Positions 1-64,000 of a stretch of 64,000 bases of DNA are shown one piece after another. The stretch lies in the sequence record NC_019526.1. One strand, written 5' to 3'. Under the pieces are notes generated by a model. It was not told the DNA's origin. It was given only the letters and a program-made list of their open reading frames with translations, and searched no databases. Position 1 is the first letter of the stretch. The number at the start of each line of letters is the position of its first letter. The position numbers were made by a program, and so were the translations under genes.

Positions 1-2
1 AT

Positions 3-881
3 AAAATTATATGTAATGAATGCACTCCCGTTCATATAAGCACACAACACAAAGAGATATTAAATTTTATAGAAAATCTTGGTATTGAATGTGTAACGAA
101 TACACGCTCTGTTTTAAAAAGTACTATGGAATTGGATATTTTTATACCTGACTTGAATGTTGCAATAGAAATTAATGGTATGTACTGGCATAGTACTGAA
201 TACAAAGAACGACTGTATCATCAAAACAAAATGCTGGAATGTAAAGAACATGGCATTCACTTAATACAGATATGGGAAGATGAATGGAATACCAAACAAG
301 ATTTGGTTAAATTTCGTTTGATGAATGTATTAAAATGCTCCAGTACTATATATGCAAGAAAATGTAAAATAAAAGAAATCAATAAAAAAGAATGTGATAA
401 TTTTATTAATACATACCATATCCAAGGTTCTAGTTCATCATCTATTAGAATTGGTTTATATTACGAAAATGAATTATATGCAGTTATGACATTTGGAAAA
501 TCCAGATTTGATAAAACTGTTCAGTATGAATTGATACGATATTGTTCAAAAAGTACAGTCGTTGGCGGTGCATCTAAATTATTAAAGTACTTTGAGAAGA
601 AATACAAACCAGTGTCGTTGATTTCTTATGCAGATGCGTGTTGGAGTACGGGTGATTTATATATTAAACTTGGTTTTACATATAATGGATTAACTGAACC
701 TGGTTATTTTTATTACAAATCAAGTACTGGTAGAATTTCAAGGCATCAATGTCAAAAGAAAAAACTAGTCAATCAGGGATATGATGAAAATTTATCAGAA
801 TATCAAATATGTACCACTGTACTTAAATATAACAAAATATTTGATTGTGGTAATTTTAAATTCACTAAATATTACATATAA
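3..881 (+). CDS. Hef-like homing endonuclease, 5'-partial (PD-(D/E)xK nuclease plus C-terminal GNAT-like domain)
   Basis: Frame is open from the window edge; ELDIFIPDLNVAIEINGMYWH nuclease motif; YARKC...ELIRY...SYAD module shared with 19038..20747. Confidence 0.75.
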   Translation, partial: KIICNECTPVHISTQHKEILNFIENLGIECVTNTRSVLKSTMELDIFIPDLNVAIEINGMYWHSTEYKERLYHQNKMLECKEHGIHLIQIWEDEWNTKQDLVKFRLMNVLKCSSTIYARKCKIKEINKKECDNFINTYHIQGSSSSSIRIGLYYENELYAVMTFGKSRFDKTVQYELIRYCSKSTVVGGASKLLKYFEKKYKPVSLISYADACWSTGDLYIKLGFTYNGLTEPGYFYYKSSTGRISRHQCQKKKLVNQGYDENLSEYQICTTVLKYNKIFDCGNFKFTKYYI

Positions 882-900
882 CTTATAAGGAATATATAAA

Positions 901-1524
901 ATGTCTGACATTAAAAAAATCATGGAAGCTGAAAATCGTGTAGAAGCACTGAAGTTCATGCAGATTAATGAAAGTAATATTGAAAAACTGGAAGTGGTTC
1001 TCGCAATCAAATCTGGTATTGCCGATAAACTACAACGTGCTTCTGAGCAGTTGATGAACTACAGCGTTGACGTTCTCGGTCCAATTGTTGATCGTATTAA
1101 AGCAGAAGAAGGTATTGAAGTGGCCGAAGAATTTCAGTCCAGAGTTAAAAACATCCTTCAACATGCAGCAGATGTAGTTATGGATGCTAAAGACCAGATC
1201 ACTAACGAAACTCTTAAACTTACTGGTGATGTAGCTGATAATCCAGATGTGGCGGATATCGGTATTGATGATGATCTAACTGTTGATGAGGAAACCCCAA
1301 CTTTTGATATGGAATCTGATGCTTCCTTTGATGATATTGAAGAACCTGTACCGGAAGATCGTGCAATGAAAGAATCTGTACAATATACCCAAGTTGGTAT
1401 CAAAATGGAAAGTACTAAAGGTACTATTGGTACAAAATATTTCAGTACTCATAAAGAAGCTGAAAAATGGCTCAAAGAAAATGAATCTAAAGTCAAAAAA
1501 GTACTTGGGTTCGAGAAAAAATAA
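901..1524 (+). CDS. Hypothetical acidic protein
   Basis: 207 aa ORF, AAGGA RBS, phage-like codon use. Confidence 0.8.
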   Translation: MSDIKKIMEAENRVEALKFMQINESNIEKLEVVLAIKSGIADKLQRASEQLMNYSVDVLGPIVDRIKAEEGIEVAEEFQSRVKNILQHAADVVMDAKDQITNETLKLTGDVADNPDVADIGIDDDLTVDEETPTFDMESDASFDDIEEPVPEDRAMKESVQYTQVGIKMESTKGTIGTKYFSTHKEAEKWLKENESKVKKVLGFEKK

Positions 1525-1532
1525 GGTTAATT

Positions 1533-1883
1533 ATGAAATTTCGTGATATTGTAAAAATCACAGAAGATGCACCACCAAAAGATATTCGCAATATGATCAC
1601 CAGTATTGCATTATCACTAGTTGCATCTGGTAGGGAAGAGGTTGGTATTCAGTCATTGGTTAATGAAATTAAGAAAAGGACTGGTATTGATGTTCCTTAT
1701 AATGTGATGATGGATATTTTAAATTCGTTGCCATTTGTTCAGGATGCAAATTCTGATAGAGTACAATTTTCAGGAACTGATACCAGTACTGACTTTAAGC
1801 AACCTAATTCAGAAGAAAGTTCTGAACAAAAAGTACAAGATATGGCTGGTAAAGCAGCCACCGACAGTATGAAATCACTATAA
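1533..1883 (+). CDS. Hypothetical protein
   Basis: 116 aa ORF with RBS, tightly packed. Confidence 0.8.
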   Translation: MKFRDIVKITEDAPPKDIRNMITSIALSLVASGREEVGIQSLVNEIKKRTGIDVPYNVMMDILNSLPFVQDANSDRVQFSGTDTSTDFKQPNSEESSEQKVQDMAGKAATDSMKSL

Positions 1884-1888
1884 AATTT

Positions 1889-1918
1889 TTGAACAAAAAG
1901 ACAAAAATAAGCTATAAT
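1889..1918 (+). promoter_or_regulatory. Sigma70-like promoter (TTGAAC-18-TATAAT)
   Basis: TTGAAC 1889-1894 and TATAAT 1913-1918 upstream of the 1936 ORF. Confidence 0.6.
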
Positions 1919-1935
1919 TATGGAGTAACAAGGGA

Positions 1936-2643
1936 ATGTTTGTTCCACCTATTATTAGCAGATATTCTTATGTTGATTATAAAAGAATTGAAGGCGGCTC
2001 TCAGGGTCGCCTTTATTCTACCCCAACCGGAAATCTGCCATCGGTAACTACAATTCTAAGTGCCACATCCAATGATGAAGGATTGAAAAAATGGCGTGAA
2101 TTTGTGGGAGAAGAAAAAGCCAATGCTATCACACTGGAAGCAACGACAATTGGTACCTTTATGCATGAAAATTTAGAAAATAGATTAAATTCTAAGCCAG
2201 ATCATGAAGGTGGTATGCCAGTACGTGTATTAGCAAGAAAAATGGCTGATAAAATTCAAGAAGAAGCGTGGCCTAAAATTAATGAAGTATGGGGTCAGGA
2301 AGTACCACTGTACTATGAAGGTCTATGGGCTGGAACAACAGATTTGGTTGGAATTCATGACGGAATTCCAACCATCATGGATTACAAAAATTCTAGAAAA
2401 AAGAAAACATGGAATCATATTGAAAATTACCGTTTACAAATTGCCGCATATGCGTTGGCTCATAACTATATGTATGGAACTGATATACGACGTGGTGTAA
2501 TATTTGTTTGTGTAAGAGAAGATCCTCAAAATTTACAATATCAGGAATTTATAATTGAAGGTGATGATTTTGATGAAGCCGTACAAATGTGGATTTCTAG
2601 AGTAGAGCAATATTATATAATGAATGGGCAAATTATAAATTAA
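1936..2643 (+). CDS. Cas4-like PD-(D/E)xK exonuclease
   Basis: LPSVTTIL, GTFMHENLE, AGTTDLV, IMDYKNS, QIAAYALA motifs. Confidence 0.85.
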   Translation: MFVPPIISRYSYVDYKRIEGGSQGRLYSTPTGNLPSVTTILSATSNDEGLKKWREFVGEEKANAITLEATTIGTFMHENLENRLNSKPDHEGGMPVRVLARKMADKIQEEAWPKINEVWGQEVPLYYEGLWAGTTDLVGIHDGIPTIMDYKNSRKKKTWNHIENYRLQIAAYALAHNYMYGTDIRRGVIFVCVREDPQNLQYQEFIIEGDDFDEAVQMWISRVEQYYIMNGQIIN

Positions 2644-2663
2644 ATTAGCAAACTGGAGTAACA

Positions 2664-3200
2664 ATGAAAGACAACGTATACATTTATATTATTAAAGTAC
2701 TGGAAGGTAAAGGTTACGATATCAATGAAGTAATCAAGAAAAGCGATAAAGAAATCAAATCTCTTCCTCTATCTCGTCAGATTATTGAGGGTATTATTTC
2801 TTATAAAGAAAAAGGTTCCCCAAAACTAGAAGAAATCGAAAAGGAAATCTTTGATAAGAGATATAACCCAGACGTGGAAGTAAAAACTTCAGATATTATC
2901 GAATATGTAAAAAACACCGATGAACAAAATGAAGTCCTGGATAATATTAAACAAGAACAACTTGAAGAAATTCCTGATGATGTAATTGTAATTAAACATA
3001 CTGCTCCGAACAAAGAAGATTTGGATATCATCAAAGATGCCCTTCAACAAAAAGAACTCCGTACAATTGCAAAATATGTTAAACACCTGAAAGACACCGT
3101 TCCTTCTGCTATTATGTCTGCTGTTGATAGTGTGACTATTAATGACCTAATTAATGCACGAATTGCAGAAGTAAAATCAGCAGAAGAAAAAACTAAATAA
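2664..3200 (+). CDS. Hypothetical protein
   Basis: 178 aa ORF, GGAG RBS. Confidence 0.8.
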   Translation: MKDNVYIYIIKVLEGKGYDINEVIKKSDKEIKSLPLSRQIIEGIISYKEKGSPKLEEIEKEIFDKRYNPDVEVKTSDIIEYVKNTDEQNEVLDNIKQEQLEEIPDDVIVIKHTAPNKEDLDIIKDALQQKELRTIAKYVKHLKDTVPSAIMSAVDSVTINDLINARIAEVKSAEEKTK

Positions 3201-3231
3201 TCCTATAACGAACTTTGATTAAGGGTTTAAT

Positions 3232-3807
3232 ATGGCTCAACAACAAATCGCTTTACAACAAATCAGAACAGGTAAACAGCGTGATTTACCGGATGCGTTG
3301 GAAAAAGGACAACTAGGATTCAGTACTGACGTAGGTCGTATGTTCGTTGGTTTACCATCCTCATCTGATCCTGCAAGTTTAGTAGCAGGTCGTAATTGGG
3401 ACAATGCACCAAATAGTGGGAAAGAAAATGTAGAAATTATTACGGAGTTTACACCATGGCAGGTTGTTTCTAATATTGTAAACCGACCGTATGTATTCTC
3501 TGTACCGAAGGGTGGTAGTACGCAAATTTCAATTCAAAGTGATAATAGAGTGTTTCTTGATTATATGGCATATAACGATACTTCCAGTATTCTGGAAAGT
3601 GGTAATGTACAAATGTTGTGTAATGATTCAAAAACACTACTGGCACAATTTAATAATACAACTCAAGAAGAGGGTATCATTTCATTGACTTTCTCGGATG
3701 CAACATTCGATGAAAGTACTAAATTGATGGTATTCACTATCACTAATAATGACACGGAAAGTGATTATAGTATAGAATTCGTATATAGAGGCTGGGATAA
3801 ACCGTAA
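3232..3807 (+). CDS. Putative virion structural protein
   Basis: N-terminal QIRTG...LP..LEKGQLGFSTDVGRMFVG motif typical of phage fibre/structural N-termini. Confidence 0.5.
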   Translation: MAQQQIALQQIRTGKQRDLPDALEKGQLGFSTDVGRMFVGLPSSSDPASLVAGRNWDNAPNSGKENVEIITEFTPWQVVSNIVNRPYVFSVPKGGSTQISIQSDNRVFLDYMAYNDTSSILESGNVQMLCNDSKTLLAQFNNTTQEEGIISLTFSDATFDESTKLMVFTITNNDTESDYSIEFVYRGWDKP

Positions 3808-3826
3808 AAGGCTCCCAGCCTTTTTA
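3807..3826 (+). terminator. Rho-independent terminator
   Basis: AAAGGCT-CCC-AGCCTTTTT. Confidence 0.6.
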
Positions 3827-3873
3827 TCCCCTAAAATAATTAAAAACAATAAAAACACTTAAAAGGATGTAAA

Positions 3874-6189
3874 ATGATTAACGTTATTAAACGTGATGGA
3901 TCAAAAGAACCACTCGACCTTGATAAAATTCACCAGATTTTATTTTTTGCATGTGAAGGTATTTCTGGTGTGTCTGTGTCCGAAATTGAAATTCGTGCTA
4001 AATTGCAATTTCATGAAGGAATTAAAACTTCTGTAATTCATGATATCCTAATTAAAAGTTCATCAGAGCTTATTTCTGAAGATACTCCAAATTATCAATA
4101 CGTAGCGGGTCGTCTTTTGAATTATAGTATTCGTAAAGAAGTTTATGGTCAGTATGAACCAATTCCTTACGGAGAATATGTAAATAACATGGTTCAAAAA
4201 GGTATATACGATCCTATCATTCTGGAAAAATATAATTCAGCAGAAATCGAAGAACTCGGGAAATGCATTAAACACAAACGTGATGATAAATTTACTTTTG
4301 TTGCAATGAGTCAATGGCAAGGTAAGTATCTGTGTAAAAACCGTGTAACTAAAGAAATTTATGAAACACCACAAATGGCTTATATGACTATCGCTGCTAC
4401 GATTTTCTCTGAATACAGTACTGAAATTCGTTTGTCATATGTTAAGAAGTTCTATGATGCTATTAGTACTTTTGATATTAGTTTACCAACTCCGATTATG
4501 TCCGGTCTTCGCACTAATACACGTCAGTTCTCAAGTTGTGTAGTACTGAATGTTGGCGATAGTCTTGATAGTATTGGTTCCAGTAATCATGCAATCCTGC
4601 GTTATATTTCACGTAAAGCAGGGCTTGGTGTTAATATGGGACGTATTCGTGCAATTGATTCTGCAATTCGTGATGGCGATGCAGTACATACTGGTGTAGT
4701 ACCATTCTTATCTGCATTAGCAAAAACTGTCAAAAGCTGTTCCCAGGGAGGTGTAAGAGGCGGGGCAGCAACCGTACATTTTCCAATGTGGCATTTGGAA
4801 TTTGAAAATATTGTAGTACTGAAAAATAATAAAGGAACTGAATTTAACCGAGTAAGACAACTGGACTATTGCTTCCAAATCAATAAGACATTATATCAAC
4901 GATTGATTGATGGAAAAGACATTACATTCTTTAGCCCACATGATGTTCCTGATCTATATGATGCATTTTGTGCTGATCAAGAAGAATTTGAACGTCTGTA
5001 TATTAAGTATGAACTCGATGAAACTATTCGTAGGAAAACTATGCCAGCGATTGAAGCATTTAGTCATCTAATACAAGAGCGTGCAGAAACTGGCCGCATT
5101 TATATTCAGAATATTGATAATGCCAATGAGCATGGTTCATTTATTCCAGAAATTGCACCAATTGAGCAAAGTAATTTGTGTCAGGAAATTGATTTACCAT
5201 CTGTTCCATTTGAAGATATTAATAATGGTGAAGGTCTTATTAGCCTATGTACTTTGAGTGCTATTAACTGGGGTAATTTTGACAAACCCGAAGATATGGA
5301 AGAAGCGTGTGATTTGGCTGTCCGTGCCCTGGATGCTATTCTTGATTATCAGGATTATCCAGTACTACATGCTGAACGAGCTACAAAGCTCTACAGACCA
5401 CTTGGTGTTGGTATTATGAGCCTAGCCTATTTCCTGGCTAAACGTGGCTTAAAATACGATACAAACGCATTGAACACTATTAACGAATGGTCAGAAGCGT
5501 GGTCTTATTATTTGATTAAAGCATCCGTAAACCTTGCAAAAGAAAAAGGGCATTGTGATGGATTTAAGAATACTAAGTACTCACTGGGTTTATTCCCACA
5601 TGACACTTATAAATCAGATTCATATATCAATGAAATTGCACCATATGAATTAAAACAAGATTGGGATTCCCTACGTGAAGAAATGATGGTGTATGGTATT
5701 CGTAATGCTACATTACATGCAAATATGCCAGGAGAAACATCATCACAAATCAGTAATAGTACTGCTGGTATTGAAAAGATTCGTTCTCTTGTAACAGTAA
5801 AAACTTCTAAAGATGGTGTTCTTAAACAAGTTGTACCTGAAATTTCAAAATTAAAGAACAAATATGACCTACTATGGGAACAATCTGATAATATTGGTTA
5901 TCTTCAGGTGTGCGGCGTTATGCAGAAATATATGGATCAAGGTATAAGTACTAATACGAGTTATAATCCTGAAAAGTTCCAAGATGGAAAAGTGCCAATG
6001 TCAGTACTGTTAACAGAACTTCTAATGGCTTATAAACTTAACACAAAACAACTATACTATCATAACGTGTTGGACAATGCTTCTGAAGTTGATATTGACA
6101 AATATATGGAAGAAAAAAATAAATTAACAAAAAATGATATTGTTTTGCCTGAGCTACCAGAAGATGATTGTGAGAGTTGTAAATTGTAA
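3874..6189 (+). CDS. nrdA: Ribonucleotide reductase class Ia alpha subunit
   Basis: ATP cone (VIKRDG), PTPIM, SSC, SQGGVRGG, SNLCQEI, C-terminal CxxC. Confidence 0.97.
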   Translation: MINVIKRDGSKEPLDLDKIHQILFFACEGISGVSVSEIEIRAKLQFHEGIKTSVIHDILIKSSSELISEDTPNYQYVAGRLLNYSIRKEVYGQYEPIPYGEYVNNMVQKGIYDPIILEKYNSAEIEELGKCIKHKRDDKFTFVAMSQWQGKYLCKNRVTKEIYETPQMAYMTIAATIFSEYSTEIRLSYVKKFYDAISTFDISLPTPIMSGLRTNTRQFSSCVVLNVGDSLDSIGSSNHAILRYISRKAGLGVNMGRIRAIDSAIRDGDAVHTGVVPFLSALAKTVKSCSQGGVRGGAATVHFPMWHLEFENIVVLKNNKGTEFNRVRQLDYCFQINKTLYQRLIDGKDITFFSPHDVPDLYDAFCADQEEFERLYIKYELDETIRRKTMPAIEAFSHLIQERAETGRIYIQNIDNANEHGSFIPEIAPIEQSNLCQEIDLPSVPFEDINNGEGLISLCTLSAINWGNFDKPEDMEEACDLAVRALDAILDYQDYPVLHAERATKLYRPLGVGIMSLAYFLAKRGLKYDTNALNTINEWSEAWSYYLIKASVNLAKEKGHCDGFKNTKYSLGLFPHDTYKSDSYINEIAPYELKQDWDSLREEMMVYGIRNATLHANMPGETSSQISNSTAGIEKIRSLVTVKTSKDGVLKQVVPEISKLKNKYDLLWEQSDNIGYLQVCGVMQKYMDQGISTNTSYNPEKFQDGKVPMSVLLTELLMAYKLNTKQLYYHNVLDNASEVDIDKYMEEKNKLTKNDIVLPELPEDDCESCKL

Positions 6190-6286
6190 TATATTAATTA
6201 CTAAAAATATCACAAATTAATATCAATAGTAAAAAGCTAAACACCATATAACGGTTTTTACTTTCGAATACAAATAATAATATAAT

Positions 6287-6313
6287 AAATCCCACAATTA
6301 AGTGGGATTTTTA
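6287..6313 (+). terminator. Rho-independent terminator
   Basis: AATCCCAC-AATTAA-GTGGGATT followed by T run. Confidence 0.65.
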
Positions 6314-6339
6314 TTCTATAAAACAAAGGAATGTAACAA

Positions 6340-7464
6340 ATGTCAGTGTTTCAAAAAAATACAAAATCACATTTAGAAAAGAATATGTTTTTTGATGAAG
6401 CGGTAGATATCCAACGCTTTGAAACTAACAAGTATTCTACCATTGAGAAATTAACCGAACAACAAAAAGGATTTTTCTGGAGTCCCGGTGAAGTTGACGT
6501 AAATAAAGACAAAATTGATTTTACTAAATTATCTGAAGCGGAAAAGCATATTTTCACTTCCAACCTCAAACGTCAGATACTACTTGATTCAGTACAGGGC
6601 CGTGGTCCAAACACGGTACTTCTACCACTGGCTTCGTTACCGGAAGTAGAAAATTTTATTGAAACTTGGGCGTTCTTTGAAGGTGCAATTCATAGTAAAT
6701 CATATACTCATATTATTCGTAACATCTACACCAATCCATCTGAAGTATTTGATACTATGCTTGATATTCCTGAAATTCTGGATTGTGCCGTTGACGTATC
6801 TAAGTACTATGATGATTTAGAAGAATACGGTACTTGGTATCGTATGCTTGGTGTTGGCACACATACTATCAATGGTAAAGAACTTGTTATTGACATGTAT
6901 GAACTGAAAAAGAAACTGTGGTTGTGCTTAAATTCCATTAACGTATTGGAGGGTATACGATTTTATGTCTCATTCGCTGCATCCTTTGCATTTGGTGAAA
7001 ATAAAATCATGGAAGGTAATGCCAAGATCATTAGACTAATTGCGAGGGATGAGTCTCTCCATTTAGCAGCAACTCAAATGATGCTTCGTTTGTTGAAAAA
7101 AGAAGATCCAGACTTTGTTAAAATTTCTGAAGAATGCTATGATGAAGTCCAGAGTATGTTCCTGGATGCTATTAAGCAAGAAGAAGACTGGGCTGATTAT
7201 CTATTTAAAGATGGTTCTATTATCGGTCTTAATGCTGAAATACTAAAACAGTATGTTCGCTGGATTGGATCTAAACGTATGGCAGCAGTTGGAATTAAGT
7301 GTCCATATGCTGTAACGAAAAATAGCCCACTCCCATGGATGGAACATTGGATTAGTAGTGCGGGTGTGCAGGTTGCACCACAAGAAACTGAAATTAGTTC
7401 CTATGTAATTGGTGGTATCAAAGCCGATATTACAGAAAACACGTTCAGTACATTTAAACTATAA
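6340..7464 (+). CDS. nrdB: Ribonucleotide reductase class Ia beta subunit
   Basis: FFWSPGEV, DSVQGR, EGAIHSKSY, EGIRFY, RDESLH, APQETE. Confidence 0.97.
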   Translation: MSVFQKNTKSHLEKNMFFDEAVDIQRFETNKYSTIEKLTEQQKGFFWSPGEVDVNKDKIDFTKLSEAEKHIFTSNLKRQILLDSVQGRGPNTVLLPLASLPEVENFIETWAFFEGAIHSKSYTHIIRNIYTNPSEVFDTMLDIPEILDCAVDVSKYYDDLEEYGTWYRMLGVGTHTINGKELVIDMYELKKKLWLCLNSINVLEGIRFYVSFAASFAFGENKIMEGNAKIIRLIARDESLHLAATQMMLRLLKKEDPDFVKISEECYDEVQSMFLDAIKQEEDWADYLFKDGSIIGLNAEILKQYVRWIGSKRMAAVGIKCPYAVTKNSPLPWMEHWISSAGVQVAPQETEISSYVIGGIKADITENTFSTFKL

Positions 7465-7469
7465 AATAC

Positions 7470-7503
7470 AAAATTCAGTACTGATTAAGTACTGAATTTT
7501 TTA
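7470..7503 (+). terminator. Rho-independent terminator built from two AGTACT sites
   Basis: AAAATTCAGTACT-GATTA-AGTACTGAATTTT plus T run. Confidence 0.7.
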
Positions 7504-7516
7504 TAAGGTATAAATT

Positions 7517-7708
7517 ATGGATGAAATAAATCATATTACAAAAGATGTTTTTACTATTGATTACGGGGTTGAATACAAATTCGTAATGCAAGGTGGGTTT
7601 GAAATTTTAGGCACCGTTGTTGATGTGTTTGATAACGGGATTGAGCTATCAGATGGCACTCGACTGGTGCAGGAGCATATTCTTTTATTCAAAGCGATGA
7701 AACGATAA
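7517..7708 (+). CDS. Hypothetical protein
   Basis: 63 aa ORF, AAGG RBS. Confidence 0.7.
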   Translation: MDEINHITKDVFTIDYGVEYKFVMQGGFEILGTVVDVFDNGIELSDGTRLVQEHILLFKAMKR

Positions 7709-7713
7709 AATTT

Positions 7714-7743
7714 TTGAACAGACACAAATTCATGTGATATAAT
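7714..7743 (+). promoter_or_regulatory. Sigma70-like promoter (TTGAAC-18-TATAAT)
   Basis: Same motif as the other TTGAAC promoters. Confidence 0.6.
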
Positions 7744-7780
7744 AAACTTGATAAAACACCAACACTAAGGAAACAAACAA

Positions 7781-8023
7781 ATGAACGAACTAAACAAAGA
7801 AGCTCTAAATGAAATGGTAGAAAACAACATCGAAGCAGCACAAGAAGAAATTGGTTATGAATTGTCAGAAGAAGATCTGGCAAAATCTCGTGATATCATT
7901 GCTCAACTGACTAAGTACTACAACATCAAAGATCAGAAACAAGAACATAACAAAAAGATCAAAGCACAACGCCGAGCTAAAAATAAAGTACAACGTAATT
8001 CTCGTCGTATTAACCGAAAATAA
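7781..8023 (+). CDS. Hypothetical protein with basic C-terminal tail
   Basis: 80 aa ORF, AAGGA RBS. Confidence 0.8.
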   Translation: MNELNKEALNEMVENNIEAAQEEIGYELSEEDLAKSRDIIAQLTKYYNIKDQKQEHNKKIKAQRRAKNKVQRNSRRINRK

Positions 8024-8038
8024 AAAGAGGTACCCAAG

Positions 8039-9156
<1,118 letters not shown>

Positions 9157-9157
9157 T

Positions 9158-9184
9158 AAAAAAGGAGGACCGTTGTCCTCCTTA
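9158..9184. terminator. Bidirectional terminator between convergent genes
   Basis: AAAAAAGGAGGAC-CGTT-GTCCTCCTT. Confidence 0.7.
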
Positions 9185-9826
9185 TAGTTTATTTAATTCA
9201 GTACCAATGAACTGCATTTGATCTTTGATTTTATTGACAAGTAATTCAACTTCGAATTTATTACAAGGTTTATCAACTGTAATCATTGTATATCCTACGA
9301 TTTCATACCCTTTGGTGTCCAAAATAGGAATAGTGATAACAGTATCATATGTGACCCTTGTGCTTTTAACATAAGCACATGTGAAGTTTTTCGGATCATA
9401 ATTTTGACTACATTCGTTGTTTGAAGTATAGATATTTTCAAAATGTACTTTGTTTAAAAGTAATTCTTGAAAAGTATTATTTTTCTTGTCAATCAAATAC
9501 ATATAATTACTTATCTTTCTTTCTGGATAACGGTTTTTAAATGCTATCCCTTCTTGTGATACTATTATTTTTGTATTTTTATCTTTGTTAAATTTATATA
9601 CAACTATATATTGTACTGAATCATCAAGATTTATAATTTCTTGCATATTGGTATCAATCCTGTTGATATGATAACTATATGGAAAAGCATTCTCTTGAAT
9701 ATGCGGAACTATTTGATTAACCAAAAAATCAGTTATTGTATCTTTATTGTAAATCATTAAAGAGAGTATAGTAACGAAAAACGCTATAATACAAAGCTTT
9801 GATAGACCATGTTTTGTGCTGAGCAT
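9182..9826 (-). CDS. T4 gp t (holin T)-like membrane protein
   Basis: One N-terminal TM helix; periplasmic domain with VVYKF and VITIPIL...IVGYTMIT pattern like T holin. Confidence 0.55.
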   Translation of the reverse strand: MLSTKHGLSKLCIIAFFVTILSLMIYNKDTITDFLVNQIVPHIQENAFPYSYHINRIDTNMQEIINLDDSVQYIVVYKFNKDKNTKIIVSQEGIAFKNRYPERKISNYMYLIDKKNNTFQELLLNKVHFENIYTSNNECSQNYDPKNFTCAYVKSTRVTYDTVITIPILDTKGYEIVGYTMITVDKPCNKFEVELLVNKIKDQMQFIGTELNKL

Positions 9827-9838
9827 AAGTTTACCTCC

Positions 9839-10561
9839 TTAATATTCCAAATAATAACCAACATCATTCGCAATATTTTGTGCTATGTTGTTGAATTGCT
9901 CAACTTCAGCTTCATCTTTAGGAACTCTTTTGAAATATACAGCAATATACCCAGTTATTGTTGCAAATTTAACAGGAGCAGAAACAAGATAAACATTTCC
10001 ATCATTAACTAATGCAGGATAGTTAATCTGAGATGTATATTCGTTTCGTGTCTCGTTACTATCTTTCAAATACTCTGTGTATATTTTTTTTATTTCAACA
10101 TAATATATGTGATTATTCCATAATTTATTAGTTTCTGCAAGAAATGAACTTAGTGGCAAGTTATCTAAATGGTAGACACTAATATCGTCTTTATTTGGTG
10201 GATTAACCTTATAGGTAACTAAAATACGTCTTTCTGAAAATTGTGTATTTTCAGGAACATACTTATAAACTAATATCATAGATATATCATTTGGATAAGC
10301 ATTGATTGCTTTAGTTAGCCCTTTATCAATAGTATCTTTATTTTCTTTCTTTATAGTATACTTCGTAGAATTTCCTAGTTCTTCATGTTTATTGGGATTG
10401 TTTAATGTATTATTGATATATAATGTCCAAGAATCTGCTGTACTATATATAATAAAACCAATAACCAAGCAAAAAAACACTGTAATTATTTTAGAAGTCT
10501 TCCATTTCGTGATCATATCAAGGAGTTTATTAATATTTTCACTATCAAAATTGATATTCAT
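9839..10561 (-). CDS. T4 gp t (holin T)-like protein
   Basis: N-terminal TM; VYKYVPEN ~ T4 VYSFRPKN; YLVSAPVKFATITGYIAVYFKR ~ T4 YMYSCPYF..IYAGTITMYWYR; GGGGA RBS. Confidence 0.65.
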   Translation of the reverse strand: MNINFDSENINKLLDMITKWKTSKIITVFFCLVIGFIIYSTADSWTLYINNTLNNPNKHEELGNSTKYTIKKENKDTIDKGLTKAINAYPNDISMILVYKYVPENTQFSERRILVTYKVNPPNKDDISVYHLDNLPLSSFLAETNKLWNNHIYYVEIKKIYTEYLKDSNETRNEYTSQINYPALVNDGNVYLVSAPVKFATITGYIAVYFKRVPKDEAEVEQFNNIAQNIANDVGYYLEY

Positions 10562-10583
10562 ATCTCAATCCCCATGAGTAGAC

Positions 10584-10599
10584 TATATAGAGTATTTAC
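10584..10599 (-). promoter_or_regulatory. Putative late promoter GTAAATACTCTATATA
   Basis: 15/16 identical to 22209-22224, which precedes the baseplate gene. Confidence 0.5.
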
Positions 10600-10634
10600 C
10601 CAAAAACTAATTTTACCATGAGATAATTCTTAAT

Positions 10635-10991
10635 ATGATAATTTTATACTTTCTATGGATTAATATATTATTAGTACTGATAACTTCAGGATTTAGTACT
10701 ACTGCAATTGTTGTTTATATTTTAAGTTCAGTGTTTATGATTATGAGATCATTATCTATAATTTTCAGTACTGAATTAACAAAAAAGAATAATGATTTTT
10801 ATGTCTTTTTATCAGAACTCAAAGATGATAATCCAAAATTAACTAAAAGTAATATCGTGTGTTCTAATATAATACACTTGGTACTAATATTTGTATTTTT
10901 ACATAGTTATATTGCATTGGGCTTTGTATTATTTAATGTTATTATTAGACTTATCGAATCATATAAAATGGAGAAATTATTTAATGGCTAA
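10635..10991 (+). CDS. Membrane protein
   Basis: Several hydrophobic segments. Confidence 0.7.
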   Translation: MIILYFLWINILLVLITSGFSTTAIVVYILSSVFMIMRSLSIIFSTELTKKNNDFYVFLSELKDDNPKLTKSNIVCSNIIHLVLIFVFLHSYIALGFVLFNVIIRLIESYKMEKLFNG

Positions 10992-11508
10992 AATTATTTT
11001 ATGTACAGATAAAAATTACGGTATAGGATATAAAAATACAATTCCGTGGCATAGCAGTGAAGATTTTAAACACTTCAAAGAAGAAACTTTGAATAAAACT
11101 GTTGTGATGGGATATAATACATGGAAATCCCTACCAAATAAACCATTGTCAAAAAGACTTAATATTGTGCTTGTTAATCGTGCATATGAAGATCGTGATA
11201 TGTATGATCAAACCAACGTCTTATTTCTGGATGAAGATAATTTAGAAAGTATTATTCGTAATAACCCTGATTGTGTTATTATTGGCGGTGCATCAATTTA
11301 TAAAATGAGTTTGCCTCATGTAGATGAAATCGTACATAGTATAATTCCCAAAGAATTTGTATGTGATTGCTTTTTTGACTTCACTATTGATAAGCGTGTG
11401 ATTATTGAACGTGAAAGTTGTAAAACACTTGATGATGGTATTATGGTGGATTATTATAAATGCAACCCAAATCCAGATTATGATGATTACGTGGATTCAT
11501 ATCAATGA
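10984..11508 (+). CDS. frd: Dihydrofolate reductase
   Basis: GIGYKNTIPWH..EDFKHFKEET, VVMGYNTWKSLP.KPL.KRLNIV, IIGGASIY; start moved to MAKII. Confidence 0.93.
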   Translation: MAKIILCTDKNYGIGYKNTIPWHSSEDFKHFKEETLNKTVVMGYNTWKSLPNKPLSKRLNIVLVNRAYEDRDMYDQTNVLFLDEDNLESIIRNNPDCVIIGGASIYKMSLPHVDEIVHSIIPKEFVCDCFFDFTIDKRVIIERESCKTLDDGIMVDYYKCNPNPDYDDYVDSYQ

Positions 11509-12089
11509 AGATAAAGGATATGGAAGTTCGTTTATGTGAGCGTGGTGAAATTTCTTCATTCATTGAAGAACATCATTATTCTAAAAATATTAATGGTTGT
11601 ATAACTGATTATTGTTTCAAATTAACATATAATAATGAAATAATTGGTGCTATGTTTTATGGAAAAATGGCTATGGCTAACCAATACAAAAGATTTGTTG
11701 ATAGAGAAGAAGATTGTATTGAGTTGCGTAGATTATGCTGTATTGATGATACACCAAAAAACACTGAAAGTTTTTTTATTGGTAAAACACTAAAATGGCT
11801 TAAAAAGAACACGCAAATAAAGGTGGTTGTTAGTTATGCAGATCAAGAATATGGTCATAGTGGTATAATTTATAAAGCATCTAATTTTGAATATAATGGA
11901 TTTAAAAAAGGTGCTAAAGTTATAATCCACAATGGCAAACAATATCATGATAAAGCTATTAGAACTAAGTATAAAGGGAAGTTAAAACCATTTGCACAAA
12001 GATTAAAAGATGCATTAGACAGTGGTGATGCTTATTATAAACAAACTGCTGGAAAACATACTTACACTTACAAGTTAAGGAAAACTTAG
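11505..12089 (+). CDS. Mom-like GNAT-fold DNA (adenine) modification protein
   Basis: IELRRL...DDTPKNTESFFI, VVSYAD..GHSGIIYKASNF match the Mu Mom family pattern. Confidence 0.7.
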   Translation: MKIKDMEVRLCERGEISSFIEEHHYSKNINGCITDYCFKLTYNNEIIGAMFYGKMAMANQYKRFVDREEDCIELRRLCCIDDTPKNTESFFIGKTLKWLKKNTQIKVVVSYADQEYGHSGIIYKASNFEYNGFKKGAKVIIHNGKQYHDKAIRTKYKGKLKPFAQRLKDALDSGDAYYKQTAGKHTYTYKLRKT

Positions 12090-12112
12090 TATCATATACT
12101 CAAGGAAGAATA

Positions 12113-13471
12113 ATGTCAATAAAAAAAGAAACTACAAAATTAAAACCCACCGCAGATCAGAAAGTTATACTTGATGATTTTTTGGATAGAGTTGATAATT
12201 ATCCAGGTAGGACTGAAGCTGTTCTTTCTGCACCTGCTGGTACTGGTAAAACGTTCACCACTGCTGAAATTATTAAATTACTTTATAAAGATTATAATAT
12301 TGCGGTAACTTCTCCTACACACAAAGCAAATTCCGTAATTCAAAATATGCTTATCAACCAAGCAGGGATTACAAAAGAAGATGCAAAGGTAAGTACTATT
12401 CATTCTTTTCTTGGGCTTAAATTGGTACAGGAAAAAAATCATCAAGTACTGAAGCACGATCCACATAGTAAATTATCAACAACCAACGTTGATGTTCTTA
12501 TCGTGGACGAATGTTCTATGATTTCAGAAGAATTATATTTCCATATACAGAATCAATTACATCGTGTACGAAGGGCAGTGTTATACATTGGCGATAAATG
12601 TCAGTTACCACCAGTAGAAGCTGAAGTTATTGGTAAAGAAAAATTATCCCCAACCTTTGATGTTTCAGTACAGTATACATTAACTGAAGTACTACGTCAG
12701 GCAATGGACAATCCAGTACTATCAGTCGCTACTGCTATCAGAGAATGCATCGGTACCAATAAAGATCCAATGCATATTATGGTCAATAACACAAAAGGTC
12801 ATGATACTATCACACCCATTGATGATGAAGATTTATTTCTGAATGTATATAAGGATTTTATTATTGAAAACAAAGGTAATAGTAATAAAATTTTTGATTT
12901 CGTGAATGAAAATAAAATCCTTGCATATACGAATATGAGAGTTAATATTGCAAACATGTATATCAGAAATCAATTATATGATGTACTTGATGAATTCGTA
13001 AAAGGGGAACCTATTGTATTTGAGAGTATTACCGAAAATAGTCCATATTCTGTTCAACAAATTATTCAGTGTCCAAGAGTGAGAAAAGAATCATTTATGG
13101 GTATTGATTGTTGGCAGTTTCAGTTACTTAATGGTAGTTTCATTTACGGAGTTGGTCCTTCATCACGTGCGGCAATGGAAGATCATTTACAGGATATGGT
13201 AAGAAAGATTGAAAAGAAAGTTTTTAATCCATTGACAAAACGACCATATGTATGGCAGGATTATTATATCATTCGCAATAAAATGCATATCATTAATTAC
13301 CCATACGCAACAACTGTCCACAAATCACAGGGTAGTACATTCGATAATATTTGGTTTGATACTGATTTCATTGAGAGAATCCCAAACAATGATATGAAAT
13401 GTCGAATTCTTTATACTGCAATGACACGTCCCAGATATAGTGTAATGTTAAGACAGAATGATTACTATTAA
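12113..13471 (+). CDS. dda: Dda-like SF1 DNA helicase
   Basis: APAGTGKT, IVDECSM, GDKCQLPPV, LTEVLRQ, YATTVHKSQGSTF, YTAMTR. Confidence 0.9.
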   Translation: MSIKKETTKLKPTADQKVILDDFLDRVDNYPGRTEAVLSAPAGTGKTFTTAEIIKLLYKDYNIAVTSPTHKANSVIQNMLINQAGITKEDAKVSTIHSFLGLKLVQEKNHQVLKHDPHSKLSTTNVDVLIVDECSMISEELYFHIQNQLHRVRRAVLYIGDKCQLPPVEAEVIGKEKLSPTFDVSVQYTLTEVLRQAMDNPVLSVATAIRECIGTNKDPMHIMVNNTKGHDTITPIDDEDLFLNVYKDFIIENKGNSNKIFDFVNENKILAYTNMRVNIANMYIRNQLYDVLDEFVKGEPIVFESITENSPYSVQQIIQCPRVRKESFMGIDCWQFQLLNGSFIYGVGPSSRAAMEDHLQDMVRKIEKKVFNPLTKRPYVWQDYYIIRNKMHIINYPYATTVHKSQGSTFDNIWFDTDFIERIPNNDMKCRILYTAMTRPRYSVMLRQNDYY

Positions 13472-13510
13472 AATAAATAACAAAAAGAACTCTATGTTTT
13501 GGAGAACAAA

Positions 13511-14071
13511 ATGAATAACCAAATGCATGTTTTTAAAATTACAGTACCAGGTAAAGTACTGGATGATAAACTATATTATCAATATACCGATTTCGAAGAT
13601 GTAGTAGGTGATGCTACTAAACCACCAAGTGATGCACAAACTGTTGAGAAAAGTAAGGCGTATGTTCGTATGCGTTATTTCAATATTCAACTGGCATCTC
13701 TAATGATTCCTGTGTATGCTACATTTGAACCAACTACTGCTGGTACTTGTGCTGTTATTCCAGATACACCAGTACTGCACATTGGATACGTAAGTTATGA
13801 ACCGTTCCTTAGTACTCTAAGTGATGCCGCACGTGCAGCCTTGGATACTGAAGACAAACGCACCGCTGCCGCAGCAAGTGTTATTGAACAACTTCTAATC
13901 GACGCCCTGGCTAAAGATCTGGTTGGTGAACAAGTACAAGTTCAAAAAACCACCAATCGCACTACAAGTCCACTAACAACCACTGAGGTTGATTATCGTG
14001 AAATCAGTATCGTGGAACTTGATGTTCCAGGAAGTGAAGTATTAGTTACTGTAGAATATGTAAAATTATAA
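13511..14071 (+). CDS. Hypothetical protein (possibly virion-associated)
   Basis: ORF with GGAG RBS; Thr/Ala/Val-rich. Confidence 0.75.
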   Translation: MNNQMHVFKITVPGKVLDDKLYYQYTDFEDVVGDATKPPSDAQTVEKSKAYVRMRYFNIQLASLMIPVYATFEPTTAGTCAVIPDTPVLHIGYVSYEPFLSTLSDAARAALDTEDKRTAAAASVIEQLLIDALAKDLVGEQVQVQKTTNRTTSPLTTTEVDYREISIVELDVPGSEVLVTVEYVKL

Positions 14072-14092
14072 TTTTTCAATTGGAGTCTTGAC

Positions 14093-14281
14093 ATGCAGGA
14101 TAAAAAATTCTATGATCGCATTATTGAAGATGAACAATTCTTTGATAAAGTAATCTATGATATTGAGCATTTTATTGAAAATGCTCCAACGGTGAAAGCA
14201 CGTCAACTAGGCTATGCAGTAAAACAAGGCTTAGTTGAAATCAAAAAAATTGCATCATACTATTCTGATGCTAAAAAATAA
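14093..14281 (+). CDS. Hypothetical protein
   Basis: 62 aa ORF, GGAG RBS. Confidence 0.7.
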   Translation: MQDKKFYDRIIEDEQFFDKVIYDIEHFIENAPTVKARQLGYAVKQGLVEIKKIASYYSDAKK

Positions 14282-14349
14282 TGCTTTACTAATGTTTTAA
14301 AATAACATATAATACAATCTTACCAATAAAAAACGGAGTAGTATAATAC

Positions 14350-14859
14350 ATGAAAGAAATTATTGCCAATGACAAAATTATTGCTAAAACTGTTCGTTTA
14401 GTAATGGACGGTTCTAGTGAAGTAATGGCAATTGCTAAAGCACGTCAGGAAGCCGATAATTTGGGTCTTGATATTGTGGTTGTAAATAATGGGGATGTGC
14501 CTGTAGTTAAAATTGTAGACCTTAACAAATACAAATACGAACTCAAACAATCAGAAAAAGCATCTCTGAAAAAACAGCGTCAGAATGTTATCAGTACTAA
14601 GGAGATTCAATTCACTTTCGGTACTCAGGATAATGATTTGATCGTTAAGGCTAAATCTGCTACTAAGTTTTTATCAGAAGGTAAAAATGTATTAATTGTT
14701 ATGAAAACCGTTGGTCGTGGAAATACACCTCAATTAGTTAAACAAAATATTGATGCGATGAATGCTTTTGTGAAACGTCTTGGTGAAGTAGACTTTATCC
14801 AAAAAGTCGAATATCAGGGCAAAAAAGTAACATGCACTGTCAAAAGTACTGTAAAATAA
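14350..14859 (+). CDS. infC: Translation initiation factor IF-3 homolog
   Basis: VVKIVDLNKYKYE, KEIQF...DLIVKAKSATKFLSEGKNV, GR motif. Confidence 0.85.
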   Translation: MKEIIANDKIIAKTVRLVMDGSSEVMAIAKARQEADNLGLDIVVVNNGDVPVVKIVDLNKYKYELKQSEKASLKKQRQNVISTKEIQFTFGTQDNDLIVKAKSATKFLSEGKNVLIVMKTVGRGNTPQLVKQNIDAMNAFVKRLGEVDFIQKVEYQGKKVTCTVKSTVK

Positions 14860-15414
<555 letters not shown>

Positions 15415-15419
15415 TAATA

Positions 15420-16039
<620 letters not shown>

Positions 16040-16051
16040 GGAGTAAATCCA

Positions 16052-16969
16052 ATGCCTAGTAAGAGTCAATCACAAGCACGATTATTTGCAGCAATGGCAC
16101 ATGATCCAGAAATTGCAAAACAACATGGTGTTTCTATGAGTACAGCAAAAGAATGGAATAAATCAGATGCAGAAATGGGTAATCTAAATAAAAGTTCTAA
16201 ACTACCAAAGCATGTAAAAAAAGAAAAGACTGAAGAAAGTTCTACTCGTGATATTCTGGATTATCTCAATAATCTGGAATTACAGGACGAAATAGAACAA
16301 GAAGAGAAAGCGGTACAGTACAGTACAGAACGCTCTAGAATGCATCAAGAAGGCTGTCAGTGCGACGATTGTTCCAATAATGAGCACCACTATTACCCTG
16401 ATGTACAACACGCCCAGGATTGCTCCTGTGATGATTGTGCTTCACATGTTGAGTTACAGGAAATGCCACAGAGATTTGATGCATTTGCTGGACAAGACCG
16501 AGATGAATTCGTTGATAAAACCGCTGAAATGACAGGCAGACACAACATGGTTCCATTTGCTGAACATGCTGATTATACTGTGTATAAAAATAAAAACGGT
16601 TCAGGGTTTATTGCTTATGGTAAAGATGGTAAACAGCTTGCAGTACTTAGTGGGTATGTGAGTGATAATGCAGTACATGGAGTACCAAATGTATTTGTTG
16701 AAGAAGCAATTGCATCCAAGACTGGTACTAAGGGTGTAATTTATACTATTTTCACTGATCTGTTAAATGCAGGATATAAAATTTTAAGTGATGAATTACA
16801 TTCAGATGATGCAATTGCTTTTTGGTCTAAATTGATTTCATCTCATCAGGTATATGTGGTTGGTGACGGTGAAGTACTGGCTCGTGCTAATACTCAAAAA
16901 TTACACAAGTATTGGAGTTCAGATGAAACAAGTCCAAGTGCAGAATTACGTTTATTACTAGTAAAATAA
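16052..16969 (+). CDS. Hypothetical protein with Cys/His repeats
   Basis: MPSKSQSQARLFAAMAH phage N-terminal motif; two H-x3-C-x-C-D-D-C repeats. Confidence 0.75.
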   Translation: MPSKSQSQARLFAAMAHDPEIAKQHGVSMSTAKEWNKSDAEMGNLNKSSKLPKHVKKEKTEESSTRDILDYLNNLELQDEIEQEEKAVQYSTERSRMHQEGCQCDDCSNNEHHYYPDVQHAQDCSCDDCASHVELQEMPQRFDAFAGQDRDEFVDKTAEMTGRHNMVPFAEHADYTVYKNKNGSGFIAYGKDGKQLAVLSGYVSDNAVHGVPNVFVEEAIASKTGTKGVIYTIFTDLLNAGYKILSDELHSDDAIAFWSKLISSHQVYVVGDGEVLARANTQKLHKYWSSDETSPSAELRLLLVK

Positions 16970-17066
16970 AAAATGGGAGCTTATGCTCCCATAAATATTT
17001 TTGAACAAAAACATTAAAATCAACTATAATTTATACGTTATAACAAAGATACAAAAGGATTTAATA

Positions 17067-19034
17067 ATGGCTAAGAAACAAGAAAGTTCAGTACTTCAAG
17101 AACATGATGTACAACGCCTTAATGATTATCAACATGCTCGTCTACGCAGTGAAATGTACTTAGGTTCAAGAAGTATCCATGAAAGTCAAGTTCTCATTTT
17201 TGGGGAAAATTCATACCAAGTTACTAACATGGAATGGGTTCCTGCATTACTCACTGCATGTCGTGAATTATGGGATAATTCACTTGATGAGTTTAAAAAA
17301 GCCGGTACTAAAGAACCGGTACTTAAAATTGAATTTGATGAAAATGAATTAACATTCAGTTGTATTGATAATGGACGCGGTATTCCGATTGATTATGTTC
17401 CAGATTTCAATACTAATCTCTGTACTATGGTAATGACTGAAACAAAGACTGGTAGAAACTTTGATGATTCAAAGCGTGATGAAACTATTGGTCAAAATGG
17501 TCTTGGTGGATCCGTGGCAATGCTTGTAAGTTCTAAAGCTGAAATGGAAATACATCGAAAAGGTCGTCCATATAAAACATCAGCGTCCAATGATTCATAT
17601 GATGGATTTTATAAATTCAGTCAAAATTTTAAAGAAGGTACTGAATTTATTCCAGAAATTCAAATTTCTGAACCAGTAATTAGAAAAATTAGTTCTGATA
17701 AAACAGGAACAAGTATTCGTCTAACATTTAGTCCCTCTGTATTTCCTAACAGAAAGTTGCCAATTGAACTGTTGTACAGTATTCTAAAAGAAATGGCATC
17801 AGCAAATCCAACATATAAAATCTTTTTGAATAATAAGCGAATTAATGTTAAACCAACTCCAGAAAAAACATTATTCAATGCATCTAAACTAATGCAACTA
17901 AATGTTAACGATGAATCTTTTAACTTTAACAGTACTTTTTATATTATTCCAAATGCTGTTAATAATATGAATACCAATTTTCATATGCATGGTTTAGTTA
18001 ATAATGCACCAGCGTTCGATGGTGGTACTCATTTAGATACATTCAAGAAACATTTTTCACTTGGTATTGCTAATGCTCTTGAAAAAGAAGCTAAGAAACG
18101 TAAGATGAAGCCAAATCGTTCTGATATTGAAGAAGGGCTTCTGATTTATAACGTAACTACTATGAAAGCACCTTCATTCAATTCACAAATTAAATCCAAA
18201 TTAACTAACGAAAATGTAGTTAAACCAATTCAACAAGCAATGAGTACTGAATGGTTCGACGAATTAGTTAAAAAGAATAAAGATTGGGTTGATGAAATAT
18301 TTGAACGCTGTGCTGCACGTACAAATAAAAAAGATGCAGAAGAAGATCGTCGTCTTGCTAAAAAACTTCTTAAAGGTAAAGTTGCCAAACTACTTGATTC
18401 AGTTGGTACTGATCGTTCCAAATGTATTCTAATGTTGGCAGAAGGTGATTCTGCTATTTCTAACATGGCTAGTGCTCGTGATCCTAATATTCATGGTATC
18501 TTACCTTTACGTGGTAAAATTATGAATGTTAGTGGTGAAGAGAAAACGAAAGAATTAATGGATTCTGATGCATTGCATGATATCATGGCTAGTATTAACC
18601 TAGTTCCAGGCGTGAAGGCAAATCGTGATGAATTGAGTTTTGGTAAATTATACATAGCAACGGATGAAGATACTGACGGCCTTAATATAGCCGCATTGAT
18701 TTGTAATTTTCTTTATAAATTCTGGCCTGAATTATTTCAGGATGCCGATAATCCGTTTGTGTATGTATTCAAAACTCCATTTATTATTCTGGAGAAAGGG
18801 AAAGAATCAAAATACTTCTATGGTTATAATGTTTCTGAATACAATCCTGAAGATTGGAAGGGTTGGAAAGCCACACGTGCAAAAGGATTAGGAACATTGG
18901 AAAAGAGTAATTTCAGAGACGCATTCACCAATAGTGTAGCGGTTGCAATTACCGATGATGGTAATTTAGGTGAAACACTGGATTTGATATTCAATAAAAA
19001 GAGAGCAGATGATCGTAAAGCATGGATGGCTTAG
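17067..19034 (+). CDS. Type II DNA topoisomerase large subunit (GyrB/gp39+60-like)
   Basis: ELWDNSLDE, DNGRGIP, GQNGLG, AEGDSA, PLRGKIMNV, TDEDTDG, KGLG. Confidence 0.95.
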   Translation: MAKKQESSVLQEHDVQRLNDYQHARLRSEMYLGSRSIHESQVLIFGENSYQVTNMEWVPALLTACRELWDNSLDEFKKAGTKEPVLKIEFDENELTFSCIDNGRGIPIDYVPDFNTNLCTMVMTETKTGRNFDDSKRDETIGQNGLGGSVAMLVSSKAEMEIHRKGRPYKTSASNDSYDGFYKFSQNFKEGTEFIPEIQISEPVIRKISSDKTGTSIRLTFSPSVFPNRKLPIELLYSILKEMASANPTYKIFLNNKRINVKPTPEKTLFNASKLMQLNVNDESFNFNSTFYIIPNAVNNMNTNFHMHGLVNNAPAFDGGTHLDTFKKHFSLGIANALEKEAKKRKMKPNRSDIEEGLLIYNVTTMKAPSFNSQIKSKLTNENVVKPIQQAMSTEWFDELVKKNKDWVDEIFERCAARTNKKDAEEDRRLAKKLLKGKVAKLLDSVGTDRSKCILMLAEGDSAISNMASARDPNIHGILPLRGKIMNVSGEEKTKELMDSDALHDIMASINLVPGVKANRDELSFGKLYIATDEDTDGLNIAALICNFLYKFWPELFQDADNPFVYVFKTPFIILEKGKESKYFYGYNVSEYNPEDWKGWKATRAKGLGTLEKSNFRDAFTNSVAVAITDDGNLGETLDLIFNKKRADDRKAWMA

Positions 19035-19037
19035 GAT

Positions 19038-20747
19038 ATGAAACATGATGAAGTAGTTAGTATAATTAAAAAATTTGCCAATGAAGTCAAGTCCAATGGG
19101 GAATCAGTACTAAAGCAAATTAAAAAGATGGATAGATATGAAGAAGTTATTTCATATCTAAAAAGCTATTATGGTGACTATGATATTAAAGTTCTAATTG
19201 GTTCAGTACTAAATGATTTAGATACCATTCCCATTGCTGCTTGTGGGAATGTATGTAGATTTGATGGATTAAAATTGAGGTACGTATGTGCCTCATATAA
19301 AATGAACAAAGAAGAAACATGTCCTGAGTGTCATATTAAATTAAAAGAAATAATGAACAACAACAGAATGCAATCTGTGGAAATGAAGTACGGTACTCCA
19401 TATATATCTAAAGTTCCAGAATTTAGAGAGAAAGCAAAAAATACAATGTTTAATGAGTATGGTGTATATAATATTTCTAATTTGGATTCTGTGAAAAAGA
19501 AAAAAAGTGATAATTATCACAATAAAAGTTTAGAAGAAAAAGAACGTATTAAAGAAAAAAATAAGAAAAAAGTAATACAGACATATGGTGTTGATAACGT
19601 ATCTAAATCTGAAATTGTAAAACAAAAGAAACTTGGTAATAAAAATCCATTCAATAATAGTACTTTTAAAATTAAAAATATCATTAATACAACCAAACGA
19701 AGATATAATAGCATAACAGACTATTTAAAAACCAATGATAAACCATATACACTAACTTACATGCCATTTGCATATAAAGATGACCATGTATTTCAATGTA
19801 AGTGTGGTGAAATTATAAGTTGTAAAATACAATCGTTTGATACAATACGTTGTTATAAATGTTTCCCATTGGAAGTAAGTTCTGGTGAACTTTGGTTGAG
19901 ACAAGAAATTGAAAATATTATAAGTAATACATCAACAAGTACTGAAATGTTATTAAATCAAAGGTATGATTTTATTGATAACAGAGAAATTGATATATAC
20001 TTACCTGAATTGAAAATAGGTTTTGAATTCAATGGTTCGTACTGGCATAATGATGAACACAAAGATAAGTACTATCATCAGAAGAAATCGATTTCTGCAA
20101 AAAACAATGGTATCAATTTAATACATATCCATGAATCTGATTATAATAAAATAAAAGATAAAATTGTAATGAGATTAAAACATGTATTAAACAAAAATGA
20201 TAAAACAATTTATGCAAGAAAATGTATTGTAAAAGAAGTATCATTTAAAGAAAGTGAAGTATTTTTGAATGAATATCATTTTCAACAATCATGTGTATCA
20301 GGTATAAGAATTGGATTATATTATGATAATGAATTAGTAGCATTGGCTACGTATGGAAAATCCAGATATGACAAAAAATATGAATATGAATTATTGAGAT
20401 TCTGTACCAAGTATTCGGTACCTGGTGGATTTAGTAAAATAATGAAATACTTTGAGCAAACATACAACCCTAAATCATTGATGACATATGCCGATCTTGA
20501 CTGGAGTAATGGTAATGTTTATGAAAAAAATGGGTTTGAGTTTGTGAAATACACCGAACCAAGTTACTTTTATGTGGATAAATATCAAAATAAAATTTCA
20601 AGATATGATTGTCGTAAAACGGAATTATTAAAACTGTATGATTGGGCTACCAATGATATGACGGAAACTGAAATCTGTAAAAAATTAAATTACAATAAAA
20701 TATATTCATCTGGAAATATAGTTTATCGTAAAATATATAACAAATAA
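19038..20747 (+). mobile_element. Free-standing Hef-like homing endonuclease gene between the topoisomerase subunits
   Basis: Repeated KYG/YGV motifs, Zn-ribbon cysteines, EIDIYLPELKIGFEFNGSYWH, GNAT-like tail. Confidence 0.75.
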
Positions 20748-20762
20748 CAAAGAGGCAATGGA

Positions 20763-22169
20763 ATGGCTAAAAAAGAAAAAACTCAAGGTATTGATAATGC
20801 AACATTAACGCTATTAGATTACAACAGTTCTGAATATTTGAATAGCACTTCACTAGAATATTCAATGTATACATTAGATCGTGCTATTCCCGGAATTGAT
20901 GGTCTAAAGAGTTCACAACGAAAAGCAATTTTTACGCTAAGTAAAATATCAGGTGAAATTAAAACAGTATCATGTGCTGGTCGCATGATTAGTGATGGTA
21001 TCTATTTACATGGTGATTCATCTGCAAGTGGTACACTACAACAACTGGCATCACCTGTAGCAAACAATTATCCACTCATTGGTAAACGTGGTGGTTTTGG
21101 TACACAGGTAAACAGTACACCAGCATCCCCGCGATACACATATGTGAAGAAGAACAAAAGTACTGAAGAATTAATTCTTCGTGATATGGAAATTATCCCA
21201 ATGCAAGAAAACTATGATGGTACCACTATGGAACCAACACATTTTCTTCCAATCATTCCATTATCGTTGTTTGGTAATGACAGTATGTCGGTTGGTTATA
21301 AGAGTACAATTCTTCCTTATAAAATTAAAGATATTATTGATAACTGTATCCGCGTTATTGATAAAACTGAACTAAGAGAAATGACCCCATATTATGTATC
21401 AGTTGGTGCAAGCGAAACTGTAACTAAACTTGATGAAAACAAATATGAGTTCTATGGAACAGCAGAAGTTATTGATGCCAGTACCGTAAAAGTTACTGGA
21501 TTGCCACCAAACTATAGCGTTGAAAAATTTGTTGAAAAATTAATTAAGATGGGTGATGATGGTGAAATTCGTGATTATGATAATGGTAGTACTGATACCA
21601 TTGATATAACGATAAAATTACCACGTGGTACATCAAGCAAATGGACTGAAAAGGATGTAATTGATTATTTTGGTCTATCCAAGAAAATTACACAAATTCT
21701 CACAGTACTCGATGCGAATGGTCGTGTTCGTGTATATGATAACACTTCTGACCTAATTAAAGATTTCGTCGAATTTCGTTTTGGCTACTATATTAAACGT
21801 TATGAGAAAAAAGTTAAAGATTGTACTGAAGAAGTTATATATAAAATTCTAATTAAAGAATGCTTTGATAATGATATGATTGGTAAAGTTAAATCATTTA
21901 AGAATCGTGCTGAGTTAGTTGATTTTGTAACTAAACTCAATATTGATATTGGGGCAAGTGAAGATAATATTCAAAGCATAGTTAATTATCCTTCTTATCG
22001 CTGGACACAAGAAAACTATAATGCAGTATTGAAAGATATTCAGGATAATATGGATTTAATTGATAAGTACAACGATTTACTTAATAATAAAAATAAAATT
22101 TGGGATATCTACAAAGAAGAACTTAAAGAGCTTCGTAAGATTGATTTTACACCAAAACAAGAAAACTAA
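20763..22169 (+). CDS. Type II DNA topoisomerase small subunit (GyrA/gp52-like)
   Basis: RAIPGIDGLKSSQRK, YLHGDSS, ASPRYT catalytic Tyr. Confidence 0.95.
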   Translation: MAKKEKTQGIDNATLTLLDYNSSEYLNSTSLEYSMYTLDRAIPGIDGLKSSQRKAIFTLSKISGEIKTVSCAGRMISDGIYLHGDSSASGTLQQLASPVANNYPLIGKRGGFGTQVNSTPASPRYTYVKKNKSTEELILRDMEIIPMQENYDGTTMEPTHFLPIIPLSLFGNDSMSVGYKSTILPYKIKDIIDNCIRVIDKTELREMTPYYVSVGASETVTKLDENKYEFYGTAEVIDASTVKVTGLPPNYSVEKFVEKLIKMGDDGEIRDYDNGSTDTIDITIKLPRGTSSKWTEKDVIDYFGLSKKITQILTVLDANGRVRVYDNTSDLIKDFVEFRFGYYIKRYEKKVKDCTEEVIYKILIKECFDNDMIGKVKSFKNRAELVDFVTKLNIDIGASEDNIQSIVNYPSYRWTQENYNAVLKDIQDNMDLIDKYNDLLNNKNKIWDIYKEELKELRKIDFTPKQEN

Positions 22170-22179
22170 TAATAAAGTC

Positions 22180-22208
22180 TGGAGCACATATAATAGTGCT
22201 CCTTTTTA
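22180..22208 (+). terminator. Rho-independent terminator
   Basis: GGAGCAC-ATATAATA-GTGCTCC-TTTTT. Confidence 0.7.
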
Positions 22209-22224
22209 GTAAATACCCTATATA
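22209..22224 (+). promoter_or_regulatory. Putative late promoter GTAAATACCCTATATA
   Basis: Near-identical to 10584-10599 (-); TAAATA core resembles the T4 late promoter. Confidence 0.5.
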
Positions 22225-22242
22225 AAACGGGAGAAAAGAAGA

Positions 22243-24570
22243 ATGGAAAATTTTACTCCTTTATGGGATATAAAATCGGAATCTGAATTTATTCAAGAGA
22301 GTGCTGACATATTAGTAACAACAAATATTAATAAAGATCCAGATGATAAAAACACTTCGTATGTTCTCAAGGACGGGGAATATATACTAATTCAGTTTCT
22401 AATAGAAACAAAAAATAAAGATGATACCAGTTTTGTGGCAGAAGACCATTATACGTTGTATGCCGGTGAAGATGTTAATAATTTGAAAAACATAACCACT
22501 GGTATTACTAAAAATAAATCAATCGCAGGAAATCACTATGCTAAATTAACAAAAGAGCAATTTGATTTAATTGATGAAAATACATCACCCATCTGGTATT
22601 TCAAATTACATTGTAAAAATAACGGAACATTTGATAGTATTGAAATTACTACATTTACAATAGTGAGTGTAACTCGCGTTTCTCCATCTGATAGCATTAC
22701 CATTGGTACAATTACAACCAGTTCACAATCTATCACTTATAACAGTACTGAATTTTGGGTTACTCCGGGTGTAGTTGTTGGTGATGATAATAATAATTAT
22801 TGTATAGGGGATATTAGTTTCGGTAATGATAGTACTCTGTTTGTACAGGCGTTTGGTCGTAAAGTACCAGGAACCACACCTAGAGTATTTTATCCAATTT
22901 ATCGTTTAATGTCTATTACAGAAAATGAATTACCACAAACTGATATTACTGGAAAGAGAGCAATTCTTTTTCCACAAAATGAAGATTTTCCAATTACTGG
23001 TAATAACAAAGAAGTGAAAGTGAATATTCTTGATGAAACAACCAAGACCTATGATACGGGTTTGGTATTCAATCCGAATGGACAATTTCTACAAGCATTT
23101 TTATATGATTCATCACCATATGATTTGTATTTTAAAGTACAAATACAAGATATAGAAAGTTCATATACTAATGATAGTGAGCGTTATGCAATTTCACAAA
23201 GTTTTAAATCCGGTCAGATGTTTTTATGTCCAAGTGAATTTGATTTCATTTATTCAAACGATGTTCCAGTCGCTAATCATTTATATCAGTTGAAATCTGG
23301 TGTTACTTACCCATATGTTGTTGACAGTGATACAGAAGACGGTTTGGAAAAACCCGTATTTAATAGTGATGACTGGGTTGATCTTGGTTTGTATGATAAA
23401 ACACTGGGTACAGGGATTATTGGTGAAACAAAAATATTCAGAATGCTTGCAAACTCTGGTACTTCTGGTAAAATTAGTTTTATTACTGATAGTGATTTGG
23501 GTACTATTCATGTAGGTGAATATTTTGGTCACAGTACTTATCCTGTTATTGAAACAGATTCTGAACTTAACGTATCTTTTAAAATAGTATCAGGTTCTGA
23601 TATTACAAAATATGGACTTGAATTAAAACCAAATGGTTATTTATGTGGTACTGCGTATGCTAAAAGTACTGATTTCACTGCAAATGATGATATCCCACTC
23701 GAATTTGAAGTTGAGGCTTATGATACTTCTGGTCTGAGAAATACAAAAACATTCCAATTAAGAATTATTCGTGGATTTGGAGAAAACTATATAAGTTCAC
23801 ATTTAGTACCATCTGTACAATTCGAAAGAGAATGGTTTAAATGTATTAGTTCTACGATATTTGGTAATCAGCAATTATTCAGAATTTCTGACGAACGATA
23901 TGGGTTACAAAAAGTTCCGCGTATTCTATTAAAAGAGAATTATGTTTCACAGGATTATAATTATAATACACTAAAAGAACTAAAAAGAGTACTAAGGAAA
24001 AATATTATTGATGAAAATAATATCCCACAAGGTACTTTCAATTTAGTAATGGGTAATTACAAAGTACTATCATGTCTTGACAATTTAGGAAATTTACAGT
24101 ACGATTTATTATTCAGAGAAGTACACCCATCTGGTTCTATTATTTCAGTAAGTAATAATCCAAGAAGTTATTCGATTAAAAATTATACTTCTTTGACTGA
24201 AGTTTTTGGTTTAAGACAGAATTTGTTCAATGCTATTGGAGAAGACACTACCAATCTCATAACAGATCCAGATGATTTGAATAACAGGGGGTTATATGTA
24301 ACGGGTTTGGACAGTTCACAAATGCTCGATACCGTTCCTCGTTTCATGAATCATCCATATGAAGGTGATGGTCTTAGTTCTGAATTCATGGTATTAATAC
24401 CGGTTGCTTACTGTTTGCCGGGTAAAGGTGATGATTTGTTCTATAATCTCTATCAAAACAATGAGCACAAACTTATGGTAGGTACTGAATTTGAAGTTCC
24501 AGCAGTTGAATTTATTACTCATGTTGGCTATATGAAGGAAAAATTTCAAATTATTTTACAAAAATCTTAA
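22243..24570 (+). CDS. Putative baseplate wedge/structural protein
   Basis: 775 aa, beta-rich Ig-like segment (GSDITKYGLELKPNGYLCG), P.FM..P...IPVAYC.PGKG tail typical of jumbo baseplate proteins. Confidence 0.55.
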   Translation: MENFTPLWDIKSESEFIQESADILVTTNINKDPDDKNTSYVLKDGEYILIQFLIETKNKDDTSFVAEDHYTLYAGEDVNNLKNITTGITKNKSIAGNHYAKLTKEQFDLIDENTSPIWYFKLHCKNNGTFDSIEITTFTIVSVTRVSPSDSITIGTITTSSQSITYNSTEFWVTPGVVVGDDNNNYCIGDISFGNDSTLFVQAFGRKVPGTTPRVFYPIYRLMSITENELPQTDITGKRAILFPQNEDFPITGNNKEVKVNILDETTKTYDTGLVFNPNGQFLQAFLYDSSPYDLYFKVQIQDIESSYTNDSERYAISQSFKSGQMFLCPSEFDFIYSNDVPVANHLYQLKSGVTYPYVVDSDTEDGLEKPVFNSDDWVDLGLYDKTLGTGIIGETKIFRMLANSGTSGKISFITDSDLGTIHVGEYFGHSTYPVIETDSELNVSFKIVSGSDITKYGLELKPNGYLCGTAYAKSTDFTANDDIPLEFEVEAYDTSGLRNTKTFQLRIIRGFGENYISSHLVPSVQFEREWFKCISSTIFGNQQLFRISDERYGLQKVPRILLKENYVSQDYNYNTLKELKRVLRKNIIDENNIPQGTFNLVMGNYKVLSCLDNLGNLQYDLLFREVHPSGSIISVSNNPRSYSIKNYTSLTEVFGLRQNLFNAIGEDTTNLITDPDDLNNRGLYVTGLDSSQMLDTVPRFMNHPYEGDGLSSEFMVLIPVAYCLPGKGDDLFYNLYQNNEHKLMVGTEFEVPAVEFITHVGYMKEKFQIILQKS

Positions 24571-24583
24571 AAAGGAGTGTATA

Positions 24584-24892
24584 ATGTCTCATCCATTATT
24601 TGATGCCAGTGATTTTACAGATAAGGAATTATATGCTAAAATTAATGAGCAAATTTTACGTATAGCAAAAGCACGCTCGATTGGTATGAGTGAATCAGTA
24701 ATTAGTCAAATGCAGATGCTTTTGGATTCTTATTATACAGAAATTGAAAACAGATCAACCAAAAAGGTTATAAGTAAAATGGAAGATTCAGATCCTTGTG
24801 TGTTTGATTTGAGTTCATATCTGGAAGACAACGACGGTGTGAAGAAGAAAAATGAAAGTACAGGGAAACAGATATATAAGTCCCAATGGTGA
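24584..24892 (+). CDS. Hypothetical protein
   Basis: 102 aa ORF, AGGAG RBS. Confidence 0.8.
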   Translation: MSHPLFDASDFTDKELYAKINEQILRIAKARSIGMSESVISQMQMLLDSYYTEIENRSTKKVISKMEDSDPCVFDLSSYLEDNDGVKKKNESTGKQIYKSQW

Positions 24893-25370
24893 TGTTAAAT
24901 GTAATCTAAATGTAGTAGTTTATGCCATTAATTGTGGTGCTGATATTCAGTACTTGCAATTAATGGATTTGGATGAAAGAGAAAGATTACTTTTCAATGA
25001 TAACTGTAAGAAGTTTGGTTTAGAACAACGTATGTTGGACTACACAATAGATCATGAACGTAATCATGAATTATGGTGCTATGATCCATTCTATGATAAA
25101 ATCAACCTCAAAGAGTTCTTTTTGAGTAAATGTGAAACGCCAGAAGCAAGAGAGCGAGTTCTTTATGAACTGGAATTGTATGAATTTTACAATATGTCCA
25201 AATTACTTCGTTGTATGATTTGGTTGGTTGATTACTTTAAAGAAAATAATATCTTTTGGGGTTTGGGTCGTGGTAGTTCAGTATCATCTTATTGTTTATT
25301 TTTGATTGGATTACATTTGGTGGATTCGTTGAAATATGATTTAGATGTTAATGAATTTTTGAAATATTGA
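24852..25370 (+). CDS. Truncated DNA polymerase III alpha (DnaE)-like fragment
   Basis: ERVLYELELY...WGLGRGSSVSSYCLFLIGLHLVDSLKYDL; ends before the catalytic DxD. Confidence 0.75.
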   Translation: MKVQGNRYISPNGDVKCNLNVVVYAINCGADIQYLQLMDLDERERLLFNDNCKKFGLEQRMLDYTIDHERNHELWCYDPFYDKINLKEFFLSKCETPEARERVLYELELYEFYNMSKLLRCMIWLVDYFKENNIFWGLGRGSSVSSYCLFLIGLHLVDSLKYDLDVNEFLKY

Positions 25371-25373
25371 TTT

Positions 25374-25402
25374 TTGAACAAAAATCACAAAAATGATATA
25401 AT
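25374..25402 (+). promoter_or_regulatory. Sigma70-like promoter (TTGAAC-17-TATAAT)
   Basis: Motif match upstream of 25435. Confidence 0.6.
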
Positions 25403-25434
25403 AAAGAAAACAGTTAATAAAAAGGATTTTTAAA

Positions 25435-25794
25435 ATGGTAAAGCACGTATCTTATCGTGGTAAAGTTGTTGATATGGAATTACTTAAATCACAAAACCAA
25501 TATAAAGCTGCAATTGGTAATGCACAACTAAATGCTCGCGGCGATAAAATTGGTCGAGGTGGTACGGTCATTAAAACGCGTGAACAATTGATGCAAGAAC
25601 GTGAAGCTGCACTACAGGTTCCTGATTTTATTCCAGTACAGAATTCTTCCAGTACTGAATATTCAACTGAATGGGATGATTCACAATTTAATGCATTTCC
25701 TGACATTACGGAATCACCACAAGAAGCACCAGCAGAAGTTCAGACGAAAAAAGCTGCACCACGTAGGACAAAAAAGGGTTCAAGTAATGAGTGA
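25435..25794 (+). CDS. Hypothetical protein
   Basis: 119 aa ORF, AAGGA RBS. Confidence 0.8.
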   Translation: MVKHVSYRGKVVDMELLKSQNQYKAAIGNAQLNARGDKIGRGGTVIKTREQLMQEREAALQVPDFIPVQNSSSTEYSTEWDDSQFNAFPDITESPQEAPAEVQTKKAAPRRTKKGSSNE

Positions 25795-26119
25795 TAAAGT
25801 ATTGAAAGCATGTAGAGGTAAAGTACTCGTAACTGATTTGGAAGTAGGTGAGCGAGTAACAAATGGTGGTATTGTTTTAACTAATGACAACGGTCGCAGT
25901 CGAGGTATTCGTTCCCGATGGGCTAAAGTTTATTCAATTGGTGAAGGTGTAACTGGTATTGAAGAAGGTCAATGGATTTTAATTGATCATGGTCGATGGA
26001 GCCGCACTATTGAAGTTGACGGTATTAAACTAAATCTAGTTGATTATCCAGCTTCGGTAATGTTAGTGTCAGATGACGACCCACGCCAGCGTTGCACTTC
26101 ATTTGGTTATTTTTCTTAA
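25787..26119 (+). CDS. groES: Co-chaperonin GroES-like protein
   Basis: GKVLV...ERVTNGGIVL...AKVYSIGEG...GQWIL; start moved to MSDKV. Confidence 0.8.
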   Translation: MSDKVLKACRGKVLVTDLEVGERVTNGGIVLTNDNGRSRGIRSRWAKVYSIGEGVTGIEEGQWILIDHGRWSRTIEVDGIKLNLVDYPASVMLVSDDDPRQRCTSFGYFS

Positions 26120-26170
26120 TATTATTAAAAGTCCAGAATATTCTGGACTTTATTTTTTAATGAGGAAAAT

Positions 26171-26440
26171 ATGATAACACCAGAAGGACAATTCAGCTTC
26201 AAAGATATTATATTAGTGTCAAAGAATAATAGATTTATGCTGGAAGACAGAAAAAGAAAAAACAAAGTATATGAAGTACAACACGATACTTTTAAAACTA
26301 TGTTAGTACTTGCTGCACAAGCAAAGGGGAGAGGATTTACTAAAAAAGTAAATTCATTTGAGTTTTTATATAACCAATTAGAAGTTACAGAAGATTTATT
26401 CACTGCATTAATGTATGATTTTACTGATTGGACTAATTAA
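26171..26440 (+). CDS. Hypothetical protein
   Basis: 89 aa ORF with RBS. Confidence 0.7.
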   Translation: MITPEGQFSFKDIILVSKNNRFMLEDRKRKNKVYEVQHDTFKTMLVLAAQAKGRGFTKKVNSFEFLYNQLEVTEDLFTALMYDFTDWTN

Positions 26441-26451
26441 AGGAAAAATAA

Positions 26452-27411
26452 ATGAGTAGTAGTACTTTATGGACAGAAAAATATCGCCCACTTACTATGG
26501 ATGATTATGTTTCAAAAAATGACGCCCTTCGTCAAAAGATGGAAGAATGGATCCGTACTGGTGATATTCCACATATTGGTTTTTTTGGTCCAGCAGGAAC
26601 TGGTAAAACGAGTGCGATTGGTGTTTTACTGAATGGATTGGAACAAAACGGTCACATTGATATGGGTGATGTGACTATTCTTAATATGAGTTCAGAAGGT
26701 ATGGATGCTATTCGTGAAAAAATCGAAAGCACAGCACAGTTATCATGTTATGGAAGATACAGGATTTTTGTTCTCGAAGAGTTTGAAACTACTTCACAGC
26801 GTTCACAAGGTTCAATGAAACGTATTATGGAAGATTATCATGAAACTTCTCGTTTCATCATTACCAGTAATGAACCACATAAAATCCAAAAACCTATCAT
26901 CTCCCGATTACAAGTAATTAATATCGAAAAACATGATATTGACCAATTCATGACGCGAGTACTCGATATCCTTATCAAAGAAGGTGTTGAACTTGATACA
27001 GAAGAAAGTATTAATACAGTACAGGAATACATCAAAGCATCATACCCAGATTTTCGTAAAACACTAAATGTATTGCAACAAAATGTCATTAATGGTAAAC
27101 TTGTCCACATGGAAGATAGTATTGAATCTTCTGCAACGTACAGAACCGAGATAGTAGAAGCACTGAAAAACGGTACTATTCGTGCTATGCGTGAAAAAAT
27201 TGTACAAAGTATTCCAGAAGATGAGATGGATGCATTCTTTTCTTATCTGTACCGTAATGCTGAAATGTTCAGTACTGAGCCTGTTACTTTGATGAAAATT
27301 AAAGTAAAAATTCGTGATGCGGTTGTTAAACAAGCCACAGTATCAGACCGAGAAATGAATCTAAGTGCTCTACTTTGTGAAATAGATTTAATCTGTTCAG
27401 GAAATATGTAA
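26452..27411 (+). CDS. Clamp loader AAA+ subunit (RFC/gp44-like)
   Basis: LWTEKYRP, GPAGTGKT, LEEFE, FIITSN, IISRL, PDFRK. Confidence 0.92.
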   Translation: MSSSTLWTEKYRPLTMDDYVSKNDALRQKMEEWIRTGDIPHIGFFGPAGTGKTSAIGVLLNGLEQNGHIDMGDVTILNMSSEGMDAIREKIESTAQLSCYGRYRIFVLEEFETTSQRSQGSMKRIMEDYHETSRFIITSNEPHKIQKPIISRLQVINIEKHDIDQFMTRVLDILIKEGVELDTEESINTVQEYIKASYPDFRKTLNVLQQNVINGKLVHMEDSIESSATYRTEIVEALKNGTIRAMREKIVQSIPEDEMDAFFSYLYRNAEMFSTEPVTLMKIKVKIRDAVVKQATVSDREMNLSALLCEIDLICSGNM

Positions 27412-27412
27412 A

Positions 27413-28036
27413 ATGAATAAGCAAGATTGTCTTGTATTTGATTGCGATGAAGTTCTTCTTAATCACTTAGGAGCTTTTCGCTCCTTTGTTTTTGAACATT
27501 ACAATATCACACCAAATACTGAATACCCCGTTGAATATGATTTGGGATCGTGGTTTGATGTTTCTAACACTGAAATTAACGAAATGATCAAACACTTCAA
27601 TGAACGATCTTATCAATTCGGATTACTCGAACCACTACAGCACAATACTGTAGAAGTAATGCATGAATTGCGAAGAGAATTCCCTAATAAAAAAATTGTA
27701 GTATTAACTAAATCAGGCACTGGCGGTCATGGTGAAGTACTTAGAAAAGTAAATTTAATTAATGCCTTCGGGTATATATTCGATGACATTATTATAATTG
27801 AAATGTATGAATCCAAAAAAAGTGCACTATATCAATTACAACAAAAATATAATGTAAAATTTTTGGTTGATGATTATATTAAAAATATCAAGGATGCTAT
27901 GCAATTGGAAATTCGTGGTATTATGCTTAAATCCACATATAATGAAATTTATAGTACCAGTACTGAATTTGATTATGTAAATAACTGGAGTGAGCTTAGA
28001 TTAAAAATATACGAAATTTTGAACAGTAGTAAATAG
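27413..28036 (+). CDS. HAD-family 5'(3')-deoxyribonucleotidase-like phosphatase
   Basis: VFDCDEVL motif I; LVDDYIKNI motif IV. Confidence 0.75.
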   Translation: MNKQDCLVFDCDEVLLNHLGAFRSFVFEHYNITPNTEYPVEYDLGSWFDVSNTEINEMIKHFNERSYQFGLLEPLQHNTVEVMHELRREFPNKKIVVLTKSGTGGHGEVLRKVNLINAFGYIFDDIIIIEMYESKKSALYQLQQKYNVKFLVDDYIKNIKDAMQLEIRGIMLKSTYNEIYSTSTEFDYVNNWSELRLKIYEILNSSK

Positions 28037-28073
28037 TATATATGATTGTAGATTTATAAAGGAATATAAAATT

Positions 28074-28619
28074 ATGCAAAACCCACAATCTACTATACAA
28101 CAGTTATATGATAATCAGGGAATGTTGGATATTCTTATTGCTATTGAAAAATATTTTGAAGATAATGATTTATATGCATATAAAGATATCCAAAGTGGTG
28201 AAATCGTTGAAGGCCCAAATATTGAAAAATACTGGGTGGAAATTGTACTGAAATATTATCGTGAAAATTTTCCAGATCCAGCCGCATTTAAAATTCTGGA
28301 ACGTCATGGTACTAAAGTTAAAGTTAAAGGTGATTATGAAATTCACCCAATTGAACACCCACGTTCCCGTAGAGATATGGAGCAAGTTCCTGCACAAAAT
28401 GGTACTGTTTCTATGCCTAAAGAAGAACGAGTACCAGTACTTTTAGTTAGAGTTCAAATTCCACGAAGTGTTATTAATCCAGAAAGCTTTGATGAATACA
28501 AACTAAGTATTGCTGAATTAAATAAATCTCAAATTCAGGATGTATCAGAATTTGAATCTGATGTGGAACAAGATGCTCCGGTGTCAGATGATGAACAATC
28601 AAATGCCGGGGGTATGTAA
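28074..28619 (+). CDS. Conserved hypothetical protein
   Basis: 181 aa ORF with RBS. Confidence 0.8.
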   Translation: MQNPQSTIQQLYDNQGMLDILIAIEKYFEDNDLYAYKDIQSGEIVEGPNIEKYWVEIVLKYYRENFPDPAAFKILERHGTKVKVKGDYEIHPIEHPRSRRDMEQVPAQNGTVSMPKEERVPVLLVRVQIPRSVINPESFDEYKLSIAELNKSQIQDVSEFESDVEQDAPVSDDEQSNAGGM

Positions 28620-29296
28620 TGAAAGAACAACTAAATGAACAAGGACTGCGACCAAATATTCTTCATGATTTGGTATATCCAATTATTAGTATAGATGAAT
28701 ATGAACCTAAAATTAATCAAGATAATATCGTGGTTATGTTTCAGGTATTGAATAATTATGATGCAGCATATGATTTATCTTCTTTTATTGAGAAGACAAG
28801 CAAAAATGCCATTGATACTGAAGCAGCGGAAACGCCTAATCTTGATGGTCGTTATACTGTATTTGTCGAGATGCCACGAAATGTTGAATTTCCAGAAGCA
28901 TTGTATGATATGATCGTTAATATTCAAAATCTGTGTCCAGATCCGAGTTGGAAATTACAGTTATATGGGGTTAATGATCCAATTGATTTGGATGTAAAGG
29001 AAATCACCAAACTGATTAATTTGAGTTCACCTGAGAGTATTAAAGAATTTTTAGATGTAGAAGACGTAAAAATACTAAATGAGGGTGTTTTACAAATTTC
29101 AGTACACAATAAGGATTTGTATTATAGTACTGCATCTGCATTTGGTTCGGAAGATTATGTAAAAAAACTTCTTTCCGAGAATGTTGATATTGATAACACA
29201 CCTTTATCTAATTATCTGAGTACTGATTTTACTGTTGTTAGAAGTAATGACAAGTACATTGTTGAAAAGAATGGGAAATATTTAATACTTAAATAG
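28619..29296 (+). CDS. Conserved hypothetical protein
   Basis: 225 aa ORF, translationally coupled (TAATG). Confidence 0.8.
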   Translation: MKEQLNEQGLRPNILHDLVYPIISIDEYEPKINQDNIVVMFQVLNNYDAAYDLSSFIEKTSKNAIDTEAAETPNLDGRYTVFVEMPRNVEFPEALYDMIVNIQNLCPDPSWKLQLYGVNDPIDLDVKEITKLINLSSPESIKEFLDVEDVKILNEGVLQISVHNKDLYYSTASAFGSEDYVKKLLSENVDIDNTPLSNYLSTDFTVVRSNDKYIVEKNGKYLILK

Positions 29297-29307
29297 GGAT
29301 TTATTGT

Positions 29308-30123
29308 ATGAGAGTATTGAAATATGTACAAGCATTACACCAGAATACTAAAATTGATGAATTCAAAAAAGAAAACGTCAAGAAACATGACAACAAAGAT
29401 ATAGCTATTAGGATGTATCTTCGTCGATTTGAGGTTAATCGAATTGGAAAAAACTGGAGTGGTGAAGTAAGAGAAGATTTGGATACTGATGCAATACTAA
29501 AATCATATCTAGCCCGAAAAATTTACATCAACGAAAAGAGAATTTATATAGATCACTATCGTGAAATGGAAGAAAAGTTCACCGCTGGGTTATGGAAAAT
29601 CTGGAGTATTGAACAATTTGGACACGAAGTACCTGAATTGAATGTACCAACTACATTCGAAGAATTACATAATATTTTAGTTAACAAAAATATTCATGAT
29701 AAATTTTCTTTGAAAGATACTATAGATTTAGCATTGACACACAGTATGCTACATGGATACAATGGTTTCTTCGAAACGTTTGATGAATTCGATTTACTAT
29801 GTGCACTACCAGGAGAGAAAAGTTGGACTTTGAGTCAAACATTTTCTCAAAAAAGCGATAACCGAAAACTGAGTCCACAACGCTGTATTCAAGTTGCTAT
29901 TGCTATGTATAAACTGGACTATCTGAATTGTTCAGAACCATATCCACACTTCTGGAAGCAAAAAGCAATGGAATGTATGAACTATGCTTTGTGTAATATG
30001 GAAAAAAGTTATGAAATAAAATTCAGGAACGCAACTGTATACGACAATCCTGAAATTTGTGAGAACCCAGACAGATACCCTCCACCAAAACCAATAGCTG
30101 AATACATCAAAAAAAGGACGTGA
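29308..30123 (+). CDS. Hypothetical protein
   Basis: 271 aa ORF followed by a terminator. Confidence 0.8.
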   Translation: MRVLKYVQALHQNTKIDEFKKENVKKHDNKDIAIRMYLRRFEVNRIGKNWSGEVREDLDTDAILKSYLARKIYINEKRIYIDHYREMEEKFTAGLWKIWSIEQFGHEVPELNVPTTFEELHNILVNKNIHDKFSLKDTIDLALTHSMLHGYNGFFETFDEFDLLCALPGEKSWTLSQTFSQKSDNRKLSPQRCIQVAIAMYKLDYLNCSEPYPHFWKQKAMECMNYALCNMEKSYEIKFRNATVYDNPEICENPDRYPPPKPIAEYIKKRT

Positions 30124-30139
30124 AAACGTCCTTTTTTAT
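30111..30139 (+). terminator. Rho-independent terminator
   Basis: AAAAAGGACG-TGAAAA-CGTCCTTTTTT. Confidence 0.7.
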
Positions 30140-30168
30140 TTGACAAATCATTTCAAAAGAGTTATAGT
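30140..30168 (+). promoter_or_regulatory. Sigma70 promoter TTGACA-17-TATAGT
   Basis: Direct motif match. Confidence 0.65.
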
Positions 30169-30206
30169 ACTGAAAATGTTTAATTGAATAGGACGGATAA
30201 ACCCAA

Positions 30207-31322
30207 ATGAAAGGTAAATTTTTCTTCAAAGAAAAAGGTAAAGAAATCGAAATCCAGGAGTTTGATTTCGAATACGTTCTTAATTCTTTGTGTAAAGAAT
30301 ATAATCGCCATTCCAACAAAGAGTATTGCTATACTGTGATTGTTAGTAGAACTTATAATTCTCTTGGGGAACCAGTTTTTGATGTTCGCACATTAAATTT
30401 AAAAGAAATTTATTACGACAATGTTCGTTTGTGTGTATATGATCTCATGATGGACAAAATTGCATTTCGCCGTCCAGAAATCAAAAACTTACCAGTTCCT
30501 GCATTACAGAAAGAATACCAGGAATGGAAAGAAGGTAAAGTTAAAAAATCTAGTACGCCAGTTGTTGTCGATATTCCTTTTAAAGAACTAAAACGTACTG
30601 AAATCTCCAGTAACGATCATCGTATTCCAGATATTATGTCACAATTTAATGTGGATAGTTCTAAAGCATTAAAAGTACTGGACTGGATTGTTAATCTTCC
30701 AGTATGTACACAAGAAGTGACAATTAAAGTTCAAAACATCAGTACAAGACAACTGGAACTCAATGATGCATTACAACAACACAGTGAATATATTCATAAA
30801 CTAATGAATAACTTAACATCTGCGTTAGAAACATTATTTCCATTAAAGCCAACATTTACTCAGAAGTTATTTGGTAAACAACCAGTTATTAAAATAGAAC
30901 AATCTGATTTAAAAAATGTGATGGATACATTGAAGAAAGCAGTACAGTATGACACCACTAAGTTTAATGGTATTGATACTATGTTTTCTTCTTTAATTAG
31001 TGATATTCGTGCAATGCAGGATGAGTTTGGTACAGCAGAAAATGCATGTGATTTTGCTATCAGTACATTAGAAGATAACTTTGAATTTGAATTAATGAAA
31101 AATCGCATTCTGAAAATGTCGATTACTAATACATCATCAGAAGCTGCACTAATTGGGTTCAATAAGAAATACAGAATAGATGTGGATCAAATGGTTGATA
31201 TTCAAACAACAACGATTCCATGGATTATCATGCGTTTGCAGAATCAGGTAGGACAAACTGTTGATTCTGAAACAGTTGATATTCTTAAAAATTTGGCATA
31301 CGGTAAAAAAGATGACAAATAA
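30207..31322 (+). CDS. Hypothetical coiled-coil protein, possibly TelA-related
   Basis: Helical C-terminal half; FTQKLFGK motif; adjacent to the TelA gene. Confidence 0.6.
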   Translation: MKGKFFFKEKGKEIEIQEFDFEYVLNSLCKEYNRHSNKEYCYTVIVSRTYNSLGEPVFDVRTLNLKEIYYDNVRLCVYDLMMDKIAFRRPEIKNLPVPALQKEYQEWKEGKVKKSSTPVVVDIPFKELKRTEISSNDHRIPDIMSQFNVDSSKALKVLDWIVNLPVCTQEVTIKVQNISTRQLELNDALQQHSEYIHKLMNNLTSALETLFPLKPTFTQKLFGKQPVIKIEQSDLKNVMDTLKKAVQYDTTKFNGIDTMFSSLISDIRAMQDEFGTAENACDFAISTLEDNFEFELMKNRILKMSITNTSSEAALIGFNKKYRIDVDQMVDIQTTTIPWIIMRLQNQVGQTVDSETVDILKNLAYGKKDDK

Positions 31323-31325
31323 CGG

Positions 31326-31353
31326 TTGACACAGTAGCAGAGTGCTGTATAAT
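31326..31353 (+). promoter_or_regulatory. Sigma70 promoter TTGACA-16-TATAAT with extended TG
   Basis: Direct motif match. Confidence 0.7.
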
Positions 31354-31414
31354 CTTTTATATCGAAACAACATACAGCACTTAAAACTTTTAATTCACCG
31401 AAGGAAACATTACA

Positions 31415-32542
31415 ATGTCCGAGAAAGAAATTAATCCCACTAAAGCAACCAAGAAAACTAACACTAAAACGCGTAAAGCTCTAGCTATGGATGATTCTAT
31501 CCTGGAAACTCCAAAAAAGAATCTACCGTCAAATGTTGCTTTGCGTGATACCAAAGGTACTCAACTCGCATTAACTATTGAAAACATCAATAGCATTGGT
31601 ACTGTAACTGGTACTAAAGTTGCTGCATTAAGCAATGACATTCTAACTAAAGTCAATGCAAGTGATACCAGTACTGAATTTGGTAAATCAGTATCCACTA
31701 TTCTGAATCTTACTCGTTCAGTTGATATTGAATCACTTGTACAGGACAAAAGCCTTATCGGTTGGTTGCGTTCTAAATTTGTTGATGTTAAACAAAAAGT
31801 AGGCGATCAGTACAAAAATAGTAAAGAACAAATTGATGAAATTCTTACAACCATGGAACGCGGTATTATCCGCCAACAAGGTGAGCAGACGTGGCTGGAA
31901 AATTCCTATAATGAAAGTAAGAACTATCTCTTTGAATTACGTGATTCACTTGATAATTTGCTTGAAGTAACTGCTGAACAACAATCTATTCTTACTGAAT
32001 ACCAGAAAGATGAAAATGTTGATGTATATGTTATTCAAGATCAAAAAGCAATCGTGGATGCATTGGAACGTCAGGTTGATACCGTCCGTCGACTGATTCT
32101 GATGGTGGAAATTAATATTCCACAGATCGCGGCGATGAAGAAAGTGAATCTCAGTACTATCTCAAAATTCCATGATATGAAAACTATCATGATTCCGAGT
32201 TGGACTACTACTCTTAGTCAGAACTTGATCAGTGACCGCCAGAAAAAAGATCAAGAACTTACTGAATTGTTGGCTAATGAAACAAACCGTATGTTGCGTG
32301 TGGGAAGTGAAATGGTTGGTAAGAATATGATCGCGGCAGCTAAAGCAGCAGGTCGAGGTGTAGTTGATGTTGAAACTCTTCGTATTGCACAGAAAAACAT
32401 CGTCGATGGTATGACTCAAGTTATTCATGAAGAGAAGAAACTGAAAGAAGAACGTGCTAATGCTGCAATTGAAATGAGTAAAATGTCACTTGAGTTAAAA
32501 GAAACTCTTCGTGATATTGCAGAGAAATCCGGTAAAATCTAA
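31415..32542 (+). CDS. TelA/KlaB toxic-anion-resistance family protein
   Basis: LIGWLRSKF...QYKNSKEQIDEI..., IPQI..MKKVN...IPSW pattern; long coiled coil. Confidence 0.75.
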   Translation: MSEKEINPTKATKKTNTKTRKALAMDDSILETPKKNLPSNVALRDTKGTQLALTIENINSIGTVTGTKVAALSNDILTKVNASDTSTEFGKSVSTILNLTRSVDIESLVQDKSLIGWLRSKFVDVKQKVGDQYKNSKEQIDEILTTMERGIIRQQGEQTWLENSYNESKNYLFELRDSLDNLLEVTAEQQSILTEYQKDENVDVYVIQDQKAIVDALERQVDTVRRLILMVEINIPQIAAMKKVNLSTISKFHDMKTIMIPSWTTTLSQNLISDRQKKDQELTELLANETNRMLRVGSEMVGKNMIAAAKAAGRGVVDVETLRIAQKNIVDGMTQVIHEEKKLKEERANAAIEMSKMSLELKETLRDIAEKSGKI

Positions 32543-32563
32543 TATACAATCATACTCACAGTT

Positions 32564-32593
32564 AAAAAGGTTCCACTTCTGGAACCTTTTTTT
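32564..32593 (+). terminator. Rho-independent terminator
   Basis: AAAAAGGTTCCA-CTTC-TGGAACCTTTTTTT. Confidence 0.75.
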
Positions 32594-32610
32594 AATATTG
32601 GAGGTTATTA

Positions 32611-33291
32611 ATGACAAAGTTGTTATCACTTGATATTGAATCATTTGGTGTACCTGAACGTTCTGGGTATAATATCGTAGTACCAAATTATGCGGTTGTG
32701 CTTATCCCAGATAATCCTATGCATTTAATTGAATCTTTTTCGTATGTAAAACTACCATTTCAACCACAAGTAGAAAATGGGTTAAAAGTTGATGCAGGTT
32801 CGATGGATTTTTGGTTCAATGAATGTAGGAAGTATTACCCAAATGCACTAAATGAAGTTACAAGTACTTTCAATTTAAAAGAACCTGAAGTTTATCAAGT
32901 AACAAAATCTTCTAGATTTAAATCCAATGATGTTATTTCTATGTGGAAAGACCTAAGATATAATATCTATGGTGAAGAAGAATCGTTGGAAATTTGGGGC
33001 AATGGTTGTAACTTTGATTGTAGTATTTTACAAGCAAATCATTTACTTCAATTCAATAAAGGTGACTTGTGGAATTATGCTTCACCACAAAACGCCCGTT
33101 CTTTAAAACGATTGTTAAGTGCTGAAGAGCGTGAAGAAATGGATGAAATTGTTAAAAAACAGTTATTAAAATTCACTGACTTTGCAGCAGGGCATGGTTT
33201 TAACGCACTGGAACTGCATCACCCATTATATGATGCAGCACGAGAAGCCATTCAGATTTCTTATTGCTTGAATAAAAAATCATCAAAATAA
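32611..33291 (+). CDS. DEDDh 3'-5' exonuclease (Rv2179c/DUF5051-like)
   Basis: SLDIESFG, IWGNGCNFDCSIL, HHPLYDA. Confidence 0.8.
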   Translation: MTKLLSLDIESFGVPERSGYNIVVPNYAVVLIPDNPMHLIESFSYVKLPFQPQVENGLKVDAGSMDFWFNECRKYYPNALNEVTSTFNLKEPEVYQVTKSSRFKSNDVISMWKDLRYNIYGEEESLEIWGNGCNFDCSILQANHLLQFNKGDLWNYASPQNARSLKRLLSAEEREEMDEIVKKQLLKFTDFAAGHGFNALELHHPLYDAAREAIQISYCLNKKSSK

Positions 33292-33305
33292 AAGTTGAAA
33301 AAATT

Positions 33306-34454
33306 TTGAATACAGGATATACTAGTTATATCCTTTTTAATTTAAGAGATGATCAAATGTTAAGTTATGTCATTTTGTTACTACCTGCACTTATTGTTAT
33401 GTTTGTGATGAAATACATTTATAACAAAGAAATTAGTACTAAAGAATTTTTGATTCATGGGGCTATTTGTATTATTAGTGCAACTGTTGTATTGGCACTT
33501 TCTTATGCAATAAATTACGCTTCATTGACTGATACCCAGATTTTAAATGGTAAAGTACTAAGTAAGAACAAACACGTTGAGACTTGTACTCAATATAGCT
33601 CGTGTGAGCATTATTATGTAAAAGAAAAATGTCATTATTACACAGATAGTAAAGGAAAACGTCACAAAAGTTGTGAAACATATAAAGTGTTTGATTATCC
33701 GTATGAAGTTGACTGGTATGTCAATACCAGTGTGGGTGACTTCAAAATTAAACGAGTCAACCGACAAGGTACTACAACACCAAATAGATGGTCAGTTGTT
33801 AAAATAAATGATTATGCAAGTAATACTTCATATTATATAAATTATCTTCTTTCTGATAAAAATTCATTATTCAGTACTGAAAATGATATCAAAAATTACA
33901 GCGAAAAATATTTGAATTCTCTACCAGAATATCCTGAAATTTTTGATTATTATCATACTGAACATGTAATCAATACAACAAAAGCAGATGTTTCTGGTTT
34001 TGATGAATACATTAAAGATGAACTGAAAGATTTGGGATCATCTAAACAAGTAAACATTGAAATATTAATTTATGATTACAAAGATGTTGACTTTGTTGAT
34101 GCAGTATTGTTAAAATGGAAGGGTGGTAAGAAAAATGATGTTATCATGTTCTTTGGTATTGATGAAAATTCAATTGTAAAATCTTTCGTAAGTACATCTT
34201 TCGCCAAAGGGGTTGGTAATGAAGAATTACATTCCAAAATGAGAATTGATGCATTACAAGAGAAATTAAATCTTGACTTAATCAAGAAAGAAGTACATAA
34301 TATCAGTACAAAGTTCGTAAGACAACCAAATGAAAACTTTTCTTATCTAGCAACAAAACTGGAACCAAGAAAAGATGTGATGATTTTGGTGTCTATTCTA
34401 CTGTTAATTCTGTCCTATTTCGTTGGACTATATATGAGAGATAATGAAGTATGA
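33306..34454 (+). CDS. Membrane protein with TPM-like extracytoplasmic domain
   Basis: N-terminal TMs and C-terminal TM; KWKGGKKNDVIMFFG resembles the TPM W..G....NGVL motif; start uncertain (ATG at 33356 is likely). Confidence 0.55.
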   Translation: MNTGYTSYILFNLRDDQMLSYVILLLPALIVMFVMKYIYNKEISTKEFLIHGAICIISATVVLALSYAINYASLTDTQILNGKVLSKNKHVETCTQYSSCEHYYVKEKCHYYTDSKGKRHKSCETYKVFDYPYEVDWYVNTSVGDFKIKRVNRQGTTTPNRWSVVKINDYASNTSYYINYLLSDKNSLFSTENDIKNYSEKYLNSLPEYPEIFDYYHTEHVINTTKADVSGFDEYIKDELKDLGSSKQVNIEILIYDYKDVDFVDAVLLKWKGGKKNDVIMFFGIDENSIVKSFVSTSFAKGVGNEELHSKMRIDALQEKLNLDLIKKEVHNISTKFVRQPNENFSYLATKLEPRKDVMILVSILLLILSYFVGLYMRDNEV

Positions 34455-35005
34455 ATAAAAATCTAATTGCTGTTTGTGCTGGACTGGTTTTAATCTTTTT
34501 GTGTGCAGTAGGTTATGTATCGATGTATAGTTCTGCTCATGATACTGCTGTGTCATTTGAAGAGAATATTAAAAAGTATTATGATGCTAGTGAATCACAA
34601 TTGAGTACATATACACTGACTATTCAGGAAAAAGTACAAATTTCCGACAAATATAAAGATGGCCTGAAAGAAGTAATTGAATCATATTTCAAAGGTCGTG
34701 AAGGTGCAGATCAAAACTTTGTAATGTCATATGTTCAACAGCATGTCCCAAATCTTGATCCTAAAATGTATCAAGAACTAATGGTGACGATTGATTCAGG
34801 GCGAGAGAAGTTTAACAATCTTCAGAAAATGAAAATTGAACAATGTACTGAATATGGTAAATTCAGAAAAGGATTCTGGAATTCCAAAATTCTGGATAAG
34901 GATGTATTCCCAGGTAAAGATATTGAACATTACTGTGCAGTGGTATCCGATACACGTACCAAGAATGCAATGAAAACTGGAGTACAAGAAGTTATTAAAT
35001 TATAA
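34451..35005 (+). CDS. LemA-like membrane-anchored protein
   Basis: N-terminal TM followed by helical bundle; PNLDPKMYQEL...REKFN pattern. Confidence 0.55.
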   Translation: MNKNLIAVCAGLVLIFLCAVGYVSMYSSAHDTAVSFEENIKKYYDASESQLSTYTLTIQEKVQISDKYKDGLKEVIESYFKGREGADQNFVMSYVQQHVPNLDPKMYQELMVTIDSGREKFNNLQKMKIEQCTEYGKFRKGFWNSKILDKDVFPGKDIEHYCAVVSDTRTKNAMKTGVQEVIKL

Positions 35006-35051
35006 TTTGAAGGGGAGACGAAAGTCTTCCCTTTTCTTGTTAGGTGAATAT

Positions 35052-35642
35052 ATGTATCACAATGAAACAATAGAGCTATTTGAAATAATCAACTCATTTG
35101 AGCCGGAGATGTTAAAAACATTACCCAGTTATGATGTACAACACAACGGACGTTCTTTCAGTTATATTTCAACATATGCAGAATCAGAACATCCAATAAA
35201 ATACAACGAATTTACGGTTAAATGGGTAACAGAAAGGGAAGATGAAGTTGTACCAACTATTTCAGTTGGTTCTTCAACTTTAACATCATTGACTCGTACT
35301 TACAATAATGTCAGTACTGATTTATTGAATACTTGTACAGTACTTGTATCAAGTGATTTATCCAGATTGATTTCAGTACAATGGGAAATGGGCTTGAATA
35401 GCAATATGATTTACCCACAGGCTATGATTAGTTCTACAATTATTAAAAAAACAACATCTGAAATGAAATTGATGAATGCGTTGTATTTGCGAAATGAAAG
35501 TGTATTAATTAATGGTGTACTTTATGATTTAAATGCAAATGCAAATGCATTCACTGAAGATATTAGTGATGATAAATCACATTTTTCTATACTAAACGTC
35601 ATTAATTTAAGGAACATTTTTAATGAATTACGATTGGCTTGA
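35052..35642 (+). CDS. Hypothetical protein
   Basis: ORF; start moved to the ATG after the AGGTG RBS. Confidence 0.7.
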   Translation: MYHNETIELFEIINSFEPEMLKTLPSYDVQHNGRSFSYISTYAESEHPIKYNEFTVKWVTEREDEVVPTISVGSSTLTSLTRTYNNVSTDLLNTCTVLVSSDLSRLISVQWEMGLNSNMIYPQAMISSTIIKKTTSEMKLMNALYLRNESVLINGVLYDLNANANAFTEDISDDKSHFSILNVINLRNIFNELRLA

Positions 35643-36186
35643 AACCCTTATTAACGAATCATGTAATGCACTAAAAGAATATGATATTTCAGTGTTTTTC
35701 AATCCACTATTCAATGATCACAAATTTGAATCATTTGATATAGAAAAAAGAGATAATTTTATTATCTTAAAAAATGGTATTAGTCAGAAAGAAGTCGTGA
35801 CATATAAAAAGAATTCAAGTCCTTATAATATTAGTACTGCGATAGTTGGTAGTTCTGCGATAAATGGTAATATCAATGTTTATAACAAAAATCCATTTCA
35901 TGATGATTTACCTGATTATCACAGTATTGAGTATGTAAATTACACTTATTCATTTGTTTTCAGACAAGATGGTTTCATTGGGTTTGATGTAAAGAAAAAA
36001 TCAGAAACTTTATTGAATATTATTGTTGGAAATAGTGATATTTTGATATACAATGAAAATGGTTATAACTGGTACAACAAAGAAACATTTGAAGAATTTT
36101 CATTTCAAAATTCATTAATTGAACCAAGAAAAAATTTTGATTTATTTTATATTAATTCTGTACTTAAAAATTTTAAATTAGTTTAA
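35623..36186 (+). CDS. FQxS-motif family protein
   Basis: EEFSFQNSLIEP near the C-terminus. Confidence 0.7.
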   Translation: MNYDWLETLINESCNALKEYDISVFFNPLFNDHKFESFDIEKRDNFIILKNGISQKEVVTYKKNSSPYNISTAIVGSSAINGNINVYNKNPFHDDLPDYHSIEYVNYTYSFVFRQDGFIGFDVKKKSETLLNIIVGNSDILIYNENGYNWYNKETFEEFSFQNSLIEPRKNFDLFYINSVLKNFKLV

Positions 36187-36196
36187 GGATAATAAA

Positions 36197-36559
36197 ATGT
36201 GGTATATTATTAGTGTAGTAGTACTTTCTGTTTTGGTTGGTATTGTATTACTGAAAGGTGTAACGTATACAATGTCTAAAATAGACAAGTACCAGGAAAA
36301 TTCAGTAATCGATTTGTTTATTGATTACCCAAAAAGCATCATTGCTTTTCTGTTTGTTATGGTACTGATTGGTTTTTATATGGTATCTCATCAAATTGGA
36401 GAAATGTACACTTGTGCCATCCGAAGTAGTTCACAGAATGTAGAAACCGAATATAGTTGGTATTTTGATAAATGTCGCTTCAAAAATAAAGATGGTGCAT
36501 GGGTAGATATTGATCGTTTATTGGGTATGCCTGATGGCAAAGAACATGAACAACAATGA
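36197..36559 (+). CDS. Membrane protein
   Basis: Two hydrophobic segments. Confidence 0.7.
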   Translation: MWYIISVVVLSVLVGIVLLKGVTYTMSKIDKYQENSVIDLFIDYPKSIIAFLFVMVLIGFYMVSHQIGEMYTCAIRSSSQNVETEYSWYFDKCRFKNKDGAWVDIDRLLGMPDGKEHEQQ

Positions 36560-37070
36560 ACATAAATTCTTCATAGAGCCAGAAGATGAAATAGACTATT
36601 TTGATGCAATAGACAGTACTGAAGATGGATATACACATATCAATATATATAGTAAAGGTAAAACTAAATTAGGACGCGATTTATCTAATTTTAGTCCCTA
36701 TAGTTTTACGCTTGAACCATATGGATGGTTTCCATCAGTAGAGTCATTTTATTTCTGGTTTTTAACTGGACAAAAACACCATGAGCTACGTAAGCTCTCT
36801 GGGGCGGCAGCTAAGGCTGCCGCGGAAAAGTATACCCATGATAGGCTTGAGATGACCGATGAGCGTCTTGTTGTGATACAGGCCGCTATTTGTGCCAAGA
36901 TAGCACAGAACCCCGACTTAGCAGAGCGTTTAAAGAAAAGTACATTAGCTTTTAAGCATTATTATTGCTATGGTACTAAAGTAATAAACGTGGAAGATGA
37001 ACATGGGTGGTTTGTTCAAACAATCGAAGATATAAGGACTGTATTAAAAGAAGGAGATGAACATGAATAA
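36546..37070 (+). CDS. NADAR-family protein (T4 gp30.3-like)
   Basis: LSNFSPYSF..., PSVESFY, LSGAAAK, AKIAQNPDLAERLKKS...KH. Confidence 0.65.
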   Translation: MNNNEHKFFIEPEDEIDYFDAIDSTEDGYTHINIYSKGKTKLGRDLSNFSPYSFTLEPYGWFPSVESFYFWFLTGQKHHELRKLSGAAAKAAAEKYTHDRLEMTDERLVVIQAAICAKIAQNPDLAERLKKSTLAFKHYYCYGTKVINVEDEHGWFVQTIEDIRTVLKEGDEHE

Positions 37071-37296
37071 TACACAGTTTGAATCATTTGATATAGAGAG
37101 TATATTAAAACCAACTGATAACTGTACTGTACTTATGAATATGTACTGGATAGTCAAAGATGAAAAAGTCTTTAGATCATTACGAACTAAAGTATGGCAA
37201 TGCAATAAATTTGAGAGTGTAGTTAAACATGTAATCGAATCTTATCCTGGTTGTGAGGTTCGTTTTCTTGAATATGCTTATGTAAAGAAGGATTGA
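37057..37296 (+). CDS. Hypothetical protein
   Basis: 79 aa ORF, GGAG RBS. Confidence 0.7.
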   Translation: MNMNNTQFESFDIESILKPTDNCTVLMNMYWIVKDEKVFRSLRTKVWQCNKFESVVKHVIESYPGCEVRFLEYAYVKKD

Positions 37297-37739
37297 TTAT
37301 GAAATATTATATGGTAACGGAAGGTGATTCGAGTGGTATTCATTTTTTATGGTCTTATTATGAATTGCTTGACTGTTGCACAGTAGAAGATGCAGAAGAT
37401 TTATACAGAGAAGAAAATGGATATTCACTGGATGCACCTTATGGATTGAGAATTTATAGTAAAGAAATTACAGAAAAAGAATATCATGATGGATTGCATT
37501 TTAACGATTATTATGGTGTTAGAACGCTAATTACCGAATTGATGTTTAAAAATAACATTTTCCCACTAAAAAGTTGGGCTTTAATGTTTGCAAATCCAAA
37601 AAAACCTGTTAGAATAGGGTTTCCTGGTTCACATCTAGTCTATCGTATGAATGATAAACGAGAGCTTAGCTACCAGTATGATTATGATTCACATAAGTTT
37701 GGTCTTCTACCAGCATTTAAAGGTTTGACAAATGAGTAA
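37293..37739 (+). CDS. Hypothetical protein
   Basis: 148 aa ORF, coupled. Confidence 0.7.
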   Translation: MIMKYYMVTEGDSSGIHFLWSYYELLDCCTVEDAEDLYREENGYSLDAPYGLRIYSKEITEKEYHDGLHFNDYYGVRTLITELMFKNNIFPLKSWALMFANPKKPVRIGFPGSHLVYRMNDKRELSYQYDYDSHKFGLLPAFKGLTNE

Positions 37740-38067
37740 AGATTCATTAGAATTTATTTTACGTTGTGATTGTGGTGAAAAATCAGATCATGTAATTCAC
37801 ATTGCACAGTACGATCTAGACGAAGAGTACGGTGATAATAAACTTGGCACTTGTTTAATCAGTGCTCGTTTAGAACCATGTAAAACATGGTATGAACGTG
37901 TTTGGATTGGTATCAAATACATCTTTGGTTACAATAGTTATCAGTATATGGATACAATGGTTGATGTTGATATCCTACGTGAAGTAGTACAACAGTTAAA
38001 AGATGAACGTTCAGAAGAAGACAAAAAAGCTTCTCGTGAAAAACGCTCAGAGGTTAAGGTTCTATGA
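37732..38067 (+). CDS. Hypothetical protein
   Basis: 111 aa; CDC...H and WYERVWIGIKYIFGY motif common in phage ORFs. Confidence 0.75.
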   Translation: MSKDSLEFILRCDCGEKSDHVIHIAQYDLDEEYGDNKLGTCLISARLEPCKTWYERVWIGIKYIFGYNSYQYMDTMVDVDILREVVQQLKDERSEEDKKASREKRSEVKVL

Positions 38068-38258
38068 GTGTGTTATTTGAAAAGAAATATTGTACTAAAT
38101 GCTTGACAGCTTATACAATTCAGGGTATGATTTGTTGCTCAAACTGTCAAAGCACAGATGCTCAAACGTTTTTGGTTGATGATCGTTACACCGATTTAAT
38201 TCAATTCAAAGCGAATCGAAATTTAAAACATTTTAGTGCTTTACACGACAAAGATTGA
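38064..38258 (+). CDS. Small zinc-ribbon protein
   Basis: CxxC...CxxC. Confidence 0.6.
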   Translation: MSVLFEKKYCTKCLTAYTIQGMICCSNCQSTDAQTFLVDDRYTDLIQFKANRNLKHFSALHDKD

Positions 38259-38303
38259 ATGCTATAATCATCTTAACTTAAACAAAAACAGGAATTACTT
38301 TAT

Positions 38304-38795
38304 ATGACTAACGTTAATACCAATCTAGTAACTGATATCAAAAAAGTTGTTACTTCACATCATTTCTTTGCACCAGAAAAACAACGAGTCATCTCTGATA
38401 TCAAAGAAGATGAACTGAGTATTATTATTCGTTTTAAAGAACCCGGTGATGAAATTTCATCACAGTTCACTGTACTTCGTGGTAAATTCCGCGAAGAAGG
38501 CGTTGACAAGATCCCAGCTTACATTCTTTTTATTACACTTGGTAGTGTAATTAAGCTGGAAATTGATGAAAATCTGGAGCGTTCATATAAATTCATGCTT
38601 GCACCAGTTACAGATGATGATAACATTGAACTGGATTTCAAGAATGATTTCACTGAAGAAGAATTCTTTCAGCAAAGTACAATCCATGATTTCCGTTCAG
38701 TAACTTATGAGCATGTCGAACTTATCAAAGATATGATTGAACCAGTTACCAGTTACGAGAAATATCTCGATGGTCAAGCTGAAGGCAACGAATAA
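38304..38795 (+). CDS. FQxS-motif family protein
   Basis: EEEFFQQSTIHD. Confidence 0.8.
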   Translation: MTNVNTNLVTDIKKVVTSHHFFAPEKQRVISDIKEDELSIIIRFKEPGDEISSQFTVLRGKFREEGVDKIPAYILFITLGSVIKLEIDENLERSYKFMLAPVTDDDNIELDFKNDFTEEEFFQQSTIHDFRSVTYEHVELIKDMIEPVTSYEKYLDGQAEGNE

Positions 38796-38800
38796 AAATA

Positions 38801-38827
38801 AATAACCCACTTCGGTGGGTTATTTTC
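38801..38827 (+). terminator. Rho-independent terminator
   Basis: AATAACCCAC-TTCG-GTGGGTTATT-TT. Confidence 0.75.
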
Positions 38828-38845
38828 TATATAAGGATATAAATT

Positions 38846-39403
38846 ATGTTAAAAGAAATTCAAAAATTAACAAATTCAATTGTAGATTTTCTTAAAGATA
38901 AAAATGGTTTTAGTACTGAAGTATCAAAACAAGGTGTTCAGCTAATCGTTAAAAATCCTAATGGTACTGAAACTTTGTATGATGTTTATGAATTGCTTTT
39001 ATATAAACTTAGTGCTAATAAACTAGGCGGTGATATTCAGTTAAACATTAATGATAGTACTGAGGGTAAGATTTTTGCAATTAACACGAATGTAAATTTT
39101 GATATTCATTCCAAAATCCTCGAAATTAATAATTCATTTGATGATTACAAACACGACACTATTCGTGGTGTTTTTGTTAGTACTCAATTGTCTGAAAGTA
39201 CAAATCCATTTTCGGTACTAACCATGTATAAAAATGGTACATGGGTTCGTTACGATTTAACACTGTCGGAATTACTGTACGCTTGTGTAAATGGGTATAA
39301 ATTACAATTGAACGATTCAGGTTTTGTATACAATGAATTACGTGAATTGTGTGAAAATGTAAAAAAAGAAATGAAGCAAGAAGAAAATACAATATCCAAA
39401 TAA
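38846..39403 (+). CDS. Hypothetical protein
   Basis: 185 aa ORF. Confidence 0.75.
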   Translation: MLKEIQKLTNSIVDFLKDKNGFSTEVSKQGVQLIVKNPNGTETLYDVYELLLYKLSANKLGGDIQLNINDSTEGKIFAINTNVNFDIHSKILEINNSFDDYKHDTIRGVFVSTQLSESTNPFSVLTMYKNGTWVRYDLTLSELLYACVNGYKLQLNDSGFVYNELRELCENVKKEMKQEENTISK

Positions 39404-39419
39404 TGAGGTAGATCTCTGT

Positions 39420-39842
39420 ATGACATTACATGAAGTACTGAATAGTTTCTTTGAATTGAATATTTCAGAAATGAAAACCAAACAAAATAGACACCAACAT
39501 AGTGTTTGGTATGATGCCCAACCACAACCGTTTTTAATCAATTTTAAAGAAACAGAAACATACACAATAATGAGATTTCATCATTTTGATGGTGAAAATA
39601 ATTACAGGGTATCATATGATGCAGGAACTGATCGACTGATTTACACAGTAATGGGTACAATTTCATCAACCATTACGATTGGAAACTTCTCTTCTTATAA
39701 ATCAGAAGATAATTTTTTTCAGGATTCACTGATTAATGATTACAATGATTTATCATTCGAAGATATTGACAAAATGATGAATATGTTCTATAATGTAAAA
39801 AATACAAGTTTATCCCTATTTGGTGAAGATGATGAAATTTGA
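39420..39842 (+). CDS. FQxS-motif family protein
   Basis: EDNFFQDSLIND. Confidence 0.75.
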   Translation: MTLHEVLNSFFELNISEMKTKQNRHQHSVWYDAQPQPFLINFKETETYTIMRFHHFDGENNYRVSYDAGTDRLIYTVMGTISSTITIGNFSSYKSEDNFFQDSLINDYNDLSFEDIDKMMNMFYNVKNTSLSLFGEDDEI

Positions 39843-40269
39843 TTTAGAAAAATTTCTGGATTTGGATTTAGATTCATTTTATATCAGAAAGTTTATTTTT
39901 AAACCACACACAAATGTGGTTGATTATGCTGTGATTGAACTACATGAATCAGACTATACAATTTGGTACGATGTTGATGATTGTATTCAACTAAAGGAAT
40001 GTGATGAATGTAAAGGTTATGTTCTGTTGTATGACCTCAATACAAATGAAATTACATTAAAAACTTCACATTATGATGAATACGGTATTATAACAAGACG
40101 TGAATGTGTTGCATTTTCACATGATGATTACACAGAAGAATCATTTTTTATGATTAGTACCTTACATGATGTTGGGGAATTTACATTTGAAACTTTCGAT
40201 AAATTTAATAAAATTTTGAAAAAGATTAAATCAATGATAAAGGAAATTGAAAATGAACAGTCCAAGTAA
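39829..40269 (+). CDS. FQxS-motif family protein
   Basis: EESFFMISTLHD. Confidence 0.75.
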   Translation: MMKFDLEKFLDLDLDSFYIRKFIFKPHTNVVDYAVIELHESDYTIWYDVDDCIQLKECDECKGYVLLYDLNTNEITLKTSHYDEYGIITRRECVAFSHDDYTEESFFMISTLHDVGEFTFETFDKFNKILKKIKSMIKEIENEQSK

Positions 40270-40666
40270 ATGTTATATTGTTATTCGTAATGATTTGGAT
40301 ATGCCAGAAGGTAAATTTGGTGCACAAATCGGTCATGGCATCGACGCGGTATGGAAAGAGGTTTTGGTAGCCGGTACAATGGTGCGTGCTGCAAATATAG
40401 CCAATGAACAACCAAAAGAGCGTGATATCAAAATACAGGATGAAATTTCTAAATGGGTGAGTGATGGTAGTAGAAAGATTATTCTAAAAACAAAATCAGA
40501 AGACGAATTACTGAAAATTTATAAAAAGGTATTGTCTGAAGGTTGTATTTGTACTAAAATTTATGATTACGGATTTAATTTTTTTGATGGTTTAACTTTA
40601 ACTGGTATTGTTGTACATCCATGTTCAGAAGAAATTAAAACATTAAAACGAGTACGCTTATGGTAA
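40253..40666 (+). CDS. Peptidyl-tRNA hydrolase type 2 (PTH2)
   Basis: IVIRNDLDMPEGKFGAQIGH, W...G.RKIILK, LTLTGI. Confidence 0.85.
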   Translation: MNSPSKCYIVIRNDLDMPEGKFGAQIGHGIDAVWKEVLVAGTMVRAANIANEQPKERDIKIQDEISKWVSDGSRKIILKTKSEDELLKIYKKVLSEGCICTKIYDYGFNFFDGLTLTGIVVHPCSEEIKTLKRVRLW

Positions 40667-41034
40667 ATGAACATTTAAAAGAATTATGTTCTTTATGGAA
40701 ATCATCTGATGTAAGATTTGAACCTGTACCCAAAAATAAAGATAACTGGCATAATTCTATTGTTATGGGGTCTTGTGGTTTTTTTCTTTTACCTATGGTA
40801 CTAAAAGATAAAAAAATAGGTATTGTTGTTTTATACAATGATCTTATATATTATTTTTTGTACGAAGATGAAATTCAGTACGTACATAATAATATGACAC
40901 ATACATATAAAAGAGATACCACACATGAAGAACTATTCCAACTAAGTACTTTATACGATGGAGTAATTCAGTACGAAAACTTAATAGAAGTTTTTAACTT
41001 ATATGATTCCGTAATGGAGGTAATTGAAAGATGA
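40660..41034 (+). CDS. FQxS-motif family protein
   Basis: EELFQLSTLYD. Confidence 0.75.
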   Translation: MVNEHLKELCSLWKSSDVRFEPVPKNKDNWHNSIVMGSCGFFLLPMVLKDKKIGIVVLYNDLIYYFLYEDEIQYVHNNMTHTYKRDTTHEELFQLSTLYDGVIQYENLIEVFNLYDSVMEVIER

Positions 41035-41372
41035 TGAGTCATTGTAAATTCTGGCTTCCTGTTATGGTTGTTCTGTTTATTATTTTTACAGTAGTAAACT
41101 ATAAAATCCACAATTCTATTCCAAGACAGCCTACAGCAGAAGAATTAGCTATTCATCAAAATAGTGGTTTATATGCTGAAGTACTCAATAAAATCAAAAA
41201 CAAATGTACTGGTATCAGTGATAATGAAAGGAATACATTCTATACATGTCAGGACGGTTCTAAAGTATCAGTGATTTACTGGAAACGACAAGATAGAAGT
41301 GGGTATGTCACTCGTGATTTTGATAAAAATGGTAAATTAATTTCGATTTATGGACACCCAGATGATATCTAA
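41031..41372 (+). CDS. Membrane-anchored hypothetical protein
   Basis: N-terminal TM. Confidence 0.7.
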   Translation: MMSHCKFWLPVMVVLFIIFTVVNYKIHNSIPRQPTAEELAIHQNSGLYAEVLNKIKNKCTGISDNERNTFYTCQDGSKVSVIYWKRQDRSGYVTRDFDKNGKLISIYGHPDDI

Positions 41373-41814
41373 AGAACAACATAAATTTTTATTCAAAATA
41401 TTGAATTCTTATAAAGTTAATAAGTTCAGTACTAAACACGTTCACAATCCAAAAATTGTTATTAGCACAAGGCGATATATAGGAAATAACAATTTTGAAA
41501 TATACTTATATAAAGGAACTATTTCATTAGAAATTCAAAGATATGGTATTATTTTATTATTAATTGAGTATAATCCAATTTCTGACAATATGACGTTATT
41601 ATTCAATGATAATGAACATTGTTCTGAAATCGTTTATCGTATAAACGATGTGTCGGAAATTCTTGAAGAAGATGGTTATTTTCAACAAAGTCTTGTACAA
41701 AATCTTCCATTGGAATATAATGATTTTTGTAAAATGATGGATGATATCACAACCATCAAAAATTCAATGCTGGAACGTTTTGAGTTAACAGAGCAAGTGT
41801 GCGACAATGACTAA
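41350..41814 (+). CDS. FQxS-motif family protein
   Basis: EEDGYFQQSLVQN. Confidence 0.75.
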   Translation: MDTQMISKEQHKFLFKILNSYKVNKFSTKHVHNPKIVISTRRYIGNNNFEIYLYKGTISLEIQRYGIILLLIEYNPISDNMTLLFNDNEHCSEIVYRINDVSEILEEDGYFQQSLVQNLPLEYNDFCKMMDDITTIKNSMLERFELTEQVCDND

Positions 41815-42061
41815 AGTAGTTAGAAAGCGTAGAGTACTTGATAATGATGAATTCAAATCATTAGAGATTCATCGTCAATTGTTTCACCGTCTTTGTGCTG
41901 GCGAGAAACAAATTGTAGTTACTGAAACATATGAAGAACCAGAAAATATTTTCGGTAACTATTTCCCTGTATTCAATTTGTATATTAAACGCGGTCTATT
42001 GGAAGTAATTACAATAGATCAGTTACCGGAAGATGAACATGAATTTACTGTTATCAAATAA
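41807..42061 (+). CDS. Hypothetical protein
   Basis: 84 aa ORF. Confidence 0.65.
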   Translation: MTKVVRKRRVLDNDEFKSLEIHRQLFHRLCAGEKQIVVTETYEEPENIFGNYFPVFNLYIKRGLLEVITIDQLPEDEHEFTVIK

Positions 42062-42122
42062 AGAACCATTAGATCGTGATGATGATTTTTATGATGAACG
42101 TTATGGTGAATCGGAGGAATAA

Positions 42123-42677
42123 ATGGGATTAGATATCTATAAATGTAAAATTAGTTCTACTAAACAAGAACATGGTTTTATTACATGTTCACAAGAAGAG
42201 ATTGATTCAAATAAATCAATTAAAGAACTATTCCAGAAATATAAAAATTATATCAATATCGGCACTGAAGAATACATTGATATTGAACAAAGTTTAATCA
42301 AATTTAATCTTTCTGATGAATGGTTTTTATCTGGATATGAGTTCAATGAAGATGAGGATTCATATTATGCAGTATTTGATTGTACTCTACCATTGTTCGA
42401 TTCCGTAAAAGTATTATATAATGAACTCATCACAAAAGATGAAAAAGTTTATACATTATATTACACAGAAATTGGCTATCAACGTAGAGATTATAAACCC
42501 GGAATCTATGCTGATCTTTGGGGATGTGACCATGAAGAACACGACGGATATTACAGCTTAAATGTTGTAACAGATAATTCAGTACTTGAACTTGTTAAAA
42601 TGTATGCGAATGAAAATTCTCCACTTAGTCAATGGGTACTAAACGATAATGATGAATTTATTATCTTCGATTATTGA
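42123..42677 (+). CDS. Hypothetical protein
   Basis: MGLD start motif, GGAGG RBS. Confidence 0.75.
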   Translation: MGLDIYKCKISSTKQEHGFITCSQEEIDSNKSIKELFQKYKNYINIGTEEYIDIEQSLIKFNLSDEWFLSGYEFNEDEDSYYAVFDCTLPLFDSVKVLYNELITKDEKVYTLYYTEIGYQRRDYKPGIYADLWGCDHEEHDGYYSLNVVTDNSVLELVKMYANENSPLSQWVLNDNDEFIIFDY

Positions 42678-42707
42678 GATTTCTAAATAAAATAAAACAT
42701 AACAAGG

Positions 42708-43601
42708 ATGTTTATGAAACCTATTACAGTACTGTCATTATTCAATGGGATGAGTGTTGGGTATATGGCACTAAAGAATGCTGGAATTCCAGTACAGAAA
42801 TATTACTCATCAGAAATTGATAAATTTGCTATTGCTGAATCACAAGCCAACTACCCTGATATTATTCAGTTAGGTGATATAACTAAATGGGAAGATTGGG
42901 ATATCGACTGGGGTAGTATTGACCTACTTATTGGTGGAAGTCCTTGTACTGATGTAAGTTTTGCGGGAAAACAAGAGGGGTTAGTGAAACCAGATGAAAA
43001 CGGTGATGGTGGAACAAGAAGTGGTTTATTTTATATAATGATTGACATATTCAATCATATTAAATCGATAAATCCAGATTTAAATTTTTTATTTGAAAAT
43101 GTCAAGATGAAAAAAGAACATCTTGAAGAATTTAATAATAATATAGGGGTTGATCCTGTTCTAATCAATTCTGAATTATATACTGCTCATTACAGACAGA
43201 GATATTACTGGATTAGCTCAAATAAGCTAATTCTCAATCCCACCTACAAAGCCCCAGTACTTCAAGATATTATTGTTAATGCATATACTGACAGGAATAA
43301 ATCATATTGCATTGATGCCAATTACTGGAAAAAGGGGAATATCACACAGTACTTACGCAAATCAAGAAGACAGATTGTTTATCTAAGAGACGATCATGAT
43401 TTATTCAGTACTGAAGAAAAAATTAACACATTTAAACTCAATGTTGACTATAGACATTTAACAGTAGACGAAGTATGTTTATTACAGGGTGTACCTGTTG
43501 GATTTTTTAAAGTAAGTAGTGCAACACAAGCATACAAAATGCTAGGTAATGGATGGACATGTCCAGTTATTGAACATCTATTAAAGGAAATTTTCTTTTA
43601 A
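42708..43601 (+). CDS. DNA (cytosine-5) methyltransferase
   Basis: LSLFNGM (motif I), GGSPC (IV), FENV (VI), RQRYYW (VIII), LGNGW (X). Confidence 0.92.
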   Translation: MFMKPITVLSLFNGMSVGYMALKNAGIPVQKYYSSEIDKFAIAESQANYPDIIQLGDITKWEDWDIDWGSIDLLIGGSPCTDVSFAGKQEGLVKPDENGDGGTRSGLFYIMIDIFNHIKSINPDLNFLFENVKMKKEHLEEFNNNIGVDPVLINSELYTAHYRQRYYWISSNKLILNPTYKAPVLQDIIVNAYTDRNKSYCIDANYWKKGNITQYLRKSRRQIVYLRDDHDLFSTEEKINTFKLNVDYRHLTVDEVCLLQGVPVGFFKVSSATQAYKMLGNGWTCPVIEHLLKEIFF

Positions 43602-43630
43602 TTAATAATTTAAAATGGAAAATAATATCA

Positions 43631-43840
43631 ATGATTAGTAAAGTATACCTTGATGAAAATATTTCTAACGAAAAGACACAATATGCAGTTTATGATTCCT
43701 TGACTGATAAAGTACTAACAGAGAGTATTCATTCTTATAAAGCAGATGTTGAAGATTTTATGACACACAAATATGGTGCTGACTGGCGTACAACACATGC
43801 ATTATATAGTATTCGTGAAATTAAAATCGTAGTGTTATAA
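43631..43840 (+). CDS. Hypothetical protein
   Basis: 69 aa ORF. Confidence 0.65.
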   Translation: MISKVYLDENISNEKTQYAVYDSLTDKVLTESIHSYKADVEDFMTHKYGADWRTTHALYSIREIKIVVL

Positions 43841-43860
43841 ACATAAAAAATCCACCACAT

Positions 43861-44331
43861 GTGGATTTTTTTCTATTTGAGATTAAATTAAACATGCACA
43901 ATGAAGAAATAATTCATTTTCTTAAATTTTATTTAAAATGTATCAATGCTGTTCAAAAATTAATGGAATGTGAAATGATTAATGATTTTAATGATCATTT
44001 TGGATATATAAGTACAGATTTATATCCCGTCCCTGTTCGTGCAAAATGGAATTATGATCAAGATGCATATGCAATGCAACTGGATTTTGATTTATTCGGA
44101 CTACCATCTAAATTTAATATAGAAACTATTTGTTTTGATAAAAATGATGGTTTGATTTTAATTTGTTATAACAATAAAACAGAAGTTGATTTAAAATACA
44201 GAGAATGGTTAACCGAAGAATCGTATTTTCAGTCCTCATTAATTTATGATTTGGGTAGTACTGATTTACAGTACTGGAAAAAATGCATTGATTTATTTGA
44301 AAAGATTGAAGGAGTAATGACAGGTGTTTAA
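43861..44331 (+). CDS. FQxS-motif family protein (paralog of 53747..54196)
   Basis: WLTEESYFQSSLIYDLGSTDLQYWKKCI; start uncertain. Confidence 0.75.
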   Translation: MDFFLFEIKLNMHNEEIIHFLKFYLKCINAVQKLMECEMINDFNDHFGYISTDLYPVPVRAKWNYDQDAYAMQLDFDLFGLPSKFNIETICFDKNDGLILICYNNKTEVDLKYREWLTEESYFQSSLIYDLGSTDLQYWKKCIDLFEKIEGVMTGV

Positions 44332-44719
44332 AATAAAACTAATTTATACCACCGGCGATACATTCGAAACACGTGAAGTAGAAAGATTTATTAATTGCGA
44401 ATGGGATACAGAAGAGAAAGCTATTCATGAAATGAATAAAATCCGAGAGCACTGGATTTTTAATAAAAAAATTAGTTCTACTCGTGATAAAGGCACAAAG
44501 AAGAGATTGGTATCACAAGCTATTATGCAATCATGGTATAAACCTGGTAATTCTGAATATACTATGCTGCTAGTTGATAATGATGGAAATTCTTTTGAGA
44601 TGTATGCTGCATGGTTAGGGTATTTTGAAATTCTTCATAGTACTGAAGTAGTCAATACAAACCAATTAGACAACTATATTGATTTCGATGAATTAAGATC
44701 AAACATGGGATTGTGGTAA
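44324..44719 (+). CDS. Hypothetical protein
   Basis: IYTTGDTF...WLGYFEILHSTEV motif common in phage ORFs. Confidence 0.75.
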   Translation: MFKIKLIYTTGDTFETREVERFINCEWDTEEKAIHEMNKIREHWIFNKKISSTRDKGTKKRLVSQAIMQSWYKPGNSEYTMLLVDNDGNSFEMYAAWLGYFEILHSTEVVNTNQLDNYIDFDELRSNMGLW

Positions 44720-45153
44720 TGAATGGTCCAACTGTACTAAAAATCCTTCGTAAATTTAAACACCCAATATTGGTCGGTCGCTGGAAATCATTAAAAGAAA
44801 ATAAAAATACCGACGATCAAAAAAATATCAATTATAGATGGTATTGGGATTATTCTAAAGATTATGGTGATTCACTTTGTGTAAAAATTAAATTCAATAA
44901 TTATAATAAATGGTCTAGAGATAAAAAATATGTATATTCATATGATATTCACTTATCAAAGGAACATGTATTTATTTTTCATAGAAGTTACAACAAATTT
45001 TCAACTAAACATTATGTACTATTTTCTATAAATGAATTATATGAAGATTTAGAAAGTGTATTATTTCAGCAATCATTATTGACTTCTACTGGTATGGTGA
45101 GTACTCAAGAAATTGAAGTACTTAAAGAATTAAAAGATATATATTTTACATAA
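44713..45153 (+). CDS. FQxS-motif family protein
   Basis: ESVLFQQSLL. Confidence 0.7.
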   Translation: MVMNGPTVLKILRKFKHPILVGRWKSLKENKNTDDQKNINYRWYWDYSKDYGDSLCVKIKFNNYNKWSRDKKYVYSYDIHLSKEHVFIFHRSYNKFSTKHYVLFSINELYEDLESVLFQQSLLTSTGMVSTQEIEVLKELKDIYFT

Positions 45154-45172
45154 TACAAATTGAGGATAATAA

Positions 45173-45700
45173 ATGTTTGGTATTTTATATAAATGCAATG
45201 ATGGTAGAGACTATTATTGTACGTCTTCGAGATTTGCACATTTCTCAGAAGATATTGAATCGATTGCTGAATTTGCACAACAAAAAACTGCTGAAAAAAT
45301 TGCAAACCATTTTACCAAAACAAATGATTTTGAAGAATTATATGGTACTGGTAAATTGTTAGTGATTAAAGTAGTTAAAGTACCTTTAAGTCTAAAGGAA
45401 ATTCCATTGATTAAACTAAAATCTGGATACCGAATTTATTCAGAAGAAAATGATGAATATTATAGTGGTAATAAAAATCCAAAAAGTTTCAATCATTTAA
45501 ATCTTGATGATTTACATTGTAGTACTGTTTATAAGTCAGAAAAAGAAGCACAAAAAACGATTGATGCTATGATTAAAGAATTTTATGATTATGCATTCAA
45601 CACTTATGAACCAGGTCATAGTCGTTATGAATATCACGTAAAGATATATGAAACAGATTACCTCATTGCTTCTAAATTAAAAATTGTTTATATTGAATAA
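45173..45700 (+). CDS. Hypothetical protein
   Basis: 175 aa ORF, GAGG RBS. Confidence 0.75.
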   Translation: MFGILYKCNDGRDYYCTSSRFAHFSEDIESIAEFAQQKTAEKIANHFTKTNDFEELYGTGKLLVIKVVKVPLSLKEIPLIKLKSGYRIYSEENDEYYSGNKNPKSFNHLNLDDLHCSTVYKSEKEAQKTIDAMIKEFYDYAFNTYEPGHSRYEYHVKIYETDYLIASKLKIVYIE

Positions 45701-45705
45701 AAAGC

Positions 45706-45733
45706 TTGACATATAAATTGACAATGATATAAT
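45706..45733 (+). promoter_or_regulatory. Sigma70 promoter TTGACA-16-TATAAT
   Basis: Direct motif match. Confidence 0.6.
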
Positions 45734-45763
45734 AATTGCAAATCAACCAAAGAGTGAATTTGT

Positions 45764-46003
45764 ATGAAATATTATAATGGCTTTAGTGATATTGGTGTAA
45801 AGTTTGAAAATGGTAAAGGATACTATTTCCATGGTATGTCACCTTGGATTGAAACCAATGTATCTGAAGGATTAATTAAGTCCCTTGCATACTATAAAAA
45901 ACTTAATGAATATGATATTCCTATGCGTGAAAAATCATCATTCAGTACTTCAATCGTTGATAACAAAGATCTTCTTATGGAGAAATTTAATGCCTTATCG
46001 TAA
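45764..46003 (+). CDS. Hypothetical protein
   Basis: 79 aa ORF. Confidence 0.7.
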   Translation: MKYYNGFSDIGVKFENGKGYYFHGMSPWIETNVSEGLIKSLAYYKKLNEYDIPMREKSSFSTSIVDNKDLLMEKFNALS

Positions 46004-46148
46004 AAGTCGCGGTAAAATGAATCCTGAAACAAAAGCTGCATTAATTAATACGATGCTGATCGGAACAAATTATCATTGTATTGTTATTAATGGTGAAGTA
46101 CATAAAATTAATGTCAAAGAAATCCTTGACGAACGTCCTGATCTTTGA
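45990..46148 (+). CDS. Hypothetical protein
   Basis: Start moved to MPYRK (GGAG RBS). Confidence 0.55.
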   Translation: MPYRKSRGKMNPETKAALINTMLIGTNYHCIVINGEVHKINVKEILDERPDL

Positions 46149-46196
46149 TATAATCGTTTACATCATCTACTGATACTATTAATTAAAGGAAATACC

Positions 46197-46628
46197 ATGA
46201 AATCTAAAATTCAGATGCGTCGTGCCAAACATATGATTGCTATTTGGTTAAAACCAGGTGATAAAGAATCATTAAAAGATGCATTTGATACTGCTAAACG
46301 TTGCTGGAATCGTTCTTCACAACGTGTATTGAAAACATGGGCTAAGGAACTCTATAAGAATCCCGAACGTTATGAATTCACTGGTATGGCACATAAAGAG
46401 TTGAAATTGGAAGATTTCTTCACTGAAGATGATTGTCAATATGTACTTGATACTGTACAAGAACACGTATCAGGTAGTGACAATCATTATGCTATTCGTA
46501 GTATTATCCAACACAAATGGGTTTATGGACTTAGCACTGATTACGCTATCCAATATGGCTTAGAAGCATACTTTGGCAAAGGTTTAAAATTTCGCCCCAA
46601 ACGTCCAGTACTGAAAGGTATCAAATAA
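46197..46628 (+). CDS. Hypothetical protein
   Basis: 143 aa ORF, AAGGA RBS. Confidence 0.75.
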   Translation: MKSKIQMRRAKHMIAIWLKPGDKESLKDAFDTAKRCWNRSSQRVLKTWAKELYKNPERYEFTGMAHKELKLEDFFTEDDCQYVLDTVQEHVSGSDNHYAIRSIIQHKWVYGLSTDYAIQYGLEAYFGKGLKFRPKRPVLKGIK

Positions 46629-46984
46629 TGAAACAATATGCTATCAAATATAAACCCAATGGGAAAATCATTTCTTTGTATAATACAAAAGAAGCTGCAT
46701 TGGAACGTTGTAAGTTTATTGGTGGTGATTCTAATGTATTTGGTGTATTTGAAGTATTTGTATATTTCGACCGTTATGATTCATCATATGAATGGATCGG
46801 TGTAGTACTGAAATCTAATAATACTGTATTGAATATCTTTGCTGATACTGGTGAAATTTCTAATAGTTGCCAGTACTTAATTAAAAACAAGCATTGCTAT
46901 ACCAAAAAAGTACAGATCCGTACTAATGGAAAAGAAATCAAAGCACCAAAAGTCAAAAAAGATGAGTTTTCATTTGAGGATTAA
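46628..46984 (+). CDS. Hypothetical protein
   Basis: 118 aa, coupled. Confidence 0.7.
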   Translation: MKQYAIKYKPNGKIISLYNTKEAALERCKFIGGDSNVFGVFEVFVYFDRYDSSYEWIGVVLKSNNTVLNIFADTGEISNSCQYLIKNKHCYTKKVQIRTNGKEIKAPKVKKDEFSFED

Positions 46985-46987
46985 ATA

Positions 46988-47530
46988 ATGGCTGGTATTG
47001 AAAAAGTTTGTGAATATAGTGGTGAATATCCGGGCGGTTTAATGTATGGATATAAGCGTAATCATATTCAGGTTATTCCAAAATATCGCAAAGAATTTCG
47101 TGGTAAGAAAGCAACACTGCATGTATTTAAAAATGGTTTAAAAGAAGTATATAAATGTGGTGCACGAAGTGATGCAGAACTCAAATGCATAAATCCTAAT
47201 CCATCCGAAGAGAATTGGGATAATCATGAGTACTATCGAATGGGTAAACGTACTCCCTGGGGAAAACCAGAAGTTTATGGTGTGTTCTTTGAAAATATCA
47301 AAGAATATAAAAATGCATTGAAGCAATATCATCAACGCCTTCTAATGGAATATGCTTATATTCTTGAAGTTCCAGAAGTTCAAGGCGAAGTCAATGGTTT
47401 GTACAGTAATTACAGTACAGATCTGACTTCGGTAAAACGCCGTATGCGTCGTTTGGTTGGACGAAAAAACTTGACAATCATTTATCATGATTGTACAATG
47501 TACGAATTCTATGAATCATTGGGGTATTAA
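46988..47530 (+). CDS. Hypothetical protein
   Basis: MAGIEKVCEYSGEY...KRNHIQV phage motif. Confidence 0.75.
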   Translation: MAGIEKVCEYSGEYPGGLMYGYKRNHIQVIPKYRKEFRGKKATLHVFKNGLKEVYKCGARSDAELKCINPNPSEENWDNHEYYRMGKRTPWGKPEVYGVFFENIKEYKNALKQYHQRLLMEYAYILEVPEVQGEVNGLYSNYSTDLTSVKRRMRRLVGRKNLTIIYHDCTMYEFYESLGY

Positions 47531-47531
47531 T

Positions 47532-47798
47532 ATGAAAAAGATTATCATTGCAGCATTGCTCTGTACTCTAACTGGAGTAGTATCCAGTACAGCAAATGCT
47601 TCTCTTCTTGGTAATAACAACAATAAAGAAGAACAAAAAGGAAAATACCATATTACATGTTGGCATCCAAATGGTAGTGAATACGTCAATCGTGATATTA
47701 AAGACTTTTATTCTTATAATTCTTTACTATTGAAGATTATCAATTTAAATGATAGTGTTGACTATGTTAATAGTGAATGTTATATTGAAAAATATTAA
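47532..47798 (+). CDS. Putative exported protein
   Basis: MKKIIIAALLCTLTGVVSSTANA signal peptide. Confidence 0.7.
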   Translation: MKKIIIAALLCTLTGVVSSTANASLLGNNNNKEEQKGKYHITCWHPNGSEYVNRDIKDFYSYNSLLLKIINLNDSVDYVNSECYIEKY

Positions 47799-47988
47799 TT
47801 CTATTTCGAGAAATATGGTTTGGTTAATACAATCGATATTTCTTACTATATTGACATTGTTGATTTTATTTACACCATCCATGATATATGTATATTTTGG
47901 TGGTAGTGATCCAAATATTGAATTTTCATGCAGAGTATTGGGATTTATTATTTGGTTGACCATTCTTTTGTATATAATGAGAAAATAA
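47749..47988 (+). CDS. Small membrane protein (start uncertain)
   Basis: Two hydrophobic segments. Confidence 0.5.
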   Translation: MIVLTMLIVNVILKNINSISRNMVWLIQSIFLTILTLLILFTPSMIYVYFGGSDPNIEFSCRVLGFIIWLTILLYIMRK

Positions 47989-47989
47989 T

Positions 47990-48819
<830 letters not shown>

Positions 48820-48823
<4 letters not shown>

Positions 48824-49092
48824 AAATTTTAAAACTTCGTGTATCTGATTTTAGTTCAGAAATTTATGTTGGTAACGATTTTAGCCCAGATCCTCTCGAA
48901 ATGCTTGAAAAGATTCGAACTGCTGGTGCTATTGGGACTGAAACAGATCGTACAATGTATTTTCTTACTGAATCTAAAGATAAATTCGAAAAAGCACAAG
49001 AAGATGTAAAAAAGCTCTTGACAAAGAATGGTTATGTACTATATAATCCATGTACTGTCCTGATTGATTGTAAGACTGAGAAGAGAAAATAA
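48820..49092 (+). CDS. Hypothetical protein
   Basis: 90 aa, coupled. Confidence 0.7.
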
Positions 49093-49093
49093 T

Positions 49094-49390
49094 ATGTCAG
49101 AATTGCAAGAAAAATACATCTCTCTTAAAAAAGAACTCAACTCTGCTAAAGAGCAGAAAGAAAAATTGCTACCGCGTTATAAAGAACTCAATGAACTAGA
49201 TAACAACGGGTATAGTGTTGCACTAAATGACTTGGTAAATAAACGTACCAAAGCAGAAGAACGTGAGTTCAATAACCTAAGCAAAAATATTAGTGCACTA
49301 AATAGCAAAATCACTGGATTGCAGAAAACGATCATCAAACTCGGTTCTGAAATCCTTGAAGAAATCGCTAAAAAAGCTGAACAAAATTAA
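49094..49390 (+). CDS. Coiled-coil hypothetical protein
   Basis: Heptad-rich; start moved to MSELQ. Confidence 0.7.
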   Translation: MSELQEKYISLKKELNSAKEQKEKLLPRYKELNELDNNGYSVALNDLVNKRTKAEEREFNNLSKNISALNSKITGLQKTIIKLGSEILEEIAKKAEQN

Positions 49391-49489
49391 TTTTTAGTGA
49401 TATAATATAAACATCAGTAAAAAGCTGATAAACATGGCGTCTCAATGAAGAGACATTCTATAAAAGAAACAAAAAAGGGTTATACAACA

Positions 49490-49690
49490 ATGGCTAATGA
49501 AGTAAACAACAACGAACTAATCGATATCACCGATGTTGAACGTACTGAAAACTACATTCAGTTCCAAATCTCTCAAGCAGAATCGATGTTGGAAGAACAT
49601 CATCGCGTTGGTTCTAGGCCATTTATTTTCCACCACATTGTGACGTGGAAGAAAAATCTTCAATCTGAGCTTGATGCTCTTCGTAAGTAA
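49490..49690 (+). CDS. Hypothetical protein
   Basis: Start moved to MANEV. Confidence 0.65.
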   Translation: MANEVNNNELIDITDVERTENYIQFQISQAESMLEEHHRVGSRPFIFHHIVTWKKNLQSELDALRK

Positions 49691-49769
49691 TATCAAATCA
49701 AGCCACTACGTATATGTAGTGGCTATTATTTTAAGTACATGTTTAAGTACATTACAAAGGTGAATTATC

Positions 49770-50273
<504 letters not shown>

Positions 50274-50301
50274 TATTTTATAATAAAAAGGGATATTTTA
50301 T

Positions 50302-50547
50302 ATGAATGAAAAAATTGTAAAACTAAACACTTTACTACAAGAAATTGTAGATCTAAGTTCTCACATGGATGATACACATATTCATATGGTTGAGGAATTA
50401 TGTTCATCTGTACTTGCAGTATTTGCTGATCATGATTATGTTCCTATGGTACACGTAGAGGCACCTGAAGAAGACGGTGAAACTGAAATTTCTCATGGTG
50501 TATTTGCTGTTCGCAAGGACAATAAAATTACGATTGTTAAAAAATAA
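50302..50547 (+). CDS. Hypothetical protein
   Basis: 81 aa ORF followed by a hairpin terminator. Confidence 0.7.
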   Translation: MNEKIVKLNTLLQEIVDLSSHMDDTHIHMVEELCSSVLAVFADHDYVPMVHVEAPEEDGETEISHGVFAVRKDNKITIVKK

Positions 50548-50580
50548 TATTAAGGAGACTGCTAATAGTCTCCTTTATTT

Positions 50581-51479
<899 letters not shown>

Positions 51480-51481
51480 AT

Positions 51482-51688
51482 ATGCATGTAAAAATTAACC
51501 CAGAAAAGAACTTTTATAATGAAGTATTCGGTTCTGAAGATTTAGTACGTCATTTTCCTGAATTAGAAACAACTGGCGTCGAAGTTTATTATGATGGTGA
51601 CTTGTATCATATCATTAAAGATGGTAAACTAGCTGGAGATTGCTGTTTCTTTGATGAAGAAGAAATGGAACATCTTACCATTCTATAA
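51482..51688 (+). CDS. Hypothetical protein
   Basis: 68 aa ORF, AGGA RBS. Confidence 0.7.
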   Translation: MHVKINPEKNFYNEVFGSEDLVRHFPELETTGVEVYYDGDLYHIIKDGKLAGDCCFFDEEEMEHLTIL

Positions 51689-51700
51689 ATAAAAAAAAAT

Positions 51701-52192
51701 GGAGGCGACTGTATTCAGTACTGAATCAATTGATCGTTGCGTAATCAGATTCAGTTAGCGTAGTATTAGCTGGGACGCGTACTTGTGAGCCGCAACCACA
51801 ACGTACTTAAAATCCAACGCGTGGAGGGTAAGCATTCTGTACTGAATAGCAGAAGGGCTACAAAAACTTATACTTCAAAAAGGTTCGGGAAGTATTCGTA
51901 ATAAACCGTTTAATCGTCTTATCAGTGCTATGAACAACCAATATATTTGTGGTGGATATTATTGGACTCAAGTAGATGATGTTATCTTTGTACGCTTTCT
52001 AACCAAAAGGTCAGATAATAAAAATGTAAGAAAATTTCAGTACTGATAGCTGGAACCTTACTATAGTAAAAAGACCTGATATGACTCGCTTAGGTCTTTA
52101 AATTATATAATGCGAGGGACGCTACGCCTTAGTTTAGGGCTAAATCGTAAGGATTGCGTACTAAACCGCCTTGAGAGTCCCAAGGCAACTTT
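51701..52192 (+). ncRNA. Candidate large multi-pseudoknot ncRNA (~490 nt)
   Basis: GC-enriched, no long ORF; many hairpins; H-type pseudoknot 52070-52116; terminal hairpin followed by a U run. Confidence 0.6.
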
Positions 52193-52302
52193 TAATTTAA
52201 ATGAATTTGTACAAAACACAAAAAGGTGATATAATGATTCTATCTGAAGAAGATTGGGGTGTTTATCCTAAAGACGAATTTGATGGATTTTAATAAAAAA
52301 TC

Positions 52303-52332
52303 TTGAACAAAAACAAAATAATGTGATATAAT
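52303..52332 (+). promoter_or_regulatory. Sigma70-like promoter TTGAAC-18-TATAAT
   Basis: Directly precedes the ncRNA at 52343. Confidence 0.6.
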
Positions 52333-52342
52333 ATTAGCACTT

Positions 52343-52460
52343 AATGAGGATAGGTGCAGTTGGTGAGATACCGCATGAGAAATCATAGACACCGTAGAAA
52401 GCTAAGGGCTTGGTGAGCGACGGCAAAACCCAACCGTAGTAGAAGCTCTAGGAACTCATT
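52343..52460 (+). ncRNA. Candidate structured ncRNA (~118 nt)
   Basis: Closing stem AATGAG/CTCATT; internal GGTG/CACC, ATGA-GAAA-TCAT, ACGG/CCGT. Confidence 0.55.
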
Positions 52461-52486
52461 CAGTACATTTTAATTTAAAGAATTAA

Positions 52487-52574
52487 GGCCGTATGTCCAA
52501 ATTGGTAAAGGAGACAGACTTAAAATCTGTTGGTGATATTCACCTTCTCGATTCGAGTTCGAGTGCGGCTACCA
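52487..52574 (+). tRNA. trnL: tRNA-Leu(TAA)
   Basis: Cloverleaf GGCCGTA/TGCGGCT, anticodon loop CTTAAAA, long variable arm, encoded CCA. Confidence 0.92.
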
Positions 52575-52603
52575 AATCTATAGTACTTCATTAGGTAAAC
52601 AAT

Positions 52604-52927
52604 ATGTGTACTGAAGCAAGAAGATATGTTTATATTTTGGTTCGCAAAGATTTAGAACTAAAGGATATTATTGTTCAAACTGCTCATGCTTCATATGAAA
52701 GTGCAAAAGAATTCAAAAATAATGCTGATAGAACATCTATTATAGTTTTAGAAGTCAAAGACTTATACAAACTAAATGATGCTAAAAGTTATTTAAATTC
52801 TAATGGTATTAATTGGACTGTGTATACTGAAAAATCTTTAGGATTTGGAGAAACTGCTATCAGTACTGAAGCACTCAATAACGAACAACGAAAAATTATG
52901 CGTAAGTTCCAATTATTGAAAGTATAA
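52604..52927 (+). CDS. PTH2-like peptidyl-tRNA hydrolase (second copy)
   Basis: YVYILVRKDL...VQTAHAS...IIVLEV...ETAIST. Confidence 0.7.
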   Translation: MCTEARRYVYILVRKDLELKDIIVQTAHASYESAKEFKNNADRTSIIVLEVKDLYKLNDAKSYLNSNGINWTVYTEKSLGFGETAISTEALNNEQRKIMRKFQLLKV

Positions 52928-52940
52928 ATATAATAACAAA

Positions 52941-53016
<76 letters not shown>

Positions 53017-53021
53017 AATTC

Positions 53022-53117
53022 AACAGGTAGTAACGCTCTTAGGTGTACATTAATATAGGAATAAGGGTTAACAGTACTGTACACAAACGAGTAACCCCGA
53101 AAGACCCGAAACCTGTT
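53022..53117 (+). ncRNA. Candidate pseudoknotted ncRNA (~96 nt)
   Basis: AACAGGT/ACCTGTT closing stem; crossing helices GTGTAC/GTACAC and GGGTTA/TAACCC. Confidence 0.55.
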
Positions 53118-53127
53118 AAAGTTTTAC

Positions 53128-53177
53128 GGATGATTATAAATCTGAATTGACAGAAACAGCTAAAACTGTTATTATCC
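53128..53177 (+). ncRNA. 50-nt three-way-junction RNA, copy 1
   Basis: GGATGAT-TATAAA-TCTG AATTGA CAGA-AACA GCTAAAAC TGTT-ATTATCC. Confidence 0.75.
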
Positions 53178-53185
53178 TATTTTAT

Positions 53186-53370
53186 TCCACAATCAGACGT
53201 ATATGGTGTAAGTTACGTCGATGAAATCCAGAACAAGATCTCTGGTACTCTAGGAAGTGGTGAATGTTAACCTAGACGGGCTTGTTAATTGGACGATAAG
53301 CAATTAATACTTGACTAGCAGGTTTAAATTAGAGGTGACTGTCCTTCACTATACTGGAAAACCGGATGGA
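53186..53370 (+). ncRNA. Candidate structured ncRNA (~185 nt) with pseudoknot
   Basis: Four hairpins; loop TGGTGAA can pair with TTCACTA at 53345. Confidence 0.5.
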
Positions 53371-53388
53371 TTTTTAATTAAAAAAGTG

Positions 53389-53417
53389 TTGAACAAAATG
53401 TTCAATAATGATATAAT
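53389..53417 (+). promoter_or_regulatory. Promoter TTGAAC-17-TATAAT containing the inverted repeat TTGAAC-N5-GTTCAA
   Basis: Repeated at 54264, 54432 and 54639. Confidence 0.7.
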
Positions 53418-53423
53418 AATTAT

Positions 53424-53505
53424 CAATGTAAGGCGTGGAACAATGTTTACAGAAGTTACTTAGTAGCCTGTACGCCCCACGTCAAGGTAGCCGAAAGGCA
53501 AGTTT
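53424..53505 (+). ncRNA. Candidate structured ncRNA (~80 nt)
   Basis: GGCGTGG/CCACGTC, TACAG/CTGTA, GCC-GAAA-GGC; starts right after a promoter. Confidence 0.45.
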
Positions 53506-53508
53506 AAT

Positions 53509-53558
53509 GGGTGGTTATAAATCTGAATTGACAGAGACTATTAAAACAGTCACCATCC
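53509..53558 (+). ncRNA. 50-nt three-way-junction RNA, copy 2
   Basis: GGGTGGT-TATAAA-TCTG AATTGA CAGA-GACT ATTAAAAC AGTC-ACCATCC. Confidence 0.75.
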
Positions 53559-53581
53559 AAATTTTAATTTAATAGTTTAGT

Positions 53582-53725
53582 ATGAATAAAAAACAAATAC
53601 ATAAACATTATGATGAAATTGCAGTGAAGGTTTTTCGTGGTGAATTAGGTTATAAACCATCTGTTAAATCTAAATATTCAAAATCTTCTTCAATAAAGTT
53701 CAATCATAAAATAGAGTTTAAATAA
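53582..53725 (+). CDS. Possible small basic protein (47 aa)
   Basis: Open frame filling the gap; no clear RBS. Confidence 0.3.
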   Translation: MNKKQIHKHYDEIAVKVFRGELGYKPSVKSKYSKSSSIKFNHKIEFK

Positions 53726-53746
53726 TACTGGACAATAATATATAAA

Positions 53747-54196
53747 ATGAATATCACTAATGTAAAAGATTTTTTAGAATATTTTATTAAGAATACTCGT
53801 GCACGTGATGAATTAGAAAAGAATGGATTCATCCAAGGTTACGATTGCACTAATTTCTTTTATACTATTGATAAACATGAATATTATGTCGATGCAATTT
53901 TAATTGATGATGATGGGTATTGCGTTGGATTTTCATTCGAAGATATATCACAAGATGCACCAATAAACTTTTATGCATTATATTATAATAAAAAAGATAA
54001 TATTTTGAAATTAGGATTTACTCGTGAATCAGATGAAGATGTTGTATTCGATTGTAACACATGGTTGGAACATGATTCATTCTTTCAAAGTACATTAATT
54101 CATAACTTTATGACAACAGATTTAGAGTACTGGAAAAATTGCATAGAATTACTTAATGTAATTTATAATGAACAAATCAAACAAAAATGGCAATAA
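53747..54196 (+). CDS. FQxS-motif family protein (paralog of 43861..44331)
   Basis: WLEHDSFFQSTLIHNFMTTDLEYWKNCI. Confidence 0.75.
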   Translation: MNITNVKDFLEYFIKNTRARDELEKNGFIQGYDCTNFFYTIDKHEYYVDAILIDDDGYCVGFSFEDISQDAPINFYALYYNKKDNILKLGFTRESDEDVVFDCNTWLEHDSFFQSTLIHNFMTTDLEYWKNCIELLNVIYNEQIKQKWQ

Positions 54197-54263
54197 TCAC
54201 AGGACGGTTCGGTATTTGGTAGTATGTTTGGCTGAATAAAGTATAAACGTTTAAAAAAAAGTG

Positions 54264-54291
54264 TTGAACAAAAAGTTCAGTACTATATAAT
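54264..54291 (+). promoter_or_regulatory. Promoter with TTGAAC-N5-GTTCAG inverted repeat
   Basis: Directly upstream of tRNA-Arg. Confidence 0.7.
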
Positions 54292-54302
54292 TGACTTACT
54301 AC

Positions 54303-54376
54303 GTCCCCTTAGTTCAGTTGGATAGAACAACTGCCTTCTAAGCAGTAGGTCACTGGTTCGAGTCCAGTAGGGGATA
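54303..54376 (+). tRNA. trnR: tRNA-Arg(TCT)
   Basis: GTCCCCT/AGGGGAT, ACTGC-CTTCTAA-GCAGT, GGTTCGAGTCC; CCA not directly encoded. Confidence 0.93.
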
Positions 54377-54431
54377 TACCATACAATATGGGAATAGTTA
54401 GAAGATATTCCCAATTTTAATTTAAAAAGTG

Positions 54432-54460
54432 TTGAACAAAAAGTTCAATAATGATATAAT
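54432..54460 (+). promoter_or_regulatory. Promoter with TTGAAC-N5-GTTCAA inverted repeat
   Basis: TTGAAC-17-TATAAT upstream of tRNA-Ser(GCT). Confidence 0.7.
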
Positions 54461-54524
54461 GGTATTATAAAAGGTTGTAATACTTAATATTAACTTTTAA
54501 GAAGATAATTAGTTATCATACACA

Positions 54525-54616
<92 letters not shown>

Positions 54617-54633
54617 TAAAATTCAATTAAAAA

Positions 54634-54767
<134 letters not shown>

Positions 54768-54775
54768 GATTTTAT

Positions 54776-54825
54776 GGATAGTTATAAAGTTGAATTAACA
54801 GCGACACTTAAAATTGTCACTATCC
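54776..54825 (+). ncRNA. 50-nt three-way-junction RNA, copy 3
   Basis: GGATAGT-TATAAA-GTTG AATTAA CAGC-GACA CTTAAAAT TGTC-ACTATCC. Confidence 0.75.
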
Positions 54826-54846
54826 AAATTTTAATTTAAATAGTAC

Positions 54847-54875
54847 TTGACAAAAATGTTCAGTACTGATACATA
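54847..54875 (+). promoter_or_regulatory. Promoter TTGACA-17-TACATA
   Basis: Variant of the tRNA-cluster promoter repeat, upstream of tRNA(CAT). Confidence 0.5.
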
Positions 54876-54884
54876 AAGAATATT

Positions 54885-54962
54885 GGCCCTTTACTCTCAA
54901 GTGGTTAGAGAATCCGACTCATAATCGGTAGGCTCTGAGTTCGAATCTCAGAAGGGCCACCA
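54885..54962 (+). tRNA. tRNA(CAT), probably Ile2 (lysidine) rather than Met
   Basis: GGCCCTT/AAGGGCC-ACCA acceptor and CGACTCATAATCG anticodon arm resemble E. coli ileX. Confidence 0.85.
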
Positions 54963-54981
54963 AATTTTAAAACATAATCTA

Positions 54982-55689
54982 ATGAAAATACAATTACAAT
55001 ATCCATATAATCAAGATTGGGATACAGGTTCATTAACAATTAATCCCGAAGGTCGAAGAACTGTTATTTTATATAACAAAACTACAAAAATCACAAGTAG
55101 TACTGCTTATGCACGATATTTGTTAGCAGTGCACAATAACAGATATTTAACTGAAAATGAAGAAGCTGACCATATTGATGAAGATTTCACTAATGATGAT
55201 ATATCTAATCTTCAAATTTTGACAATAGAAGAACATAGAGCTAAATCAATTGCGAATGGTATTCAAGCTAAATATGATGAATTTGTGTGTAAAGGTTGTG
55301 GAATAAAATTTTTAAGAAGACATAATCAAGTTAAGTCATATACAAAATATTGTAGTAAAAAATGTTCTTGGAAAAATAATCCTCCACCAACAAAAACAAA
55401 AAATGGTGACACGACAATCGATTATGATAAAGTAAAAGAATATATAAACGATGGATTGTCAGATACTGAAATTGCAAAGAAAATGAATATAAATCGCAAT
55501 TCAGTACTAAATTATAGAACTAAACACAATATACCTTCTAAAAAATTTGCTAATGTTAATATTTTAGAAGATAATATTGATGAAATAAAACAACGTTTGC
55601 TTTCTGGTGAAAAGAAAGTTGATATATACAAAAGCTATGGTTCTTCAAAAAATGTTTTTGCAAGATTTTTAAAGAGACATGGATTATAA
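54982..55689 (+). mobile_element. HNH homing endonuclease with HTH tail, inside the tRNA cluster
   Basis: EEADHIDEDFTNDDISNLQILTIEEH (HNH), CxxC/YCSKKC, two HTH-like segments. Confidence 0.8.
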
Positions 55690-55698
55690 TAGAATAAT

Positions 55699-55771
55699 GA
55701 CTCTGTAGCACAATCGGTGGTGCGATTGACTGTTAATCAATTGGTTGGGGATTCGAGTTCCTCCAGAGTCG
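55699..55771 (+). tRNA. trnN: tRNA-Asn(GTT)
   Basis: GACTCTG/CAGAGTC, ATTGA-CTGTTAA-TCAAT; no encoded CCA. Confidence 0.9.
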
Positions 55772-55790
55772 CTTAACAAACCAAAGAATT

Positions 55791-55937
55791 GTACCTAAAT
55801 AACGAGTATATGGATTCTCTATGATTGTCCCTGTATGAGTTAGAGAGATTATTCATAAGAAGTCGAGTGTATAGATTCTCAAAGAAATGATTGTTTATAC
55901 ATGAGTTATCTTAAAACGAATATCTCAAGGTACACCA
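55791..55937 (+). ncRNA. Candidate CCA-ended RNA with pseudoknot (~147 nt)
   Basis: GTACCT/AGGTAC + ACCA; TCTCTA/TAGAGA with TATGAGT/ATTCATA pseudoknot. Confidence 0.5.
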
Positions 55938-55944
55938 AACAATT

Positions 55945-55993
55945 GACTCTGTAGTTCAGTTGGTAGATCTTATATAGTTACCAACCAGAGTCG
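55945..55993 (+). ncRNA. tRNA-Asn-derived mini hairpin (lacks anticodon and T arms)
   Basis: Acceptor strands identical to tRNA-Asn (GACTCTG/CAGAGTC-GCT); D-arm-like GTTCAGTTGGTAGA. Confidence 0.55.
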
Positions 55994-56001
55994 CTTACAA
56001 T

Positions 56002-56066
56002 GGAAGGTGGTAATACGTCAGTATTACCTTTTAAGACCGAAGATATGAGTATCTTCCCTTCCACCA
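56002..56066 (+). ncRNA. 65-nt tRNA-like RNA ending in ACCA
   Basis: GGAAGG/CCTTCC-ACCA; GGTAATAC-GTCA-GTATTACC; GAAGATA-TGAG-TATCTTC. Confidence 0.6.
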
Positions 56067-56068
56067 CA

Positions 56069-56157
56069 CATTGTACTCTTCTCCCGTAAGGAGAATGACA
56101 AAAAACTATCCGAAAGATAGAAAGCCTGAAATAACAGGGTGCAATTAAATTACAATG
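56069..56157 (+). ncRNA. Candidate four-way-junction RNA
   Basis: CATTGTA/TACAATG enclosing three hairpins. Confidence 0.5.
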
Positions 56158-56160
56158 GGA

Positions 56161-56353
<193 letters not shown>

Positions 56354-56377
56354 TTAATTTAAATGGAGTACTGAATA

Positions 56378-56578
56378 ATGTCCAAATATGTTAATCGTCA
56401 AAAACGAAAAGCACGTACTAAGGACGAAATTCTACAGTTGATTCAAAAAAATCAAAAAGATGTAGTTATTGAAGAATATATTTTTCAGTACGGTAATCAA
56501 CAATCAATGGTACAAGAAAGTAATGGTAAGTATCATTCTGAACATTACGACCTTATTAAAAGAATTCTTTTGAAATAA
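56378..56578 (+). CDS. Hypothetical protein
   Basis: 66 aa ORF, GGAG RBS. Confidence 0.65.
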   Translation: MSKYVNRQKRKARTKDEILQLIQKNQKDVVIEEYIFQYGNQQSMVQESNGKYHSEHYDLIKRILLK

Positions 56579-56733
56579 ACAATAATACTCATCATCTAAT
56601 ATCAGTACTGATGCGTATCAGCAGGTGGCTTGATGGGCAGTACTGACAGGATACATCGTTCTCCGGTGGCGGGTTCGGTGGATATACGTAAAGTCGTATT
56701 GGGTATACCAAATATAATAATAAAAATATGTAA

Positions 56734-56809
56734 TAATGTGATAGCTCAAATAGGTAGAGCGGGAGGCCAAAGTGCTGACTGGTTTGTGAGTTCGATTCTC
56801 ACCCATTAT
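56734..56809 (+). pseudogene. Degenerate tRNA (anticodon arm not canonical)
   Basis: TAGCTCAAATAGGTAGAGC D arm and GTGAG-TTCGATT-CTCAC T arm intact; acceptor imperfect. Confidence 0.6.
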
Positions 56810-56820
56810 TAATAAAATTG

Positions 56821-56851
56821 TAAGCTACCCTGTTATTTGGGTAGCTTTTTC
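56821..56851 (+). terminator. Rho-independent terminator
   Basis: AAGCTACCC-TGTTATTT-GGGTAGCTT-TTT. Confidence 0.75.
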
Positions 56852-56874
56852 TTTTTATATAACAAGAGATTATT

Positions 56875-57291
56875 ATGAGTAAATTAACTTTACTGAATAT
56901 TTTACAAGAATGCTATGAAAAACTTGAAAATTCCAATCCAAGTGTCATATTCAACTCATCATTTGATAATTATTCTACTTCAAATTATAAAGCAAAAATT
57001 TTAGTATATAATCACTTTGATTTATCATCATTAAGTGATTGTAGTAACATTTACTTACACATTTGTGACTACAATGATGATAGTGGGTATACTATGACGA
57101 TTGATATTTACAAAGGATATTTTTATTATAAAAATAAAAAATTTGACAATTTTGAAAATTTATTCCCATTGACTGAAGATACAATGTTTCAGTACTCAAC
57201 ACTTTATGACACATCCTCCTTGACAATGGATGAGTTAAATTTTATAATGTCTATTAGTTTGGATATTCCAATTTATGAAGCAGCATTATAA
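56875..57291 (+). CDS. FQxS-motif family protein
   Basis: TEDTMFQYSTLYD. Confidence 0.75.
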   Translation: MSKLTLLNILQECYEKLENSNPSVIFNSSFDNYSTSNYKAKILVYNHFDLSSLSDCSNIYLHICDYNDDSGYTMTIDIYKGYFYYKNKKFDNFENLFPLTEDTMFQYSTLYDTSSLTMDELNFIMSISLDIPIYEAAL

Positions 57292-57308
57292 AATCTAGGA
57301 GCATTTTT

Positions 57309-57461
57309 ATGAAAATTAAGTGTTGTGTATGTGATTGTGAAATTGATGAAAAGCATGTATATGGCGAATGGGATGATTACTGCTCTGATTGCTGGGAATC
57401 TGAAGGACGTGATACAGAACGTTGGGAAGATGAGAGCGAGTGGGATGAGGATGAAGAATGA
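57309..57461 (+). CDS. Small acidic zinc-binding protein (50 aa, not in the ORF track)
   Basis: MKIKCCVCDCEIDEKHVYGEWDDYCSDCWESEG...; GGAG RBS. Confidence 0.6.
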   Translation: MKIKCCVCDCEIDEKHVYGEWDDYCSDCWESEGRDTERWEDESEWDEDEE

Positions 57462-57607
57462 AAGACCAAAATTGGTTGGGTTGACCATCAAAAAGTATCA
57501 CTATGTGGTTCAAAGAAAGTCGCAGTAATGATACGGTGGGATATAAGAAGCGTATGTTAGAAGAGTTATCATCAACGTCAAGAAACTAATATTATCACGG
57601 AGAAAGT

Positions 57608-57928
<321 letters not shown>

Positions 57929-57942
57929 TGAATAGATTTATA

Positions 57943-58040
57943 GGACATACTGCGGGATCTGTTTTTAAGGCTTAGGTACTTCAGTACTAAAACAATACCT
58001 TAGAAACGGAGTCCAAGTTGAATTCTTGGAATGTCCACCA
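57943..58040 (+). ncRNA. 98-nt tRNA-like RNA (6-bp acceptor + 6-bp T stem, ACCA end)
   Basis: GGACAT/ATGTCC-ACCA; TCCAAG-TTGAATT-CTTGGA; 12-bp central helix. Confidence 0.65.
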
Positions 58041-58044
58041 AATT

Positions 58045-58118
58045 ACCGCCTTAGAACAATTGGTAGTGTAACTTGATTTGTAATCAGTAGGTTATATGTT
58101 CGAGTCAGATAGGTGGCA
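58045..58118 (+). pseudogene. Degenerate tRNA-Thr(TGT)
   Basis: Cloverleaf with TTTGTAA loop but mismatches in the acceptor, D, anticodon and T stems. Confidence 0.65.
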
Positions 58119-58284
58119 CAAATAATAATAGTACTAGTAAGGTTTATTTACAGTTATGGATTCTTCTTTATATTCTAGTACTATTTCGTTTTTTAATAAA
58201 CAATTCAAAACTTTATTTTTTTTAATTTACTTAGGCTGATTCATTGAATCGGCCATTTTCTTTGTTAACAAAAGAGATAAAAAT

Positions 58285-58692
58285 ATGAAAAAATTTCTTT
58301 CAAAAGAACACGAAGAAAATATTCTTAATGCATTGAGTGTATTTCCAGAGAGTGTTATAAGTAATAATAAGAATTCTACATATTACTATGGTAAAGGTAA
58401 TTGGTTTTATTTTAGCGACAGTTCATATATGTGTGTATTAAATCTATGTACTGAAGAATATTCTTATTGTTTAAGGATCGATCCTGGTCATAAATTAATC
58501 CTACTATGCGAAAAGAATGATGAATTTTATGAAAGTGATATAGATGATACTGATTCATATATTAGTGATTTTTATCTTGAAGAAGAAAATTATTTTATGG
58601 ATAGTACTGTGAATGAAATTACCATTCCTTTTAGTATAATGAAACGTTCATATGAATTTCTAAAATACAACAGAGAAAAATTTCATGACTGA
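58285..58692 (+). CDS. FQxS-motif family protein
   Basis: EEENYFMDSTVNE. Confidence 0.75.
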   Translation: MKKFLSKEHEENILNALSVFPESVISNNKNSTYYYGKGNWFYFSDSSYMCVLNLCTEEYSYCLRIDPGHKLILLCEKNDEFYESDIDDTDSYISDFYLEEENYFMDSTVNEITIPFSIMKRSYEFLKYNREKFHD

Positions 58693-59071
58693 TATAAATG
58701 AAGTTATCGAGCATTTTTATAATTGGGTACTAACGGATCCAATAAAAACTGGATTAATTGAAAAATATAACTGCTCTATGTATTCTTATTGTTCAAATAA
58801 AGCTACGATGTATAGTAAGGATGTTGATAATTATTTACTAATCACTGACGATGTAGTTTATGATGTATTTGACAATGAAATTGTCATTGATGGCAGTGAT
58901 GTTGATGGCAGTGATGTTGATATTGTAAAATTACATGATATGGATTTCTCATGTACTGAATCATCGGCGTTTCAATTAAGCACATTATATGATTTCCGAT
59001 GCAGTACTGAAAGTATTGTATTATTATTGAAAATAGTACATATTTTAAGAAAAAAGAGAATGGTATTATAA
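58685..59071 (+). CDS. FQxS-motif family protein
   Basis: TESSAFQLSTLYD. Confidence 0.75.
   Translation: MTDINEVIEHFYNWVLTDPIKTGLIEKYNCSMYSYCSNKATMYSKDVDNYLLITDDVVYDVFDNEIVIDGSDVDGSDVDIVKLHDMDFSCTESSAFQLSTLYDFRCSTESIVLLLKIVHILRKKRMVL
58887..58921 (+). repeat. 15-bp tandem duplication (DGSDV x2)
   Basis: TTGATGGCAGTGATG x2 plus TTGAT. Confidence 0.85.
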
Positions 59072-59487
59072 TGGTGGAATTTAAGGTTCAAGATTTTTAT
59101 GATTTTGTAATGAAAGCCGAAAAGAATAATCGTGAATATATTAAAACAATTGGGGATAATACATATCGACACTACTGTTATTCTTTAACGGAGGGAATGT
59201 CTGCATTTACAAATTCAACTATGGATAATGTATTATATAATTTATTAATGCATAATTGTCATTATGTATTTGATGTTTACAGTAATCAAATAATTTATAA
59301 AATTATATTTTTTGATAAAAAACAAATTGAAAATACAATTAATTTGGATTGTTATGATTCTGAATCAAAAGAAGGATTTGCTTTTCAGTTATCAGTTTCA
59401 TATGATTTCCCATTTAGTACTGAAGATTATATTTTAATGTTAAAGATTGTTGATAAATTAAGACTAAACGAAAGGAATTTCAAATGA
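59071..59487 (+). CDS. FQxS-motif family protein
   Basis: KEGFAFQLSVSYD. Confidence 0.7.
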   Translation: MVEFKVQDFYDFVMKAEKNNREYIKTIGDNTYRHYCYSLTEGMSAFTNSTMDNVLYNLLMHNCHYVFDVYSNQIIYKIIFFDKKQIENTINLDCYDSESKEGFAFQLSVSYDFPFSTEDYILMLKIVDKLRLNERNFK

Positions 59488-59930
59488 ACATTACTAGTGT
59501 TAAACTAATTTTTGAAAACTGTGAAGCAATAGACATTCCTTTTAATGATATATTGTTTTTGCATATAGGGAAAGAATACAAAAAAACACATAGAACTTTT
59601 AATTCTTTGTCTATATAAACGGTTTTAAAAGAATTTGCTATTGCACTGAATAAGGATATTGAATGTAATTTCTGGAATAACCAGAGCATCGAAGAAAGAC
59701 TTGCTATGCGTGATATAACATGGGTAGAACTGTGCAATAATAATGAGAAAGTATCATATTATATTGAATGGCCTGAATACGATGAACATTATAGTACTGC
59801 ACAACGTTTGCAGTACACACCAGATGGTAATTTAATTTTTACCAGTTCTACTCAATCATTCATCAAAATCGAAACTGATGATATCGATCATATGGCTAAA
59901 TCAATTGGGATATACGGACATGAAAAATGA
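59484..59930 (+). pseudogene. Gene interrupted by an in-frame TAA at 59616-59618
   Basis: MNITSVKLIFENCE...SLSI*TVLKEFAI...RLAMRDITWVEL in one frame; ATGA coupling at 59484. Confidence 0.6.
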
Positions 59931-60363
59931 TAACGATGGGGATTTTATAAAAATTCATTTAAAAAGAACCTGGACAGATGTTGCATCAGGTGATATAATG
60001 AACGTAGAATATAGCACAGAAAAGATTTTAGTTAAAAACCAACTTAATGCAAATGATGAAGCAAATGATTTCATTGAAAAAAATGTTGGCGTTTATGTTC
60101 TTGATGGAATAGAATATAAAACTGAACTCATCGAGAAGGATGTCATGAAAGATAAACAGGTATTTTTAACTAAAGAACAAATGTTCGATTTTATTCTCAA
60201 TAATACTGTGACAATCATTCCAGATAACACCATCTGGACTGATGAAAATGGTAATAAAGTCAAAAAGAAATATACGGTATCGATTAATTCAACATCAATG
60301 TGTGGGTTTGACTTAGAAGATGCTATTAATTACTACGTAAACAATAGGAGTTCAATGAAATGA
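59920..60363 (+). CDS. Hypothetical protein
   Basis: Start moved to MKNDN. Confidence 0.7.
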   Translation: MKNDNDGDFIKIHLKRTWTDVASGDIMNVEYSTEKILVKNQLNANDEANDFIEKNVGVYVLDGIEYKTELIEKDVMKDKQVFLTKEQMFDFILNNTVTIIPDNTIWTDENGNKVKKKYTVSINSTSMCGFDLEDAINYYVNNRSSMK

Positions 60364-60689
60364 TATTCATTATTGTCGCAGTTATTTGTTGTGTTACGGT
60401 TATTATCTGTAAATCAATTCAGGTAAAAAGTTATCATAAAGCACTGGAGATGGAAAAGAATTTATATAGTACTGAAATTCTTTGTGAAGACCCTAATGCG
60501 AAAAAATCACCATATTCACTAACAAGAGAACTCCATGTAGAATCAGAAACATGGGGATGGACTGTAAACAGAAACGGTGAAAAAGTCAAAAGTTCAAATG
60601 GTTATTATCAAATTCTCAACTTAGATAAAGCACAAGAACTGATGAATACTATGGAAAAAATTGATGGATACAAAATAACCAAATTTTAA
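60360..60689 (+). CDS. Membrane-anchored hypothetical protein
   Basis: N-terminal TM. Confidence 0.7.
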   Translation: MIFIIVAVICCVTVIICKSIQVKSYHKALEMEKNLYSTEILCEDPNAKKSPYSLTRELHVESETWGWTVNRNGEKVKSSNGYYQILNLDKAQELMNTMEKIDGYKITKF

Positions 60690-60706
60690 TCCAGGAGAAA
60701 ATATAT

Positions 60707-61045
60707 ATGGATATTAGTAGTACTATAAAATTCTTGGCAGAGAATTTTGAAAAGATTATCACAAGGGGTGGTTTAATAGTTCACCCCAATACGAATATTA
60801 TGTATCAAATTAGGTTTGACACTCAGTCTTACGATCAAGTACTTGTATTTTCCAAGTTCAATGATTATAAAGAAGTAGTGATGTTTTGTTGTACAGAATT
60901 TGGTGTATATATCAAAGATACTGAAACTCAAACAATTTCCCATTACTTTTACCATACATTAATGGGCACTGATTTATTTGGTCTTAAATTTAATGATTTG
61001 GCTAATTTACATTACATGTTCAAACACTATCCACACACTAACTAA
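60707..61045 (+). CDS. Hypothetical protein
   Basis: 112 aa ORF, AGGAG RBS. Confidence 0.75.
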   Translation: MDISSTIKFLAENFEKIITRGGLIVHPNTNIMYQIRFDTQSYDQVLVFSKFNDYKEVVMFCCTEFGVYIKDTETQTISHYFYHTLMGTDLFGLKFNDLANLHYMFKHYPHTN

Positions 61046-61054
61046 GGAAGTACA

Positions 61055-61891
61055 ATGAAAAATATTATTTTTAAAAACATTGCGTTTGTAAAAGATCTAT
61101 ACACTGGTGCATATGTATCTGGTAATAAACTAATTATCTCTGCTGGTAATGATTATGAAGTGCAATTTGAGTCCAGTGATAAGGCATTTGAAGGTTTAAC
61201 TGAACTAGATAGTCTGTTGAATGCAGAAGAACATACCAAATCACCAAAAGCAAATACTGTTTCTGATGAAATTACTTCTCTCTTGAACGGTATTAAAAAC
61301 GGTTCAGTACTGAATACTATTAACGGCATTAATGATAAACTTCGTAATAAAGTAAGTTCATTTAAAAACGATGCACAAGAAAAAGCAATGGAAATCGCAT
61401 TTGAAAAACTATTTAAAGAAGGTTCACTTGCTATCGATAAAGCTATTTCTGATCTGGACAACGCTTTCAACGTTCTGTTCCCTGAAGATGAAACAGAAAC
61501 ACCAAAACAACCAAATACAACTAGCACAAAACCCACTGAAACCACTGAAAGCACAGAAAGTATTAAATCCAAAAAATTTAACATTGATGATATTTTTAGT
61601 ACTCTAAATGTTGGTCAGGATCAAAGTGTACTAACTTTTGATAAAATCATGGCTTCTGATAAGATCATTGATGATATGACAAGTACTGAACTTCGTCGTA
61701 TTATTGATATTTTCATTGATGAAATTGTGAATTCCGAAAAAGGTAAAGAGATGATTGATTCAATCAAAACCAATTTTGGTACAGCAGAAGTTGATGCCGC
61801 GATCCAGAAAATCAAAGATACTGCATATCAGGTTTGTATTGAAAATTCAAATCTAACATTTGCTGATGTGATGCAAAAATACTTCTTTTAA
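61055..61891 (+). CDS. Hypothetical protein with Thr/Pro/Glu linker
   Basis: 278 aa ORF, AAGGA RBS. Confidence 0.8.
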   Translation: MKNIIFKNIAFVKDLYTGAYVSGNKLIISAGNDYEVQFESSDKAFEGLTELDSLLNAEEHTKSPKANTVSDEITSLLNGIKNGSVLNTINGINDKLRNKVSSFKNDAQEKAMEIAFEKLFKEGSLAIDKAISDLDNAFNVLFPEDETETPKQPNTTSTKPTETTESTESIKSKKFNIDDIFSTLNVGQDQSVLTFDKIMASDKIIDDMTSTELRRIIDIFIDEIVNSEKGKEMIDSIKTNFGTAEVDAAIQKIKDTAYQVCIENSNLTFADVMQKYFF

Positions 61892-61912
61892 TGTATAAAA
61901 TTTGATATAATA

Positions 61913-61940
61913 AAAGCCTCCCTTCGTGGAGGCTTTTTTC
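61913..61940 (+). terminator. Rho-independent terminator
   Basis: AAAAGCCTCC-CTTCGT-GGAGGCTTTTTT. Confidence 0.75.
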
Positions 61941-61968
61941 GTTCTTTTTTTTTAATTTAAATTGAGTC

Positions 61969-61997
61969 TTGACAAATAATACATTTTTATGTATAAT
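61969..61997 (+). promoter_or_regulatory. Sigma70 promoter TTGACA-17-TATAAT
   Basis: Perfect consensus. Confidence 0.75.
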
Positions 61998-62032
61998 AAT
62001 CCTAATAATTAGAAAAGTATCAGGTGTGATTT

Positions 62033-62617
62033 ATGTTAAGTACTTTTAAGCGAGTTTATTTAAGAAACAACAAAATGCAAGTTCGTTTACACAAAGACGA
62101 AGCTGATTCGTTTATGGCTAAAGCTATTGTTAAATCTGAATTGTACAAACGCCTTTCACCAAAAGAAAGCTCGCCATATGGATTTAATCACCCACACAGC
62201 CATTATGTTGGATTGGTGTGTGAACACGCTGCTTATGTGTTGTTCACGGAACTGGAAGAAATGACTGGCATCAAATACGATATCGATCCAGCATTCCAGA
62301 ATAGTAAAAGAGATGGTGAATGTGATTTAATTGTTAACAATCTACGTATAGAAGTGAAGGGTATTAAGTACAAATCATGGACTAATTATGGTCCGTGTAT
62401 CAGTACAAGACAATTGAAGAATATTGAGAAAAAAGCAGATATCATTCTGTGGGTTTTGTATAATGAAAAACGTCATGAATTTTCGTTTGAAGGTTTTAAT
62501 TATGTAAAAGATGTACATACTGTACCAGTTAAAATTACTGGTGCTAAAGGTAAACCACAAATTAAAAATCATCCAGTTATTGATATTATTAAACCATTAC
62601 AGGAATTACCAATATGA
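62033..62617 (+). CDS. Putative PD-(D/E)xK-fold nuclease-like protein
   Basis: GLVCEHAA...DGECDLIVNNLRIEVKG. Confidence 0.55.
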   Translation: MLSTFKRVYLRNNKMQVRLHKDEADSFMAKAIVKSELYKRLSPKESSPYGFNHPHSHYVGLVCEHAAYVLFTELEEMTGIKYDIDPAFQNSKRDGECDLIVNNLRIEVKGIKYKSWTNYGPCISTRQLKNIEKKADIILWVLYNEKRHEFSFEGFNYVKDVHTVPVKITGAKGKPQIKNHPVIDIIKPLQELPI

Positions 62618-62871
62618 TCAAATGTAATATCGTAGTGTATAATTATGAGATTAATTCACGCGATGGAAGTGAAGAATTAGTGAATTCATATTTAGAATAT
62701 GTAGTTAATTTTCCAGTACTGCCGGCGATTGGTTCTGAATTGAAAATTTATACATACAATGAAAAAGTATATGTAGTACTGGATATCGAATACAGAACAC
62801 GTATTATGGACTGTCATAATGTTGACAATCCAAGTACCATGGAAATTAATATCATTGTTAAGGAAGTATAA
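62614..62871 (+). CDS. Hypothetical protein (likely paralog of the next ORF)
   Basis: LPAIGSEL...VYVVLDIEY. Confidence 0.7.
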   Translation: MIKCNIVVYNYEINSRDGSEELVNSYLEYVVNFPVLPAIGSELKIYTYNEKVYVVLDIEYRTRIMDCHNVDNPSTMEINIIVKEV

Positions 62872-63113
62872 TGAACCAACAATACATGATTAAAGTGGTT
62901 TTGTACAAAAATGATAGTCAGAGAACTAAAATCTGTTCTTCTTATGTTCAGTCATTACCAAGAACCGGAGAACTTATTACAGTACTTAATGATAAATTCA
63001 TTGTTGAACAGATTGAACACACACTGTATCCAATTAGTACAACCGATACTGTTTCGTGGAATATGAATCAACATTCTGAATCTGGTATTGCTATTATTTG
63101 TACAAAAACATAA
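62871..63113 (+). CDS. Hypothetical protein
   Basis: LPRTGELI...FIVEQIEH. Confidence 0.7.
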   Translation: MNQQYMIKVVLYKNDSQRTKICSSYVQSLPRTGELITVLNDKFIVEQIEHTLYPISTTDTVSWNMNQHSESGIAIICTKT

Positions 63114-63123
63114 GGTACCACAT

Positions 63124-63570
63124 ATGATGTATTTTATATTTCTGTACTTAATATGTCACCTTGTTATTGTTACTATTATGGACAGACATTCACACTTTGG
63201 ATATAGTTATAAAGTTGCTAAGATTTATGGTTTTAAATCTTATTTTGTTGCACTATTTTATAGTTATATACTCGATCCAAAGTATATGATATTGTCTCTT
63301 ATACTACAAAAAGAAGCAAACATTGATACTATTTCTAAAATAGAATTCGTATGTAGGCGATTTCTTAATTCAGATGATAAATGTTCAGTTAAATTTCATT
63401 CGGATAAAGTTATTTTTGTATATAACAATGTATTCACTTGTGGTATTGAATTAAATCAGGTATTAGGTATAGTTGATATTTCATGGAATCATAACGTCAT
63501 TATGCATCCAAGAACTATCAAGCTAATAGAAGCATGTAAAATAAAAGTTGACAGCGACACAAAGAGATGA
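63124..63570 (+). CDS. Membrane protein
   Basis: Hydrophobic N-terminus; start moved to MMYF. Confidence 0.65.
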   Translation: MMYFIFLYLICHLVIVTIMDRHSHFGYSYKVAKIYGFKSYFVALFYSYILDPKYMILSLILQKEANIDTISKIEFVCRRFLNSDDKCSVKFHSDKVIFVYNNVFTCGIELNQVLGIVDISWNHNVIMHPRTIKLIEACKIKVDSDTKR

Positions 63571-63604
63571 TATTATATAGAATAAACATATTAAAGAGGT
63601 GTAT

Positions 63605-64000
63605 ATGGATGCTTTAGCTACTCTATTCAAACTGAATACTTCAGAAAAAGAAGGTTATTTGAGTATCAGTGATCTTGAAAATACAAGTGAATATATTTTC
63701 AAAAATACAATCAAAATTAAAGCGAATAAGGATAAAAGCAATACACATTTCACAAAATGGATTGCTTATTGGGAGGGTGTTAATTTCGCAGTTGAAATGA
63801 CAGTTCTACCAAAAGTATTAAGTACCGGATTTGTTAAAGTTGTTATTATTGATAAAAATCTTCGACCAATTTCAGAAATTGGTGAATACCCAGTTAAGGG
63901 TACTAAAGTTTTTGGTACCATGATCAATAATAAGTTCATGATCGAAAAAACAAAAACTCAATACATCAATCAGGTTATTTCTGAATTCGAGAACAAACCT
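63605..64000 (+). CDS. Hypothetical protein, 3'-partial
   Basis: GAGGTG RBS; frame is open to the window end. Confidence 0.7.
   Translation, partial: MDALATLFKLNTSEKEGYLSISDLENTSEYIFKNTIKIKANKDKSNTHFTKWIAYWEGVNFAVEMTVLPKVLSTGFVKVVIIDKNLRPISEIGEYPVKGTKVFGTMINNKFMIEKTKTQYINQVISEFENKP

What the first reader, a model, noticed from the sequence alone, without database searches (positions are those of the whole stretch)
56002..56066. 65-nt CCA-ended RNA carrying a tRNA-Ser-like acceptor stem but no anticodon arm
The acceptor GGAAGG/CCTTCC-ACCA matches the first 6 bp and 3' end of tRNA-Ser(TGA) at 54680. It is followed by two perfect hairpins (8 bp and 7 bp), one positioned to stack like a T arm. 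The perfect stems argue against random decay. It could serve as a decoy for enzymes that attack the tRNA acceptor end (toxSAS/CapRel-type pyrophosphorylation, MenT-type nucleotidyltransferases); this is inference.
Basis: partly seen in the sequence, partly recalled or inferred. Interest (0 to 1): 0.7.

Follow-up and report, generated by a model that had tools for sequence, protein, structure and literature searches.

The report
Anticodon-less tRNA-Ser mimic in jumbo phage

Summary
The window is Klebsiella jumbo phage vB_KleM_RaK2. Bases 56002-56066 form a 6-bp acceptor-like helix identical to that of the phage tRNA-Ser(UGA), then an 8-bp and a 7-bp perfect hairpin, then ACCA. The 7-bp hairpin abuts the acceptor 3' strand. 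MFE is -24.1 kcal/mol, z = -4.6. It is no known RNA family.

New findings:
- It is a chimera. Its ends come from tRNA-Ser(UGA) and its core is a paralogue of the 5' leader of tRNA-Ser(GCU).
- It occurs only in the RaK2/K64-1 sublineage, inside an inserted cassette of HNH endonuclease, tRNA-Asn, a 173-nt spacer and a decaying mini-Asn.
- Across 13 haplotypes all 6 variable sites are unpaired (0/42 paired; p = 0.001-0.013). No compensatory change exists, and one haplotype has CCA changed to CTA.
- It fills a slot, NCCA plus 3 nt upstream of a conserved cloverleaf-like 76-nt RNA, that relatives fill with tRNA-Met or another CCA-ended tRNA-like element.
- One RNA-labelled library has contigs only over 55846-56135.

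Best reading (about 0.4): a surrogate tRNA module in a multi-unit precursor, cut by RNase P and trimmed to CCA. The decoy or serylation idea is untested (about 0.13). This scan had already flagged the surrounding RNA island and a second mimic at 57943-58040.

The parts
56002..56066 (+). miniSer, a 65-nt anticodon-less tRNA-like three-way junction. Acceptor 56002-07/56057-62; hairpin 1 56009-28; linker 56029-38; hairpin 2 in the T-arm position 56039-56; ACCA 56063-66.
   Evidence: Variation is confined to loop 1, the linker and the CCA.
55945..55996 (+). miniAsn, a truncated tRNA-Asn copy. The 7-bp acceptor and the GCTT trailer are identical to the real tRNA-Asn. Its first 23 nt are a tRNA-Asn acceptor plus D arm. 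A 7-bp hairpin abuts the acceptor 3' strand. There is no CCA.
   Evidence: z = -3.6. Of 7 variable sites, 2 break stems, so it looks unconstrained.
55773..55944 (+). Structured spacer of about 173 nt between tRNA-Asn and miniAsn. It is found only in RaK2-type phages.
55699..55772 (+). tRNA-Asn(GUU), the first RNA of the inserted cassette.
54982..55689 (+). HNH-type homing endonuclease ORF between tRNA-Met and tRNA-Asn. Sister haplotypes carry a different 141-aa HNH at this site.
54885..54962 (+). tRNA-Met(CAU), without an intron in RaK2. It is the first gene of the transcription unit. A promoter-like TTGACA-N17-TACATA lies at 54847-54875; I read it by eye by analogy with the units at 54432 and 54639.
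56070..56145 (+). Conserved cloverleaf-like 'block' RNA with a 7-bp closing helix and three hairpins. It starts 3 nt after the miniSer CCA.
   Evidence: Two compensatory pairs. z = -4.2.
54461..54528 (+). 5' leader of tRNA-Ser(GCU). It is a paralogue of the miniSer core (5' strand, hairpin 1, linker, hairpin 2) but with imperfect stems.
   Evidence: 27 of 33 identical; best local hit in the whole genome; 0 of 5000 shuffles reach it. Weak fold, z = -1.1.
54680..54767 (+). tRNA-Ser(UGA), the source of the miniSer ends: 6 nt at the 5' end and about 17 nt at the 3' end including ACCA.

Best explanation
miniSer is a young, lineage-specific, tRNA-derived module. Illegitimate recombination inside the tRNA cluster joined the acceptor ends of the phage tRNA-Ser(UGA) to a two-hairpin core homologous to the leader of tRNA-Ser(GCU).

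It is transcribed from the tRNA-Met promoter as part of a long unit: tRNA-Met, HNH, tRNA-Asn, spacer, miniAsn, miniSer, block. As RNA it folds into an anticodon-less tRNA mimic. Its acceptor and T-position helix stack into 13 bp, and U(-1), G(+1)-C, A73 and CCA are the features of a bacterial RNase P model hairpin substrate.

It sits exactly where relatives have tRNA-Met or another CCA-ended tRNA-like element, that is, NCCA plus 3 nt before the conserved cloverleaf-like block. It therefore most likely serves as a surrogate tRNA partner. RNase P would cut at its 5' end and at the block's 5' end, and exonucleases would trim back to CCA. This would keep the block's and its own ends defined after the HNH/tRNA-Asn cassette separated the block from tRNA-Met.

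Shown here: the structure, the chimeric origin, the slot conservation and the constraint on stems. Inferred: transcription as one unit, RNase P cleavage, and stability of a 65-nt product.
For: - Fold and statistics.
- Stem constraint: 0/42 paired versus 6/23 unpaired variable sites in 13 haplotypes from 21 contigs; Fisher p = 0.0012, or 0.013 if the loop cluster counts as one event.
- Chimeric origin: leader paralogy of 27/33, the best hit in the genome; ends from tRNA-Ser(UGA).
- Slot conservation: the block lies 3 nt after ACCA or GCCA of tRNA-Met in 121Q, Muenster, L009, L011 and L012, of a different tRNA-like element in Erwinia phage Hallingskeid, and of miniSer in RaK2, K64-1, L010 and L014.
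- The block is a conserved structured RNA with compensatory pairs.
- No + strand ORF of at least 35 aa lies between 55690 and 56377, and no terminator-like site is called in 54400-56700.
- RNA-labelled run X17 has contigs only at 55846-56004 and 55977-56135 of the 5.9 kb laid.
- E. coli RNase P cleaves acceptor/T-stem-loop model hairpins and uses the RCCA interaction and a 12-bp measure (PMC11143913).
Against: - No read-level RNA ends are available. The X17 signal is two low-depth contigs in a library only guessed to be RNA.
- There are no compensatory changes, because all copies are at least 95% alike.
- One haplotype has CTA instead of CCA.
- The stack is 13 bp, not 12, and the T-position loop is a tetraloop without the T-loop motif.
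- RNase E and exonucleases could process the block without any tRNA-like neighbour.
- The slot conservation could be an accident of recombination at the CCACCA microhomology.
Confidence: 0.4

Rival explanations
1. Neutral recombination scar. miniSer would be a by-product of homing-endonuclease-driven shuffling of tRNA genes, like the adjacent miniAsn, with no function. Its stems would look intact only because the element is young.
For: - It is confined to one sublineage, with no homologue in Muenster, 121Q or elsewhere in RaK2.
- It lies in a mosaic region with swapped HNH genes and presence or absence of an intron.
- Its neighbour miniAsn accumulates stem-breaking changes.
- CCA is changed to CTA in one haplotype.
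- No covariation is seen.
Against: - All six variable sites avoid the 42 paired bases, while unpaired sites vary at 26%.
- The three helices are perfect, whereas the leader paralogue has three broken pairs in hairpin 1 and a weak fold.
- The junction geometry is exactly tRNA-like, which a chance scar would rarely give (0/200 shuffles).
Confidence: 0.22
2. Acceptor-end mimic acting in trans. The matured CCA-ended RNA would be a decoy for enzymes that modify or cut tRNA 3' ends or acceptor stems, or a mini-tRNA that seryl-tRNA synthetase can charge, since that enzyme does not read the anticodon.
For: - The first five acceptor base pairs are identical to phage and E. coli tRNA-Ser(UGA).
- A long 8-bp extra hairpin could imitate the tRNA-Ser variable arm (inference).
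- The phage invests in tRNA-end maintenance: a CCA-adding enzyme gp031, Pnk, an RNA ligase and Pth2 (PMC3622015).
- A second CCA-ended mimic with the same topology lies at 57943-58040.
Against: - No experimental or comparative evidence supports it.
- Distribution is narrow and patchy.
- A CCA-to-CTA haplotype exists.
- The discriminator is A, not G, and there is no D stem.
- The attempt to model it on SerRS was not run by the tool.
Confidence: 0.13
3. DNA-level signal. The two perfect palindromes would be protein-binding or cleavage-immunity sites, for example for the neighbouring HNH endonuclease. Alternatively, hairpin 1 plus its TTTT would be a weak attenuator.
For: - The palindrome arms are invariant while the centre of palindrome 1 is free to vary, as expected for a dyad site.
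- HNH genes flank the cassette.
- Hairpin 1 is followed by UUUU.
Against: - This does not explain the third helix, GGAAGG/CCTTCC, closing both hairpins with tRNA geometry and ACCA.
- Two different HNH genes accompany the same element.
- No terminator is called.
Confidence: 0.08
4. C4-like antisense regulator. The closed three-way junction would present its 10-nt linker, or its loops, to pair with a target such as the anticodon loop of tRNA-Ser(UGA). The linker is complementary to GGTCTT-AAAA of that loop, with one bulge.
For: The complementarity was read directly from the sequence. The architecture, a closing stem plus two hairpins plus NCCA, resembles the RNase P-processed phage C4 RNA (from memory; C4 is cited as an RNase P substrate in PMC11143913).
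Against: - There is no Rfam C4 match.
- K64-1 changes a linker base that would pair.
- The complementarity was found post hoc.
Confidence: 0.04

Closest known systems
T4 RNAC/RNAD (species 1 and 2), small stable RNAs encoded in the T4 tRNA gene cluster
   Same: These are non-tRNA small RNAs embedded among phage tRNA genes and made from the same transcripts. Their function is still unknown (PMC3014915, PMC9697503).
   Different: I tested no sequence relationship. miniSer is restricted to a sublineage of one genus and is visibly a chimera of tRNA-Ser gene parts. Its expression is not demonstrated.
RNase P model hairpin substrates and natural non-tRNA substrates (pre-4.5S RNA, phage P1/P7 C4 RNA)
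   Same: They share an acceptor-like helix coaxial with a stem-loop, a G+1/C+72 pair and a 3' RCCA (PMC11143913).
   Different: The stack is 13 bp, there is a tetraloop instead of a T-loop, and an extra 8-bp hairpin is present. Cleavage is untested. There is no Rfam C4 hit.
tRNA gene fragments and pseudo-tRNAs in prokaryotic and phage genomes
   Same: It derives from tRNA gene ends, lies next to intact tRNAs and homing endonucleases, and is not callable as a tRNA.
   Different: The core is not tRNA-derived but leader-derived. The stems are perfect and invariant while the unpaired bases vary. The adjacent miniAsn behaves like an ordinary fragment; miniSer does not.
tmRNA tRNA-like domain, and mascRNA-type tRNA-like processing modules
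   Same: These are anticodon-less acceptor/T-arm mimics with a CCA end. mascRNA-type elements act as RNase P-dependent punctuation for a neighbouring RNA.
   Different: There is no G3:U70 alanine identity, no T-loop and no tag ORF (ARAGORN found no tmRNA). mascRNA is eukaryotic and unrelated in sequence.

Membership tests
Canonical tRNA (Rfam RF00005) | Cloverleaf with a D arm, an anticodon arm with a 7-nt loop, and a T arm with a T-loop; detectable by the tRNA covariance model or ARAGORN | tested here: not met
   No call by ARAGORN or Rfam, at gathering threshold or at E<=10. The two internal hairpins carry 4-nt loops.
Canonical tRNA (Rfam RF00005) | Acceptor helix closed by the 5' and 3' ends, a discriminator base and 3' CCA | tested here: met
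   GGAAGG/CCTTCC plus A plus CCA. One haplotype has CTA.
tRNA gene fragment / pseudogene | The retained parts are homologous to a parent tRNA gene | tested here: met
   6 nt at the 5' end and about 17 nt at the 3' end match tRNA-Ser(UGA). The core instead matches the tRNA-Ser(GCU) leader.
tRNA gene fragment / pseudogene | Unconstrained decay, with substitutions falling irrespective of pairing | tested here: not met
   0/42 paired versus 6/23 unpaired variable sites, p = 0.001-0.013. This contrasts with miniAsn.
RNase P model hairpin substrate | Acceptor helix stacked on a stem-loop (about 12 bp), G+1-C+72, and a 3' RCCA able to pair with the P15 GGU | tested here: met
   A 6+7 = 13-bp stack with no intervening base, U at -1, G1-C, and ACCA. 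Criteria are from PMC11143913.
RNase P model hairpin substrate | Actual cleavage by RNase P | not testable with these tools
   This needs an in vitro assay or end-mapping RNA-seq.
C4 antisense RNA (Rfam) | Match to the family covariance model | tested here: not met
   No hit in the window at gathering threshold, or in 55700-56450 at E<=10.
tmRNA tRNA-like domain | G3:U70 pair, T-loop and an associated tag reading frame | tested here: not met
   The third pair is A3-U. ARAGORN reports no tmRNA.
SerRS substrate (tRNA-Ser identity set, from established literature, recalled) | Acceptor base pairs 1-5 of tRNA-Ser | tested here: met
   Identical to E. coli and phage tRNA-Ser(UGA).
SerRS substrate (tRNA-Ser identity set, from established literature, recalled) | Long variable arm in the correct orientation; D-stem C11-G24; G73 | tested here: inconclusive
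   An 8-bp extra hairpin exists, but its geometry is unknown. There is no D stem and the discriminator is A.
T4 RNAC/RNAD-type stable RNAs | Encoded within the phage tRNA cluster and released as a discrete stable RNA | tested here: inconclusive
   The location criterion is met. The only RNA evidence is two contigs in an RNA-labelled run, plus word matches in wastewater RNA libraries.

The most novel reading that the evidence does not exclude
miniSer, together with the similarly built 57943-58040 element, would be a phage-made anticodon-less mini-tRNA. It would be matured to a CCA end and act in trans at the acceptor end. Either it is charged by SerRS, or it soaks up host enzymes or toxins that modify or cut tRNA 3' ends. 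That would make it the first RNA decoy for acceptor-end-directed phage defence.
Probability: 0.1. Interest if true: 0.85.

Novelty: new variant of a known kind. Interest (0 to 1): 0.42.

Why it matters
Phage tRNA clusters are usually read only as codon-supply or anti-defence tRNA sets. Here a tRNA cluster is caught making a new structured RNA from spare parts: tRNA ends joined to a leader. The product is kept under structural constraint and placed where relatives have a real tRNA.

If the surrogate-tRNA reading is right, it shows how RNA-processing context is preserved when homing endonucleases reshuffle tRNA operons. It also gives a handle on the conserved but unexplained 76-nt cloverleaf-like RNA shared by Alcyoneusvirus, Asteriusvirus and an Erwinia jumbo phage.

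If the decoy or charging reading is right, it would be a new class of counter-defence RNA.

In either case the element is short, bounded and easy to test by Northern blot, RNase P assay and deletion.

Tried and rejected
- **Known RNA families.** ARAGORN and Rfam, at gathering threshold and at E<=10, gave no family for the element.
- **Wider homologues.**
  - blastn against 50,697 phage records found only RaK2, K64-1 and OU509535.
  - An exact-pattern scan of IMG/VR found none.
  - Covariance model R1 found nothing credible in 121Q, Muenster or the rest of RaK2. The best non-self hits had E of 0.08-6. L009 and L013 could not be searched.
- **Protein-coding reading.** The annotated minus-strand ORF220w (55978-56163) has no homologue among 5.8 billion proteins except itself. 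It overlaps conserved RNA structure, so I rejected it as spurious.
- **Generic scan.** My scan for acceptor plus abutting hairpin is swamped by AT-rich chance hits unless NCCA is required.
- **Terminator reading.** No terminator-like site was called.
- **SerRS docking.** Complex prediction accepted the job but did not fold it. This is no evidence either way.
- **Read-level RNA ends.** All runs are kept as contigs, and the table of variant letters from read laying was cut before the element. I recovered the variants through the look-up of encoding contigs instead.
- **Linker/anticodon-loop complementarity.** I noted it, but it is not conserved in K64-1 and was found post hoc, so I give it little weight.
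- **Repeated-element origin.** Neither hairpin recurs elsewhere in the genome.

Full report
**Identity and context**

The window is Klebsiella jumbo phage vB_KleM_RaK2 (JQ513383). Window coordinate plus 124000 gives the record coordinate.

The finding lies in the phage's tRNA cluster. ARAGORN and Rfam call eight tRNAs there: Leu, Gly, Arg, Ser-GCU, Ser-UGA, Met, Asn and Thr. Most of these units have their own TTGAAC-N17-TATAAT promoter.

The record annotates nothing on the + strand at 56002-56066. It annotates only a minus-strand 'ORF220w'. That ORF has no homologue among 5.8 billion proteins, and I regard it as spurious.

Reading, the 65 nt are laid out as follows:
- GGAAGG, then U.
- An 8-bp perfect hairpin with loop GUCA.
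- A 10-nt linker, UUUUAAGACC.
- A 7-bp perfect hairpin with loop UGAG.
- CCUUCC, with no base between hairpin 2 and this strand.
- ACCA.

This is the dominant MFE fold: -24.1 kcal/mol, 75% of the ensemble, z = -4.6, and 0 of 200 shuffles fold as well.

The acceptor and ACCA equal those of the phage tRNA-Ser(UGA) at 54680-54767. The first five base pairs also equal E. coli tRNA-Ser(UGA).

The base before G1 is U. Together with G1-C, A73 and CCA, this gives the features that bacterial RNase P uses on acceptor/T-stem-loop model hairpins (PMC11143913). The stack here is 13 bp rather than 12, and the loop is a tetraloop.

No Rfam family or tRNA/tmRNA finder recognises the element.

**A second mini element sits 6 nt upstream**

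Bases 55945-55996 ('miniAsn') have these features:
- The 7-bp acceptor and the GCTT trailer of the real tRNA-Asn at 55699-55772.
- A first 23 nt that are a typical tRNA-Asn acceptor plus D arm, matching many phage tRNA-Asn genes.
- A 7-bp hairpin abutting the acceptor 3' strand (z = -3.6).

So two acceptor-stem copies of neighbouring tRNAs stand in tandem.

**Where the element occurs**

Only RaK2, K64-1 and OU509535 among 50,697 phage records carry the region. Metagenomic contigs reached through the neighbouring proteins add more copies.

Sister phages arrange the locus differently:
- Muenster, KP13-7 and similar phages, and the contigs L009, L011 and L012, have tRNA-Met followed directly by a conserved RNA 'block'. 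That tRNA-Met carries a group I intron (Rfam 104 and 90 bits).
- Escherichia phage 121Q has tRNA-Ser, tRNA-Met, block, tRNA-Asn.
- Erwinia phage Hallingskeid has a different CCA-ended tRNA-like element before the block.

In RaK2-type genomes a cassette lies between tRNA-Met and the block. It consists of an HNH endonuclease, tRNA-Asn, a 173-nt spacer, miniAsn and miniSer. Two different HNH genes, of 235 aa and 141 aa, occur with the same downstream cassette.

A covariance model of miniSer finds nothing credible in 121Q, Muenster or elsewhere in RaK2.

**The slot**

In every arrangement the block begins exactly 3 nt after an NCCA end:
- ACCA-CAC-ATTGTAC in RaK2, Muenster, L009 and L012.
- ACCA-AAT-ATTGCAC in 121Q.
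- GCCA-AAT-ATTGTAC in Hallingskeid.

The block (56070-56145) folds as a 7-bp closing helix with three hairpins, a cloverleaf-like shape. It shows two compensatory pairs across genera.

miniSer is therefore the third kind of CCA-ended acceptor helix found in a conserved position. I read this as evidence that the block and its upstream partner are processed together, as in dimeric phage tRNA precursors. On this reading, miniSer preserves that context after the cassette insertion. This is inference.

**Origin**

The best local match to miniSer anywhere in the 346-kb genome is the 5' leader of tRNA-Ser(GCU) at 54461-54528. Across the 5' strand, hairpin 1 and the linker, 27 of 33 bases are identical. 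The score is 39, against at most 28 elsewhere in the genome and at most 27 in 5000 shuffles. Similarity continues by eye through hairpin 2.

The leader has three broken pairs in hairpin 1 and folds weakly (z = -1.1). Muenster has the leader but no miniSer.

The 3' approximately 17 nt and the 5' 6 nt of miniSer match tRNA-Ser(UGA). miniSer is thus a chimera of parts found 1.3-1.5 kb upstream, and its helices are more perfect than those of the paralogue.

**Constraint**

From 21 contigs I obtained 13 haplotypes of 55690-56400. The variable sites by region are:

| Region | Variable sites | Where they fall |
|---|---|---|
| miniSer | 6 | 56017-56020 (loop 1: GUCA, AUCA, GGAC), 56038 (linker), 56065 (CCA to CUA in a haplotype seen in 7 contigs) |
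| miniAsn | 7 | 2 break stems, 1 makes a G-U pair |
| Block | 2-3 | All outside helices |

None of the 42 paired bases of miniSer varies. Fisher's test of 0/42 against 6/23 gives p = 0.0012. It gives p = 0.013 if the adjacent loop changes count as one event.

So the miniSer stems are under purifying selection, or the element is too young to tell. No compensatory change exists, so RNA-level selection is likely but not proven. The CUA haplotype shows that an encoded CCA is not strictly required. The phage encodes its own CCA-adding enzyme (PMC3622015).

**Expression**

All public runs are held as contigs, so RNA ends cannot be read.

In run X17, which is guessed to be RNA, the only good contigs on the 5.9 kb laid are 55846-56004 and 55977-56135. 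Each has one mismatch, at depth about 3. Neighbouring genes and tRNAs are not covered. Several wastewater RNA-seq libraries also hold words from 55945-56156.

This is a hint of a transcript spanning the spacer, both mini elements and the block. DNA carry-over is not excluded.

**Verdict**

The decoy function has no support here and remains a minority possibility.

The best-supported account is a recently assembled tRNA-like module that substitutes for a tRNA in a conserved processing slot (confidence about 0.4). A neutral recombination scar is the main rival (about 0.22).

The closest known things are the T4 RNAC/RNAD small RNAs of tRNA clusters, whose function is unknown, RNase P hairpin substrates, and tRNA gene fragments. 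It is a member of none by sequence.

I rate it a new variant of a known kind, with moderate interest.

Noticed in passing
window 55945-55996: miniAsn is a truncated copy of tRNA-Asn. It keeps the acceptor, D-arm start and trailer, and has a new 7-bp hairpin made from D-loop sequence. Across haplotypes it collects stem-breaking changes, so it is probably a decaying fragment.
   Followed up: partly
window 56070-56145; L001:1510-1590; L002:1012-1090; L041:610-685: A cloverleaf-like RNA of about 76 nt is conserved in Alcyoneusvirus, Asteriusvirus and Erwinia phage Hallingskeid. It always starts 3 nt after an NCCA end and shows two compensatory pairs. It is absent from Rfam. It may be the more important unexplained RNA at this locus.
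   Followed up: partly
L002:710-958 (Muenster); L010:209-518; also L009, L011, L012: In relatives the tRNA-Met(CAU) gene is interrupted right after the anticodon by a group I intron (Rfam Intron_gpI, 104 and 90 bits). Genome annotations miss this tRNA. RaK2 and K64-1 have an intron-less tRNA-Met followed by a different HNH gene.
   Followed up: partly
window 57943-58040: A second CCA-ended anticodon-less tRNA mimic with the same topology: a 6-bp acceptor, a long hairpin, a 6-bp T-position arm with a 7-nt UUGAAUU loop, and ACCA. It lies 4 nt upstream of tRNA-Thr. z = -3.5. Among phage records it is present only in RaK2 and phiKp_21.
   Followed up: partly
window 56157-56221; L041:537-598: Another tRNA-like element, starting GGGACATGTAG and ending CATCCCC-GCCA and followed by TTTTT. 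It is highly variable among haplotypes. Its Hallingskeid and Muenster relatives begin GGGGCATGTAGCCGAG or GGGGTATGTATCCGAG, like a class II tRNA 5' end.
   Followed up: no
window 54461-54528: The unusually long 68-nt leader of tRNA-Ser(GCU) is a paralogue of the miniSer core. The more distant contig L009 lacks it; there the promoter abuts the tRNA directly.
   Followed up: yes
window 56029-56038 versus 54707-54717: The miniSer linker UUUUAAGACC is complementary to GGUCUU(G)AAAA of the anticodon stem-loop of tRNA-Ser(UGA), with the middle anticodon base bulged. K64-1 changes one pairing base. This is possibly chance.
   Followed up: partly
L002:1094-1177 (Muenster): The annotated 84-nt 'tRNA-Asn' has a GTT anticodon on a body with a long extra arm, which is class II-like. 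That is odd for tRNA-Asn.
   Followed up: no
window 55978-56163 minus strand: The annotated ORF220w overlaps miniSer and the block on the opposite strand and has no homologue. It is likely a spurious gene call.
   Followed up: yes
window 52605-52928: An ORF inside the tRNA cluster whose counterpart in L009 carries a weak PTH2 (peptidyl-tRNA hydrolase 2) Pfam hit. The RaK2 paper names a different ORF (ORF188) as Pth2.
   Followed up: no

Follow-up and report, generated by a model that had tools for sequence, protein, structure and literature searches.

A conserved tRNA-like small RNA in the tRNA clusters of RaK2-like jumbo phages

The Klebsiella jumbo phage vB_KleM_RaK2 (RaK2) encodes, at the end of its tRNA region, a selected and structured RNA of 98 nt that carries the acceptor end and T arm of a tRNA and has no anticodon loop. 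It belongs to a small-RNA family that is new to Rfam and to genome annotations and that is found in the tRNA clusters of RaK2-like jumbo phages. The RNA gene occupies positions 57943-58040 of a 64,000-nt stretch of sequence record NC_019526.1 (the window), which is 100% identical to vB_KleM_RaK2; with an offset of 124000, it corresponds to positions 181943-182040 of the RaK2 genome. A first-pass annotation, made from the sequence of the window, had described this segment as a tRNA mimic. The observation was confirmed and lies far beyond chance, and the tRNA-mimic interpretation of the structure is supported. No feature is annotated at 57943-58040 in the RaK2 record, the phiKp_21 record or the RaK2 paper (PMC3622015), and no ORF of at least 40 aa overlaps the RNA gene.

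ARAGORN and Rfam place eight tRNAs at 52487-58119, and the region is rich in homing endonucleases, with HNH homing endonuclease genes lying between the tRNA genes. The immediate surroundings of the RNA gene are as follows.

57220-57248, + strand: sigma-70-type promoter consensus, TTGACA-17-TATAAT, from a pattern scan (consensus match only)
57608-57928, + strand: ORF225, 106 aa, of unknown function; its stop lies 14 nt 5' of the RNA gene
57943-58040, + strand: the whole tRNA-like RNA gene, 98 nt, defined by its fold and by covariance-model matches of 125 and 107 bits
58041-58119, + strand: AAUU spacer (4 nt) followed by tRNA-Thr(UGU) at 58045-58119 (ARAGORN; Rfam, 34.4 bits)
58234-58254, + strand: intrinsic-terminator-like hairpin with a U-rich tail, from a pattern scan; a terminator is annotated at the same site in phage Muenster

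In RaK2, the promoter and the terminator-like hairpin flank ORF224, ORF225, the RNA and tRNA-Thr. Judged by these sequence patterns, the promoter at 57220-57248 is the likely start of the transcription unit and the hairpin at 58234-58254 its likely end. tRNA-Thr(UGU) is a likely partner of the mimic in a dimeric precursor.

The RaK2 copy folds into an acceptor stem, a long helix capped by an apical hairpin, and a T arm.

57943-57948, + strand: acceptor stem, 5' strand GGACAU, paired with 58031-58036
57949-57957, + strand: D-like loop without a stem, ACUGCGGGA, 9 nt unpaired; the family consensus is A-N-U-G-C-G-K-K-A
57958-57970, + strand: long helix, 5' strand, 13 bp with 57998-58010, pair probability ~1.0
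57971-57974, + strand: internal loop, 5' side CUUA, of which the final UA is kept in the family alignments
57975-57988, + strand: apical hairpin GGUAC-UUCA-GUACU, 5 bp with a 4-nt loop and one copy of AGTACT inside
57989-57997, + strand: internal loop, 3' side AAAACAAUA, with AAU(A/G) kept beside the helix in the family alignments
57998-58010, + strand: long helix, 3' strand, from fold and covariation
58011, + strand: one-nucleotide linker from the long helix to the T stem, G (A in pEa_SNUABM_47)
58012-58030, + strand: T arm, with a 6-bp stem UCCAAG/CUUGGA (58012-58017 with 58025-58030) and loop UUGAAUU (58018-58024)
58031-58036, + strand: acceptor stem, 3' strand AUGUCC, paired with 57943-57948
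58037-58040, + strand: discriminator A, invariant in the family, and encoded CCA

The minimum free energy of 57943-58040 was -29.8 kcal/mol (z = -3.5), and none of 200 shuffles folded as well. The first-pass annotation had read GGACAT/ATGTCC followed by A-CCA, together with TCCAAG/CTTGGA and its loop TTGAATT, as the 12-bp minihelix of tRNA, and the minimum-energy fold and covariation both confirmed this minihelix. Its division into 6+6 bp fits the data, as does a 7+5 division with a conserved A7-A66 mismatch; since neither the sixth T-stem pair (U58012:A58030) nor A7 changes in any of the seven family members, covariation is neutral between the two frames. Under either frame the stack measures 12 bp, as in tRNA. 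The stemless D-like loop was likewise borne out, as its 9 nt are unpaired in the fold and the loop is conserved in homologues.

A helix had also been proposed at 57959-57970/57998-58009. The helix stands but its length of 12 bp does not, as an extra outer pair (57958/58010) extends it to 13 bp. Forbidding this helix cost 12.7 kcal/mol, and no cloverleaf appeared instead. With a single linker nucleotide before the T stem, the long helix takes the place of the long variable arm in class II tRNAs and of helix 2a in tmRNA, a comparison drawn from established structural knowledge. At the distal end, the CTTCA motif does lie inside an AGTACT-based hairpin and outside any canonical 7-nt anticodon loop. 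The apical loop is 4 nt in RaK2 and 4 to ~14 nt in relatives, and there is no D stem. A loop of 4 nt is not an anticodon loop, and an RNA that has no anticodon loop cannot decode.

A strict scan of both strands of the 64-kb window for a 12-bp acceptor+T stack, a 7-nt loop and NCCA returned three sites, namely two true tRNAs and the RNA at 57943-58040, compared with an average of 0.33 in dinucleotide shuffles. A relaxed scan of all loci retrieved by then returned almost exclusively true tRNAs, the exceptions being the tRNA mimic, phage T4 rnaC and one likely chance match. The T loop of the mimic resembles that of tRNA in its U residues at positions 1 and 2 and in the A at position 5, but it has G rather than C at position 3. 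This position was C in every true tRNA scanned and G only in the mimic family.

Relatives of the RNA were found mainly through its neighbourhood. A blastn search (distant setting, E up to 10) of 50,697 phage records with the RaK2 copy as query recovered RaK2 and phiKp_21 only, and the phiKp_21 copy is identical. IMG/VR scans with exact or degenerate patterns of the RaK2 copy found nothing besides RaK2, and a JGI metagenome pattern scan found no copy. Homologues of ORF225, 61-81% identical, on Logan and ENA contigs provided the way to relatives: the RaK2 sequence with its fold served to build a covariance model (R1), which, applied to contigs with such homologues, found the RNA on L014, L016 and L029, and then on L028. 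A 366-kb IMG/VR contig, L024, was retrieved by patterns from blocks conserved between RaK2 and L016. Furthermore, blastn with divergent members led to Erwinia phage pEa_SNUABM_47 (genus Eneladusvirus), in which the RNA lies unannotated at 316667-316769. A metagenome search through the ORF225 alignment gave a single Felixounavirus-like locus, which was without the RNA. Several other candidates were set aside. Contigs L030-L032 (genome_contigs patterns) and L025-L027 (IMG/VR 5' patterns) had no structural match and were taken as chance; weak covariance-model matches at L015:2207-2294 (18.7-23 bits), and at 53550-53647 of the window and Muenster L002:3236-3333 (20-23 bits), were without a T loop and a proper acceptor stem and were not counted.

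The resulting family holds seven distinct sequences, RaK2 and six others, of about 98-103 nt and with pairwise identities of 61-98%. Their scores range from 58.6 to 125 bits under R1 and from 72.7 to 107 bits under the family model, R2. Besides RaK2, members come from Alcyoneusvirus-like, Asteriusvirus-like and Munch-like contigs and from Erwinia phage pEa_SNUABM_47; the flanks of L016 are Asteriusvirus-like, and those of L024 are related to Salmonella phage Munch. No description of such an RNA was found in the literature searched.

In all members, the RNA lies on the coding strand inside runs of ORFs and tRNAs (tRNA/mRNA polycistrons). Its distance to the nearest stop codon or tRNA is 0-14 nt in every member, and a spacer of 0-8 nt is present on at least one side; these context statistics are biased, since several members were found by way of one neighbouring gene and a single neighbouring protein led to five of the seven. 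The next tRNA begins 2-7 nt 3' of the RNA in RaK2, L014, L016, L029 and L024, with gaps of 4-7 nt in L014, L016 and L029, and an ORF stop codon overlaps G1 of the RNA in L024 and L028. There is no downstream tRNA in L028, and the next tRNA is 60 nt off in pEa_SNUABM_47.

The RNA is an accessory element of patchy presence. A ~0.75-kb module of ORF225, the RNA and tRNA-Thr is absent from close relatives, Muenster, K64-1 and others. Muenster, Munch and SD-2_S15 have syntenic regions that lack the RNA, and it did not occur in the parts of 121Q and Ecwhy_1 that were inspected; K64-1 has the same gap, as judged by blast only. ORF225 is part of the same indel module as the RNA, yet it is no constant neighbour across the family. 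It was considered as a dedicated partner and rejected, as homologues occur without the RNA in 121Q, Felixounavirus and L018-L023, and the RNA occurs without an adjoining ORF225 in L024 and pEa_SNUABM_47.

Selection on the structure is evident from covariation, which was assessed over 29 modelled pairs in a covariance-model-guided alignment of the seven distinct members. Standard pairs filled 96.1% of alignment cells, compared with 36-53% when the 3' partners were slid by 1-3 columns. Two-sided compensatory changes occurred in 16/29 pairs and in all four helices: in 3/6 acceptor pairs (4, 5 and 6; G1:C and G2:C are invariant), 6/13 of the long helix, 3/4 of the apical hairpin and 4/6 of the T stem. 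Column shuffles reached the observed values in 0/500 cases on four of five measures and in 1/500 on the fifth. As a model-guided alignment leans to its model, MAFFT and RNAalifold were run separately from scratch, and they again returned the acceptor stem, the long helix and the T stem, 13/25 pairs being compensatory. Homologue covariation had been suggested in the first-pass annotation as a check on the structure, and the helices are indeed kept by compensatory changes across these seven sequences.

Unpaired positions are conserved as well. In the D-like loop, A7, U9, G10, C11, G12 and A15 are invariant in 7/7 members. Full invariance extends to the T loop UUGAAUU, to two T-stem pairs (the outer U:A and the closing G:C), to the basal part of the long helix and to the discriminator A. 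The least conserved part of the family is the hairpin tip, whose sequence and length both vary. At the 3' end, 4/7 members carry CCA, and the tails of the remaining three are UCA, CUA or CCC. Between RaK2 and L014, the RNA is 98% identical (2/98 positions differ), whereas the adjoining ORF225 DNA is 87% identical. Taken together, the pairing, the compensatory changes and the contrast in identity between the RNA and ORF225 exclude chance and a decaying pseudogene, including the decayed canonical tRNA with no conserved structure that had been named as an alternative at the outset.

The RNA was compared with the known classes of tRNA-like RNA. ARAGORN gave no match on the RNA strand, including with introns allowed and with thresholds down to 70%. 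None of the 4227 Rfam models matched the RNA, nor did a 401-nt search with E up to 10 give any match; the six other members likewise matched no Rfam family at E up to 10. These two programs, also named in the first-pass annotation, therefore see neither a tRNA nor a tmRNA at the RNA. Of the features of a canonical tRNA, the 12-bp acceptor/T stack, the 7-nt T loop and the discriminator with CCA are present; a D stem, an anticodon stem closing a 7-nt loop and a match to RF00005 are absent. Class II tRNAs (Ser, Leu, Tyr) share with the mimic the acceptor/T minihelix, the discriminator and CCA, a U54/A58-type T loop, and a long extra arm one nucleotide 5' of the T stem. Unlike the mimic, they have a D stem and an anticodon stem-loop, and their extra arm is 3-7 bp, compared with 13 bp plus a hairpin.

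The closest architecture is that of the tRNA-like domain of tmRNA, in which, as in the mimic, an A73-CCA acceptor stem is stacked on the T arm, the D loop is stemless, and a long helix lies just 5' of the T arm with no anticodon arm. Comparison of the fold and covariation with E. coli ssrA showed this architecture to be present in the RNA. In contrast to tmRNA, the mimic is ~100 nt and has no pseudoknots, mRNA-like domain or tag reading frame, and ARAGORN in tmRNA mode and the Rfam tmRNA models were silent. The mimic stack would be 6+6 rather than 7+5, position 3 of the T loop is G rather than C, and pair 3:70 is A3:U70 in 6/7 members and G3·U70 in L029 only. The earlier likening of the segment to a tmRNA tRNA-like domain without an mRNA part thus holds in architecture and goes no further, as G3·U70 is missing from 6/7 members.

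The closest biology is that of the non-decoding stable RNAs of the T4 tRNA cluster. T4 species 1 RNA (rnaC), with rnaD, is phage-encoded, lies in a tRNA cluster on the tRNA strand and is non-decoding, and the mimic shares each of these traits together with the acceptor/T module. The fold of rnaC places a canonical T arm beside a terminal acceptor-like stem and long extra hairpins, and it is the only other non-tRNA of a tRNA cluster that was caught by the minihelix scan. Unlike the mimic, rnaC is 139 nt long, with two long hairpins, an imperfect acceptor stem and no encoded CCA, and it belongs to the Straboviridae. R1 and R2 found no match in the T4 locus, and no homology to rnaC or rnaD was seen. 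To our knowledge, the function of T4 rnaC has stayed unknown for decades.

YrlA (RF02553) is similarly non-coding, with a tRNA-like module (T arm and D-like elements), and occurs in bacteria and some phages. However, the ends of YrlA form a Ro-binding helix and its acceptor-like stem is closed, whereas in the mimic the two ends pair as the acceptor stem and leave CCA free; no RF02553 match overlapped any family member. Plant-mitochondrial t-elements and mascRNA-type signals are tRNA-like folds in longer transcripts that would be cleaved by RNase P and RNase Z (PMC1920247). Unlike the mimic, they are eukaryotic or organellar and are defined by their processing outcome, and the mimic also conserves a long helix and loop nucleotides that processing does not need. 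As the defining tests for tRNA, tmRNA and YrlA failed, the RNA is filed as a new family of tRNA-like RNA.

What the RNA does was weighed against several alternatives. The preferred reading, held with moderate confidence, is that it is a conserved, non-decoding, tRNA-like small RNA that is matured like a tRNA and acts in trans as a tRNA mimic. A different role would be that of a cis-acting processing module of the t-element type, whose fold recruits RNase P and 3' enzymes, defines the 3' end of the upstream mRNA (ORF225 in RaK2) and frees the 5' end of the downstream tRNA, leaving an excised RNA without function. Plant-mitochondrial tRNA-like t-elements are known to define mRNA ends (PMC1920247). 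Every member of the family lies directly beside a tRNA or the stop codon of an ORF, and conserved structure is equally expected for a purely cis-acting element. The minihelix alone would, however, suffice as a processing handle, whereas the 13-bp helix, internal loop, apical hairpin and D-like loop are also conserved or covarying. In addition, the module would have no tRNA to free in L028 and would face a 60-nt gap in pEa_SNUABM_47, and relatives without the RNA manage with the same flanking genes. A cis-acting role is considered unlikely on these grounds. Less probable again is a charged, tmRNA-like RNA that binds SmpB and/or EF-Tu and either rescues stalled ribosomes or blocks host trans-translation. 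Its architecture equals that of the E. coli tmRNA tRNA-like domain, with G1:C72, G2:C71 and A73 invariant and G3·U70 in L029; helix 2a of tmRNA is a mimic of the variable arm of class II tRNAs, and tmRNAs that lack a tag template exist in jakobid mitochondria. Yet under the tRNA-Ala identity rules, A3:U70, the pair of 6/7 members, abolishes charging by AlaRS. No resume codon or tag frame was found, ARAGORN in relaxed as well as standard tmRNA mode and the Rfam tmRNA models gave nothing, and there was no sequence similarity to host-type tmRNA ends.

It is very improbable that the RNA is a decaying class II tRNA pseudogene, such as the remnant of a duplicated tRNA-Ser in an endonuclease-rich tRNA cluster. 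The idea draws on the HNH endonuclease genes between the tRNA genes, on documented endonuclease-driven amplification of phage tRNA segments (PMC13096335), and on the weak similarity of the RaK2 copy to RaK2 tRNA-Ser(UGA), which beats shuffles over the whole sequence (z = 4.6) and over the core only (z = 3.1, p ~0.009 before correction). This similarity is not family-wide, as z <= 1 in 4/7 members, and the 8-mer common to the RaK2 copy and tRNA-Ser is not conserved in the family. Moreover, four helices are kept by compensatory changes, with 96% of cells pairing, among members that are 61-98% identical; identities of 61-81% rule out that the other six members are recent copies of one sequence. 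An ancient tRNA origin of the family is possible, and present-day decay is contradicted. A chance fold arising from a DNA-level signal, either the AGTACT palindrome, in excess throughout the genome, or a promoter for tRNA-Thr, can practically be dismissed. AGTACT does occur 151 times in the window, against 13 expected, with one copy in the apical hairpin, and it lies in the spacer of sigma-70-like promoters 5' of three tRNAs. However, it is missing from the tip in L016, L024, L028 and L033, no good -10 element follows 3' of the hairpin AGTACT, and the helices covary as RNA. The DNA-motif reading fails because the tip that bears the motif is the least conserved part.

For the preferred reading, that of a tRNA-like RNA acting in trans, both maturation and action are modelled on tRNA-processing rules only. 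Transcription would run as a polycistron from the promoter near 57220 to the terminator near 58234. RNase P recognises a 12-bp stack, a T loop and an RCCA tail, and it would cut 5' of G57943 as it does on a tRNA. Cleavage at the 5' end of tRNA-Thr would leave a 4-nt trailer on the mimic, which exonucleases could trim back to CCA. Tails that deviate from CCA, each by one base, may be repaired by a CCA-adding enzyme, and a putative enzyme of this kind is encoded by RaK2 (PMC3622015).

The mature RNA would present an acceptor end, an elbow and a class II-like extra arm to a tRNA-recognising protein, and its conserved internal loop could bind a family-specific partner. The invariant G at position 3 of the T loop, taken with the invariant G-C of the D-like loop, led to the proposal of a swapped elbow, in which G10-C11 may dock onto U55-G56 of the T loop. 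The elbow would then be rebuilt by G10·U55 and C11:G56, that is, with the 19:56 pair swapped.

Patchy accessory presence, a place in an endonuclease-rich region and the ability of phage tRNAs to counter defences favour, as a hypothesis, a mimic or decoy of a tRNA-recognising host factor that acts in trans. Defences that cut the variable arms of class II tRNAs are countered by phage tRNAs, perhaps as a decoy or as a supplement (PMC13096335). Within the trans-acting reading, the preferred version is speculative: the RNA would serve as decoy or competitor where a host factor senses or attacks tRNAs. That it is a dedicated counter-defence decoy, made by the phage in the likeness of a class II tRNA or a tmRNA tRNA-like domain and soaking up a host factor through its acceptor end, elbow and long arm, is put forward tentatively, as a somewhat doubtful possibility. 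Among tRNA-targeting immune effectors, the candidates would be nucleases of the class II variable arm (such as PtuAB/Septu or retron-Eco7) and modifiers of the 3' CCA, such as AbiEii/MenT-type nucleotidyltransferases and CapRel-type pyrophosphokinases; SmpB would be an alternative target. Links between the RNA and any one defence system or partner protein are hypothetical.

Since replacement tRNAs save phages from immunity that cuts tRNAs, the tRNA clusters of phages are now regarded as islands of counter-defence, and a conserved non-decoding RNA would be an added player within them. The mimic keeps all that a tRNA-binding protein sees, minus the decoding part. If the decoy reading is true, an RNA mimic, in place of a replacement tRNA or a protein, would be carrying out the counter-defence. 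As the family was missed by tRNA finders, Rfam and annotation, similar mimics are probably under-counted. The RNA is, in addition, a minimal tRNA-like domain of natural origin that carries no mRNA part and in which the elbow pair is apparently swapped. Its compactness suits it to tests with RNase P, the CCA-adding enzyme, aminoacyl-tRNA synthetases, EF-Tu and SmpB, and it further gives a handle on a 50-year-old question, the role of non-decoding stable RNAs such as T4 species 1 and 2.

Two further observations concern tRNAs. FV3 (rV5-like) encodes an odd 99-nt class II tRNA that lies 5 nt 5' of a tRNA-Thr; its homology to the mimic is not supported, as there is no similarity, and it scores as a tRNA with 35.5 bits. 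In RaK2, tRNA-Thr itself has two mismatches, A1·C72 (absent from L014) and one in the T stem; the neighbouring mimic is free of mismatches, a contrast that counts as further evidence of selection on the mimic.

The RNA gene of this phage, RaK2, that resembles a tRNA without decoding sits between the gene for the 106-aa protein ORF225 and a tRNA-Thr(UGU) gene, and the three together form a module:

Window ~57463-58233: ORF225, the tRNA-like RNA and tRNA-Thr.

This module is not present in Muenster, K64-1, KP13-7 or RCIP0023. RaK2 and phiKp_21 differ at only two positions within the module, as against ~4% of positions in the flanking ORF226. The pattern as a whole points to recent exchange or mosaicism. 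The tRNA-Thr(UGU) gene of RaK2 (window 58045-58119) is weak, scoring 34.4 bits, with mismatches at A1·C72 and at one position in the T stem. In its orthologue on contig L014 position 1 is G, and the score is 49 bits. No pairs are broken in the tRNA-like RNA that adjoins the RaK2 gene.

On four contigs with ORF225 homologues (L019, at 6460-6684, L020, L021 and L022), a 74-aa gene lies ~2.6 kb downstream and matches the Pfam family Acb2_Tad1_hairpin, a family of anti-CBASS/Thoeris sponges. This placement suggests that counter-defence genes, too, are housed in the tRNA-rich neighbourhood.

The RaK2 paper lists five tRNAs and two 'pseudo-tRNAs' (His and Val) (PMC3622015). Rfam and ARAGORN both call three genes that are absent from the annotation of the RaK2 record, with Rfam scores of 52-58 bits:

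Window 52487-52574: tRNA-Leu(UAA).
Window 52941-53016: tRNA-Gly(UCC).
Window 54885-54962: tRNA-Met(CAU).

A weak match to the covariance model of the tRNA-like family (20-23 bits) was found at window 53550-53647 and at the Muenster locus (L002:3236-3333). Both stretches are AT-rich and resemble the family in their central segment, without a T loop or a proper acceptor stem; they represent either a very degenerate paralogue or a chance match.

Two further odd tRNA-like genes occur in other phages:

L024:7072-7159 (contig related to Salmonella phage Munch): 88 nt, starting 2 nt past the tRNA-like RNA.
L006:1390-1488 (phage FV3, rV5-like): 99-nt class II tRNA, 5 nt upstream of tRNA-Thr.

The L024 gene combines a canonical T arm with a 7-bp acceptor stem and ends in ACCA; it is unrecognised by the Rfam tRNA model and is called an aberrant 'Gly' by ARAGORN. 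Its absence from contig L028 reflects a clean indel bounded by two CCACCA ends. The FV3 tRNA (ARAGORN 'tRNA-???'; Rfam 35.5 bits) departs from the canonical form in its anticodon loop, and shares with the RaK2 RNA its placement before tRNA-Thr, but no sequence similarity.

A second conserved block, of ~130 nt, recurs in three of these genomes:

Window 56592-56722: overlaps annotated ORF222 in RaK2.
L024:7163-7289 and L028:1835-1964: the same block.

From the three sequences RNAalifold predicts 39 pairs, with compensatory changes in 9. Instead of a gene, the block may be a further structured RNA that annotation has missed. It comprises a long hairpin and, after it, smaller ones; two AGTAC(T) copies form the stem of the long hairpin and enclose a variable insert. 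It lies immediately 3′ of the tRNA-like RNA in L024 and L028, and 1.2 kb upstream in RaK2.

The AGTACT palindrome was counted 151 times in the 64-kb window, where ~13 copies would be expected. For TTCAGTACT the count is 57 and the expectation 0.74; the motif's consensus is TTCAGTACTGAA.

Window 51717, 54279, 54654, 54862 and 57983: examples of AGTACT copies, which occur throughout.

Sigma-70-like promoters upstream of tRNA-Arg, tRNA-Ser and tRNA-Met carry the motif in their spacer. It is not simply a promoter, since ~85% of copies lie within ORFs, predominantly in two reading frames. Neither the RaK2 paper nor a literature search yielded an explanation. Phage 121Q also has the motif.
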